Source: a virus (lineage: Duplodnaviria; Caudoviricetes). From it: a DNA stretch of 44,270 bases. Location of the stretch: positions 1 to 44,270 of the IMG/VR virus record IMGVR_UViG_3300024232_000022; one strand, written 5' to 3'. Shown in pieces: positions 1-44,270 of this stretch. The position numbers were made by a program, and so were the translations under genes. Within the stretch, counting starts at the first letter, position 1, and each line of letters opens with the position of its first letter. The notes under the pieces were generated by a model. The model had not been told where the DNA came from. It was given only the letters and a program-made list of their open reading frames with translations, and searched no databases.

Positions 1-14
1 GAAGGTGGCGTGAC

Positions 15-2135
15 ATGGTAGAGCCAACTTATCGCCCCGGGGTGCTCTCCGAGAGCGGAATACTTCCGATGCTCACGGGCGACAGCGGCCCGGTATCGCT
101 CGAGGACATCAAGCGCCGGCGCGCAATCGCGGCGGCACTCGCTACACGGTCGCGGCCGTTCCCCAAGACGATCGGCGAGGGCCTGACCTCGATGGGCGAG
201 GCGTTCGGCGACGTCATGGCCGACCGGCGCCTGAGCGAGCAGGAGCGAGCCTATGCCGGCGGGAGGGCAGCAGACCCATTGTTCCGCCCGCCCGGCAGCA
301 ACCCTGCCGCAGGTGCGGTGGCTCCTGCGAAACCCGTTGCGGCCATCCCAGCGGTAGAGCCGGGTGTTGACCCCCGCGCCAGGATCGCGGCCGTGGCAAA
401 CCCGAACGATCCTGCCTTGCGCCCCGCGGGGGTGGCGTCGCCGGACCCTACGCAGGCGGGGGAACAACCCCCGCAAGTTTCCCCGACCGCTACGGCTTTG
501 GAGGGAGCTTCGCCGACCGCTGGTGGTGACGACCCGGTCTGGGCCGCGCGCCAGGGCGCGATTGGCGGTATCGAAAGCCGTGGCCAGCCCGACCCGTACC
601 AGGCGGTCGGAGCGCCGACCAAGTACGGCCGCGGGCTCGGGCGCTATCAGGTGGTCGAGGCCAACATCGCGCCGTGGACACAGGCGGCGCTCGGCCAGGC
701 GCTGACGCCGCAGCAGTATCTCGCCAGTCCGCAGGCGCAGGATGCCGTATTCAAGCATCGGTTCGGGCAGTACGTCGACCAGTTCGGCGAGGAAGGTGCG
801 GCGCGCGCCTGGTTTGGTGGGCCAGGCAACGTCAACAAGGGCGACCTGACCGACGTGCACAAGCGGCTGTCGATCGCCGACTACGGCAAGAGCTACATGG
901 CCGGGCTGCAGGCCGGCACCGACCCGACCCGGGTTGCCGCCTACGCGCCGGCCGGCACGGCAACCGACGCGCCCTCGCCTGCGGCACGGGGCGGCATGGC
1001 GATCCCGCCGCTGGCCGAGGAGAACCCGGTTACCCCGAGCGACATCATGCCGGCGCCGCGTGTAATGGCGGAGTTCAAGCCGCCCGGCGGCAGCGGCGTG
1101 GTCCCCGGCGCTGCACCTGCAACTCCCGCCAGTGCGGCGCCGGGGGCTGTGCCGGCAGCACCGCCCGCGCTGGCGGGAACAAGGAAACCGCTGGGTCTTC
1201 CTCCCGCACCGGATCGGGCGGGGGAGCCGTTGTCCGACGAGGAACTGCGCGGCATCGCCATCATGCGCAAGTACCCCGGTGACGAGCAGGCGCAGGCGCA
1301 GGCAAAATTGTTGATGGAATACGGCAAGTCGCGCCGCGACGAGGCGTATACGCGAAAAGTCGAGGAGTACAAGAACCGCGTCGACCTGGAAAGTAAAAGG
1401 ACACTCGCGGAGGAAGAGTACACACGTAATCTGCCGAAAACCGAGCAGGAAATGGCAGAAAGGCAGATCAAGATCGACGACGCGCGCGAGAAATCCGTGC
1501 TGCAGGCGCGGCTTGGTGGGCGCGAGCCGGAGAAGTTCTTTACTGAATTCGATAAGCAGAAACAGGCCGCGATAACACACGCCCATGTTGTCAACCAGAT
1601 CGCTATTGCAAGAGATGCAATCAACGCCGGCGTTATCACCGGGACGGGTGCGGGTTGGCGCATTGATGCCGCCAAATTGGCGGATTTGGTGCAAAGCAAC
1701 AAGTTGCCTGGCACCATTGCGTCGAACACCGAGCGCATGCAGGCCGCACTTAATTCGATGCTGTCGATTGGCGTGCAGAGCATGCAAGGCAACGATCCGA
1801 AGGTGTCAAACGCTGACATTGACATCGCGCGTGGTACAGTGGCTGCAGACCCGAAGTTGCAACTCGAAACCATCAAACGGGTCATGAGCGAAATGGAACG
1901 CATTGGGCGCGCAAAGCTCAATGATTTCGAGGATCAGCGCGATTATTACCTGAAGGGTACACGCGCCGAGCGGGCTTATCAGATCCCGCTAACGCCAACC
2001 GCACCGGACCAGCGCTATATCGATGCGCTGATCAAGAACAAAAACAATGCTGACGACCGCGCCGAATTTGATCGGCGGTTCGGCACCGGAGCCGCCGAGT
2101 TGGAAATCGCCCGCGCCAAGCGGCGAGAGAGATGA
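15..2135 (+). CDS. Internal virion / DNA-ejection protein with lysozyme-like (lytic transglycosylase) domain, allele A
   Basis: 706 aa; IGGIES...GLGRYQV...QDAVF...AARAWFGG resembles a lysozyme-fold domain; Pro/Ala linkers and a helical C-terminus; follows the S74-domain ejection gene on the circular map. Confidence 0.7.
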   Translation: MVEPTYRPGVLSESGILPMLTGDSGPVSLEDIKRRRAIAAALATRSRPFPKTIGEGLTSMGEAFGDVMADRRLSEQERAYAGGRAADPLFRPPGSNPAAGAVAPAKPVAAIPAVEPGVDPRARIAAVANPNDPALRPAGVASPDPTQAGEQPPQVSPTATALEGASPTAGGDDPVWAARQGAIGGIESRGQPDPYQAVGAPTKYGRGLGRYQVVEANIAPWTQAALGQALTPQQYLASPQAQDAVFKHRFGQYVDQFGEEGAARAWFGGPGNVNKGDLTDVHKRLSIADYGKSYMAGLQAGTDPTRVAAYAPAGTATDAPSPAARGGMAIPPLAEENPVTPSDIMPAPRVMAEFKPPGGSGVVPGAAPATPASAAPGAVPAAPPALAGTRKPLGLPPAPDRAGEPLSDEELRGIAIMRKYPGDEQAQAQAKLLMEYGKSRRDEAYTRKVEEYKNRVDLESKRTLAEEEYTRNLPKTEQEMAERQIKIDDAREKSVLQARLGGREPEKFFTEFDKQKQAAITHAHVVNQIAIARDAINAGVITGTGAGWRIDAAKLADLVQSNKLPGTIASNTERMQAALNSMLSIGVQSMQGNDPKVSNADIDIARGTVAADPKLQLETIKRVMSEMERIGRAKLNDFEDQRDYYLKGTRAERAYQIPLTPTAPDQRYIDALIKNKNNADDRAEFDRRFGTGAAELEIARAKRRER

Positions 2136-2138
2136 CCC

Positions 2139-3839
2139 ATGGGCGCCTTTGACGACGTTGATGCCGCCATCGCAGCCGAACGCAGGAACGTCGCGCCAGG
2201 CGCTTCGGCGCCGGCTGCGGACATGAACACGAAATATGGTCCGCCTCCACCCGATACATCGACTTCCGGCGGCATGTTCGATCGCATGCTGGTATCGAAG
2301 CCATCAATGGCGGCGCCCAGTCCGCCAAAGACATGGGGCGAGACGCTCTCGCTGGAGAACATCCGCAACACGCTGGACCCCTCGACGCGCGGCATCGTAG
2401 AAGGCATTCCGGCTGCTGGCCCAGTGATCAATCAAGGCATCGCCGGCGCGGCGGCATTGCCGTCGGCTCTTATTCCCGGCCGGACAGTGAGCGGCTCTTA
2501 TAACGATATCATGCAGGAGGGCGAGCGCAACAAGGCGGCGCATCCGATCTCGAGTGCCATTGGTCAGACAACTGGCAGTGTAGTGTCTACCGTGCCTGTA
2601 GCGCGGGCGTTCCCGAAAGTGTTCGGCGGCAACAGTTTCACCGGTCAGACGGCTGCTGGCGGGGTACTGGGCGGTACAGATGCTGCGGTACGCAGCGGCG
2701 GCGATCCGACTGAAACCGCGAAGGGTGCGTTCATTGGCGCGGCCGGCCCCACCATGGGCAGCCTCTTTGCGCCGGTTGGGCAGGCGATTTCGTCGGCGGG
2801 GCGCTGGGTCGGGCAAAACGTTCCCGGTGTCAAGTCGCTGGTGCCGAAGCGCGCCGAACTGAACTACCAAGGCGCGCTCGATGCTGGCGACCAAGGATAC
2901 AAGTCGCTTGGCGGCATGGCAACGTATGATCCTGCGGCGCGCGACGATCTGGTTCGATTGGCTTGGCGCGACATTCGTACTGGGTCCATAGGTACCAAGG
3001 ACAGCGCGCCGAATACGTTCAGAATAATGAATGATCTCACAACCATGCCGTCCAACCCGGCATCATTGCATAACGTCAGAAAGCAGCTGCAGGAGACCAT
3101 AAACACCGCGGGCGCTGGATCTGCGGAAGGGCAAAGCGCGCTGTACGCCAAAAACAAGATTGATCAGTTTCTGTCGGCGCCCCCGCCGAACGCCGTTGTC
3201 ACCGCCCCGGGCGTGCAGCCGGCCGATGTCTTTCGAACTCTGAAGGAAGCCGATACCAACTGGCGCCAGGGGATGACCGTCAAGAATGTTCGTGACCGTG
3301 TCGCCAAGGCCGAAGTCGATGCGTCCGCTGAGAACAAGTTCGCCCCGATCCTGGCCGAAGGCAGCGAGACGCGCAAACAAGTGCGCAATCTGCTCAAGAG
3401 CAATCGACAGGCCAAGTTCCTGCAGCCGGAGGACACTGAGGCACTGCAAGGCGTTGCCAGTGGCTCGCTTGGTGAACGGGCACTACAAGTCGGTGGGCTG
3501 CTATCTGGCACGCGCAGCGGTCTAGGGTCACTGCTTCCGGGATCGTTGTCTTATCTTGGGTTGGGTGGGTGGCCGGGAGTGGCTGCTGTAACAGTTGGTG
3601 GAGGGCTCGCAAATGCAGCAACCACCGGCTTGACCCGACGCGCCGTGAACGAAGCTGAACGTTCGATCTTGTCGCGCTCGCCTTATGGCCAGGCTGAACT
3701 GGCTGCTGCGCGCCCGCCGAGTGTCATCGGTTATGGAAACCCCGTCACGCCAGGACAGCCAATCGGGCCAATCCCTTACCGCAATGAAATTGCCCGCCTG
3801 ATTGCCCTGCAGGGCGAGCGTGCCGCAGTGGAGGAATAA
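2139..3839 (+). CDS. Internal virion / DNA-ejection protein, allele A
   Basis: 566 aa, Gly/Ala-rich with glycine-zipper-like hydrophobic stretches; located between an ejection gene and the tail fibre. Confidence 0.6.
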   Translation: MGAFDDVDAAIAAERRNVAPGASAPAADMNTKYGPPPPDTSTSGGMFDRMLVSKPSMAAPSPPKTWGETLSLENIRNTLDPSTRGIVEGIPAAGPVINQGIAGAAALPSALIPGRTVSGSYNDIMQEGERNKAAHPISSAIGQTTGSVVSTVPVARAFPKVFGGNSFTGQTAAGGVLGGTDAAVRSGGDPTETAKGAFIGAAGPTMGSLFAPVGQAISSAGRWVGQNVPGVKSLVPKRAELNYQGALDAGDQGYKSLGGMATYDPAARDDLVRLAWRDIRTGSIGTKDSAPNTFRIMNDLTTMPSNPASLHNVRKQLQETINTAGAGSAEGQSALYAKNKIDQFLSAPPPNAVVTAPGVQPADVFRTLKEADTNWRQGMTVKNVRDRVAKAEVDASAENKFAPILAEGSETRKQVRNLLKSNRQAKFLQPEDTEALQGVASGSLGERALQVGGLLSGTRSGLGSLLPGSLSYLGLGGWPGVAAVTVGGGLANAATTGLTRRAVNEAERSILSRSPYGQAELAAARPPSVIGYGNPVTPGQPIGPIPYRNEIARLIALQGERAAVEE

Positions 3840-3842
3840 ACC

Positions 3843-5381
3843 ATGCCACGCAATCCAGGGACGGGGGTGTACAGCAAGCCCTCTCCCGACGTGATCACCG
3901 GCACGACGATCGAGAGCACGGTCTACAACACGTTCGTCGGCGACGTTGAAACCGACCTGAACCTGCCGCGGCCGGTCAGTTCGGGCGGTACCGGCGCGAC
4001 CAGCCCTGACGGCGCATTGGTCAACGTGTCGGGCGAGAAAGCCGCGCAACTCGTGACCAGCTACGACACGCATCTATGGATGCCCGGTTCGTTCCGGTCG
4101 GCTGCGGCTGCGGCTGGCGCGCCGAATGCTACCAGCAGCTTTGTCGGCACCGCCTACATCAATGAGGCACTCGCCAATCCGCCAACCAACCAGAATGTGG
4201 TGCTGGAGGCGCGCGATCAGAACGACACCGGCTACGTGCCGGGTCGCACCTATGTGCGCGAGAAGAAGGCGGGCGTGTGGAGCGCGTGGACCGGCGGTAT
4301 CTACGCCGCCCCGTTCGACGCGATGGCGTACAGCGGGATGCAGGTGAATGGCGGAATGGAGGTTAGTCAGGAACGCGGCTTTGGTTTTTTCACTTCGACC
4401 AGTAACACTTACATTTGTGATAGCTGGTCGTTGTATAGGGCAGGCACGATGGTGGTTAACGCTACGTCTGCTGCACCGGGAGTTAGTCTTGGTATTTCTA
4501 GTTTTCCCAATTTGATTTTGATCAATACTGCTACAGCGCAAGCATCACTGGGATCTGGCGACACAACGAGCATTCAGCATCGCATTGAAGGCTATCGCAC
4601 TGTGCGACTTGCCTGGGGGACGGCAAACGCAAAGCCAATCACCATCGGGTTTTGGTCATCGCATCATCGAACAGGTGTTTATAGCGTTACATGCCTCAAC
4701 AATCTGGAGAACCGTTCTTATTGCGCTACCTACACACAAGTTGCAGTTGATACCGCGCAATATAATGTCATTACAATTCCCGGTGATGTCGCTGGGACTT
4801 GGGAATATGGTAATCAGCCGGGGCTGAGAATTACTTTCGCTATAGCAATGGGTAGCACCTACACAGCGCCAGCAGCAAACACATGGAACGCCGGTATTTT
4901 TCTTGCCGCACCGGGGCAAGTGAACGGTGTTGGCACAACAGCGGATGTTTTCCGCATCACCGGCGTCGTCGTACTCCCCGGCACGCAAGCCCCCACCGCA
5001 GCACAATCGCCGCTGATCATGCGTCCGTATGATCAGGAGTTGGTGACATGCAAACGGTATTTTTACGTGCTCGGTGAAGGCACGTCTACGACTAATACAT
5101 TGGGAACGGGACATTACTTCTCTGCCGCACAACTCAACCTCCCTGTGCAACACCCTGTTCAGATGCGCGCTGCTCCAACACTGGGGGTTACAGGTGGCGC
5201 TAGTTTCTTTTCAGTTTCTCGTAATGGCGGTTCAGAAGTGTTTAACAGTTTTGCTTCGAGTGCCCTAAGCCCAACATCCGCTCTTATTTATTCGGGCGGG
5301 ATGGCTGGAACGGCAGGACAAGCGGGTTGGGTGTTTTGTAACAACGCGGCTGCAAAAGTCTCATTCGACGCGAGGCTGTGA
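3843..5381 (+). CDS. Tail fibre / receptor-binding protein
   Basis: 512 aa; N-terminal MPRNPGTGVYSKP anchor, GGTGAT motif, beta-rich body and RPYDQELVTCKRYF motif before the last domain; lower-GC variable segments. Confidence 0.75.
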   Translation: MPRNPGTGVYSKPSPDVITGTTIESTVYNTFVGDVETDLNLPRPVSSGGTGATSPDGALVNVSGEKAAQLVTSYDTHLWMPGSFRSAAAAAGAPNATSSFVGTAYINEALANPPTNQNVVLEARDQNDTGYVPGRTYVREKKAGVWSAWTGGIYAAPFDAMAYSGMQVNGGMEVSQERGFGFFTSTSNTYICDSWSLYRAGTMVVNATSAAPGVSLGISSFPNLILINTATAQASLGSGDTTSIQHRIEGYRTVRLAWGTANAKPITIGFWSSHHRTGVYSVTCLNNLENRSYCATYTQVAVDTAQYNVITIPGDVAGTWEYGNQPGLRITFAIAMGSTYTAPAANTWNAGIFLAAPGQVNGVGTTADVFRITGVVVLPGTQAPTAAQSPLIMRPYDQELVTCKRYFYVLGEGTSTTNTLGTGHYFSAAQLNLPVQHPVQMRAAPTLGVTGGASFFSVSRNGGSEVFNSFASSALSPTSALIYSGGMAGTAGQAGWVFCNNAAAKVSFDARL

Positions 5382-5452
5382 TGGCAGATTATCAACTCAC
5401 CGCAACTGATGTCGTCATTCGTACTGCGGACGGGACGCGCCATGCCAGCTAA
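5381..5452 (+). pseudogene. N-terminal stub ([23 protein letters not shown]) of the gene continued at 6034
   Basis: Translated by hand; aligns to [21 protein letters not shown] of 6034-6348; its ATG overlaps the tail fibre stop codon. Confidence 0.85.
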
Positions 5453-6041
5453 AATGTATGACGGATGTTCCTATCCAGGCTGTTCAAGACATCACGTCGG
5501 TCGCGGATATTGTAAGCTGCACTACGACCGCTTGATGAGGACCGGCACGGCAGAACCAAGCCTTCGCGCGAGTGTTTTCTCGTCAGATGATATCTGGGAT
5601 GCATTCTCTCAATTGTTTGCCTTGGCAACACCAAACGAAAGCGGATGTTTGATATGGCCGGGGTCGAAGACGTTGGACGGGTATGGACGGCTTAGTAAGG
5701 GGAAAACATACAAAGCCCATCGTCTTTCGTATGAGCGCAGCAATGGTCCTATTCCAGCGGGTATGGAAGTTTGTCACACCTGCGATAATCCGCCTTGTGC
5801 CAACCCACGACACTTGTTTGTCGGCACTGCCAAAGACAACGCAGCGGACAGGCAAGCAAAGGGTCGCGGACGGCATGAATTGAAATGTATCGATTTTGCG
5901 TTTGTATCTCCGACGGGGGAAGTAGTGCAGGGTAACGGGCTGACAAAGTTCTGCGAAATGAACAATCTATGGCAGCCAAAAATGACTGAAGTCATGAAAG
6001 GCACGCGCGCACATCACAAGGGATGGACACGTCATGTCTGA
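5442..6041 (+). CDS. HNH homing endonuclease (His-Cys box-like / HNH_3 type)
   Basis: AHRLSY...[16 protein letters not shown]...TAKDNAAD core, N-terminal CSYPGC...GYCKLHY zinc motif, C-terminal HHKGW; lower GC; start at 5442 or 5454. Confidence 0.92.
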
Positions 6042-6348
6042 ATACCAACTCACGGCTGCTACTGAGCCATGTGTCGTAATAAGATACCGCGACGGCGCAA
6101 GCATTCCGCCAGACATGGCTAACCGGGACTATAACGGCGACCAGTTCAGCCCCGGCTACATACAATGGCTCGCGGCGGGCAACACGCCCGACCCCTACGT
6201 GCCGCCGCCCGAGGTGCCGCCGACACCCGCGCCGGAAACCACCGTGCTGTACGATCACGAGAACAGGCTGCGCGCGATCGAGGGTGAGCCGCCGCTGACG
6301 CTCGTGGACTTTCTCACCAAGGCAACCCAGACGAAGCCGCCGCCATGA
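6034..6348 (+). CDS. Tail-fibre-associated (assembly chaperone-like) protein
   Basis: [10 protein letters not shown]...[14 protein letters not shown] motif typical of small genes following tail fibres. Confidence 0.6.
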
Positions 6349-6614
6349 TGGTCGAGGCCCGGTCATGGTTCAAGGAGAACTCCGTCCTTGTCTCCTTCCT
6401 GATCGGGCAGGCGATATTGGCAGGAGGAGCCATCGCGAGCATCATTGCCTACGCGGCACGGCTTGAGAGCAGGGTCTATACGCTGGAGGTTCGCGGCTCG
6501 CCGCATCTTGAGCGGATCGACAACCGGCTGACCGCGCTGGAAGGCCGCACCAAGGAAAACAGCGATCGGCTCGAACGGATCGTAGACGTGCTCACGCGCG
6601 AGAAGGGAAGATGA
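6345..6614 (+). CDS. Small membrane protein with coiled coil (holin/antiholin-like)
   Basis: One hydrophobic helix followed by heptad repeats; ATGA-coupled. Confidence 0.5.
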   Translation: MMVEARSWFKENSVLVSFLIGQAILAGGAIASIIAYAARLESRVYTLEVRGSPHLERIDNRLTALEGRTKENSDRLERIVDVLTREKGR

Positions 6615-6820
6615 CCATGATCGGAACATTGGTATCTGTCATCCTAATGTTAATTGTGTTGGGCGTGATCCTCTGGGCCGTACAGCAACTGCTCCCGCTT
6701 ATCCCGCTTCCGGCCCCGTTCGCTACCATCATCAACGTGTTGATCGTGGTGATCTGTGTGATTGTTGTGGTCTATGTGATCGCGAGCCTGTTGGGGGTGG
6801 CGTCTCCGATCAGGTTTTGA
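6611..6820 (+). CDS. Two-TM membrane protein, holin candidate
   Basis: 69 aa, almost entirely hydrophobic, two helices joined by PLPAP. Confidence 0.55.
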   Translation: MTMIGTLVSVILMLIVLGVILWAVQQLLPLIPLPAPFATIINVLIVVICVIVVVYVIASLLGVASPIRF

Positions 6821-7041
6821 GAGCCGTGTCGACCCGCTACCACCCTATCCGCCACGCCCTCCTGATATCTGTCGGGGTTGTAGCGACTAGTTGCCAGCCC
6901 TACGGGCGCTGGATCTACCAGGAAACGCCAGTCGTCAATCCGTGCCCGGGCGGACTGATCAAACAGACGAAGCGCACCACGGAAACGAACCGCGAGAGGG
7001 TGCGCCAGACCGTGGTCAATACCGACAGCTGCCTGGAGTAA
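6817..7041 (+). CDS. Putative small lipoprotein (spanin-like candidate)
   Basis: Basic N-terminus, hydrophobic stretch, imperfect lipobox VATSC; TTG start overlaps the upstream stop. Confidence 0.4.
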   Translation: MRAVSTRYHPIRHALLISVGVVATSCQPYGRWIYQETPVVNPCPGGLIKQTKRTTETNRERVRQTVVNTDSCLE

Positions 7042-7044
7042 GCC

Positions 7045-7197
7045 ATGAACCACGACGAGCCAGACCGAAAGCTTCCGCAGCCACCCCAGCCGGCGGTACG
7101 CATCGCCATCGAGGTGCGCGAGGACATGGCCCGTGACGTGGTGATCGTCATCAACGGCGTGCAGGTGATCGGCGGCGGGGTTGACGAGGAGCCATAG
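7045..7197 (+). CDS. Hypothetical 50-aa protein (below ORF-track cutoff)
   Basis: GGAG RBS; MNHDEPDRKLPQPPQPAVRIAIEV...VVIVINGVQVIGGGVDEEP; GC3-rich codons. Confidence 0.55.
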   Translation: MNHDEPDRKLPQPPQPAVRIAIEVREDMARDVVIVINGVQVIGGGVDEEP

Positions 7198-7238
7198 GCG
7201 CGGCTAGGGTCGCGGCGCTCTGTTAGTGTGTTCCAAAC

Positions 7239-7287
7239 CATAGCAACGCCCTGGAGGCTGCGTAGCGCCTGCCAGGGCGTTGTTATG
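7239..7287. terminator. Long hairpin between convergent transcription units, likely bidirectional terminator
   Basis: catagcaacgccctgg / ccagggcgttgttatg 16-bp stem with one G-U pair. Confidence 0.7.
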
Positions 7288-7295
7288 TGTACCGA

Positions 7296-8000
7296 TCACA
7301 CGGCTCGGCGTCTACGCCACCGGCCAAGTCCAACCAGCCCCAGACAACCGGCGAGCACGCCGGGGATGCCGGCGCCGACGATCGGCCCAGGGACCGCAAG
7401 CGGCACGATGTAGAAGCTCTCGCCGCCGTCGGACCCGCCTTCGAACTGCGCCTGGAAGATCAGGCGATCGCCCACGTTGAGCCCTGACAGGTCGAACCCG
7501 GTCAGCAGGTAGTCGCCCTTGCCATTGCCGGGGCGGATGTCCGGCATCGAATACGGCCCGTCGAAGAACGACAGCAGCTGGATGTTATTATTGCTGCCGT
7601 CGACCCGCCACAGGCGGAAGGTATCGAGCGTCATCGCCGGTGCACCCTCGGCCGAGTTGACGTCGATCACCACACCGAAGGTAACGCGGTCGGCCAGTGC
7701 CGTGATGATCTGGCCGGCACTGTACGGCACGGCGTTGACTTCATCGCCACTGGGCAACGAGCCTCCGACAAGCGCCGTCGAGAAGAAGTTGCCGCCGTCG
7801 GTTTGTCCCGTGTTGATGAAGTTGTTGAACCCGAAATCAATCGGGTTGTGCGCCTGTTGGGTGGCGCAGATGATACAGGGGGCGCTTGCCGATTGTGGCA
7901 CCGCCGAAGCATCGTCCAGAATACTGATCGAGAGTGCACCAGCATAGGCAGGGCAGGCCAGCGCACCGAGCGCGGCCGCCGTTAACAGCAGTTTTCTCAT
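7296..8000 (-). CDS. Secreted protein with PEP-CTERM-like C-terminal sorting signal
   Basis: Signal peptide MRKLLLTAAALGALACPAYA; C-terminus VPGPIVGAGIPG + hydrophobic helix + WRRRRAV. Confidence 0.85.
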   Translation of the reverse strand: MRKLLLTAAALGALACPAYAGALSISILDDASAVPQSASAPCIICATQQAHNPIDFGFNNFINTGQTDGGNFFSTALVGGSLPSGDEVNAVPYSAGQIITALADRVTFGVVIDVNSAEGAPAMTLDTFRLWRVDGSNNNIQLLSFFDGPYSMPDIRPGNGKGDYLLTGFDLSGLNVGDRLIFQAQFEGGSDGGESFYIVPLAVPGPIVGAGIPGVLAGCLGLVGLGRWRRRRAV

Positions 8001-8066
8001 GAGATAGCCCCTTGTGTGACGCGGCTGCAGCCGCAATGGCAGTGTTGACGATGTGACAACCCGTTC

Positions 8067-8261
8067 CTATCGCTGTTTTTTAGACAACGGTTGGTCTAGC
8101 ACATTGATGGCCAGCCCGGCGATTTCGTTCGCCCGCTGCCGGAGGACTTCATCGCGCAGCCGGCGGATCTCGACGGCCGCCGCCTTGAGCAGTTCCTGGT
8201 CGGCGTCGAACCTGGTCTTGCTGGCAGCGCGACGGCAAAGCCGCTCGAGAATGTCGCTCAC
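8067..8261 (-). CDS. Small protein of the DIVERLR/EAADEIERLR-type family
   Basis: GTG start after GGAGG; MSDILERLCRR...AAAVEIRRLR. Confidence 0.65.
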   Translation of the reverse strand: MSDILERLCRRAASKTRFDADQELLKAAAVEIRRLRDEVLRQRANEIAGLAINVLDQPLSKKQR

Positions 8262-8515
8262 TTGAGCCTCCATATTCGGACCTTGCCATCGGGCTGTAGT
8301 TTGCAAGCAAATTTGCGTCCGAGCCTGCCGCCCTCCTTTGCGGCCGATGTCGCTGCGGTGTATTTTGATGCCCCGTGAACAAAGCTATCGCCGACCTCCA
8401 TCTCGGCCCAAGGATATTTCTTGTTACGGCTGGGATAGCCGGGGGACGGGAAATAGGGAACATACTTGTCGATCGGCACTCGCGGATCGTCTGGATCACG
8501 TTTCGGCTTGTTCAT
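8258..8515 (-). CDS. Small basic putative DNA-binding protein
   Basis: KYPWAEMEVGDSF...GRKFACK...VRIWR motif common in phage proteins; ATGA-coupled. Confidence 0.7.
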   Translation of the reverse strand: MNKPKRDPDDPRVPIDKYVPYFPSPGYPSRNKKYPWAEMEVGDSFVHGASKYTAATSAAKEGGRLGRKFACKLQPDGKVRIWRLK

Positions 8516-8616
8516 CGGTTGCCCCGGATCTCCGCGAGCAGACAGAAATGCGCGAAGGTGAACAGGCCGCCGACCGCGGCGCCCCACAGCAGGGCGGTCA
8601 ACTCGAAGCCGGTCAT
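8512..8616 (-). CDS. 34-aa single-TM peptide (below ORF-track cutoff)
   Basis: MTGFELTALLWGAAVGGLFTFAHFCLLAEIRGNR; ATGA overlaps with both neighbours; GGAGG upstream. Confidence 0.6.
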   Translation of the reverse strand: MTGFELTALLWGAAVGGLFTFAHFCLLAEIRGNR

Positions 8617-8867
8617 GCCGCGCCCTCCGGTTCCTGCTGCTCCAGCTCGTAGATGTCGGCGACCTGCGCCGCATGTTCGCGGCAAGTCTTGTTGATCGCC
8701 TCGACCAGCGCGTTGGCAAGCTTCTGGTCGCCGATGAACATGGTGAGGGTCGATCCGCGCGACTGCAGATCGAGCAGCTCGAGACTGAGCGGCGCGCCCA
8801 TCGTGCGGTTGGAGTAGGCGCGGATGTACTTGATGTCGTGGATCGTGGTCGTGGTGTGAAGGCCCAT
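8613..8867 (-). CDS. Hypothetical protein, first gene of the leftward operon
   Basis: AACGGAG RBS ahead of ATG 8867; phage-like codon use. Confidence 0.7.
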   Translation of the reverse strand: MGLHTTTTIHDIKYIRAYSNRTMGAPLSLELLDLQSRGSTLTMFIGDQKLANALVEAINKTCREHAAQVADIYELEQQEPEGAA

Positions 8868-8894
8868 TGGGGTGCTCCGTTCGTGTGTTCGGGC

Positions 8895-8947
8895 AAGGTA
8901 CGCTGATTTGCCGGTGCTTGACAATGGCTAATAAGCCATCATACCTT
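8895..8947. promoter_or_regulatory. Overlapping divergent sigma70-like promoters with palindromic operator
   Basis: Plus strand TTGACA(8918)-18 nt-TACCTT; minus strand TTGTCA-18 nt-TACCTT; palindrome ATGGCT-aata-AGCCAT at 8924-8939. Confidence 0.7.
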
Positions 8948-8954
8948 ACAAAGC

Positions 8955-9173
8955 ATGAAGAAACACTTTGAGCGACACCCCGAGATCGACAAGCTGCTCA
9001 ACGAGATCGCCGCCTACCGGCTGAAGACGCAACTTGGCCGCACGCAGTTCGGCCTGATCGTCGCCAACGACGGCCACTTCATCAAGCGGCTGGAAACCGG
9101 GCGCATGCCGCGCATCCCGACGATCGAGCGGGTACGCGAGATCATGGCGCGGAAAGCGGTCAAGGCAAAATGA
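8955..9173 (+). CDS. Cro-like HTH transcriptional regulator
   Basis: LLNEIAAY...TQFG...NDGHFIKRLETGR.PR..TIERV pattern; first gene after the promoter, probably leaderless. Confidence 0.75.
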   Translation: MKKHFERHPEIDKLLNEIAAYRLKTQLGRTQFGLIVANDGHFIKRLETGRMPRIPTIERVREIMARKAVKAK

Positions 9174-9382
9174 GCAAGCCCCTGCCTTGTCCGTTCTGCG
9201 GCGGAAAAACCCACATCAGCAAATACAATCCCTACGCCAATCCAAATGACTGGTGTTGGTACATAAACTGCGTGCATGACGATGTGGACAAGCCTTCGTT
9301 TTGCCTTGGGTCCCGTACGGAGCAGCCGTTTTACAGCAGGCAAGACGCCATCGAAGCCTGGAATAAGCGGGCGCCACGATGA
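9170..9382 (+). CDS. Lar-family restriction-alleviation-like zinc-finger protein
   Basis: KPLPCPFCGG...C...C...DAIEAWNKR signature. Confidence 0.8.
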   Translation: MSKPLPCPFCGGKTHISKYNPYANPNDWCWYINCVHDDVDKPSFCLGSRTEQPFYSRQDAIEAWNKRAPR

Positions 9383-9816
9383 GCCCGCGCAACGAGTGGT
9401 CCGAGGAAACGATCGCGCTGTTTCGCCGGCTATGCGAAAACGGGGCATTGAGCTACAGCGACATTGCGGCACAGATGTCGGAACAGATTGGCATCCGGTT
9501 CACCAAGAACGCCTGTATTGGCAAGGCACGGAGGTTGGACATGCCCATGCGCAAGGCGCCGGATAAGCCGCGCAAGAACGCCCCCGAGCCGATGTTTCAC
9601 CCGAAACCTCTAGTCTGGGCATTGGCGGGTAACCGGCCGCAAGTAAAGCCCCAAAGGGGGCAGGTAACGCTGATGGAACTAAACCGCACGACCTGCCGCT
9701 ATCCGTTCGGCGACCGGCCGCCGTACTGGTTCTGTGGCCAGGTGGTACGCGAAGCACAGTCGTACTGCGAGCATCACTGCGGCATCGTGTATGGCCGTAC
9801 CTGGGGAGCCCGATGA
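9379..9816 (+). CDS. gcrA: GcrA-family cell-cycle regulator homologue
   Basis: WSEE...LSYSDIA...TKNACIGKARRL N-terminal domain and TLMELNRTTCRYPFGD...FCG...YCEHH...VY C-terminal domain. Confidence 0.9.
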   Translation: MSPRNEWSEETIALFRRLCENGALSYSDIAAQMSEQIGIRFTKNACIGKARRLDMPMRKAPDKPRKNAPEPMFHPKPLVWALAGNRPQVKPQRGQVTLMELNRTTCRYPFGDRPPYWFCGQVVREAQSYCEHHCGIVYGRTWGAR

Positions 9817-9968
9817 CCGACATGAGCAATTTTCTCCGCTACGGCTGGCCGCGCTGGTGGCTGATCCGCATTCCAGACTGGATGCTCGGCGAATGGGCGA
9901 CCGAACGGCTGAACGATTGGCTCTATCCGTCCGACTTGTCGGTCCACATCGATAGGGAGCAAACGTGA
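9813..9968 (+). CDS. Trp-rich 51-aa hypothetical protein (below ORF-track cutoff)
   Basis: ATGA-coupled to gcrA; MTDMSNFLRYGWPRWWLIRIPDWMLGEWATERLNDWLY...; fills the gap to 9970. Confidence 0.55.
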   Translation: MTDMSNFLRYGWPRWWLIRIPDWMLGEWATERLNDWLYPSDLSVHIDREQT

Positions 9969-9969
9969 G

Positions 9970-10326
9970 ATGGCCGACGATCTGTCGTGGATTGACCACC
10001 CGGCAAACCTCCGCGCTAACGCCGTTCTGCTGCGCGCTGTCGCAGATCAGTCGCTGTTGCACGCCGACGAGATTGAGCGGCTGCGCGGTATGCTAGACAA
10101 CGTCATGAGCGTCAGGCGGCATCGCGGAGGCACCATGACTGACATCGTAGAGCGGCTGCGCGCCGCTGATGATAGAGCGAACCGTCATGTCCCAGTCGAG
10201 GACGTGACCATTCTGCGCGAGGCCGCCGACGAGATCGAGCGGCTGCGCAAGGCGCTGCAAGAAATTGCTGATCTGCGGTACGACAACACATCAGCCGCTA
10301 CAATTGCACAGGAGACGCTGCGATGA
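9970..10326 (+). CDS. Repeat-module protein; internal in-frame start at 10135 with its own RBS
   Basis: Two ADEIERLR modules; GGAGG-cacc-ATG at 10126-10137 begins MTDIVERLR. Confidence 0.7.
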   Translation: MADDLSWIDHPANLRANAVLLRAVADQSLLHADEIERLRGMLDNVMSVRRHRGGTMTDIVERLRAADDRANRHVPVEDVTILREAADEIERLRKALQEIADLRYDNTSAATIAQETLR

Positions 10327-10497
10327 CTGACATCGTAGAGCGGCTGCGCGGTAGACCTGCACCCGGCGATCATTGCAGTAAGCTGATTGCAGAGGCTGCC
10401 GACGAGATCGAGCGGCTGACCGGCCTAGTGACGCTTGCCACAGATCGCATCAAAAAGATCACCACCGACAAAGGCGCCGAAATCGAGCGGCTGCGCG
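10063..10497 (+). repeat. Dispersed coding direct repeats (28-bp start module x2; ADEIERL module x4)
   Basis: atgactgacatcgtagagcggctgcgcg is exact at 10135 and 10323; gccga(cgag)at(c/t)gagcggctg variants near 10063, 10225, 10398 and 10476. Confidence 0.9.
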
Positions 10498-10583
10498 CGA
10501 AGCTTGCCGAATACGAGAACGTGCCGGTGCGACTACGCCACATCATGGCGACCGGCAAGATGCCACCGGATGACATGAAATGA
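10323..10583 (+). CDS. Repeat-module protein (MTDIVERLR...EAADEIERL...AEIERLR)
   Basis: ATGA-coupled; same modules as the preceding gene. Confidence 0.75.
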   Translation: MTDIVERLRGRPAPGDHCSKLIAEAADEIERLTGLVTLATDRIKKITTDKGAEIERLRAKLAEYENVPVRLRHIMATGKMPPDDMK

Positions 10584-10993
10584 CCGACCTGACCGACCGC
10601 ATGCGGACCTGCGCGGCGTATCTTTCCGTGCTGGACCCCTCCGACTGGAGTGACGAGGTCAAGGACGTGATGCGCGACGCTGCCAAGCTGCTGGTCGAGG
10701 CAGCGCACGAGATCGACATCCTGACCGGCCCGATCGACAGGGGCGATCCGATGGAGATCATCGAGCCAGCCGTGTTGGGAGTAGCCAAGCTCGACCCTGA
10801 AACCATGAAGCCGATCTCACCCGCGGTATGGGTGAGTGGCGGCGACACGCTGCCGGTGGCAAACCCGTATCGCGGGCGGCAGACCTGCCCGAAGTGCGAC
10901 AGCCGCACGCAGAAAAAGGTCTACCGAACCATCGACCGTACCGTCATGCTGGTGTGCCCGGTCTGCGCGCATGAATGGCAGTATCAACGATGA
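10580..10993 (+). CDS. Hypothetical protein with degenerate repeat module and C-terminal zinc ribbon
   Basis: MTDLTDRMR...EAAHEI; CPKC...CPVC. Confidence 0.7.
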   Translation: MTDLTDRMRTCAAYLSVLDPSDWSDEVKDVMRDAAKLLVEAAHEIDILTGPIDRGDPMEIIEPAVLGVAKLDPETMKPISPAVWVSGGDTLPVANPYRGRQTCPKCDSRTQKKVYRTIDRTVMLVCPVCAHEWQYQR

Positions 10994-11241
10994 TCGATGA
11001 TTGGGCCGAAGACCACGCCAAGGGCGCGCATCAGGAGGAAATCGTCGCGCTGATGCGCAAGATCGAGCCGTGTATGCACGGCCACCAGCGCGCGATCATC
11101 ATCATCACCCTGATCCGCTTGATGGCCGCCATGCTTGGCCCGGCGAGCAAGAAGACGCGCGAGACCATGCTGCGCGAGATCCCGATCACCATCCGCAACA
11201 TCCTGAACGAAATGGATCGGATGATCCGCAACAGTGGATAG
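10990..11241 (+). CDS. Hypothetical protein
   Basis: ATGA-coupled, GC3-rich codons. Confidence 0.65.
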   Translation: MIDDWAEDHAKGAHQEEIVALMRKIEPCMHGHQRAIIIITLIRLMAAMLGPASKKTRETMLREIPITIRNILNEMDRMIRNSG

Positions 11242-11242
11242 C

Positions 11243-11611
11243 ATGAAAGCCGCCGATTACCGCAAGCGTACGACCAGCGAGCACAGCCTGCAGACCATGG
11301 TGCTGGAGCACTTGCGGCTGCGCGCTGTTGCGGACTCGTTTGTGTTCGCCATTCCCAATGCGGGCATGCGCTCGTTTGCGGTGGCGTCGCGCATGAAGGC
11401 GGAGGGCATGACGGCCGGCGTGGCGGACCTGTGCGTGATGTTGTCGGGCGGACGGGTGATCTGGCTCGAGCTAAAGACCGCCAAGGGCCGTTTGAGCGAT
11501 ACCCAACACGGGTTCCGGGCAGTCTGCGATCGCCTAGGGCATCCTTACATTCTGGCGCGTTCACTTGATGAGGCGGTCGATGGATTGGCAGCAGCTGGAG
11601 CCCTGAAATGA
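11243..11611 (+). CDS. VRR-NUC domain nuclease (Holliday junction resolvase-like)
   Basis: SEHSLQ...FAIPNAG...GMTAGVADL...WLELKTAKGRLSDTQ signature. Confidence 0.9.
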   Translation: MKAADYRKRTTSEHSLQTMVLEHLRLRAVADSFVFAIPNAGMRSFAVASRMKAEGMTAGVADLCVMLSGGRVIWLELKTAKGRLSDTQHGFRAVCDRLGHPYILARSLDEAVDGLAAAGALK

Positions 11612-12090
11612 ACAACCCGTTCGAGGCCGTGAGTGCACGCCAAACCACCGCCTACACCAAAGCGCGCTTGCGCACGGCCGAAAAGCGCGCCGCCAAGGCG
11701 CCGATGAAGCTCACTGAACAAGAGCAAAAGCAAAAAGATGATGCCCGCCAGGTTCGGCTATATCGACGTTGGAAACGCGGCCAGATACGTGAATTCCGCC
11801 AACGTAATCCACAAGTTTTTCGCGACCTCCGGCGGTTATTGCGCAAGACGACACTGTACAATTCCGAGCTTCTACTACGGTTTTCCCGTTATCATCTACG
11901 CCAACTCAAGAGCCATGCCGATCGTTCGATCGCGCTCAACATGATCGGGTGGGCCATTGCTCGGTTGCGCATTCGTAACGGCTATCCGCCGTTCGATGAC
12001 AGCTTGCCGGGAGAAGACCCGACCGTGTTTGAGATCATTCGCGCCGAACTCGATTGCTTCAGCATGCCAAAGGACAATTCATGGGCCTGA
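11608..12090 (+). CDS. Hypothetical basic protein
   Basis: 160 aa, overlaps both neighbours; C-terminal G.PPFDDSLPGE motif. Confidence 0.65.
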   Translation: MNNPFEAVSARQTTAYTKARLRTAEKRAAKAPMKLTEQEQKQKDDARQVRLYRRWKRGQIREFRQRNPQVFRDLRRLLRKTTLYNSELLLRFSRYHLRQLKSHADRSIALNMIGWAIARLRIRNGYPPFDDSLPGEDPTVFEIIRAELDCFSMPKDNSWA

Positions 12091-13130
12091 TCTCCGACAC
12101 GCTTGACCGCTACGCCGCAACCAGGGCCAAGACCTTCAGCGGTGACCGTTCGCAGACGCTCGGCGCTTCCGAGGTCGGCCAGTGTGCGCGCAAAATGTTC
12201 TGGCTCAAGAACGAAGACGATCCGACATTGGCCGCCAAGCGCGACCCGGATTATGTCGACACTTGGGGCGCGTGGATGCGCGGCATTGTCTACGAAGATC
12301 ATTTCTGGGTTCCGGCAATGCGTGCGCGGTTCAAAGACCGCTTGATGTTTGCCGGCGAGGAACAGGACACGCTGTCGAGCGGGTTTTTATCGGCAACCCC
12401 GGACGGCATGATCACCAAGCTGACGCCGGCCGAAAAGAAAGAGATCGGAACGCAGGCCGACTGCGTGCTGGTCGAGTGCAAGACTGCCGACCCGCGCACC
12501 AACCTGGCTGAGGCCAAGCCGGCCAACGTGTTCCAGACACACGTGCAGATGGGCCTGATGCGGGAGTGCACAAAGTACCAGCCGGATCACGCGATCATCA
12601 GCTACACCGACACGTCGTTCTGGAATGAGGTGAAGGAATTCGTCGTCACGTTCGACCCGCAAATTTATGCGGTTGCCCAGGAACGTGCGCGGATGGTCAT
12701 GACGGCGACGAGTGTCAACGAAACCAAGCCCGAGGGCTGGTTCGCGGGTGGAGCCGAATGCCGCTGGTGTCCGTTCACGATCGCTTGCGGCATCGAACGG
12801 CGTAACCTGCCATTTGCCGACGAACAAGTAGACGAGCAATTCAAAGCCGAAATGTACGATATGGCGCTTGACTACAAGAAAATAGAGCGCAAGCGCGATC
12901 TCAGTGAAACCGAACTACGTGTGCAACAAAACGCGATCAAGGAACGCCTGCGCGACAAGGGCGTGCGCAAGATCCCCGGTGTGTTGACCTGGAGCACGGT
13001 GAAAGGACGCGTCAGTTACGACAACAAGGCAATCCGCGAAGCGCTGCAGCAGCACGGCGTAGACATCGAGAAGTTCTCCACAGTGGGGGAAGCAACCGAC
13101 CGGCTTGTCATCCAGATCGCCACGGAATAA
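12081..13130 (+). CDS. Cas4-like PD-(D/E)xK exonuclease
   Basis: GASEVGQCARK, SATPDG, VECKT, Q..VQM motifs and CRWCPFTIAC (four Cys, Fe-S-like arrangement). Confidence 0.85.
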   Translation: MGLISDTLDRYAATRAKTFSGDRSQTLGASEVGQCARKMFWLKNEDDPTLAAKRDPDYVDTWGAWMRGIVYEDHFWVPAMRARFKDRLMFAGEEQDTLSSGFLSATPDGMITKLTPAEKKEIGTQADCVLVECKTADPRTNLAEAKPANVFQTHVQMGLMRECTKYQPDHAIISYTDTSFWNEVKEFVVTFDPQIYAVAQERARMVMTATSVNETKPEGWFAGGAECRWCPFTIACGIERRNLPFADEQVDEQFKAEMYDMALDYKKIERKRDLSETELRVQQNAIKERLRDKGVRKIPGVLTWSTVKGRVSYDNKAIREALQQHGVDIEKFSTVGEATDRLVIQIATE

Positions 13131-13193
13131 CCTGTGGTGGTGACCCAGCCGCGGCATGATGTCATGGCTGATTTTGAAACGAGGAAATGGAAC

Positions 13194-13904
13194 ATGAACG
13201 AGATTACAAAGCCAAATGGCGGCACAGTCGCCAAACCCTCCGACAACCCCTTCCAGACCTATGGCGACCAGGCGAACCAGCGCGCCATTGTCGGCAAGCT
13301 ATTGAAGTTCTCCAAAGGCGAGTACACGGCCGGCGAGAGCAACGAAGAGGTTCCCGAAGGAACCCGGTTTGTCGTCAACATGAACGAGTTGCTGGTGGGT
13401 TGGGTACGCTGGGAAAGCAACCGCCCGAGCGATCACGTGATGGGGCGGGTCGCGGATGCTTTTCAGCCGCCGCGGCGCAATGAACTGGGCGACATGGACC
13501 AGAACAATTGGGAAGTCGACGCGACCGGGAAGCTGCGCGACCCGTGGCAGTTCACCAATTACCTGTTGCTCAAGGCGGTAGAGGCGAGCGACGAGCCCGG
13601 CGAGGATCTGTATACCTTTACTACCTCGAGCCGCGGCGGGCTGAACGCCGTCGGACTGTTGTGCAAGAAGTACGGCGCCGTGATCAAGCAGCGCCCGAAG
13701 GAATTCCCGGTGGTTGCGATTGGCGTCGGCGATTATCGGCACCCCGATTTCGGTAAGATCTTCTATCCGATCTTCGACATCGTGGGTTGGGCACCGCAGA
13801 CGGTGTTCGATGAAACCCTACCGGCGGCAACCGCCGAGCCGGAAAAGCCGGCTCCCGCCAAGCCGATGCGGCAGGCACCAAAGGCCAACGCGCCCCGCTT
13901 CTGA
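13194..13904 (+). CDS. Putative ssDNA-binding / recombination protein
   Basis: LLKFSKGEY...GWVRW...DPWQ...FTTSSRGG...PIFDIVGW, flexible tail ending in PRF; lies between the exonuclease and primase; GAGG RBS. Confidence 0.6.
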   Translation: MNEITKPNGGTVAKPSDNPFQTYGDQANQRAIVGKLLKFSKGEYTAGESNEEVPEGTRFVVNMNELLVGWVRWESNRPSDHVMGRVADAFQPPRRNELGDMDQNNWEVDATGKLRDPWQFTNYLLLKAVEASDEPGEDLYTFTTSSRGGLNAVGLLCKKYGAVIKQRPKEFPVVAIGVGDYRHPDFGKIFYPIFDIVGWAPQTVFDETLPAATAEPEKPAPAKPMRQAPKANAPRF

Positions 13905-13912
13905 TACCGGCG

Positions 13913-13949
13913 AAATAAATCCGGCGCGCAGTGTGGTGCTGCGCGCCGG
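13913..13949 (-). terminator. GC-rich hairpin with U-rich tail on the minus strand
   Basis: ccggcgcgcag / ctgcgcgccgg stem (13921-13949); the minus strand continues ATTTATTT. Confidence 0.55.
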
Positions 13950-13992
13950 GTAGGCTACCGTCGCAAGTTCTCTGAAAACGAGCGAGGTACTT

Positions 13993-16725
13993 ATGCAAGA
14001 CGTAACAGATCATGCGTCAGTCGCAATCGCTTTCATCAAGCGATTGTTCCACGGTACGGAATTACCTGTTTACTTCTCCAGCCTGGCGAACGACCGCGAC
14101 GACGCCTCGCAGCCGCGCGAGCAGCACGTGCACACGCGCATGCCCGAGGACGTCGAGCGGTTCGTGACCAAGTGGGACCGGCGCGGCCGGGGAATGTTCT
14201 TTTGCGTTGCAACATTGGAGCAGCGCAAGCGCAACAAGGACAATGCGCGGGAAATCGCATTCTTGTGGGCGGATCTCGACTTTAAAGGGATCGACAGCAC
14301 GCAGGACGTAACGGCGGCACTGGCGCGGCTGCGCTATCCACCGAGCCTGATCGTGAAATCCGGTCACGGGCTACACTTGTACTGGCTGCTGAAGGAGCCG
14401 GCCGACGCCGTGGCCGAGCGCGAGCGGCTCGAGGCGGTGCTGCGGCTGCTGGCCGACCACGTCGCCGGCGACCTGCAGGTCTGCGAGGTGGCGCGGCTGA
14501 TGCGCCTGCCCGGCACGCACAATACCAAGGGCGGCGAGTGGATCGAGGTTATCGCCATGGATACCGGCGGCGCCCGCCACACGCTGGAGGATCTAGAGGA
14601 ATGGCTGGCCGAGGCCGCGCCAATCCTGCGGCGCAAGGCAGGTAGCGGGAGGGGGTTGGGTTTAGACCCTTCCGCCGACAGCCCCAATCCCAACCCCTTC
14701 CTGGCCGCGGCGCAGGCGCTCGGCTGGAAGCCGCCGGTGGACGTCGCAGCGCGGCTGTCGGCCATGTCCTACGGCGGAGCCGAGGACGCCGGGGTTCACG
14801 CCACGCAGCTGTCGGTATCGGCTTCGTTGCTCAATGCCGGCAACCCGATCGACGAGGTGGTGACCGTCCTGATGGATGCGACGGTGCGCGCCGCGGGCGA
14901 TCTGGGGGCGCGCTGGAACTGGCGCAAGGAAGAAACGGCCATCCGGCGGATGTGTGCGACCTGGCTGGAAAAGCATCCGCAGCCGGCGAAGGGCGAGATC
15001 CCCCCTCGCCCGGGAGGGGGTTCACGCCCTTCCGAGGACGAGAACGATCGCGTCGTCGACCTTGGCGCGGCGCGTGCGGCGCGCAAGCCCAAGGGCCGCC
15101 CCAAGTCGACCGACACGCCCAGGCACGTCGTATTGGCTGAAAGCCTGCTCGATGTGCTGCTATCGCGTGGCGAAGTGCTGATGTTCACTAGCAAAGGTGC
15201 GTGGCGCTATACCGATGGCCTGTGGCGGCTGGAGTTGGACCTGTATCCCTGGCTGAACAGCCAGATCGAGGGTGGCGCGCGCGCGCTTGGCTGGGACAGC
15301 AATATCAAGCTGATCAACGAAACCCGCTCTTTCATCCTGCGCCATCCCGGCCTGTGGACCGAAATGCCCGATTTCGATGGGCATCGTTGCATCCCAACCA
15401 AGTCTGGGCTGGTCGATCCGCGCGATGGGCGACTAATTGGTCCCCTCCCCGACCAATTCGTCACTTGGCGGGTCGAAATCGACTACGACCCTGCCGCGCT
15501 GTGTCCGTTCTGGCTGCAGATGCTGAACGACGCACTGGCCGATCGCGCGCCGGACGTGCGGGCGCAGTATGTGGCGCTGGTGCAGGAGCTGCTCGGCGCC
15601 GGCCTGATCGATGCCCGGCCCAAGGCGCTGTCGCGCGCACTGGTGTTCTGGGGGCCGCCGGATAGCGGCAAGAGCGGGTTGCTCGACGTGCTGGGCGGAC
15701 TGTTCGGCGACAACCTGAACACCACGCCGTTGTCGGCCGTGACCGGCGAGCACGGCACGATGAACTTCTTGCAGCGCCGGCCGTGGGTGCTGCACGAGGC
15801 GTTCGAACAGTCGCGCTGGCACGTGTCGTCGGTGGTCAAGTCGCTGATCTCGGGCGACGAGATCTCGGTCAACGTCAAGCGCGGGCCGTTTCTTTCGACG
15901 CGGATGCGTTCTCCGGTGTTCTGGGGAACAAACCATGCTCCGCAGTTTCAGGAGGCGACACAGGCGATCGTGGAACGGTTGGCGATCGTGGAGTGCTGCC
16001 AGCAATTCGACAAGGACAATCCGATCGGGGTGGCGCTGGCGGCGCGCCGGCGTGGGTTTGAGAAACCGTCCGAGTTGGTGCTCGCGGTGGAAAAACCCGG
16101 TCTGCTGGCCTGGGCGATCGAGGGTCTGCGACGGTGCCTTGAGCGCGGGCACTTCATCTTGCCGGCCGAGGCACTGGAAGTCGCCCACGAGGTGCATCTC
16201 GACAGCAATATCGTGGCCGGCTTTGTCGAGGACTGCTTGGATTTCACGCCGCAGGGTATGGTGTCGGTGCCGGACTTCGTCGCTGCTTTTTCGTCATGGT
16301 GGCACGAACACAAAGGCGAGGACCGCGGCGCACCGTCGGGTAAGCGGGTCGGTCGGGCACTACGCGCACTCGGTGAACAGCGCATTGCACAGGGCTCTGA
16401 TCTGCGCACCAATACCAGACGCTATTATGCGGGGGTTAACCTCAACGCCGAAGGGCTTCGTTTCTGGCAGTACGCGGTGTCATCCGACACTTGGCTGTTT
16501 CAGGGAAAAAAGGCGAGTACAACTTCGGCTGATGGGTCTCCGAACGCGACGATCCCTTCCGACTGGAACGACAAGCCAGCGGTCATCAAGATGCGTCGAA
16601 AGCAGAATTTTGCTTCCCATCCTCGAAACGTCACGCCGCGTGACGAGTCTTCGAACGTCACCGCCATGTCACCCGATCGCGCACCGAGCCAACCCCCTGA
16701 CCCAGCAGGAGAAACTGAGTTCTAG
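13993..16725 (+). CDS. Primase-helicase (RepB-like primase + D5/P4-type SF3 helicase)
   Basis: WADLDFK, SGHGLHLYW and RLMRLPGTHNTK primase motifs; Walker A GPPDSGKS; GAGG RBS. Confidence 0.9.
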   Translation: MQDVTDHASVAIAFIKRLFHGTELPVYFSSLANDRDDASQPREQHVHTRMPEDVERFVTKWDRRGRGMFFCVATLEQRKRNKDNAREIAFLWADLDFKGIDSTQDVTAALARLRYPPSLIVKSGHGLHLYWLLKEPADAVAERERLEAVLRLLADHVAGDLQVCEVARLMRLPGTHNTKGGEWIEVIAMDTGGARHTLEDLEEWLAEAAPILRRKAGSGRGLGLDPSADSPNPNPFLAAAQALGWKPPVDVAARLSAMSYGGAEDAGVHATQLSVSASLLNAGNPIDEVVTVLMDATVRAAGDLGARWNWRKEETAIRRMCATWLEKHPQPAKGEIPPRPGGGSRPSEDENDRVVDLGAARAARKPKGRPKSTDTPRHVVLAESLLDVLLSRGEVLMFTSKGAWRYTDGLWRLELDLYPWLNSQIEGGARALGWDSNIKLINETRSFILRHPGLWTEMPDFDGHRCIPTKSGLVDPRDGRLIGPLPDQFVTWRVEIDYDPAALCPFWLQMLNDALADRAPDVRAQYVALVQELLGAGLIDARPKALSRALVFWGPPDSGKSGLLDVLGGLFGDNLNTTPLSAVTGEHGTMNFLQRRPWVLHEAFEQSRWHVSSVVKSLISGDEISVNVKRGPFLSTRMRSPVFWGTNHAPQFQEATQAIVERLAIVECCQQFDKDNPIGVALAARRRGFEKPSELVLAVEKPGLLAWAIEGLRRCLERGHFILPAEALEVAHEVHLDSNIVAGFVEDCLDFTPQGMVSVPDFVAAFSSWWHEHKGEDRGAPSGKRVGRALRALGEQRIAQGSDLRTNTRRYYAGVNLNAEGLRFWQYAVSSDTWLFQGKKASTTSADGSPNATIPSDWNDKPAVIKMRRKQNFASHPRNVTPRDESSNVTAMSPDRAPSQPPDPAGETEF

Positions 16726-16878
16726 TGACGTAGTGACATTAAGTACTACAGTTACTACCAAATCCTTCTATTAATAGAACATGAGGAGAACTATAGAATG
16801 GGTGTTCTGAGAACGTTCTATTACCATTGGAATTATACATTAACCTGGAGGCCAAACGTCACGCGTCACACTTGTCAC
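16630..16878. other. Putative replication origin: GTCAC/GTGAC iterons around an AT-rich core
   Basis: Nine pentamers (16630, 16640, 16657, 16668, 16725, 16733, 16858, 16865, 16874); AT-rich 16738-16845 containing the palindrome TTCTATTAATAGAA. Confidence 0.65.
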
Positions 16879-16898
16879 GCGCGTGGTCGGAATGCGCC

Positions 16899-17435
16899 AT
16901 GAAAAGCACTCTCGAAGAGGTGAAAAACTGGCGCGCCCAGGTCGCCGAAGCAGCCTACGCGTTCGAGCGGCGTTGGACGCGACTTACACTTAAGCGTGTG
17001 GAGAAGGAACTTGCCGCCAAGCTTATCCGACAGCAGGACCTATTCAACGAGGCGTGCGTCACCGGCACGGTCGCACAGATCCGGGAGCATGGCGCGGCCA
17101 TGCTGCGCGGCTACGCGGTAGTGACCCAGGCGCTCGAGCGGGCCGCGGTCGAGGACGACGCCTACCTGATCGGCCGCTGTCCTAAGACCGGCACCACGGT
17201 CGCGATCGGCGACCAGAAGGCCGCGATCGACCGCGTGCGCGAAATCCACGGCGAGCAGGTCGTGCTGCTCAGCCCGGACGAGGTCGCCACCCTGTTCGGA
17301 TCGGTCGAGGCGCTGAAAACCATTGCCGCCATCAAGCGCCGGTTCCCCGGCGCCGAAGTCATCGATCGCCATCCCGGCGAGCCCGCTAAGGCCGACAGCG
17401 GCATCCTCGAGCCGGTCGAGGAGGTCGAACAATGA
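16899..17435 (+). CDS. Hypothetical protein
   Basis: GC3-rich ORF after the putative origin; ends in IKRRFPGAEV, a motif often seen in genes next to phage primases. Confidence 0.7.
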   Translation: MKSTLEEVKNWRAQVAEAAYAFERRWTRLTLKRVEKELAAKLIRQQDLFNEACVTGTVAQIREHGAAMLRGYAVVTQALERAAVEDDAYLIGRCPKTGTTVAIGDQKAAIDRVREIHGEQVVLLSPDEVATLFGSVEALKTIAAIKRRFPGAEVIDRHPGEPAKADSGILEPVEEVEQ

Positions 17436-17902
17436 AACCCGTATTGCTGCTGGCGATGATACCCCTGGCGCTAATGGGCACGCTCACGCCCGAACCACGC
17501 TCCCCATGGACGGGCATCAAATACCCCGCGATTTCCACAATTGCTGCCCGCGCGGACGAAGTGAACACCTTCGAGGAACGTTGGTGGCCGGGCGATGGCT
17601 CATTCGCGCCGAACCCCCTCACATTCGAGCAGCGGTGGGAGCCGGTTGAGCAGGCGTGGGGCAGGCGGGTCAAGACCATCACGATCACCAAACCGCCCCC
17701 TGAGCCTTCCCAGGAGGCCGTGGCGGCTATCAATACTGCAGTACCGTTGCCGCAGGCGCGGCCGGGTCATGGAGAAAACTCTACCGAAAATCGGAATTTT
17801 CTTCCTAAGGCCAAACCACGGCCGACCCGGGTCGCCGACATCTGCGCCAAACACGGCATGCGCAAGGTCGAAACCGGGAGGACATGGCGGTGCAGGAAAT
17901 GA
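17432..17902 (+). CDS. Secreted or membrane-anchored Pro-rich protein
   Basis: Hydrophobic N-terminus; TFEERW / TFEQRW repeats; C-terminal DICAKHGMRKV...WRCRK. Confidence 0.65.
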   Translation: MKPVLLLAMIPLALMGTLTPEPRSPWTGIKYPAISTIAARADEVNTFEERWWPGDGSFAPNPLTFEQRWEPVEQAWGRRVKTITITKPPPEPSQEAVAAINTAVPLPQARPGHGENSTENRNFLPKAKPRPTRVADICAKHGMRKVETGRTWRCRK

Positions 17903-18069
17903 GCAGGCAGCGCAATAACCGCGGCGTCATGCTGCGCTTGCCGATCGATGTCGTGGCGCAGCTTCAAACAATCGCCGACCGGGAGGACCGCTCCCTGTCG
18001 GGCCAGATATTGCACATCGTGAAACGCTACTTCAAGGAACAGGAAAATGCAGGAAACGACGCAGGCTAA
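17899..18069 (+). CDS. Arc-like ribbon-helix-helix DNA-binding protein
   Basis: VMLRLP...LQTIADREDRSLSGQI signature. Confidence 0.85.
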   Translation: MSRQRNNRGVMLRLPIDVVAQLQTIADREDRSLSGQILHIVKRYFKEQENAGNDAG

Positions 18070-18394
18070 CGGCGGACTGACCGACGATCGCCTCGAGCGG
18101 GTGCGTGAAGGTATTAGGATACAGCAGGAGTTGGAGCACGATCGCGAAATGCTGAAACGGCGCCTGGACGACACGCTGCAGCGCTGTGCTTCCCTGCAGG
18201 CGGAACTTGGCGCTATGCAGGTCGCTCACGCCCGTGCCATGGGCGAAATCGAAAGTTACCGCCGCGAGCGCGATGAAGCCGTGGGAGGGCACGCGGAGGC
18301 GTTAGCCATACTCGCGGCGGCGGCGACGATCCTTACCCAGCAGGTCGACAAAAGCAAGGCGGCAGCCGGGGAGGCCGCCGCCGAGAAAGGCTAA
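18047..18394 (+). CDS. Coiled-coil hypothetical protein
   Basis: 115 aa with heptad pattern. Confidence 0.65.
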   Translation: MQETTQANGGLTDDRLERVREGIRIQQELEHDREMLKRRLDDTLQRCASLQAELGAMQVAHARAMGEIESYRRERDEAVGGHAEALAILAAAATILTQQVDKSKAAAGEAAAEKG

Positions 18395-18510
18395 CTGCAG
18401 GTCGTCGTGCAGGTGTTGGTGATCGGGTTGCAGCGCGTGACACAAGTCGTGCCTGCGATTGCTGCGCTAGCGATGGTTAGGATTGCAAGAGCAAGAAAAA
18501 GCCGGTTCAT
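18391..18510 (-). CDS. 39-aa secreted cysteine-rich peptide (below ORF-track cutoff)
   Basis: GGGAGG RBS; MNRLFLALAILTIASAAIA-GTTCVTRCNPITNTCTTTCS*. Confidence 0.7.
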   Translation of the reverse strand: MNRLFLALAILTIASAAIAGTTCVTRCNPITNTCTTTCS

Positions 18511-18529
18511 GGTGTCCTCCCGTTCGGCA

Positions 18530-18576
18530 TGATCGCCGTTCATACTGCCCGCATGGGGCAGCATGGGCTGCGATCA
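18530..18576 (-). promoter_or_regulatory. Long intergenic RNA hairpin ahead of the peptide gene
   Basis: UGAUCGC/GCGAUCA plus CAUGCUGCCC/GGGCAGUAUG stems separated by a 4x4 internal loop. Confidence 0.55.
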
Positions 18577-18861
18577 GGCCGCCACCTTCCCGGTGCGTGC
18601 CACGACACGTAACGTGCGCACCGGGGTGACGTTTGTGTGCGCTTGTATCCACTGGCGCGACAGGTGCTCGCGCACTGCCTTCATGTCTAAAGTTTCGCGT
18701 TCGCTTTCGCTGATGTTTAGCTTGTAGGCCAACCCTTCGTAAGCGCCGGGTGCAAGATCGTCGAGCGCTTGCTTCAGCACCTTGTAGCGGGCTTCCATCT
18801 CCTTGATCTGGTCGTTCAGGGTGCCCAGTGCGTCGATGGTGGTTTGCAAGTTCGAGGTCAT
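18574..18861 (-). CDS. Hypothetical phage protein
   Basis: AACGGAG RBS; IDALG.L..QIK...RETLDMKAVR pattern. Confidence 0.75.
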   Translation of the reverse strand: MTSNLQTTIDALGTLNDQIKEMEARYKVLKQALDDLAPGAYEGLAYKLNISESERETLDMKAVREHLSRQWIQAHTNVTPVRTLRVVARTGKVAA

Positions 18862-18891
18862 GGTCGTGTGCTCCGTTGGTGTGTGGGTAGG

Positions 18892-19068
18892 TCAGATGAC
18901 AATCAGCCGGTCGCCAAGGCCGGGGAACTTCTTACGCAGGGCTTCCTCGATCTGCTTGGGCGTGATCTTCGGCTTGGGTTCATTGCACTTGATGCAGCAC
19001 GGCGTGCCGTCGGCGAGCTTGCCGCCCCAAGTGTGATCGCAGTTGCTGGTGTTGGTCTGCTTGGTCAT
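18892..19068 (-). CDS. Small zinc-finger-like hypothetical protein
   Basis: AACGGAG RBS; CDHTW...CCIKC. Confidence 0.65.
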   Translation of the reverse strand: MTKQTNTSNCDHTWGGKLADGTPCCIKCNEPKPKITPKQIEEALRKKFPGLGDRLIVI

Positions 19069-19093
19069 TTGCTTGCTCCGTTGTTGATGACGC

Positions 19094-19159
19094 ACCTTAC
19101 AGCGGCCAAAATGGCCGGTCAAGGACTATTTTGACAAATTGGCCGATTTATTTTACAAG
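19094..19159. promoter_or_regulatory. Second divergent promoter pair with operator-like palindrome
   Basis: Minus strand TTGACC-17 nt-TAAGGT with CGGCCA-aaa-TGGCCG in the spacer; plus strand TTGACA followed by a TGGCCG half-site and an AT-rich -10 region. Confidence 0.65.
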
Positions 19160-19164
19160 GGCAA

Positions 19165-19446
19165 ATGACTGATACACAGCTAGATCAGAACGAAAGCTGG
19201 CAATGGGACCGCTCGATGTCTCCCGCCACATATAACCGCATCGTCAGGTCGTTCGGAATGAACCGCGCTGCCGCCGCACGCTACTTTGGCGTCTCAACCC
19301 GCACCGAACGCCGCTTCGCTAACGGTGAGGCCGACATCCCGCCCGCAATCGTCCTCCTGCTGCGCGCCCTTATCCATTACGGCGGACGCCCAGTCATTCC
19401 CCTCGCGCCGCGCTACGCTCGCGAAGCGCCTACAGCGCAACCCTGA
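19165..19446 (+). CDS. Short XRE-like HTH regulator
   Basis: MSPATY...GMNRAAAARYFGVSTRTERRFANGEADIP...LLRAL. Confidence 0.8.
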   Translation: MTDTQLDQNESWQWDRSMSPATYNRIVRSFGMNRAAAARYFGVSTRTERRFANGEADIPPAIVLLLRALIHYGGRPVIPLAPRYAREAPTAQP

Positions 19447-19487
19447 CTTGACGTAACGCCCGAAATCGGTGCAGGAATATGCAGGTT

Positions 19488-19517
19488 GGGGGGCCAGGGT
19501 GCCCCCCTCTGTCTTTT
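19488..19517 (+). terminator. Possible intrinsic terminator
   Basis: ggggggc-cagggt-gcccccc followed by tctgtctttt. Confidence 0.45.
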
Positions 19518-19529
19518 GCGCGAGGGCTC

Positions 19530-19715
19530 ATGGCATCCATGAAAATCGTCTCGCTGCTCGACAGCGAAATCAAAACCGCACGCCAGGTCATGATCCGCGA
19601 CTTCGAAACGTCGCTTCAAGAGGTGCGTAGCAATATCAATGAGTTACAACGTGCAGCTCACAAGCTGCGCGTCGATGTCGATGCGTTGATGGAAAACAGG
19701 GGTATCAACGGTTAA
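19530..19715 (+). CDS. Small coiled-coil hypothetical protein
   Basis: GAGGG RBS; abuts the next gene. Confidence 0.5.
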   Translation: MASMKIVSLLDSEIKTARQVMIRDFETSLQEVRSNINELQRAAHKLRVDVDALMENRGING

Positions 19716-19961
19716 GTGACGAAAGCACCGGCAAATTTACGGTCTTTGGCGCGTTCTCACACAGAAGCTGCGGTGCATCGCATCGCCGGCCTCGCAGAAG
19801 CTGCGACCAGCGAGAGCGTGCGCCTCGACGCGAATAAAGCGCTGCTCGATCGCGGTTGGGGCCGACCCAAGGAAACAACCGAAGTGACTGGCCCCGAGGG
19901 CGGTCCGCTCGAATTCATCGTCAGGCAAATCATGGAGGGGTCGAAGCCGCCTAGAAAATAA
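19716..19961 (+). CDS. terS: Terminase small subunit candidate
   Basis: LRSLARSHTEAA...ANKALLDRGWGRP...EVTGPEGGPL; immediately upstream of TerL. Confidence 0.65.
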   Translation: MTKAPANLRSLARSHTEAAVHRIAGLAEAATSESVRLDANKALLDRGWGRPKETTEVTGPEGGPLEFIVRQIMEGSKPPRK

Positions 19962-21331
19962 TGGAAATATACCTGCCGCATAATGAGTGGACGCCGCGCG
20001 TGCATCAAATGCCGCTGTGGAATTATCTGCGCGGCGGCGGCAAGCGCGCAATGGCGGTGTGGCACAGACGAGCCGGCAAAGACGAGATATGCCTGCACCA
20101 TACGGCAATCAGCGCCGTCGAGCGCGTCGGCAATTACGCGCATTGCCTGCCCGAGTTCGCCCAGGGCCGCAAGGCGATCTGGACCGCGGTTAATCCACAC
20201 ACCGGCGTGCGGCGCATTGACGAAGCCTTTCCGTTATCCATGCGATTAAATGTCGACGACCATGCGATGTTTATTCGATTTAAAACCGGCTCGACGTTTC
20301 AGGTGATCGGCAGTGATACTTACAACACGTCGTTGGTCGGCTCGAGCTACGCAGGAATAACGTTCAGCGAATTCGCATTATCCAATCCGAGTGTGTGGGC
20401 ATACGCGCGGCCGATGCTCGAGGAAAATGATGGCTGGGCAATATTTATTACCACACCGCGCGGTCGTAATCATGCGTTTGAAATGTTCAATTACGCGGCC
20501 AAAACAAAATCATGGTTCTGCGAACTATTAACCGCCAAAGATACCGATATGCTGTCCGACGAGACGCTCGCCGAGACGCTCGCAGAAATGCAATCGCTAT
20601 ACGGCGCCGATCAGGGTACGGCGAGCTACCGCCAAGAGTTGTTCTGCGACTGGACGGCGTCGGTGCTCGGCTCATTCTACGGCGGCCTGATGAAGGACGT
20701 GCGCGACGAAGGCCGCGTGCTCGAGATAGAGCCACCGTCCGGTACCCCCGTGAGCCGGGCGTGGGATCTGGGGGTCGGCCATAGCACCAGCATATGGTTC
20801 TTTGCCGTGGTCGGCCCGCAGGTTCACGTCTATGACCACTATGTGGCGTCAGGTGTCGGGTTCGAGCACTACCGCGATTACATCGAGCGCATCTACCAGG
20901 AGCGCGGTTGGACGCACGGCACCGACTGGGTGCCGCACGATGCCGCGGTGAAGGAGCTCGGCACCGGGCGTACCCGGGTCGAAACCATGAAGCAGCTCGG
21001 GCTGAACCCGCAGATGGCGCCGCATGCATCGCTCGATGACGGCATCAACGCGGTGCGCCGGACGTTGCCGCTGTGCGTGTTTCACCCGCGCTGCGATGAG
21101 GGCGACCTGCCCGGCATTGGCGGGCTCGAGCAGTATCGGCGCGAGTGGGACGATGAAAAAAAGACGTTCAAGCGTTCGGCGGTCGAGGACTGGACGACGG
21201 ATATCGCCGATAGTTTCCGTTACCTGAGCCTGTCCTGGCGTAAGGCACCGTTGCGCGCGGCGCCGACGCCGAAGGTGCAGGGCTGGGTGATCCCGCCGCC
21301 GGCGGACGATCGCAGGGGCATCCGGCTATGA
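19961..21331 (+). CDS. terL: Terminase large subunit
   Basis: Walker A WHRRAGKD, Walker B ITFSEFA, ITTPRG coupling motif, nuclease WDLG and D.ADSFRY. Confidence 0.95.
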   Translation: MEIYLPHNEWTPRVHQMPLWNYLRGGGKRAMAVWHRRAGKDEICLHHTAISAVERVGNYAHCLPEFAQGRKAIWTAVNPHTGVRRIDEAFPLSMRLNVDDHAMFIRFKTGSTFQVIGSDTYNTSLVGSSYAGITFSEFALSNPSVWAYARPMLEENDGWAIFITTPRGRNHAFEMFNYAAKTKSWFCELLTAKDTDMLSDETLAETLAEMQSLYGADQGTASYRQELFCDWTASVLGSFYGGLMKDVRDEGRVLEIEPPSGTPVSRAWDLGVGHSTSIWFFAVVGPQVHVYDHYVASGVGFEHYRDYIERIYQERGWTHGTDWVPHDAAVKELGTGRTRVETMKQLGLNPQMAPHASLDDGINAVRRTLPLCVFHPRCDEGDLPGIGGLEQYRREWDDEKKTFKRSAVEDWTTDIADSFRYLSLSWRKAPLRAAPTPKVQGWVIPPPADDRRGIRL

Positions 21332-21495
21332 CCAATGAACAGCGTGAACAATTTGAGCGTGACCTTGTTCGGCTGCATGATTTTGATGAAGAGACATTGA
21401 TTGAGGCGTTCAATACAGTGAACTTCCGGCCTCTGCTTGTTGAAGCGATCGATGTTATTCGGCGCACCAAGGTATTTGCGAAGGTGAGGGTGTGA
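21328..21495 (+). CDS. 55-aa hypothetical protein, lower GC (below ORF-track cutoff)
   Basis: ATGA-coupled to terL; stop overlaps the next start. Confidence 0.55.
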   Translation: MTNEQREQFERDLVRLHDFDEETLIEAFNTVNFRPLLVEAIDVIRRTKVFAKVRV

Positions 21496-21692
21496 TGGCA
21501 GAGCGTAAGACAGCGTTGACGTTCGAGGAAAAGATCACGGTAGCGTTCATGCACTACGTGCGCGACATCGATCAGCAGGATCTTGCGATGCTGTACGGCG
21601 TCAACGCGGGTCGTGTGAACGAAGCATGTCTTGCGGTGAAGCATGCGCTGCAGCTGCGCCCGGTCGCTGTCGAGAGGGATGCCAATGGCTGA
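21495..21692 (+). CDS. Small HTH protein
   Basis: LTFEEKI...IDQQDLAMLYGVNAGRVNE. Confidence 0.65.
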   Translation: MAERKTALTFEEKITVAFMHYVRDIDQQDLAMLYGVNAGRVNEACLAVKHALQLRPVAVERDANG

Positions 21693-24000
21693 CGCGACCG
21701 CACCGGCCGGCGACGACATCCGCCACGACGACCTCGAGTACGACGTCAAGCTCGAGCCGAAGAAGGCGACCGCCTGGCTCAACCTGCTCGAGGAGTCAGA
21801 GGACGCCTTTGAGGACTGGAACGACCACTGCGACAAGATCGACAAGCTCTACGCCAACCTGACGCGCCTTGCCTCCATGACGCGCGACAAGGAGTTCGCC
21901 ATGTTCTGGGCGAACATGGAAGTGGTGAAGCCAAGCATCTACGCCAAGGCGCCGGTTCCGGTCGTGGTGCCGAAGTTCAAGGACAGGCGCCCGGTCTACC
22001 AGGCCGCCAGCGAGGTCATGGAGCGCTGCGCGACGGTGGCGTTCGATCTGGCGCACATCAACGATCTGATGATGGCGATCCGTGACGATGTGGTTCTGAT
22101 CGGCCGCGGCGTGGCCTGGTGTCGCTACGAGAGCGGCAAGGGCGATAGCCACTACGACTACGAGAAGGTCTGTATCGACTACAAGGACAGAAGGGACTTC
22201 CTACATAGCATCAGCCGTAATTGGGCCGAGGTAACATGGGTTGCGGCGGCGAGCTATATGACGCGCGCCGAGGCACGCGAGCGCTTTAGGAAGTACAGCG
22301 GTGATTGCTACCAGGACGCCGACTACACGGTGAACCGCGAGAACAAGGAGATCGGTGGCGCGGACAACCGCGAGCGCGCCAAGTTCTGGGAGATCTGGGA
22401 CAAGGACAGCGAACGCTGCGTCTGGGTTGCCAAGGGCTGTGAGGACATTCTCGACGAAGACGATCGGCACCTCGAGCTGCAGGACTGCTTCCCATGCCCA
22501 AAGCCGGCCTACGGCACGCTGCAGCGCGGCAGCCTGGTGCCGGTACCGGACGTCATGCAGTACCGCGACCAACTCGACGAGCTGAACACGCTCACCGGGC
22601 GCATCCACGCACTGAGCGATGCGCTCGAGGTCAAGGGGTTCTATCCGGCCGGCGGCGCTGAGATTGCCGACGCGGTGCAGACCGCAATATCGATCAAGAC
22701 GCCGGGCCGGGTGCTGGTTCCGATCAGCAATTGGGCGGCGTTCGGCGGCAGCAAGGAAGTGATCATCTGGTTGCCGATCGACATGATCGCGACCACGATC
22801 ACGGCGCTGGTGGCGATCCGCAAACAGGTGATCGAGGACATCTACCAGATCACCGGCTTGTCCGACATCATGCGCGGGGCGTCTGACGCGCGCGAGACGC
22901 TCGGCGCGCAGCAGCTCAAGAGCCAGTTCGGTTCGAGCCGTATTCGCGACAAGCAGTATGAGTTGATCCGCATCGCGCGCGACCTGGTGCGCATCACGGC
23001 CGAGATCATCACCGAGAAGTTCGACCCGGTGACGATCATCGAGATGAGCCAGACGCAGTTGCCTACCTCCAAGATGGTGCAGCAGCAGGTCGCCCAACTG
23101 ATGCAGCAAGTTGGTCAGCAGCAGCAGGCGTTGCAGCTGATGCAGCAGCAGATCCAGCAGAACCCGCAGGCGCAGCAGAAGGTCGCCAGCGATCCTGACA
23201 TTCAGTCGAAGATGCAGCAGTTGATGCAGGTGGTGCAGTCGGGCCAGGACGCGATACGCAAGATCCAGGAGAAGCCGACGATCGAGCAGGTGCTTTATCT
23301 GTTCAAGGACAGCCGCGCCAAGGCGTTCGTGCTCGACGTCGAGACAGACAGCACGGTCATGATTGACGAGAACGCCGAGAAGCAGCGGCGCGGCGAGTTC
23401 GTCGGCATGCTGGCGCAATTGCTGCCCCAGCTCGCGCAGATGATCGCCACCGAACCGCAGACTGCGCCGTTCTGCGGCGAGGTGCTCAAGTTCAGCGTCG
23501 CGCCGTACCGTTCCGGGCGCAGCATGGATGGCGCGATCGACGAGCTGGTGGAGTTGATGAAGCAGAAGGGCGAGCAGCCGCGCGGCGACGATCCGACGAC
23601 GCTGCAGGCGAAGACGGCGAAAGAGATCGAGCAGATGAAGATCGCGCACCTGAAGGAAAAGGATCAGCTCGACGTGCAGGTGAAGCAGGCCGAGATGCAG
23701 ATGCGCGACCGCCACGAGGCGATGAAGATCCAGTCAAACGAGAAGATCAAGATGGCCGACATCATGGCGAAGAACCGCGATGACCAGGCCAAGACGCAGC
23801 GCGAGAACGCCAAGGCGATGATCGACCGTGAGCAGCACCAGATGAGCCTGGTGGAGACAGACGCCAAGATGCGTGCGGATGCGCAGAAGGCGCAGCTGGG
23901 CATGCAGGCGCAGCAGGCGAAGATGGCTGACGCCGCGGCGCGGGCGGACGAGCGGCGTGCGATGCAGCAGTTCAAGCCGATCCAGGGGGTGCCGCGCTGA
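21685..24000 (+). CDS. Portal protein with Gln-rich insert and long C-terminal coiled coil
   Basis: About 770 aa after the terminase; IYQITGLSDIMRG...ETLGAQQLK motif; helical barrel-like tail. Confidence 0.88.
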   Translation: MADATAPAGDDIRHDDLEYDVKLEPKKATAWLNLLEESEDAFEDWNDHCDKIDKLYANLTRLASMTRDKEFAMFWANMEVVKPSIYAKAPVPVVVPKFKDRRPVYQAASEVMERCATVAFDLAHINDLMMAIRDDVVLIGRGVAWCRYESGKGDSHYDYEKVCIDYKDRRDFLHSISRNWAEVTWVAAASYMTRAEARERFRKYSGDCYQDADYTVNRENKEIGGADNRERAKFWEIWDKDSERCVWVAKGCEDILDEDDRHLELQDCFPCPKPAYGTLQRGSLVPVPDVMQYRDQLDELNTLTGRIHALSDALEVKGFYPAGGAEIADAVQTAISIKTPGRVLVPISNWAAFGGSKEVIIWLPIDMIATTITALVAIRKQVIEDIYQITGLSDIMRGASDARETLGAQQLKSQFGSSRIRDKQYELIRIARDLVRITAEIITEKFDPVTIIEMSQTQLPTSKMVQQQVAQLMQQVGQQQQALQLMQQQIQQNPQAQQKVASDPDIQSKMQQLMQVVQSGQDAIRKIQEKPTIEQVLYLFKDSRAKAFVLDVETDSTVMIDENAEKQRRGEFVGMLAQLLPQLAQMIATEPQTAPFCGEVLKFSVAPYRSGRSMDGAIDELVELMKQKGEQPRGDDPTTLQAKTAKEIEQMKIAHLKEKDQLDVQVKQAEMQMRDRHEAMKIQSNEKIKMADIMAKNRDDQAKTQRENAKAMIDREQHQMSLVETDAKMRADAQKAQLGMQAQQAKMADAAARADERRAMQQFKPIQGVPR

Positions 24001-24098
24001 TGGCGTATCGCATCGACCACACCGTCATTTATGCGCTGCTCGCGCTGGCGGTGGTGTGTGCGGTGATCCTGTTCGTGTTCAATCAGGGTGCGCACTGA
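24000..24098 (+). CDS. 32-aa single-TM peptide (below ORF-track cutoff)
   Basis: MAYRIDHTVIYALLALAVVCAVILFVFNQGAH; TGATG overlaps at both ends. Confidence 0.55.
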   Translation: MAYRIDHTVIYALLALAVVCAVILFVFNQGAH

Positions 24099-24448
24099 TG
24101 GCAAATTGGTTTACTGACAAGATGTACGACCTCGCAGCTTCGCCGCGCGGCGGTGAGGGAGCGTGGAACGAGCTTGCCGCGCAGGATGCAATGTCGCCGG
24201 CGACGCGCGCGAGTTACTACGCCGGGTCGGAGATGCCGAAAGACCTGCGTGCGCAAGGGTGGGCCGGTATGGGCAGCACCATGGCGTTGCCAGACCCCCG
24301 CATGCAGGGTTGGCAGCCTAAGCCAAATACGTTCGACGAGCGGTTCGCTCCGATGGGTGCGATCGCTGCGCAGGATAGCTTGCCTGACAGTCCGTTCGAG
24401 CGGGCGGCAATGCGTACAGTGCGGCGTTATCGAAAGGGCGCGCCATGA
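24098..24448 (+). CDS. Hypothetical protein
   Basis: Coupled start MANWFTDK; 3' end overlaps the antisense HNH gene. Confidence 0.6.
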   Translation: MANWFTDKMYDLAASPRGGEGAWNELAAQDAMSPATRASYYAGSEMPKDLRAQGWAGMGSTMALPDPRMQGWQPKPNTFDERFAPMGAIAAQDSLPDSPFERAAMRTVRRYRKGAP

Positions 24449-24957
24449 CGCTTGAACGGACGCCGGTTTTTGTTCTGTTCCGAGTAGGTTGCCCATTTGC
24501 AATTGTCGGGCGAATAACCTCGTTCGTTATCGATGCGTTCAAGTGTAAGGCCAGGCGGCTTCTCGCCCATGTCCGCGAGAAAGTTTTCAAAGCTGTGCAG
24601 CCAGCGGTCACAAACAGTAATGCCGCGGGCGGCGTAGTTAAGGAAATCCTTCTTGCGGTTCGGGTTGTAGCAGCGCGTTTTCATGTCCGACCATGCGCGA
24701 AACGTAGTGCTCCAGCCGCCGGACGTATGCCCGTGGGTGCGGCTATGTTGTCGAGCTACTTCTTGCAAAAGGCACCCACACGAGCGTGTGTTGCCACTTC
24801 GCAAATCGCTGGTACTGACGCTTGTTTCAGTGCCGCATTCACAACGGCATTTCCAGTGAACGATAACGATACGCGGCGAGCGTCTATGTCGATGAGAGAT
24901 ACCAAGTACGGTCAATCGGCCGTACTGCTGGCCTGTGATATCATTCAATTTGGGCAT
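24427..24957 (-). CDS. HNH-family endonuclease, antisense to the late operon
   Basis: DITGQQYGRLTV...WKCRCECG...SCGC and GITVCDRW...FLADMGEKP...TLERIDNERGYSPDNCKWAT..EQ..N motifs; GGAG RBS. Confidence 0.9.
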   Translation of the reverse strand: MPKLNDITGQQYGRLTVLGISHRHRRSPRIVIVHWKCRCECGTETSVSTSDLRSGNTRSCGCLLQEVARQHSRTHGHTSGGWSTTFRAWSDMKTRCYNPNRKKDFLNYAARGITVCDRWLHSFENFLADMGEKPPGLTLERIDNERGYSPDNCKWATYSEQNKNRRPFKRHGAPFR

Positions 24958-24987
24958 CGCGCCGGCTCCACGGTTCGAGGTCAAGTG

Positions 24988-25015
24988 ACGGCCAGACCCT
25001 GCAAGGTCTGGCCGT
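24988..25015. promoter_or_regulatory. Perfect 11-bp hairpin at the upstream edge of the HNH gene
   Basis: acggccagacc-ctgcaa-ggtctggccgt. Confidence 0.6.
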
Positions 25016-25050
25016 TGCGCTTAGCGTAGCACGAACAAAGGAGCTAGAAC

Positions 25051-25797
25051 ATGAGCCAGTCCGCACTCACCGTCACGACGCCCAACCCGACGCCGCCGAC
25101 GAACATGTCCTTTACTGGAGCTACACCCCCGAACGTCCCCAATTATACAAAGAATACTTACAACGACCCGAAGAACTGGTCGTATGTGAACCCGAAGGAC
25201 TTCCCGCCGCCCTACTTTGCCGGCGGCGCGGCGGGTGCGCTGCACACCTACGCCACCAACACGGCGGCGCTGGCGAGCGGCAGTGCGACTACGGCCGGCG
25301 GAACCGAGGGAAACTACGGTGCGATCGGCGTTGCCGTTCCAGCCAGCACCAGCGTGGCGCACGAGGGTGCCGGCACCGAGACGCGCGTGCTCGCGCCGGG
25401 CAACATCAATTATACCTATGTGCCTTCGGGCACGCTTGATATGTCGCAGAGTGTTTCCTGCGGGCCGGTTGCGACGCAGGCCACGCGCGATGCCGGGCCG
25501 AATGCCAGTCACGCCAGCACGTTGTCGGGCTCCGCTATCCCGACGACATCGGCGGCGAGCGGCGCGAGCAACGTCTCGGGCGCCGGCACGACACTGCTGA
25601 CCGTGACGGGCACCAACTTCAACCGCTCGAGTGTCGTTTACATCAGCGGTGTCGCTCAGACGACGAACTACGTGAGCGCGACATCGTTGACGGTGACCAA
25701 CGCGCAGAAGCGGGCCACGGCTGGCACCCTGCCGGTCACGGTCGTCAACGGCGCGGGTGGTACCCCGAGCAACGCAACCAACTGGACATTCACATGA
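25051..25797 (+). CDS. Virion structural protein with C-terminal IPT/TIG (Ig-like) domain
   Basis: LTVTGTNF...TNYVSATSLT...VTVVN...SNATNWTFT; AAGGAG RBS. Confidence 0.75.
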   Translation: MSQSALTVTTPNPTPPTNMSFTGATPPNVPNYTKNTYNDPKNWSYVNPKDFPPPYFAGGAAGALHTYATNTAALASGSATTAGGTEGNYGAIGVAVPASTSVAHEGAGTETRVLAPGNINYTYVPSGTLDMSQSVSCGPVATQATRDAGPNASHASTLSGSAIPTTSAASGASNVSGAGTTLLTVTGTNFNRSSVVYISGVAQTTNYVSATSLTVTNAQKRATAGTLPVTVVNGAGGTPSNATNWTFT

Positions 25798-26552
25798 GCA
25801 ACACGACCAGGACACCGGATGACGGTCGCAACGAGCGGCAGCGCCAGCAACAAGAGCAAGACGTCCGCAAGGAGCGTGTGCCCGACGATGGCCGCAATGA
25901 GCGGCAACGACTGCTCGATGAGAAGCCGTTCGATTTCATTGAGCGGACCAAGCCGGAGGATCTGATCGGCCACGGCGGTCAGTTGACGCGCGACAACGTC
26001 AATCCGAACATTCCGAGCAGCAAGCCAGGCGGACCTCCGGGTCCGGTGGTTGACCCGACTACGCTCGGGATGGAGCAGGGCGGCGTTGCGCCGGCTTCGG
26101 CGGACCTGAAGGAAGCGCCTGTGCTGCCGCCGGGGCACGGCAACGCCAGTCTGAACGAGCCGGCCGGCAGCGACGTCGGCGGCGGCGCAGTAACGCCGCC
26201 GGTAAGCGAGCCGCTGGTACTTTCCGACATCTCGCCCGACGCCATGGTGGTTGGCAGCGGCACGTTCCCGCTGACTGTCACGGGGTCCGGCTTTACCGAG
26301 GACGCCGTGGTCGTGTTCAACGATCTCGACGTGCCGACGACGTTTGTCAGCGCGACCGAATTGACGGCGGATTGCCCGGTCGAGGCCGCTGCCACGATCG
26401 TTGACGTCGAGGTGCATCGCGGCGAGGACATGAGCGACGTGCTGATGTTCGAGTTTACCGCGGTGATGCGCGAGGGGCGCGAGAAGCGTACTCCCGAGCG
26501 CAAGCCGAAGAAGGAAACGCCACGCCACAAGCGCGCGAACAAGCGCAAATAG
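25794..26552 (+). CDS. Protein with IPT/TIG domain, disordered N-terminus and basic tail
   Basis: LSDISPD...LTVTGSGFT...TTFVSATELT; PDDGRNERQR occurs twice. Confidence 0.75.
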   Translation: MSNTTRTPDDGRNERQRQQQEQDVRKERVPDDGRNERQRLLDEKPFDFIERTKPEDLIGHGGQLTRDNVNPNIPSSKPGGPPGPVVDPTTLGMEQGGVAPASADLKEAPVLPPGHGNASLNEPAGSDVGGGAVTPPVSEPLVLSDISPDAMVVGSGTFPLTVTGSGFTEDAVVVFNDLDVPTTFVSATELTADCPVEAAATIVDVEVHRGEDMSDVLMFEFTAVMREGREKRTPERKPKKETPRHKRANKRK

Positions 26553-26561
26553 GAGCGCGCC

Positions 26562-29500
26562 ATGGGCATACCGGTAGTCATAAAACCGTCGGGTGGCTTG
26601 CCGGTCAGTGTCTCGACCAACGGCTACGGCATGCCGATGACCGTGGCGACCAACGGCATGGGTCTTGCCGTAACGCAGGCGACCGGTGGCGGCGGACTTG
26701 CCGTCACCGGCATGACCTTCGGGCCGACGATCGCGCTGTCGGCTTCGTCGGTGCTCGAAACGGCGGCCGTCAACACCGTGGTCGGCACCTTGTCGGTGAC
26801 GGCCGGCACAACCGGAACGCCGGTGTTTGCGCTGGTCGACAGCGCGGGCGGCAAGTTCAATATCTCAGGCACGTCGCTGCGCACCAATGCGTTGCTGGAT
26901 TATGAAACCGCGACGTTCCACAGCATCACGGTGAGCGTGACTGGCGTCACGCCGACGGTGGCGAACGCGACGTTCATCATCCTGGTGCTCGACGTGGTCG
27001 AGCCGGTCATTCTGCTGACTGGCACCACGGTGAACGAGAATGCGACGGCGGGCACCAATATCGGTGTGCTGTCGATTGCCAACACGTTCACCGGAACGCC
27101 GGCCTACACGCTGGTCGACAGTTCGAGCGGCAAGGTCGCGATCAGCGGCAGCAACCTGAATGTGTTGGGCGCAATCGACTACGAGACGACGCCGACGTTC
27201 AACATCACGGTGTCGGTCAGCGGCATCACGCCGGTAGCGCCGAACAAGACGTTCACCGTGGTGGTGCTGGATGTCGCGGAAGCGGCCTATACAGGCCCCG
27301 GCGACATTAAGGCCGGCGCGTTGGGGTGGTGGGGATTGCGCGCTTATAGCGCCGCGCAGTGTACCGGGTCCGTGGCGGCCATTCAGGTGGTCAAGGCGTC
27401 CGATGGATCGTCGCCGCTGGACATCAACATTCTGGCTAACGGAAAGCTCGACGTCGCTACCATTAGCGCGTTGGGTTATGCAGTTAAGGTTAACAAGATT
27501 TACGATCAATCAGGTAACGGGCGCCATCTTCAAGCGATGAATGCCGCATACGTCCCGACAACGGCGGCTGCCCCCGATCTTACCCTTGCCGGCATGGGAG
27601 GCACGCTCCCCTGCATGACGTGGAGTGGGGGCACCCAGAGATTGGTGAACGTTGCGGGTTTCGGTGCTGTAGCTCAGCCGTTTACTGTTTCGCTTATTTA
27701 CAACAGGACGGCCTCTGCTGTGTTCGAAGCCCTGTTCGCTCCTGATGGTATTACTTACGGGGTATTCGGCAACAACGCGGCCAATGGCGCATTGATGTAT
27801 GCCGGCGCCCAACTGATAGCCGTCGCCGCAGATGGCGTGGATCATTCGGGTCAGTTTGTCTTTAACGGCGCAAGTAGCAACCTCTACATTGATGGAACGG
27901 GGACCAGCGGGAACCCGACAACCGCCGGATGGCAGGCCGGCGCCATAACTCACGGCAATTGCGGTCCCCAAGGCTCAATCGCCGGTAAGACTGCCGAAGT
28001 AGGGTTCTGGGGCTCGGCGTTCAGTGCTGGTGACGCCGCCGCAATGACGACGAACCAGACCAACTATCTTTCCGGTGTCGGTGGAGGCGGCACCGGGGTC
28101 ACAAAAAACATCGTCACGGACTACGGCGCCGTTGGTGATGCTCAGTGGGCGCGGACGACGCTGAGCATCACGACGAATGTACTCACGTCCGCAACCGCGA
28201 TTTGGCCCTCGGTTACTTCAGGGTCAGAGTACATCGGCAAGAGCATTGTGGTCGGCCGGTGCGGCGGAACTGCTGGCGAGGCTGGTGGTGGCACGCCGCT
28301 TCGCACGACGATCACGGGATGGACCAGCAGCACGCAAATCACATTGGGCGCCAACTGCGTCATGGCGCTTTCATCCGAGCCGAATGTGATCGTGGCGTGG
28401 GGTACCAACAACGGCAAGCAGATGCCCCCGAACGGGGTAGATGCTACGAATGGACCGTTCGAGACGTTCCGATTGGCGTATCAGGGTCAGGCGGTTACGC
28501 TAACGATCCCGGCAGGGAACTATCTGATCTCCAGCGGGCAGTTTGGCTTTCTGTTCAATGGCATTCGCAACATCACCGTAAACGCAACCGGCGCCACGAT
28601 ATGCGGCGGTACGTTTGCCTTGGGAGCAAACAATCAAAGTCAATGGTATGGACACAGTGGTTTCACCGCGTCGGTATCGGCTGGGGCTACATCCGCTACA
28701 CTGCTTACACCTGCCCAAGTATCGCGGTTTGCGGTTGGTCGTTATGCGTTAATGACTGGATTTGGCCTGCAATACGGCGGCTATCCGTCCAATCATCAGC
28801 TGTTTGAATACGTCTATGTTACAGCGATAGATAGCGATAGCGGAAGTCCAACTTACGGCAAGATCACGTTTCAAGCGCCTCTGACTAACGCGTATCTGTC
28901 AACGTGGCCGTTATTTCTTAACGAAACGGGCACAACACCTCCACCTGAGAATGGTCAGTATACATCGGGAGGACCCGCAACGCTTTACGCTCTGACTACT
29001 GACTTCAATCACACGGCAGTCATCAACAACCTGACCTTTGCTCATCATGCGCAGATGGGAACCGCCGGGCTTAACCTGACGCTGAACGGTTGTGTGTTCG
29101 AGAGCATCTATGGCCCGCATGCTACGGCGTGCAAAGCTGTCGTGTTCAACAACTGTCTTGGCATCCAGTGCTCGATGGAGGTCGATAAGCTCATCACATC
29201 GTTCACCATGAACGGTTGCGACTGGGGCGGGTTGACGTTCCAGAGCGCCAGCGTGGCCGAGTTTATCGCCGATGACACCGACATCAGATATTCGGTAGTC
29301 GGATCACCTCTCAAAGCCACTTTTCGTAATGGCAGCACTATCGGCATGGTGTCCGGCATTGGTGCGTTTACGCCGGGATGCGACTACGGTTATGCCAATG
29401 AACTGATTGTCACCAGCAGCCAGATAAAGAATTTTGGCGCGGTTACGACCCATCAGAGCGGCTACGTGATCCCCGGCAAGGACGGCTCCAACAACGGCAT

Positions 29501-30272
29501 GAATGTCGACTACACCATGGCGGGTGGCGTTATCACTGTTCCCATTCCGAACCCGCTCGCGTACACCGAAATCTATACGACGATGTGGCCGGTGACGAAT
29601 GGCAAGGCGTTCATACAGGACGCGGTTACTGGCGAGATGATCGGTGCTTTAAGGATCACCAATGCGACGCAGAGTGGCGGCAATGCGTTGATTGCCACGA
29701 CACTCACCGGCACTTGGCCGTCGCGTAGCGGACACAAGCTGTATCTCGTTAAGCATCCAGCGCCGATCTGCACGTTCACCAGTGTGACTGGTTGCCCCGA
29801 GGTGGTTGATTTGTCGGGTGCTGGCGCCGCCGGCCTGCCGCTTTATTCCTACAGCAAGCGCACCTACGACGGCTCGGTCGCGGCGGCCGACTACTGGCAA
29901 GTCTATGGCCGGGTGAAGAAGATCGTGGTTGCCGTAACGCAGGCAGCAAACGGAACGACGTTCCCCGGCGCAGTGACCCTGGCAGTGAACGTCAACGTCG
30001 GTAACAGCCTGATCAAGATGTCGGATTACACCAACACGACGTGGGCGCCGACCATCAATCTCAAGATCGTGGGAACGCGCACATTTGACGCGACTGCCGG
30101 TACCTACCCGGTATCCAGTTGGTCCGGCGGGCAGACTGGCGACGTGCTGCCGGGAATGACCGAGGCGCTATGGGCGCCGGGCAACTTTCGCCCCACCATG
30201 ACCGACACCAGCGCGGCAGCGGCGGGGTTGCGGCCGATCTTCTCGATCGAGGTCATCACGGATCAGGGATGA
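26562..30272 (+). CDS. Large multidomain adhesin / spike: two cadherin-like domains, ConA/arabinofuranosidase-B-like lectin domain, beta-helix-like region
   Basis: V.E.A...VGTL...LDYET twice; WWGLRAY...KIYDQSGNGRH; NIVTDYGAVGD and LTIPAGNY beta-helix cap motifs. Confidence 0.75.
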   Translation: MGIPVVIKPSGGLPVSVSTNGYGMPMTVATNGMGLAVTQATGGGGLAVTGMTFGPTIALSASSVLETAAVNTVVGTLSVTAGTTGTPVFALVDSAGGKFNISGTSLRTNALLDYETATFHSITVSVTGVTPTVANATFIILVLDVVEPVILLTGTTVNENATAGTNIGVLSIANTFTGTPAYTLVDSSSGKVAISGSNLNVLGAIDYETTPTFNITVSVSGITPVAPNKTFTVVVLDVAEAAYTGPGDIKAGALGWWGLRAYSAAQCTGSVAAIQVVKASDGSSPLDINILANGKLDVATISALGYAVKVNKIYDQSGNGRHLQAMNAAYVPTTAAAPDLTLAGMGGTLPCMTWSGGTQRLVNVAGFGAVAQPFTVSLIYNRTASAVFEALFAPDGITYGVFGNNAANGALMYAGAQLIAVAADGVDHSGQFVFNGASSNLYIDGTGTSGNPTTAGWQAGAITHGNCGPQGSIAGKTAEVGFWGSAFSAGDAAAMTTNQTNYLSGVGGGGTGVTKNIVTDYGAVGDAQWARTTLSITTNVLTSATAIWPSVTSGSEYIGKSIVVGRCGGTAGEAGGGTPLRTTITGWTSSTQITLGANCVMALSSEPNVIVAWGTNNGKQMPPNGVDATNGPFETFRLAYQGQAVTLTIPAGNYLISSGQFGFLFNGIRNITVNATGATICGGTFALGANNQSQWYGHSGFTASVSAGATSATLLTPAQVSRFAVGRYALMTGFGLQYGGYPSNHQLFEYVYVTAIDSDSGSPTYGKITFQAPLTNAYLSTWPLFLNETGTTPPPENGQYTSGGPATLYALTTDFNHTAVINNLTFAHHAQMGTAGLNLTLNGCVFESIYGPHATACKAVVFNNCLGIQCSMEVDKLITSFTMNGCDWGGLTFQSASVAEFIADDTDIRYSVVGSPLKATFRNGSTIGMVSGIGAFTPGCDYGYANELIVTSSQIKNFGAVTTHQSGYVIPGKDGSNNGMNVDYTMAGGVITVPIPNPLAYTEIYTTMWPVTNGKAFIQDAVTGEMIGALRITNATQSGGNALIATTLTGTWPSRSGHKLYLVKHPAPICTFTSVTGCPEVVDLSGAGAAGLPLYSYSKRTYDGSVAAADYWQVYGRVKKIVVAVTQAANGTTFPGAVTLAVNVNVGNSLIKMSDYTNTTWAPTINLKIVGTRTFDATAGTYPVSSWSGGQTGDVLPGMTEALWAPGNFRPTMTDTSAAAAGLRPIFSIEVITDQG

Positions 30273-30391
30273 GCAAGCTGGTCGAAATCGCGCCCAACCG
30301 TTGGCGCTTCGTGCGCGAGCAAACGCCGGTCGCGCGCTCTGCGCTGCCGCGGCCCTACGTGATCAGCGACGACAGGATACGAGAATGGTGA
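30269..30391 (+). pseudogene. N-terminal stub (MSKLVEIAPNRWRFVREQTPVARSALPRPYVISD-DRIREW*) of the gene continued at 30873
   Basis: Aligns residue by residue with MRLVEIAYNRWRFVRDETPPARSEFPCPHIISD. Confidence 0.9.
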
Positions 30392-30885
30392 GCATCGCGA
30401 GACTGCGTGAATTGGTTGCATATGATCCGGCGACGGGTGTGCTTCGTTGGATCGTTGATCGCAATAATCATGTCAAAAGAGGGCATGAAGCAGGCTACAT
30501 CAATGATGGTTATCGCGTGATCGGAGTGGATGGTTCTAGGCTGAAGGCGCAACGGATCGCATGGGCGCTTCATTACGATGAATGGCCGACCAGCAGGATT
30601 GATCACATCAACCGCGATGCATCTGACAACCGTATTGCCAATCTGCGGCAAGTCACGCATGCGCAGAACATTGCCAATACTCGATCCAAAATGCCGGGGC
30701 GTCCAAAGGGTGTTTATTGGCACAAGCAGCGTCAGCAGTGGCATTCGAACATCACAATCGGCGGCAAGAAGCGGCATCTCGGTCTGTTCCAAACGGAAGG
30801 CGAGGCAGCGGCGGCGTTTGAACGCGCGTCGCGTCAGGTCTACGGCGAATTTGCGCGTGTGGAGGCAAAGCCATGCGCCTCGTAG
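30385..30885 (+). CDS. HNH-AP2 homing endonuclease
   Basis: LRELVAYDPATG...IDHINRDASDNRIANLRQVTHAQN HNH motif; KGVYW...HLGLFQTEGEAAAA...YGEFA AP2 domain. Confidence 0.93.
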   Translation: MVSIARLRELVAYDPATGVLRWIVDRNNHVKRGHEAGYINDGYRVIGVDGSRLKAQRIAWALHYDEWPTSRIDHINRDASDNRIANLRQVTHAQNIANTRSKMPGRPKGVYWHKQRQQWHSNITIGGKKRHLGLFQTEGEAAAAFERASRQVYGEFARVEAKPCAS

Positions 30886-31172
30886 AGATTGCCTACAATC
30901 GCTGGCGTTTCGTGCGGGATGAAACACCGCCTGCGCGGAGTGAGTTTCCTTGTCCTCATATCATCAGCGATATCATGGACCCTGTGGAACAGGTCGACGG
31001 CCGGTTCTACGAGAGCAAGGCGGCGTTTCGCGCGGTCGGTCGGGCGCTCGGGCTGACCGAGGTTGGCAACGAGAAGCCGAAACCAAAGGTGCGCGCGACA
31101 GCGGACCCTAAAGTAAAAGAGGCGCGGCAGCAGTCGCTGCGCAAGGCGATAGAGAAGCTACGGTCAGCCTGA
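30873..31172 (+). CDS. Conserved small phage protein upstream of scaffold
   Basis: IISDIMDP...DGRFYESKAAFR...G..EVGNE motif; GGAGG RBS inside the HNH gene. Confidence 0.8.
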   Translation: MRLVEIAYNRWRFVRDETPPARSEFPCPHIISDIMDPVEQVDGRFYESKAAFRAVGRALGLTEVGNEKPKPKVRATADPKVKEARQQSLRKAIEKLRSA

Positions 31173-31200
31173 CCGCAAATACGGTCAAACAGACCGCACT
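31159..31200. promoter_or_regulatory. Tandem pair of palindromes with 21-bp period upstream of the scaffold gene
   Basis: tacggtca-gcct-gaccgca and tacggtca-aaca-gaccgca. Confidence 0.55.
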
Positions 31201-31238
31201 CGACCCCCGCCGGTTACCCCGGCCGAAGGAGTGGTTTT

Positions 31239-32483
31239 ATGTCTGATGTCGGTGTTGCACCTGCCCCTGCGCCTGCCGCGGCGCAATCTGAAGTTCCGAT
31301 CAATCCAGATCCGGTGAACACGCCGGCGCCGGTCACCAACCAGCCGCCGGAAAAACAGCCGGTGGACATGAAGGATGCCGACCCCAGGCGGGAAAGCATC
31401 CGCAAGGCGATCGAGCGCGCCAAGGCGCGCGATCCGAACGACAAGGGCGAGCCGCGCAAGGCGAAGATGGGCGACAACCAGCCGCCCGAGGAGACGAAGC
31501 CTGAGCGCGCGAAACCTGAAAAGATCGACCTGAAAAAGCGGCCGGACGACCAGCCACGCGATCGCGGGCGGTTTGCGCCGAAAGAACGGGCGGAAAGCCA
31601 AGAGGCAACGGCGTCAGACCCGGGTCAAGCGCGACAACCAAGCCAACAGCCGGCGCAACAGTACAAGCAACTCCCGGACAACGACCCCTACCGCGAGCCA
31701 CTGCGCCGGATGACCGACCACGCCAAGGCGGAGTGGGCGGCGACGCCGGTGAACGTGCGCAGCGACATTCACCGCATGCACAAGGAGTTCGGTGAGGCGT
31801 TCAACCGCTACCAAGCCGACCACAAGACCATGAGCAGCATTCGCCACTATGAGAAGATGGCGAAAGATCACGGCACCACGCTCGGTGAGGCGCTGGACCG
31901 CTACACCGGGATGGAAAAGCTGCTGCGCGCCGAGCCGTTCCGGGCGTTCGACACCATCACCAACAACCTCAACCTGCGCTCGCCGGACGGGCAGAAGCTG
32001 ACCTTCCGCGATCTGGCCTGGGCCTACCTCAACCAGACGCCGGAGCAGCACAGGATGGCGCAGGGCGAGAACGCCCAGACTGCGCAGAGCCACCAGATCG
32101 GGCAGTTACATTCGATGGTGAACACCCTTGCGCAGGGCATCCAGGAGATGCAGTATGAGCGCAAGTTCACGCATACCCGTAGTGCGCTTGATCGGTACGC
32201 CGACACGCACCCCCGGTTCGATGAGCTTGGCGATCTGATCGAGCAGGAAATCAAGTTCGGCTTTGACGTCGACACGGCGTACCGGCGCGCCCTACTGCTA
32301 AGACCGGCCACAGCGGCTCAGACCCGCACCACGACGGCTCAGACCCGTACCGATCCCGACCGCAGCATTCACGGCGCGCCCGCCAATGGCCCTGCCAACG
32401 GGGCGCAGCGCCGCAATGGCAAGCCGCCGGAACGCCGCGAGGCGATTGCGCGTGCGATCAAGCACGTCAACGGCTCGCTCTGA
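31239..32483 (+). CDS. Scaffolding protein
   Basis: Disordered charged N-terminus with RDRGRFA, helical body; directly upstream of the capsid gene; AAGGAG RBS. Confidence 0.75.
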   Translation: MSDVGVAPAPAPAAAQSEVPINPDPVNTPAPVTNQPPEKQPVDMKDADPRRESIRKAIERAKARDPNDKGEPRKAKMGDNQPPEETKPERAKPEKIDLKKRPDDQPRDRGRFAPKERAESQEATASDPGQARQPSQQPAQQYKQLPDNDPYREPLRRMTDHAKAEWAATPVNVRSDIHRMHKEFGEAFNRYQADHKTMSSIRHYEKMAKDHGTTLGEALDRYTGMEKLLRAEPFRAFDTITNNLNLRSPDGQKLTFRDLAWAYLNQTPEQHRMAQGENAQTAQSHQIGQLHSMVNTLAQGIQEMQYERKFTHTRSALDRYADTHPRFDELGDLIEQEIKFGFDVDTAYRRALLLRPATAAQTRTTTAQTRTDPDRSIHGAPANGPANGAQRRNGKPPERREAIARAIKHVNGSL

Positions 32484-32510
32484 CAACCCGTTTAGTCGTG
32501 GAGGCATATT

Positions 32511-33533
32511 GTGCCGAACGTCACTACTGCAGCCGCATATCAGCAGATCCTCAGCATGGCACTGGAGGACCGCTCGAGCGGCTACGAGGATCTCGTATCC
32601 AACAACAACGCCCTGCTTGCGGTCATGCGCCGTAAGGGGCTGTGGCAGACCTACTCGGGGCCACGCATCCGCCAGACCCTGCAGATCGGCAAGCAAGTCG
32701 CACAGTGGTACAACGGCTATGACCAACTGCTGAACCCCGCGATCGACTTGTTCAATGACGCCTTTTTCGAGCCGAAGATGGTGGTCGTGCCGATCGTTCT
32801 TTCGATGCAGGAAATTCTTAACAACGAGGGCGACAGTCAGTTGATGGATGTGCTCGACAGCTACATGGAGGCCGCCGAGAAGGCGCTCGAGGATACCATG
32901 GACGCCGGCATCTATTCGGACGGCTCGGCCAACGGCGGCAAGCAGATCACCGGCCTGGCGACGGCTGTACCGATCGTGACCACGTCGGGCACCTACGGCG
33001 GCATCGACCGCAACCTGTCGACCATTTGGCAAACCAAGACCTATGACGCCCACACCTATTCGGCGGCGATCGGCACCCAGGTCAATTCGACCACGGTGCG
33101 GCCGCTGCTCAATGCGGTGATGACCAAGCAAAGCCGCGGGCGCGACTATGCCGACCTGCTGATCATGTCGCCCGAGCACTATGCGGCATACGACGCCGCC
33201 ACCATCGCGATCCAGCGCCAGACCAACGAAACGAGCCTGGGCAAGCTGGGTTTCAGCGCACTGGAGTACATCGGCGGCGGAAAACGGGCCGAGATCGTGC
33301 TCGACGGCGGTATTGGAAGCAACATGCCGGCGAACACCACGTTCGGCCTGAACACCGACACCTTCCGGCTGCGCTATCATCCGAACCGCAACTTCGACAA
33401 GCTGTTCGAGGGCGACGGGCAGATGCCGATCGACAAGGACGCGATCGCGCAGTTCATCGGGTGGATGGGCGAGCTTACTATGACTAACCCCTTGTTTAAT
33501 TGGAGGTTGTACGACTCCGTTCCGGCTTCCTGA
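32511..33533 (+). CDS. Major capsid protein
   Basis: 340 aa, GGAGG RBS, strong codon bias; YSDGSANGGKQITGL and TYGGIDR motifs; synteny. Confidence 0.9.
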   Translation: MPNVTTAAAYQQILSMALEDRSSGYEDLVSNNNALLAVMRRKGLWQTYSGPRIRQTLQIGKQVAQWYNGYDQLLNPAIDLFNDAFFEPKMVVVPIVLSMQEILNNEGDSQLMDVLDSYMEAAEKALEDTMDAGIYSDGSANGGKQITGLATAVPIVTTSGTYGGIDRNLSTIWQTKTYDAHTYSAAIGTQVNSTTVRPLLNAVMTKQSRGRDYADLLIMSPEHYAAYDAATIAIQRQTNETSLGKLGFSALEYIGGGKRAEIVLDGGIGSNMPANTTFGLNTDTFRLRYHPNRNFDKLFEGDGQMPIDKDAIAQFIGWMGELTMTNPLFNWRLYDSVPAS

Positions 33534-33538
33534 TCGTT

Positions 33539-33629
33539 TCGGGCGCGGTCGCTCCCCAGCCAACCCGCGCCCGATAACCCGGAGCCGTCTGTCCTGCACG
33601 CGGACAAGCCCAGGGCCGACGACTCCGGG
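33539..33629. ncRNA. Structured intergenic element after the capsid gene (candidate cis-regulatory RNA or sRNA)
   Basis: 10-bp stem with CUCCCC at the apex, followed by a 12-bp stem enclosing two small hairpins. Confidence 0.35.
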
Positions 33630-33654
33630 ACCACCAACAACGAAAGGCGTAGCT

Positions 33655-34371
33655 ATGGCTATCGATCCGCGCGATCCCGATGCAGCACTTGTCGTTCTGT
33701 TCCGCCTGCATTCCGAGAAGAACGAGGCACGCAGTGCGGCCGAAGGCCGTCCGATCCACGAGGACATGGAAGTGTGCGACATCCGCGCGCCGGGCTCGCG
33801 CAATTTCACCACGCAGCCAGCGCACACGCTTTGGCCGCACTGGCTGATCAACGGGTACACCGGCGAGCAGCATCAGATCACCTACGCGCAGCGGTTCCGG
33901 CATCAATACGAGCAGTTCAAGGCGCACGCCGCGCAAACCAAGTCGGGCACGCCGCTCGACTACGCGCCGTTCCTCACGCCGGGCCGCCGCGCCGAACTGC
34001 GCGCGCAGAACGTCTACACCGTCGAGCAGCTCGCCATCGTCGACGGCCAGGAGTTGAAGAACCTCGGCCCCGGCGGGCGCGACCTGAAGAACCAGGCGGT
34101 CGAGTTTCTCGCCGACAGCAAGAGCAACTCGCACAACACCGTGCTCGCCGCCGAACTCGAGGCGATGCGCGCAAAGAACATGGCGCTCGAGCAGGACCTC
34201 GAGGCGGCGCGCAAGGCGGCCGAGGCCGCCGGCGAGCAGTTCGATGAGATGACCAGCGAGCAGTTGCGCGAGTACATCAGGGTCAATACCGGGCACGAGC
34301 CTCAGGGCAATCCCAACCGCAAGACGCTGACGCGGATGGCGCTCGAGGCGAGGCCCAGCAAGGCGGCTTAA
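33655..34371 (+). CDS. Conserved hypothetical late-region protein
   Basis: GC3-rich 238 aa; SGTPL...AELRAQNVYTVEQLA motif; coiled-coil C-terminus. Confidence 0.75.
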   Translation: MAIDPRDPDAALVVLFRLHSEKNEARSAAEGRPIHEDMEVCDIRAPGSRNFTTQPAHTLWPHWLINGYTGEQHQITYAQRFRHQYEQFKAHAAQTKSGTPLDYAPFLTPGRRAELRAQNVYTVEQLAIVDGQELKNLGPGGRDLKNQAVEFLADSKSNSHNTVLAAELEAMRAKNMALEQDLEAARKAAEAAGEQFDEMTSEQLREYIRVNTGHEPQGNPNRKTLTRMALEARPSKAA

Positions 34372-35082
34372 ATGTCTCTTTTGAGCGTGGTGCAGGATGT
34401 TTGCGCGCGGGTCGGCGTGGCGGCTCCAATCGCGCTCATCCCGACGATCAACTCCAACCGCACCGCACGCGAACTGCTCGCCTGCGCCAACGAAATGGCG
34501 CAGCGCATCGCCTACGATACGCGCGAATGGCAGGTGATGAAAAAGTTGGTCACCTACACCGGCGACGGCGTCACGACCGCGTTCAACCTGCCGGCCGACT
34601 ACAAGCGCATGCTGCTGACGACAAGTGTTTGGCGCTCGACTTCGGCCATGCAGCCGATGCGCTACATCGCCGACACCGACGAGTGGATGATGCGCCGCGC
34701 TGCGGGTTGGATCGATGCCTGGGGCGAGTGGACCTTGCTCGGCAATCAGATCCTGATCTGGCCGGCGATGGGCGCAGGGGTCACGGCGCGGTTTTCCTAC
34801 CTCAACAAGAATTGCATTGCACTCAACGCCGGCGGGTACGGCGACACGTTCCTGAACGACGCCGACGTCTTCCGGCTTGACGAACGCATTCTCAAGCTTG
34901 GCATGATCTTCGACTGGAAGCAGTCCAAGGGCTCGCCCTATGCCGAGGACATGGGCACCTGGTCGGATGCCATGGCGTTGGCGATGGGCGCCGACAAGCC
35001 GATGCCGATTATGATCGATCGTGCGCCGATCTCGGCGCATGCGCGCGGGATCGCTTATCCATTTGCGTTGCCGACGCCATGA
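34372..35082 (+). CDS. Head-tail adaptor / tail tubular protein A-like
   Basis: MSLLSVVQDVC...FNLPADY...ILIWP; size and synteny. Confidence 0.7.
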   Translation: MSLLSVVQDVCARVGVAAPIALIPTINSNRTARELLACANEMAQRIAYDTREWQVMKKLVTYTGDGVTTAFNLPADYKRMLLTTSVWRSTSAMQPMRYIADTDEWMMRRAAGWIDAWGEWTLLGNQILIWPAMGAGVTARFSYLNKNCIALNAGGYGDTFLNDADVFRLDERILKLGMIFDWKQSKGSPYAEDMGTWSDAMALAMGADKPMPIMIDRAPISAHARGIAYPFALPTP

Positions 35083-36878
35083 GCAGGCACGTCGCATTCC
35101 GCCGCCAGCCGGTGGACCAGCCGTATGCGCAAGCGCTGCGCGCCACGACCCTGCCGGCGCCGACGCGCGGCATCAACCAGATGGAAAACGAGGCGTTCAT
35201 GCAGCCGGGAAGCTGCATCATCTCGGACAACTGGGTGCCGACGCTGCGCGGGCTAAAACTGCGTGGCGGTTGTACGCGCTGGTGCGTGCTGCCCGAAACA
35301 ACGCCGATCATCTCGGCATTCGAGTATCAGAGCGGCAATATCCAGAAGATGTTCGCCGCCAACGCGACCAAGGTCTACGACGTGACGACCAGTACGCCAG
35401 TGCTGGTCAAGAGTGGGCAGGCGAGCGGCAACTATGTCGGCTCGCAATTGGCGAACGCTTCCGGCGATTACTTGCTCGCGCTCAACGACGCCGGCGATTA
35501 CCCGCTGCGGTTCAATGGAACGTCATGGGTTACGCTCACCGCCACTATGACGGTGTGGGCAAACAGTACCGCTTATGCGCTCAACGCCACCGCCTATGAC
35601 GCAAGCGACAACACCCACTGGCGAGCGACATCCGCTCACACCAGCGCCGGGGCCGGAACGTTCGCTGCGGCCCGCACCGCCAGTCCCGGGCTGTGGGTCA
35701 GTAGCGCGACCGATGGCTCATCGTTCATCTACGGCCCGGCGGGGCGCCTGGTCGTGGACGGCAAAAACCTGACCTACGTCTGGAAGTACCGCAACAGGTG
35801 GTTTTTCATCGAGGCCAACTCGATGAGCGCCTGGTATCTGCCGCTCAATGCAGTGGGTGGGCTGCTGTCGGAAATCCCGCTTTCCGGCGCCGCCACCAAA
35901 GGCGGCAAGCTGTTGTGGGGCGCCACCTGGTCGATCGACGCCGGCGATGGCATCGACGATAAGTGTGTTTTTTGCACCGACCAAGGCGAACTGCTGATCT
36001 TCACCGGCTCGGACCCGTCGAACATCAATTCGTGGCGCCAGGAGGGGCGCTACCAGATCGCGCCGCCGATGGGCATGAACGCCCATACGCTGATCGGCGG
36101 CGACCTGATCATCCTCACGGTCGACGGCATGGTGCCAATCAGCCTGGCGATCCAGAAGGACGCCGGGCAGATGGAGCTTGCCACGCTCACCCGCATGATC
36201 AAGCCGCTGTGGCGCGAGAACGTCGAGAGCCCCAAGCGCGCCAATCCGTGGACGATCAAGAAGTGGGACGAGTACGGCGCGTTTTTCGTCGCCATTCCGG
36301 GCGGCACGCCGGGCCAGCGTTATTGCCTGGCGTCGAACAACACCACCGGCGCCTGGTGCCGTTTCATGGGGTGGGACGCCACCTGCTTCATCCGCATGCG
36401 CGCGGATATGTTCTTCGGAACGCAGGCCGGCATCGTGATGCAGGCCGACCGCACCGGGTTCGACGACGGCCAGCCCTACGTCGCCACTTTGGTCGGCGGC
36501 TGGGAGATGTTCAAAGCGCCGTCGCAGCAGATCACGCTGCATCAGATGCGTGCGATCTTCACCTCCAGGGCGAACGAGCCGTTTCAGCCGCAACTATCGG
36601 CCACGGTGGATTTTCAAGTGATTATTCCGCCGCCGCCCGAGATTGGCCTGGACCCTGGCCTCGCCGATGTTTGGGACGAGGGGCTGTGGGACGATGCGCT
36701 ATGGGATGCGCCGGGTCTTGGTCGCCCGCCGCATCGCAACACGCTGTGGGTTTCAATTGGAATGACCGGCTTCGCGCATGCGCCGATCGTGCAGGTCTAC
36801 GTCGGCCAGCAGGCGCGGCCGAACGTCGAATTGGTTGCGCTTGGTGCGACCTATGAGATCGCCGGCGTGAACGTCTAG
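35079..36878 (+). CDS. Tail hub / nozzle protein (P22 gp10-like position) with CBM5/12-like insert
   Basis: LPAPTRG start, beta-propeller-like composition; insert WANSTAY...WRATSAHTS...PGLW. Confidence 0.7.
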   Translation: MSRHVAFRRQPVDQPYAQALRATTLPAPTRGINQMENEAFMQPGSCIISDNWVPTLRGLKLRGGCTRWCVLPETTPIISAFEYQSGNIQKMFAANATKVYDVTTSTPVLVKSGQASGNYVGSQLANASGDYLLALNDAGDYPLRFNGTSWVTLTATMTVWANSTAYALNATAYDASDNTHWRATSAHTSAGAGTFAAARTASPGLWVSSATDGSSFIYGPAGRLVVDGKNLTYVWKYRNRWFFIEANSMSAWYLPLNAVGGLLSEIPLSGAATKGGKLLWGATWSIDAGDGIDDKCVFCTDQGELLIFTGSDPSNINSWRQEGRYQIAPPMGMNAHTLIGGDLIILTVDGMVPISLAIQKDAGQMELATLTRMIKPLWRENVESPKRANPWTIKKWDEYGAFFVAIPGGTPGQRYCLASNNTTGAWCRFMGWDATCFIRMRADMFFGTQAGIVMQADRTGFDDGQPYVATLVGGWEMFKAPSQQITLHQMRAIFTSRANEPFQPQLSATVDFQVIIPPPPEIGLDPGLADVWDEGLWDDALWDAPGLGRPPHRNTLWVSIGMTGFAHAPIVQVYVGQQARPNVELVALGATYEIAGVNV

Positions 36879-36888
36879 GGAGTGTGGC

Positions 36889-37980
36889 ATGACGCTGGGC
36901 TTGAACGATGGCAACGACGAGGAGACGCGGCGCAACGCGATCGCCGCTGCGATACTGGCACAGCAGGCCGCGTTCCAGCACGGGCCGATTGGTGGTGAGT
37001 ATAGAGGGGAGCCGCAGGGCACGCCGTTTATCGCGGGCGATTATGATCCTGCGGCGGCTGATCCCAATCCCGATCCTGGCTATACAAGCGTCAGTCCCTT
37101 TGGCCGAAGCGGCGACGACACGAGTGATCAATCCCAGGCTGCTCAGGGCCGGGACGCCGCCGCAATGGCGGCAGCCGCGCAAACTGCGGGACGCGATTTT
37201 AGCGGAAACGCCATTACTGGCCCGCTCAGTGGCCCCGGCTTTGGGACTGGCTTTGGCTCTACGTTTGGCTCTGCTCAAACCGCACAGAATGCGCCAGCAG
37301 CGACGGGATACACTGATCCGTTTGGCTCCTCGACAACGAACCAGCCCGGCGCAACGCCCGTATCGACGACGTCTTTCACCAACCCGAATACTACCCCAAC
37401 GAATACGTTCAATGATCGATGGGGAGGCATGCCGACTGCTACTCCGCAGGATATATTTGATCCAAATCCGACACAGACGGCAGTACCAGCTACCCCTAAC
37501 ATGCTCCCGGAAATCGTTGTCACGGCGCCGCGTGATCAACCCCCCGGCATACCTCCTGACCCGAACGATCCGAACGATCCGAACGACCCGAGCGATCCTG
37601 GTACTCCCGGCGGCGACTTTTCTGCTACCGGCTGGGGCGGCTTCGGGGGCTTTGGCGCCTTCGGTGGCGGCGCCGCCACGGGCGGTTTCGAGGGCAGCGC
37701 TTCGATGAGCAATACCGGCGGCGCGCAGGGCTTTTCTCCTGGCGGCGGAGGCTATGGCGACTTTGGCGCAGCCAGCCCTGGTTTCGGCGGCATGAGCGCG
37801 GCGGCAAGCGCCGCAGCATCTGACGCAGCAGCCTCCGCTGCGGCAGGCTTTGCAGGCAGTGGTGGTTTTGACACGGGCGGCAGCGGCGATACCAGTGGTG
37901 CGGGGCAAGGTGGCGGCAGCAGCAGCGATGGCAGTAGCAGCAGCGGCGACACGACCGGCGGCAGCAGCGGGGTCGGGTGA
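36889..37980 (+). CDS. Low-complexity Gly/Ser/Thr/Pro/Asp-rich protein
   Basis: GGGAG RBS; fills the gap between tail genes; DPN tandem repeat at ~37558-37600. Confidence 0.6.
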   Translation: MTLGLNDGNDEETRRNAIAAAILAQQAAFQHGPIGGEYRGEPQGTPFIAGDYDPAAADPNPDPGYTSVSPFGRSGDDTSDQSQAAQGRDAAAMAAAAQTAGRDFSGNAITGPLSGPGFGTGFGSTFGSAQTAQNAPAATGYTDPFGSSTTNQPGATPVSTTSFTNPNTTPTNTFNDRWGGMPTATPQDIFDPNPTQTAVPATPNMLPEIVVTAPRDQPPGIPPDPNDPNDPNDPSDPGTPGGDFSATGWGGFGGFGAFGGGAATGGFEGSASMSNTGGAQGFSPGGGGYGDFGAASPGFGGMSAAASAAASDAAASAAAGFAGSGGFDTGGSGDTSGAGQGGGSSSDGSSSSGDTTGGSSGVG

Positions 37981-38459
37981 TGCTGCGCTACGTCTACGAT
38001 CAGCCCGAGACGGTCGCGACCGCGGTCGCGAAGATGATCCCGCACATGCACGGCCGCCCGTTCGGCAAGTGCAAGGCGCTCGGCATCATCGACGAACAGG
38101 GCCGCATGATCGCGGGCATCGTCTATCACAACTGGATGCCGGAAGCCGGCGTAGTCGACATTAGCGTGGCGGCATTGCCAAAGACCGGGTGGTTTTCACG
38201 TGAAACGGTGTGGCGGATGTATGCCTGGCCGTTCATCGACATGGAAGCGCAGATGGTTTCGCACCTCGTCCCGGCCGATGCACTGCACACGCAGCGCCAA
38301 CTCGCGACACTTGGCTGCATGCTGATCGACATTCCGCGCATTCTCGGTCGCGATCGCGACGGCGTGCTCGCCCTGCTGACACGCGAGGCGTGGGAAAGCA
38401 GCAAATTCCATCAGCGCTGCGCGCGCTCACGAAATATTTCAATGGAGGAGGCTGCATAA
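37980..38459 (+). CDS. GNAT-fold phage protein
   Basis: ALGII...IAGIVYHNW...MYAWPF...GRDRDG.L..LTREAW; typical position ahead of podovirus ejection genes. Confidence 0.7.
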   Translation: MLRYVYDQPETVATAVAKMIPHMHGRPFGKCKALGIIDEQGRMIAGIVYHNWMPEAGVVDISVAALPKTGWFSRETVWRMYAWPFIDMEAQMVSHLVPADALHTQRQLATLGCMLIDIPRILGRDRDGVLALLTREAWESSKFHQRCARSRNISMEEAA

Positions 38460-38885
38460 ATGCCCGGTGGAATGTACGGACAAGGGGCTCCGCAGGCGGC
38501 ACAGCCTCCCGGCATGGGTGCAGCACACTTGCCACAGAATATCATGCAGCAAAGCCCGGGCGACATCTCGGGCCAGCGCGACCGCATCACGCAGGCGTTG
38601 ATGGACGTGCAGAACCCGCCGCCGGTGACGCCGATGGCGCAGCAGCAGGGCATGCCGGCAGCAACTGGCGCGCCCCCGATGGCGGGCGCCATGCCGGGTG
38701 CGGCGGCACCGCAGGCGATGGGTGGCATGCCCGGACAGATGCCAATGGGCGGCGGGATGCCGCCGCTGGTCGGCCAGGGCAGCGCGATGCCGGGCCTGAT
38801 GCAGCAGCCGGGAATGTCGGGGATGACGCAGCCAGGCGCGCCGTCGCCATTGCAGCAGCCTCCCGCGGGCGGACCAGCATACTGA
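38460..38885 (+). CDS. Low-complexity Gly/Pro/Met/Gln-rich protein
   Basis: GGAGG RBS; core QRDRITQALMDVQNPPP. Confidence 0.6.
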   Translation: MPGGMYGQGAPQAAQPPGMGAAHLPQNIMQQSPGDISGQRDRITQALMDVQNPPPVTPMAQQQGMPAATGAPPMAGAMPGAAAPQAMGGMPGQMPMGGGMPPLVGQGSAMPGLMQQPGMSGMTQPGAPSPLQQPPAGGPAY

Positions 38886-38895
38886 GAGTTGCACC

Positions 38896-40398
38896 ATGAG
38901 CTTTTTAAAACCCGACCCGCCTCAACCGCCCGATCCGATCCGCACGGCGGCAGGCGCGACCGCGACCAATGTCGGCACTGCGGTCGCCAACCAAATGATG
39001 AACCAGGTCAACCAGGTCACCAATCAGGGCACGTTGACCTATAACCAGACCGGCACGTTCGACTGGAACGACCCGACCACCGGGCAGACCTACCACATCC
39101 CGCTGTCGACTGCGACGCAGTCGCTTTCGCCGGACCAACAGAATTTATCTAATTTGGGAATGCAGACGCAGACCAATCTGGGTGGTCTGGCGGCACAACA
39201 AAGCGGGTCGTTACAGAACCTTTTGGCGGCGCCGATGAATTTGTCCGGGGCTCCTGCTCAGGCCCCGATGAATTGGCTGACCGACGTCTCCGATCCCAAA
39301 TATGGCTTTGCCGATGTTGGCGGACAGCAACGTAGCCTTGGCGATTATGGTCAGCAGCAGGGCACGTTCGGCGATGCCGGCGATATCACGCGCAGCTATG
39401 GCCCAACGGACAACTTCAGCGCCGACCGGCAGCGGGTCGAGGAAAGCCTTTATGGCCGCATTGATCCCAAGCTGCAGCAGGACCGCCAAGCGCTCGAGAC
39501 GCGGCTGCAGGATCAAGGCATTCGTTACGGCTCGACCGCTTACAACCAGGCGATGGACGACTGGAACCGGCAGTCGACCGATGCGCGCCTCGCGGTGACT
39601 GCGGCGGGCGGGCAGGAACAGCAGCGCATGATGGAGATGGCGGCGCAGCGCGCCGGCTTCCAGAACGCCGCGCAACAACAGGCTTACACCCAAGCGCTCG
39701 GTCGCGGCACGTTCGCCAATCAGGCGCAGGCGCAGCAATTCCAGGAAATGCTCAACGCCGGCACGTTCGCCAACCAGGCACAATCGCAGGACTTCCAGCA
39801 GGCGGCATTGCGAGGGCAGTTTTATAATGCCGCGGCAGCGCAAAATCTTGCACGCAACCAGGCGATTTCCGCCGCACAAAACCAGACCCGTGCGACGTCC
39901 TTGGCCGAGCAGTACGCGCAGCGCAACCAGCCGATCAACGAGATCAGTGCACTGATGAGCGGGTCGCAGGTAAAAGACCCGTCGTTCATACCCACGGGCA
40001 ACCAGCAGATCGCCACCACGGATTATGCCGGGCTGGTCAACAACCGCTTCAACCAGGACATGCAAAACTACCAGACGCAGAGCAACAACGCCAACCAGCT
40101 GATCGGCGGCTTGTTCGGCGCCATTGCCGGCGCGGGACGTGGCGGGGCGTTCAATTCCGACCGACGCGTCAAGGAAGACATCGACAAGGTCGGCACTGTC
40201 TTTGGCGTTGGATCTGATGGCGACAAAGAACTGCCGATCTACGAGTACAAGTACAAGGGCAAGCTCGACGACGGGCAGCGCCACATCGGCCCGATGGCGC
40301 AGGACGTCGAGAAGATCGACAAGGAAGCAGTGGTTACGCGCAATGGCGTGAAGCAGATCAAGCGGACCAAGCTCGGTTCAATCCTGAAGGTGGCGTGA
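38896..40398 (+). CDS. DNA-ejection (pilot) protein with C-terminal peptidase S74-like chaperone domain
   Basis: Gln/Asn/Ala-rich body, glycine zipper, then SDRRVKEDI...IYEYKYK...IGPMAQDVEK. Confidence 0.8.
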   Translation: MSFLKPDPPQPPDPIRTAAGATATNVGTAVANQMMNQVNQVTNQGTLTYNQTGTFDWNDPTTGQTYHIPLSTATQSLSPDQQNLSNLGMQTQTNLGGLAAQQSGSLQNLLAAPMNLSGAPAQAPMNWLTDVSDPKYGFADVGGQQRSLGDYGQQQGTFGDAGDITRSYGPTDNFSADRQRVEESLYGRIDPKLQQDRQALETRLQDQGIRYGSTAYNQAMDDWNRQSTDARLAVTAAGGQEQQRMMEMAAQRAGFQNAAQQQAYTQALGRGTFANQAQAQQFQEMLNAGTFANQAQSQDFQQAALRGQFYNAAAAQNLARNQAISAAQNQTRATSLAEQYAQRNQPINEISALMSGSQVKDPSFIPTGNQQIATTDYAGLVNNRFNQDMQNYQTQSNNANQLIGGLFGAIAGAGRGGAFNSDRRVKEDIDKVGTVFGVGSDGDKELPIYEYKYKGKLDDGQRHIGPMAQDVEKIDKEAVVTRNGVKQIKRTKLGSILKVA

Positions 40399-40399
40399 C

Positions 40400-42508
40400 A
40401 TGGTAGAGCCAACTTATCGTCCCGGGGTGCTCTCCGAGAGCGGAATACTTCCGATGCTCACGGGCGACAGCGGCCCGGTATCGCTCGAGGACATCAAGCG
40501 CCGGCGCGCGATCGCGGCGGCACTGGCGACGCGCTCGCGGCCGTTCCCCAAGACGATCGGCGAGGGCCTGACCTCGATGGGCGAGGCGTTCGGCGATGTC
40601 ATGGCCGACCGGCGCCTGACCGCACAAGAGGCCGAGCTACGCAAGCGCAGCATGGCGGAGCTGAACCCGACCGCAGGCGCCGTTCCTGCCGTGGCGGCGC
40701 CAACCGCCACGCCCATCGTTCCGCCGGTGTCGTCCCGTCCGCCGGCAGCGCCTATTGCCCCGGTTGCTCCGGTTGTCGCCAGGCCGCCGGCGACAGATCC
40801 GCGCGACGCCATCGCGCGCGCGATCCAGGCGCGTGAAGGCATTGTCGGCCCCGCCGCGCCGCAGCCCGCCCGGGAGGTGGCGTCGCCGGACCCTACGCAG
40901 GCGGGGGAACAACCCCCGCAAGCTTTGCAGACCGCTACGGCTTCGGAGGGAGCTTCGCCGACCGCTGGTGGTGACGACCCTGTTTGGGCCGCGCGCCAGG
41001 GCGCGATTGGCGGCATCGAAAGCCGCGGCCAGCCTGATCCGTACCAGGCGGTCGGGGCGCCAACCAAGTACGGCCGCGGGCTTGGGCGCTATCAGGTGGT
41101 CGAGGCCAACGTCGCGCCGTGGACGCAGGCGGCGCTCGGCCAGGCGCTAACGCCGCAGCAGTATCTCGCCAGCCCGCAGGCGCAGGACGCCGTGTTCAAG
41201 CACCGCTTTGGGCAGTACATCGACCAGTTCGGCGAGGAGGGCGCCGCGCGTGCCTGGTTCGGCGGGCCGGGCAATGTCAACAAGGGCGACCTGACCGACG
41301 TGCACAAGCGGCTGTCGATTGCCGATTACGGCAAGAGCTATATGGCCGGACTGCAGGCGGGTACCGATCCGACGCGATTGGCCTATGCGTCGACTGGCAC
41401 GGCGACCGACGCGCCATCGCCCGCGGCACGGGGTGGCATGGCGATCCCACCGCTGGCTGAGGAAAACCCGGTCACCCCGAGCGACATCACGCCGGCGCCG
41501 CGCGTAATGGCGGAACTTAAGCCGCCCGGCGGCAGCGGCGTAGTCCCCGGCGCTGCACCTGCAACTCCCGCCAGTGCGGCGCCGGGCGAGTACCGGCCGC
41601 CCAAGCCGGTACCGCCGGAAGGGATGCGGCGTATTCCGCCGACGCCCGACGAGGTGCGCGCCACGCGGGCGCTGATCATCGACCCGGAAAACCAGGCGGC
41701 GGCGTACCTGCTGCAACAGGCGCAGGCCGAGCGCAAGCGAATGGAGGAAAGCGAGAAGATCCGCTACCAAGCCGACGTGACCCGCTACGAGGGCCAGGTG
41801 AAGGAGGAGCAGAGCTGGCTGGCAGGCGAGGAAAACCGCAAGGAAGAGCGGAAGAAGCGGCAGGAGGCCGACGCCTTGAAGGCGGCCTACGGCAACCTGC
41901 CAGAGCCGGTTCGGAAGCACCTCGATGAAAGCACGACGACGGCGAAGACTGCAGCCGGCGCGATCGAGGCGGTACGCGATGCCAGGGCCGCCATGGAAGC
42001 AGGCACGGTGTTCGGGTTCGGCGCCGAGGCGAAGCTGCAGGCGTATCGCGCAGCAGCCGCGGCAGGCAACGCGGATGCGCAGCGCATCGTGGCCGCAACG
42101 CAGACATTCAACACCAGTTTGGGGCCGATCATCCAGGCGACGATCAAGGCATATGCCGGCAAGGACGTGTCGAAGAGCGAACTGCAGTTCGTCACCGGCA
42201 TGGCGGGCGGCGACATCTCGCGCGACAAGCTGTCGGCCGAACGCATGCTTAGCGTTGCCGAACGGGCTGCGAATGAAACGATAAGGAACCACAAGGACAC
42301 GCTCGAGACCATGCTCAAAGGGCAAGAGCCAACCGCACACCCGGTACTGCGCTCGCTCTACGGTGTGCGCGAGCCGCTGCCGGGCGTGCCGATACCGACG
42401 GCCGCACCGGCCGGTCCTGTTATCGATGTTCGCTCCGAGGAGGAGGCTAACCGGCTGCCGCCAGGGTCGCGGTTCCGGTTGAATGGCCGAACAGGCACGG
42501 TGCGCTAA
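40400..42508 (+). CDS. Internal virion / DNA-ejection protein with lysozyme-like domain, allele B
   Basis: N-terminal 73 aa and the central domain nearly identical to 15-2135; linker and C-terminal ~300 aa different. Confidence 0.7.
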   Translation: MVEPTYRPGVLSESGILPMLTGDSGPVSLEDIKRRRAIAAALATRSRPFPKTIGEGLTSMGEAFGDVMADRRLTAQEAELRKRSMAELNPTAGAVPAVAAPTATPIVPPVSSRPPAAPIAPVAPVVARPPATDPRDAIARAIQAREGIVGPAAPQPAREVASPDPTQAGEQPPQALQTATASEGASPTAGGDDPVWAARQGAIGGIESRGQPDPYQAVGAPTKYGRGLGRYQVVEANVAPWTQAALGQALTPQQYLASPQAQDAVFKHRFGQYIDQFGEEGAARAWFGGPGNVNKGDLTDVHKRLSIADYGKSYMAGLQAGTDPTRLAYASTGTATDAPSPAARGGMAIPPLAEENPVTPSDITPAPRVMAELKPPGGSGVVPGAAPATPASAAPGEYRPPKPVPPEGMRRIPPTPDEVRATRALIIDPENQAAAYLLQQAQAERKRMEESEKIRYQADVTRYEGQVKEEQSWLAGEENRKEERKKRQEADALKAAYGNLPEPVRKHLDESTTTAKTAAGAIEAVRDARAAMEAGTVFGFGAEAKLQAYRAAAAAGNADAQRIVAATQTFNTSLGPIIQATIKAYAGKDVSKSELQFVTGMAGGDISRDKLSAERMLSVAERAANETIRNHKDTLETMLKGQEPTAHPVLRSLYGVREPLPGVPIPTAAPAGPVIDVRSEEEANRLPPGSRFRLNGRTGTVR

Positions 42509-44130
42509 TGCCGCTCGTTTATGACGATACTCCTGCAGGGAAGCTGGTGTACGACGAAGCGCCGCGCACGCCATCCGGCTGGGAACTGGCGAAAAGCATC
42601 GGCGGCACGGTTGGGCAGACTATCGTTGATGCCGGCACAGCAGCCGGTCACGCCGCTACCTTTGGACTGGACGTTCGCCGGGACGCGCTTTCCGGATGGC
42701 TAGCCGGGGACTATCCCAGTTATTCCGCGGGCGTGGAGGCGGAACAAGCCAAGCTCGAAAAGCAACGCGAACGTAGCCCCTACGCCTCGATCGCGGGAGA
42801 TGTTGGCGGTGCTGCTCTCATACCGGGAATGGGCGGAGCCGGCTTGGCGGCGCGGCTGGGCACAGGACTGGGAAGGTGGGGGCAAGCAGGGGCGCGGGCA
42901 GCCGGCTATGGCCTAGAGGGCGCAGCGACCGGCGCGGCGCAAGGCGCCGGCACGACCTACAGCGGCAAACCCGTTGACTACATCACCAACGCCGCCACCG
43001 GTGGCGCGGTGGGTGGCGTACTCGGCGCCGGCATGGGTTCGATCTTCGGGCCGCGCGGCGGGATGCAGTCGACCGCCAAGGTGCCAACCACCGCGGAGCA
43101 GTACGCCGACAAGACTGCGCGCTACACGGCGCTGGAGAACAGTCCGGCGCTGTACGAGCCAAATGCGTTGGCACGCGCCGCCACGCCGACCGAGGACGTG
43201 TTACGGGCGCAGCGGTATCACCAGAACGATAGCCCGCGTACATTCCGCGCGGTCGATGAAATGCGTGCGCCGCCGACCACAGAACATCTCGGGATCGGCG
43301 CGCCGGTTTCGCCGGGTGACATCGAGTATATTCGCAAGGGGCTCAACCGAACCGAACCAGGAACCGTGGACAGAGATGCTTCCGGGTACGTCAAACGGGC
43401 GCTCGACAACTTCGTGCTCAACCCGCCGCCCGGCGCCGTGATGCCGGGCACAGAGCGCGCGGCGGCAGAGGCGTCTGCACTGGCGCAGAGCGCGCGCGAC
43501 GCACACGGCGCTTTTCGGCGCGGCCAACTGTTCGACAGTTTGATCGAGAACGCCACGACCAGTGCGGCGGGCGCCGCTTCCGGGCTCAACCTACAGAACC
43601 GGCTGCGCCAAGCCGCCGGCGGCGCATTGCGCATGAACGACAAGGGGCAATCGGCCCTCTCAAAAGCGCACTACAGCCCCGAAGAAATCGCGCGCGTTAC
43701 CGAGTTTGCGCGCGTGCCGCGCGGCGATGCGACGTTGCGCTACGTCGATCGCATAATGGGTGGCGGCGGCGGTCTTGGTCTTACTGCAGCTGCAGTTGCC
43801 GGCGGCGCAGGAGGCGGCGCCTACTTCGAAGACCCGAAATGGGCCGGGACGGTTGCCATTCCTGCTGCTGGTTTTGCTCTGCGTACCTTGGGCAACCGGC
43901 GCGCGCTGCGGAACATGAACGAGCTGCGCGACATGGTTCATCAGCGTTCGCCACTCTACCAGGAACGTGTCGCCACCGCGCCGATGGTACCACCACCCGG
44001 TGGTGGCATCCCTGCTACTTTGCGCGATGCCATGGCGATCGAGGTGCTGCGCCAACAAGGCGATTTCCCACCAGGCGACGAGGATACGAGCGGCATCCCG
44101 CGCATTCGCGTAACGCCTCGAGAGGAATGA
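42508..44130 (+). CDS. Internal virion / DNA-ejection protein, allele B
   Basis: Distant counterpart of 2139-3839 (LDNFVLNPPPGAV vs IDQFLSAPPPNAV; QRSPLYQ vs SRSPYGQ). Confidence 0.6.
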   Translation: MPLVYDDTPAGKLVYDEAPRTPSGWELAKSIGGTVGQTIVDAGTAAGHAATFGLDVRRDALSGWLAGDYPSYSAGVEAEQAKLEKQRERSPYASIAGDVGGAALIPGMGGAGLAARLGTGLGRWGQAGARAAGYGLEGAATGAAQGAGTTYSGKPVDYITNAATGGAVGGVLGAGMGSIFGPRGGMQSTAKVPTTAEQYADKTARYTALENSPALYEPNALARAATPTEDVLRAQRYHQNDSPRTFRAVDEMRAPPTTEHLGIGAPVSPGDIEYIRKGLNRTEPGTVDRDASGYVKRALDNFVLNPPPGAVMPGTERAAAEASALAQSARDAHGAFRRGQLFDSLIENATTSAAGAASGLNLQNRLRQAAGGALRMNDKGQSALSKAHYSPEEIARVTEFARVPRGDATLRYVDRIMGGGGGLGLTAAAVAGGAGGGAYFEDPKWAGTVAIPAAGFALRTLGNRRALRNMNELRDMVHQRSPLYQERVATAPMVPPPGGGIPATLRDAMAIEVLRQQGDFPPGDEDTSGIPRIRVTPREE

Positions 44131-44133
44131 GTA

Positions 44134-44270
44134 ATGCCCCGCAACCCCGGAACCGGCGTCTACAGCAAGCCCTCGCCCGACGTGATCACTGGCACGACGA
44201 TCGAGAGTACGGTCTACAACACGTTCGTCGGCGACGTGGAAACCGACCTGAACACGGCGCGTCCGGTCAG
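44134..44270 (+). CDS. Tail fibre N-terminus, second copy, truncated by window end
   Basis: MPRNPGTGVYSKPSPDVITGTTIESTVYNTFVGDVETDLN identical to 3843 onward, then TARPV instead of LPRPV. Confidence 0.9.
   Translation, partial: MPRNPGTGVYSKPSPDVITGTTIESTVYNTFVGDVETDLNTARPV

Follow-up and report, generated by a model that had tools for sequence, protein, structure and literature searches.

Homing elements that replace one end of their host gene are known for 3' ends. In the WHO elements of the yeasts Torulaspora and Lachancea, as set out in the available portion of Coughlan et al. (2020; PMC7282813), FBA1 has its 3' end replaced without splicing, and cutting is allele-specific. The nuclease gene lies between a displaced host-gene fragment, which is the second homology region in the authors' model, and a full-length chimeric gene; there is a resistant copy of one host-gene end, and the host-gene ends differ in history. 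Fungal mitochondrial mORFs (Allomyces atp6; Glomus atp6, atp9, cox2 and nad3; Ophiostoma rps3) combine an endonuclease gene with a gene end of foreign origin that makes the host gene whole, and the native end persists as a duplicate that is nearer to the alleles of relatives (accessible parts of PMC3630166 and PMC4019555). In phage T4, the seg/mob nucleases are free-standing, with overlapping start and stop codons, no splicing and a carrier allele unlike that of the recipient; their genes are intergenic, and the available text of PMC2988022 describes no duplicated gene end. According to the same text, the HNH genes mobE in Aeh1 nrdA and mobA in T4 gene 60 lie within coding sequence, also without splicing, and the halves of the host gene are separate polypeptides that reassemble. 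The mitochondrial inserts of Tremella fuciformis, most of them unspliced, include a host-gene segment in a second, diverged version; these are termed N-terminal duplications, but the version found at the insert's 5' end resembles the following exon, which is the orientation of WHO elements and gives no new gene start (available part of PMC7315562).

Here we analysed a viral contig of 44,270 nt in its whole length (the window). Soil and rhizosphere metagenomes contain DNA that is near-identical to it (21 runs with at least half of its words), and its major head protein is nearest to that of Rhizobium phage RHph_I3_18 (63%). The first-pass annotation of this DNA had described, at 30269-31172, a 34-codon gene start (the stub) that is followed by an HNH-AP2 gene and then by another, second start of this gene, which is conserved and here called gene X. 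ORF calls, Pfam, phrog_99 and the identity of 22 of 33 amino acids between the two starts confirmed this order. The features of the locus are as follows.

26562..30272, + strand: large upstream gene, whose stop overlaps the start of the stub; its position is highly variable among relatives
30269..30391, + strand: stub ORF of 40 codons, 34 of them homologous to the start of gene X (to about 30370-30372), followed by a 6-codon tail (DRIREW and stop)
30355..30997, + strand: cassette core, near-invariant among carriers, comprising the last 16 nt of the stub, the HNH gene and the carried 5' end
30374..30377, + strand: AGGA, putative Shine-Dalgarno (SD) sequence 7 nt 5' of the HNH ATG (function predicted from sequence)
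30385..30885, + strand: HNH_3 and AP2-like endonuclease gene, 166 aa (Pfam, phrog_99, motif D73/H74/N95)
30861..30875, + strand: GGAGG-7nt-ATG within the 3' end of the HNH gene, predicted cassette-borne ribosome-binding site (RBS) and start of gene X
30873..31172, + strand: gene X, full length, 99 aa (ORF calls, homologs)
30873..30990, + strand: foreign start of gene X carried by the cassette, codons 1 to about 40 (AT-ending rare codons, protein conserved)
30991..31172, + strand: resident-type 3' part of gene X (phrog_21669, ordinary codon use), presumed right homology arm
31239..32483, + strand: downstream virion structural protein (phrog_25516, phrog_9953), with the major capsid gene next at 32511

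Start and stop codons overlap all along this chain, as had been noted: ATGA joins the upstream gene to the stub, ATGGTGA the stub to the HNH gene, and a 13-nt overlap the HNH gene to gene X. Gene X was followed by a homolog of the window's downstream gene, whose product may be scaffold-like, in 112 of 112 loci with sufficient sequence. For gene X itself we found no Pfam family, an "unknown" PHROG, unnamed ESM Atlas clusters and "hypothetical" proteins in cultured relatives. In 30000-31300, a scan showed neither a sigma-70-like promoter nor more terminator-like sites than expected.

The evidence below leads us to propose, with a probability of roughly 78%, that the HNH-AP2 gene, its own RBS and the foreign start of gene X form an intron-less homing cassette, which would cut or nick an empty gene X, be copied by way of the stub and the gene body as homology arms, and rebuild gene X. 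The cassette differs from WHO elements, which involve a 3' end, an intein-related LAGLIDADG-zinc-finger protein, meiosis and clusters (available text of PMC7282813), in that it concerns a 5' end and an HNH-AP2 protein; clusters of the WHO kind were not seen for it. Since the 5' end is replaced, it must bring an SD sequence and a start codon. In mORFs, as far as the accessible text describes them, a foreign C-terminus lies upstream of a LAGLIDADG or GIY-YIG ORF in an organelle, whereas in gene X a foreign N-terminus lies downstream of the HNH gene. The cassette works like a mirror image of the WHO and mORF design and belongs to neither family. A split gene of the mobE/nrdA type was rejected, because the downstream ORF is full length (99 aa) and the halves are not complementary; unlike in nrdA, gene X is rebuilt full length downstream. 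The first-pass annotation had set T4 intronless homing and mobE/nrdA apart as working otherwise, but it did not name the precedents at 3' ends, the WHO elements and mORFs. A stub with a replacement start is not described for phages in the available portions of PMC10448857, PMC12724721, PMC2248197, PMC5418858, PMC7344957, PMC8393795 and PMC7315562, and among open-access full texts we found no phage account of a 5'-replacing design. As far as these sources extend, the 5' phage form is without an earlier description.

The ORF at 30385-30885 matched Pfam HNH_3 (E 2.8e-13) and phrog_99 (E 4.9e-58), and its C-terminal part matched AP2 at 19.8 bits, below the cut-off of 33.3. A sequence search of the PDB with this protein returned an AP2 protein as the sole match (E 3.7e-5), and none of the HNH nuclease structures. 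The HNH motif (D73, H74, N95) is intact and invariant in 9 of 9 aligned relatives, with the same spacing as D74/H75/N96 of I-HmuI (available text of PMC12724721). Residues E160-A161, encoded at the predicted RBS of gene X, are likewise invariant in all nine. Scanning viral contigs for the HNH by single sequence and motif yielded no contigs beyond those already found, and in GTDB genomes all 68 HNH loci were distant, with at most 49% identity in long matches.

Empty alleles had been predicted, and they are the rule among relatives; the cassette is an optional element. We compared 78 viral gene X loci and 79 metagenome loci besides the window's own (the best 80 of 127). An abutting relative of the HNH was absent in 68 of the 70 viral loci with at least 300 nt of upstream sequence and in 61 of the 65 such metagenome loci (among the best 80 of 127), where the two sets overlap and one locus counted among the 61, L167, is a remnant. 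The stub and the second start agree at 62 of 99 nt, and 15 of their 22 identical amino acids are written with a different codon; this pair is the strongest short-range repeat of the window in a six-frame self-comparison (E 1e-8). The stub was expected to be nearer than the second start to empty alleles at the DNA level, and over 93 nt this was the case for 43 of 44 distinct empty viral alleles (L066, L075 and L078, with stops or indels in the compared stretch, being left out). Against 78 distinct indel-free empty alleles, drawn from 147 segments, the best match was 86/93 nt for the stub (L212) and 65/93 nt for the second start. As judged by these alignments, the stub is resident-type sequence and not an independent gene, and the second start is foreign.

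The right border of the insert had been placed at about 30971, with ...VISD-IMDP... as the predicted empty sequence, and this did not hold. The closest empty alleles read ...ISD-AMPPTEQ, and IMDP occurs in some empty alleles. Because the closest ones read AMPPTEQ and not IMDP, the foreign segment ends at about 30990-30997 (codon ~40), 6-8 codons further. In 6 of 6 DNA runs, cassette contigs co-occurred with separate contigs that join the stub region to 30990-31025; the letters between both sides of these empty joints encode xMPPTE, so that all six runs read ISD-xMPPTEQ. The cassette junction falls at the most conserved motif of gene X.

The contrast in codon use between a GC3-rich stub and an AT-ending replacement was correctly described, but it extends to codon ~40, past the junction at 30971. 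GC3 was 30/34 in the stub, 18/33 in the second start, 51/66 in the remaining gene X and 96/166 in the HNH gene. In conserved amino acid columns of codons 4-40, the second start of the window uses codons rarer than those of 78 of 78 empty alleles, as do those of L001 and L242; the second start of L005 is no outlier (12/78). Codon use is ordinary in the stub, whose score 62 of 78 empty alleles equal or undercut, and in codons 41-67 of the window's gene X, where 74 of 78 do so. Synonymous divergence between stub and replacement is, on its own, not extreme, being matched by 5.8% of empty-empty pairs (94th percentile). Purifying selection acts on the carried copies (pS 0.66 and pN 0.14 against L242; pS 0.25 and pN 0.02 against L167). 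Since GC3 of the carried 5' ends resembles that of the HNH gene, the odd codons are best read, on composition, as those of an allele with a long history of linkage to the HNH gene, which is AT-richer. The earlier suggestion that recoding hinders deletion found no support: L163 keeps its HNH gene despite a 17-nt exact repeat between stub and replacement, so that respelling is not needed to stop deletion, and the decay in L167 was a deletion inside the HNH gene that left the replacement start in place. We also rejected selection on the four window-specific changes of the second start, as L163 pairs the window's stub with the other variant.

In four loci (L001, L161, L162 and L163), the HNH gene is that of the window but for 1-3 of 488 nt. 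Within the core, 30355-30997, near-identical carriers showed 0/30 differences in the 30 nt spanning the left junction, 1-3/488 in the HNH gene and 4/125, whereas outside it differences reached 23/86 on the left and 11/33 on the right. The 5' part of the stub differs from that of the window at 17/86 nt in L001 and 23/86 nt in L162, and immediately to the right of 30997 L001, L162 and L163 each differ from the window at 11/33 nt. The stub of L162 resembles the empty allele L187, and that of the window the empty allele L212. Three stub alleles and two right flanks accompany one and the same cassette; the HNH gene and the recoded 5' end travel together between different flanks, as would a mobile unit of the composition first proposed. 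Crossovers cluster just outside 30355-30997, as homing predicts. The flank patches may also be ordinary recombination in one carrier lineage, because the upstream gene of L001 is as close to that of the window (4/869) as is its HNH gene (3/488).

More distant carriers showed how the two junctions behave. In L005, a 62%-identical HNH gene follows a 10-codon stub; the allele carried there departs from the EQVDG motif, invariant elsewhere, by a change of V to C, and the homing model predicts a different cut site for it. In L242, a stub of about 19 codons continues in frame into a 72%-identical HNH gene, and AT-rich codons reach further into gene X. In L167, the HNH gene has collapsed to 19 codons; there is no stub, the second start is of the window's type (86/93), and the 3' part differs. 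One protein, P0016, known from its protein sequence only, resembles a 24-residue stub fused to the AP2 half. The sequence GAGGC[AG]AAGCCATG lies at the HNH end in 7 of 7 gene X carrier loci checked. Across these loci, the 3' junction is constant, whereas the left one is found at codon 10, ~19 or 34, and L167 lacks it. With a constant 3' and a sliding left junction, the stable unit would be the HNH gene with the SD sequence, start codon and 5' end, and the left junction has probably been remade several times. In a 5' tree (93 nt), four of five replacements fell on one branch (94/98), with the empty alleles L012 and L020 nested and L005 apart; in a 3' tree (72 nt), carriers were not clustered.

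A stub is present in all five carriers with an intact HNH gene and a visible left flank (L001, L005, L162, L163, L242) and in the window. Segments from upstream of empty gene X, 80 in all, fell into 32 clusters, and 3 of the 80 segments match the window. Given such variable upstream DNA, with little homology to offer, no other left arm would be as widely available as the stub; the role of left homology arm already suggested for it fits these data and is likely. The stub may also act as a translational coupler, as first suggested. L167 has no stub, and the stub may therefore be dispensable or secondarily lost.

We propose that, in a mixed infection, the nuclease would nick or cut empty gene X within codons ~29 to ~42, where the conserved ISD-xM-xxx-EQVDG stretch lies, or close by. 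The cassette would then be copied during repair, with the stub as the left arm and the remainder of gene X as the right arm, and the recipient's old gene X start would become the new stub. Gene X would be made, without splicing, from the start carried by the cassette. The carrier, we suggest, would be resistant because its site is split and respelled, and, as L167 indicates, the foreign start may persist after decay of the nuclease. The cut position is uncertain, because free-standing T4 nucleases cut far from the insertion site (available text of PMC2988022).

The window contains a second element of the same design, in another gene (gene Y).

5381..5452, + strand: gene Y stub, about 18 homologous codons (sequence comparison)
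5442..6041, + strand: second HNH_3 gene (Pfam E 9.7e-13)
6034..6348, + strand: gene Y with a replacement start (GC3 12/25 at the start against 67/79 after it)

The two HNH proteins of the window show no significant similarity (BLASTP E 0.86). Among 80 gene Y loci, L087 has a stub, an HNH gene (83% identity to that at 5442..6041) and a second start, and L083 and L126 have a stub and a short remnant, then the second start.

The constant 3' and variable left junctions could also result from an ordinary free-standing endonuclease of the T4 seg/mob type, situated before gene X and linked to a resistant allele, with the stubs as accidental leftovers of one-sided illegitimate recombination that play no role in spread. 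Intronless homing with allele replacement is already established (available parts of PMC2988022 and PMC12724721), and the stub-less L167 agrees with this explanation. However, a stub is present in every intact carrier with a visible left flank, crossovers lie inside the stub where the upstream DNA has little homology to offer, and stubs recur at other genes. The left junction, at codon 34 of gene X, is inside the cognate coding sequence and not between genes. We consider this explanation unlikely; it probably describes the origin of the cassette and not its present state. A passenger HNH gene and a partial duplication, joined by mosaic recombination and drift with no drive by the nuclease, would suit the mosaicism seen throughout the relatives of this phage and the Xanthomonas phage HNH-AP2 genes described without conserved flanks (available text of PMC2248197). 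It is very improbable given that the HNH motif is intact in all nine aligned relatives, that the closest HNH relatives of known context (62-99% identity) all abut gene X, that the junction falls at the most conserved motif of gene X, and that the design repeats with an unrelated HNH.

Removal of the insert at the level of RNA or translation, by a group I intron or ribosomal bypass, would make the second start incidental. HNH-containing introns are common in phages (available parts of PMC10448857 and PMC7344957), one Tremella insert with a host-gene duplication is a real intron (available part of PMC7315562), and removal here would leave an in-frame gene. Against this stand an insert that is coding from end to end, left junctions that vary in position and frame, the stub-less L167, and a second start that is under purifying selection and has its own SD sequence. 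In Rfam, nothing in the window reached the gathering score, and 30200-31250 had one chance-level match (E 0.73); a group I intron was rejected, as these searches matched no ribozyme core and the insert is fully coding. Two RNA runs contained just 0.05 of the window's words, and their coverage left out the cassette. An intein was rejected as well, in view of the stops at 30389 and 30883 and an HNH gene in another frame. On this evidence, we infer that the insert is probably not spliced, and we give removal at either level hardly any credence.

On the homing-cassette reading, we slightly favour the wider view that phages independently evolved a 5' form of non-splicing, end-replacing homing elements. 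Unrelated HNH genes would carry an SD sequence, a start codon and a resistant gene start, and the left arm would be remade at new positions of the target gene, allowing homing despite a variable upstream gene; decay would leave permanently respelled, population-mosaic gene starts. If this is true, many phage HNH genes annotated as free-standing or intergenic sit inside genes and are harmless by rebuilding the gene start, and the WHO/mORF design extends from fungi to phages, mirrored and in combination with a nuclease of a different family. Tiny orphan ORFs before HNH genes and conflicting trees of gene starts would then be explained as well. The locus offers a natural series of empty alleles, three stub lengths, several flanks and a collapsed remnant; with this series and a predicted target stretch of ~40 bp, the model can be tested in vitro without phage culture.

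The first-pass annotation had also called for a survey of HNH genes beside duplicated N-termini. The six-frame self-comparison of the window missed the element at 5381-6348 and is therefore incomplete as a survey. Relatives of the HNH gave 148 loci, 133 of them distinct and 84 distinct and testable. Four of the 84 outscore all 504 shuffled-pair controls: L079 (HNH of L001), L376, L246 and L242. Five more (L243, which is the HNH of L005, L261, L272, L284 and L266) look alike by eye, with scores within the control range. Only 4 to 9 of the 84 testable relatives show the stub-plus-replacement design, and by sequence the target genes elsewhere look portal-like and glycosyltransferase-like.

The window holds a second start-replacing element, whose HNH gene is unrelated to the first HNH of the window.

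5381-6348: second element (stub, HNH gene and replacement start) at gene Y, the gene next after a tail-fibre-like gene

The same design was found at another gene Y locus (L087), and two further gene Y relatives (L083 and L126) were reduced to the stub, a short remnant and the second start. Codons 1-10 of gene Y were duplicated approximately 1.2 kb upstream in L086 (342-1501) and L094 (263-1501), where the duplicated start precedes an extra tail-fibre-like gene with no nuclease. The same kind of start-duplicating insertion may carry cargo other than a nuclease.

HNH-AP2 relatives with a stub and a second start were also present in L246, L266 and L376, and in L261, L272 and L284; for L266, L261, L272 and L284 the design was judged by eye, with scores inside the range of shuffled-pair controls. 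Judging from sequence, their targets look like portal-like and glycosyltransferase-like genes. One contig carries both L246 and L242, the latter a gene X locus with an HNH related to the first.

Two alleles of gene X without an HNH gene (L012, 962-1060; L020, 3001-3099) begin with MRLVEI and were placed, with weak support, among the carried starts in the tree of gene X 5' ends. No HNH remnant was seen within 260 nt upstream of either, and these alleles could be old scars or donors. The carried allele of L005 (3118-3135) reads EQCDGVFY, with C at a position occupied by V in all 78 empty alleles (78/78); this difference is possibly a resistance change against a nuclease with a different target.

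Three other genes of the window were noted.

24427-24984 (-): antisense ORF of 185 aa with low-GC codons
7296-8036 (-): secreted-looking ORF of 246 aa
26562-30272 (+): gene of 1236 aa in the head module, with a weak cadherin-domain match

From its motifs, we take the antisense ORF to resemble a third homing-nuclease-type gene; it had no Pfam match, and no duplicated gene start was noticed there. The 246-aa ORF ends in a VPGP motif, a hydrophobic stretch and a basic tail, presumably resembling a PEP-CTERM/VPEP-type sorting signal, which is unusual in phage. The slot of the 1236-aa gene is occupied by differing genes among relatives.

Diverged copies of the same large genes lie at the two window ends (1-1144 versus 40386-41586, and 3831-3979 versus 44122-44270). 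The copies (87-97% identity over 149-726 nt) do not form an exact terminal repeat, and the ends are possibly two strains joined in assembly.
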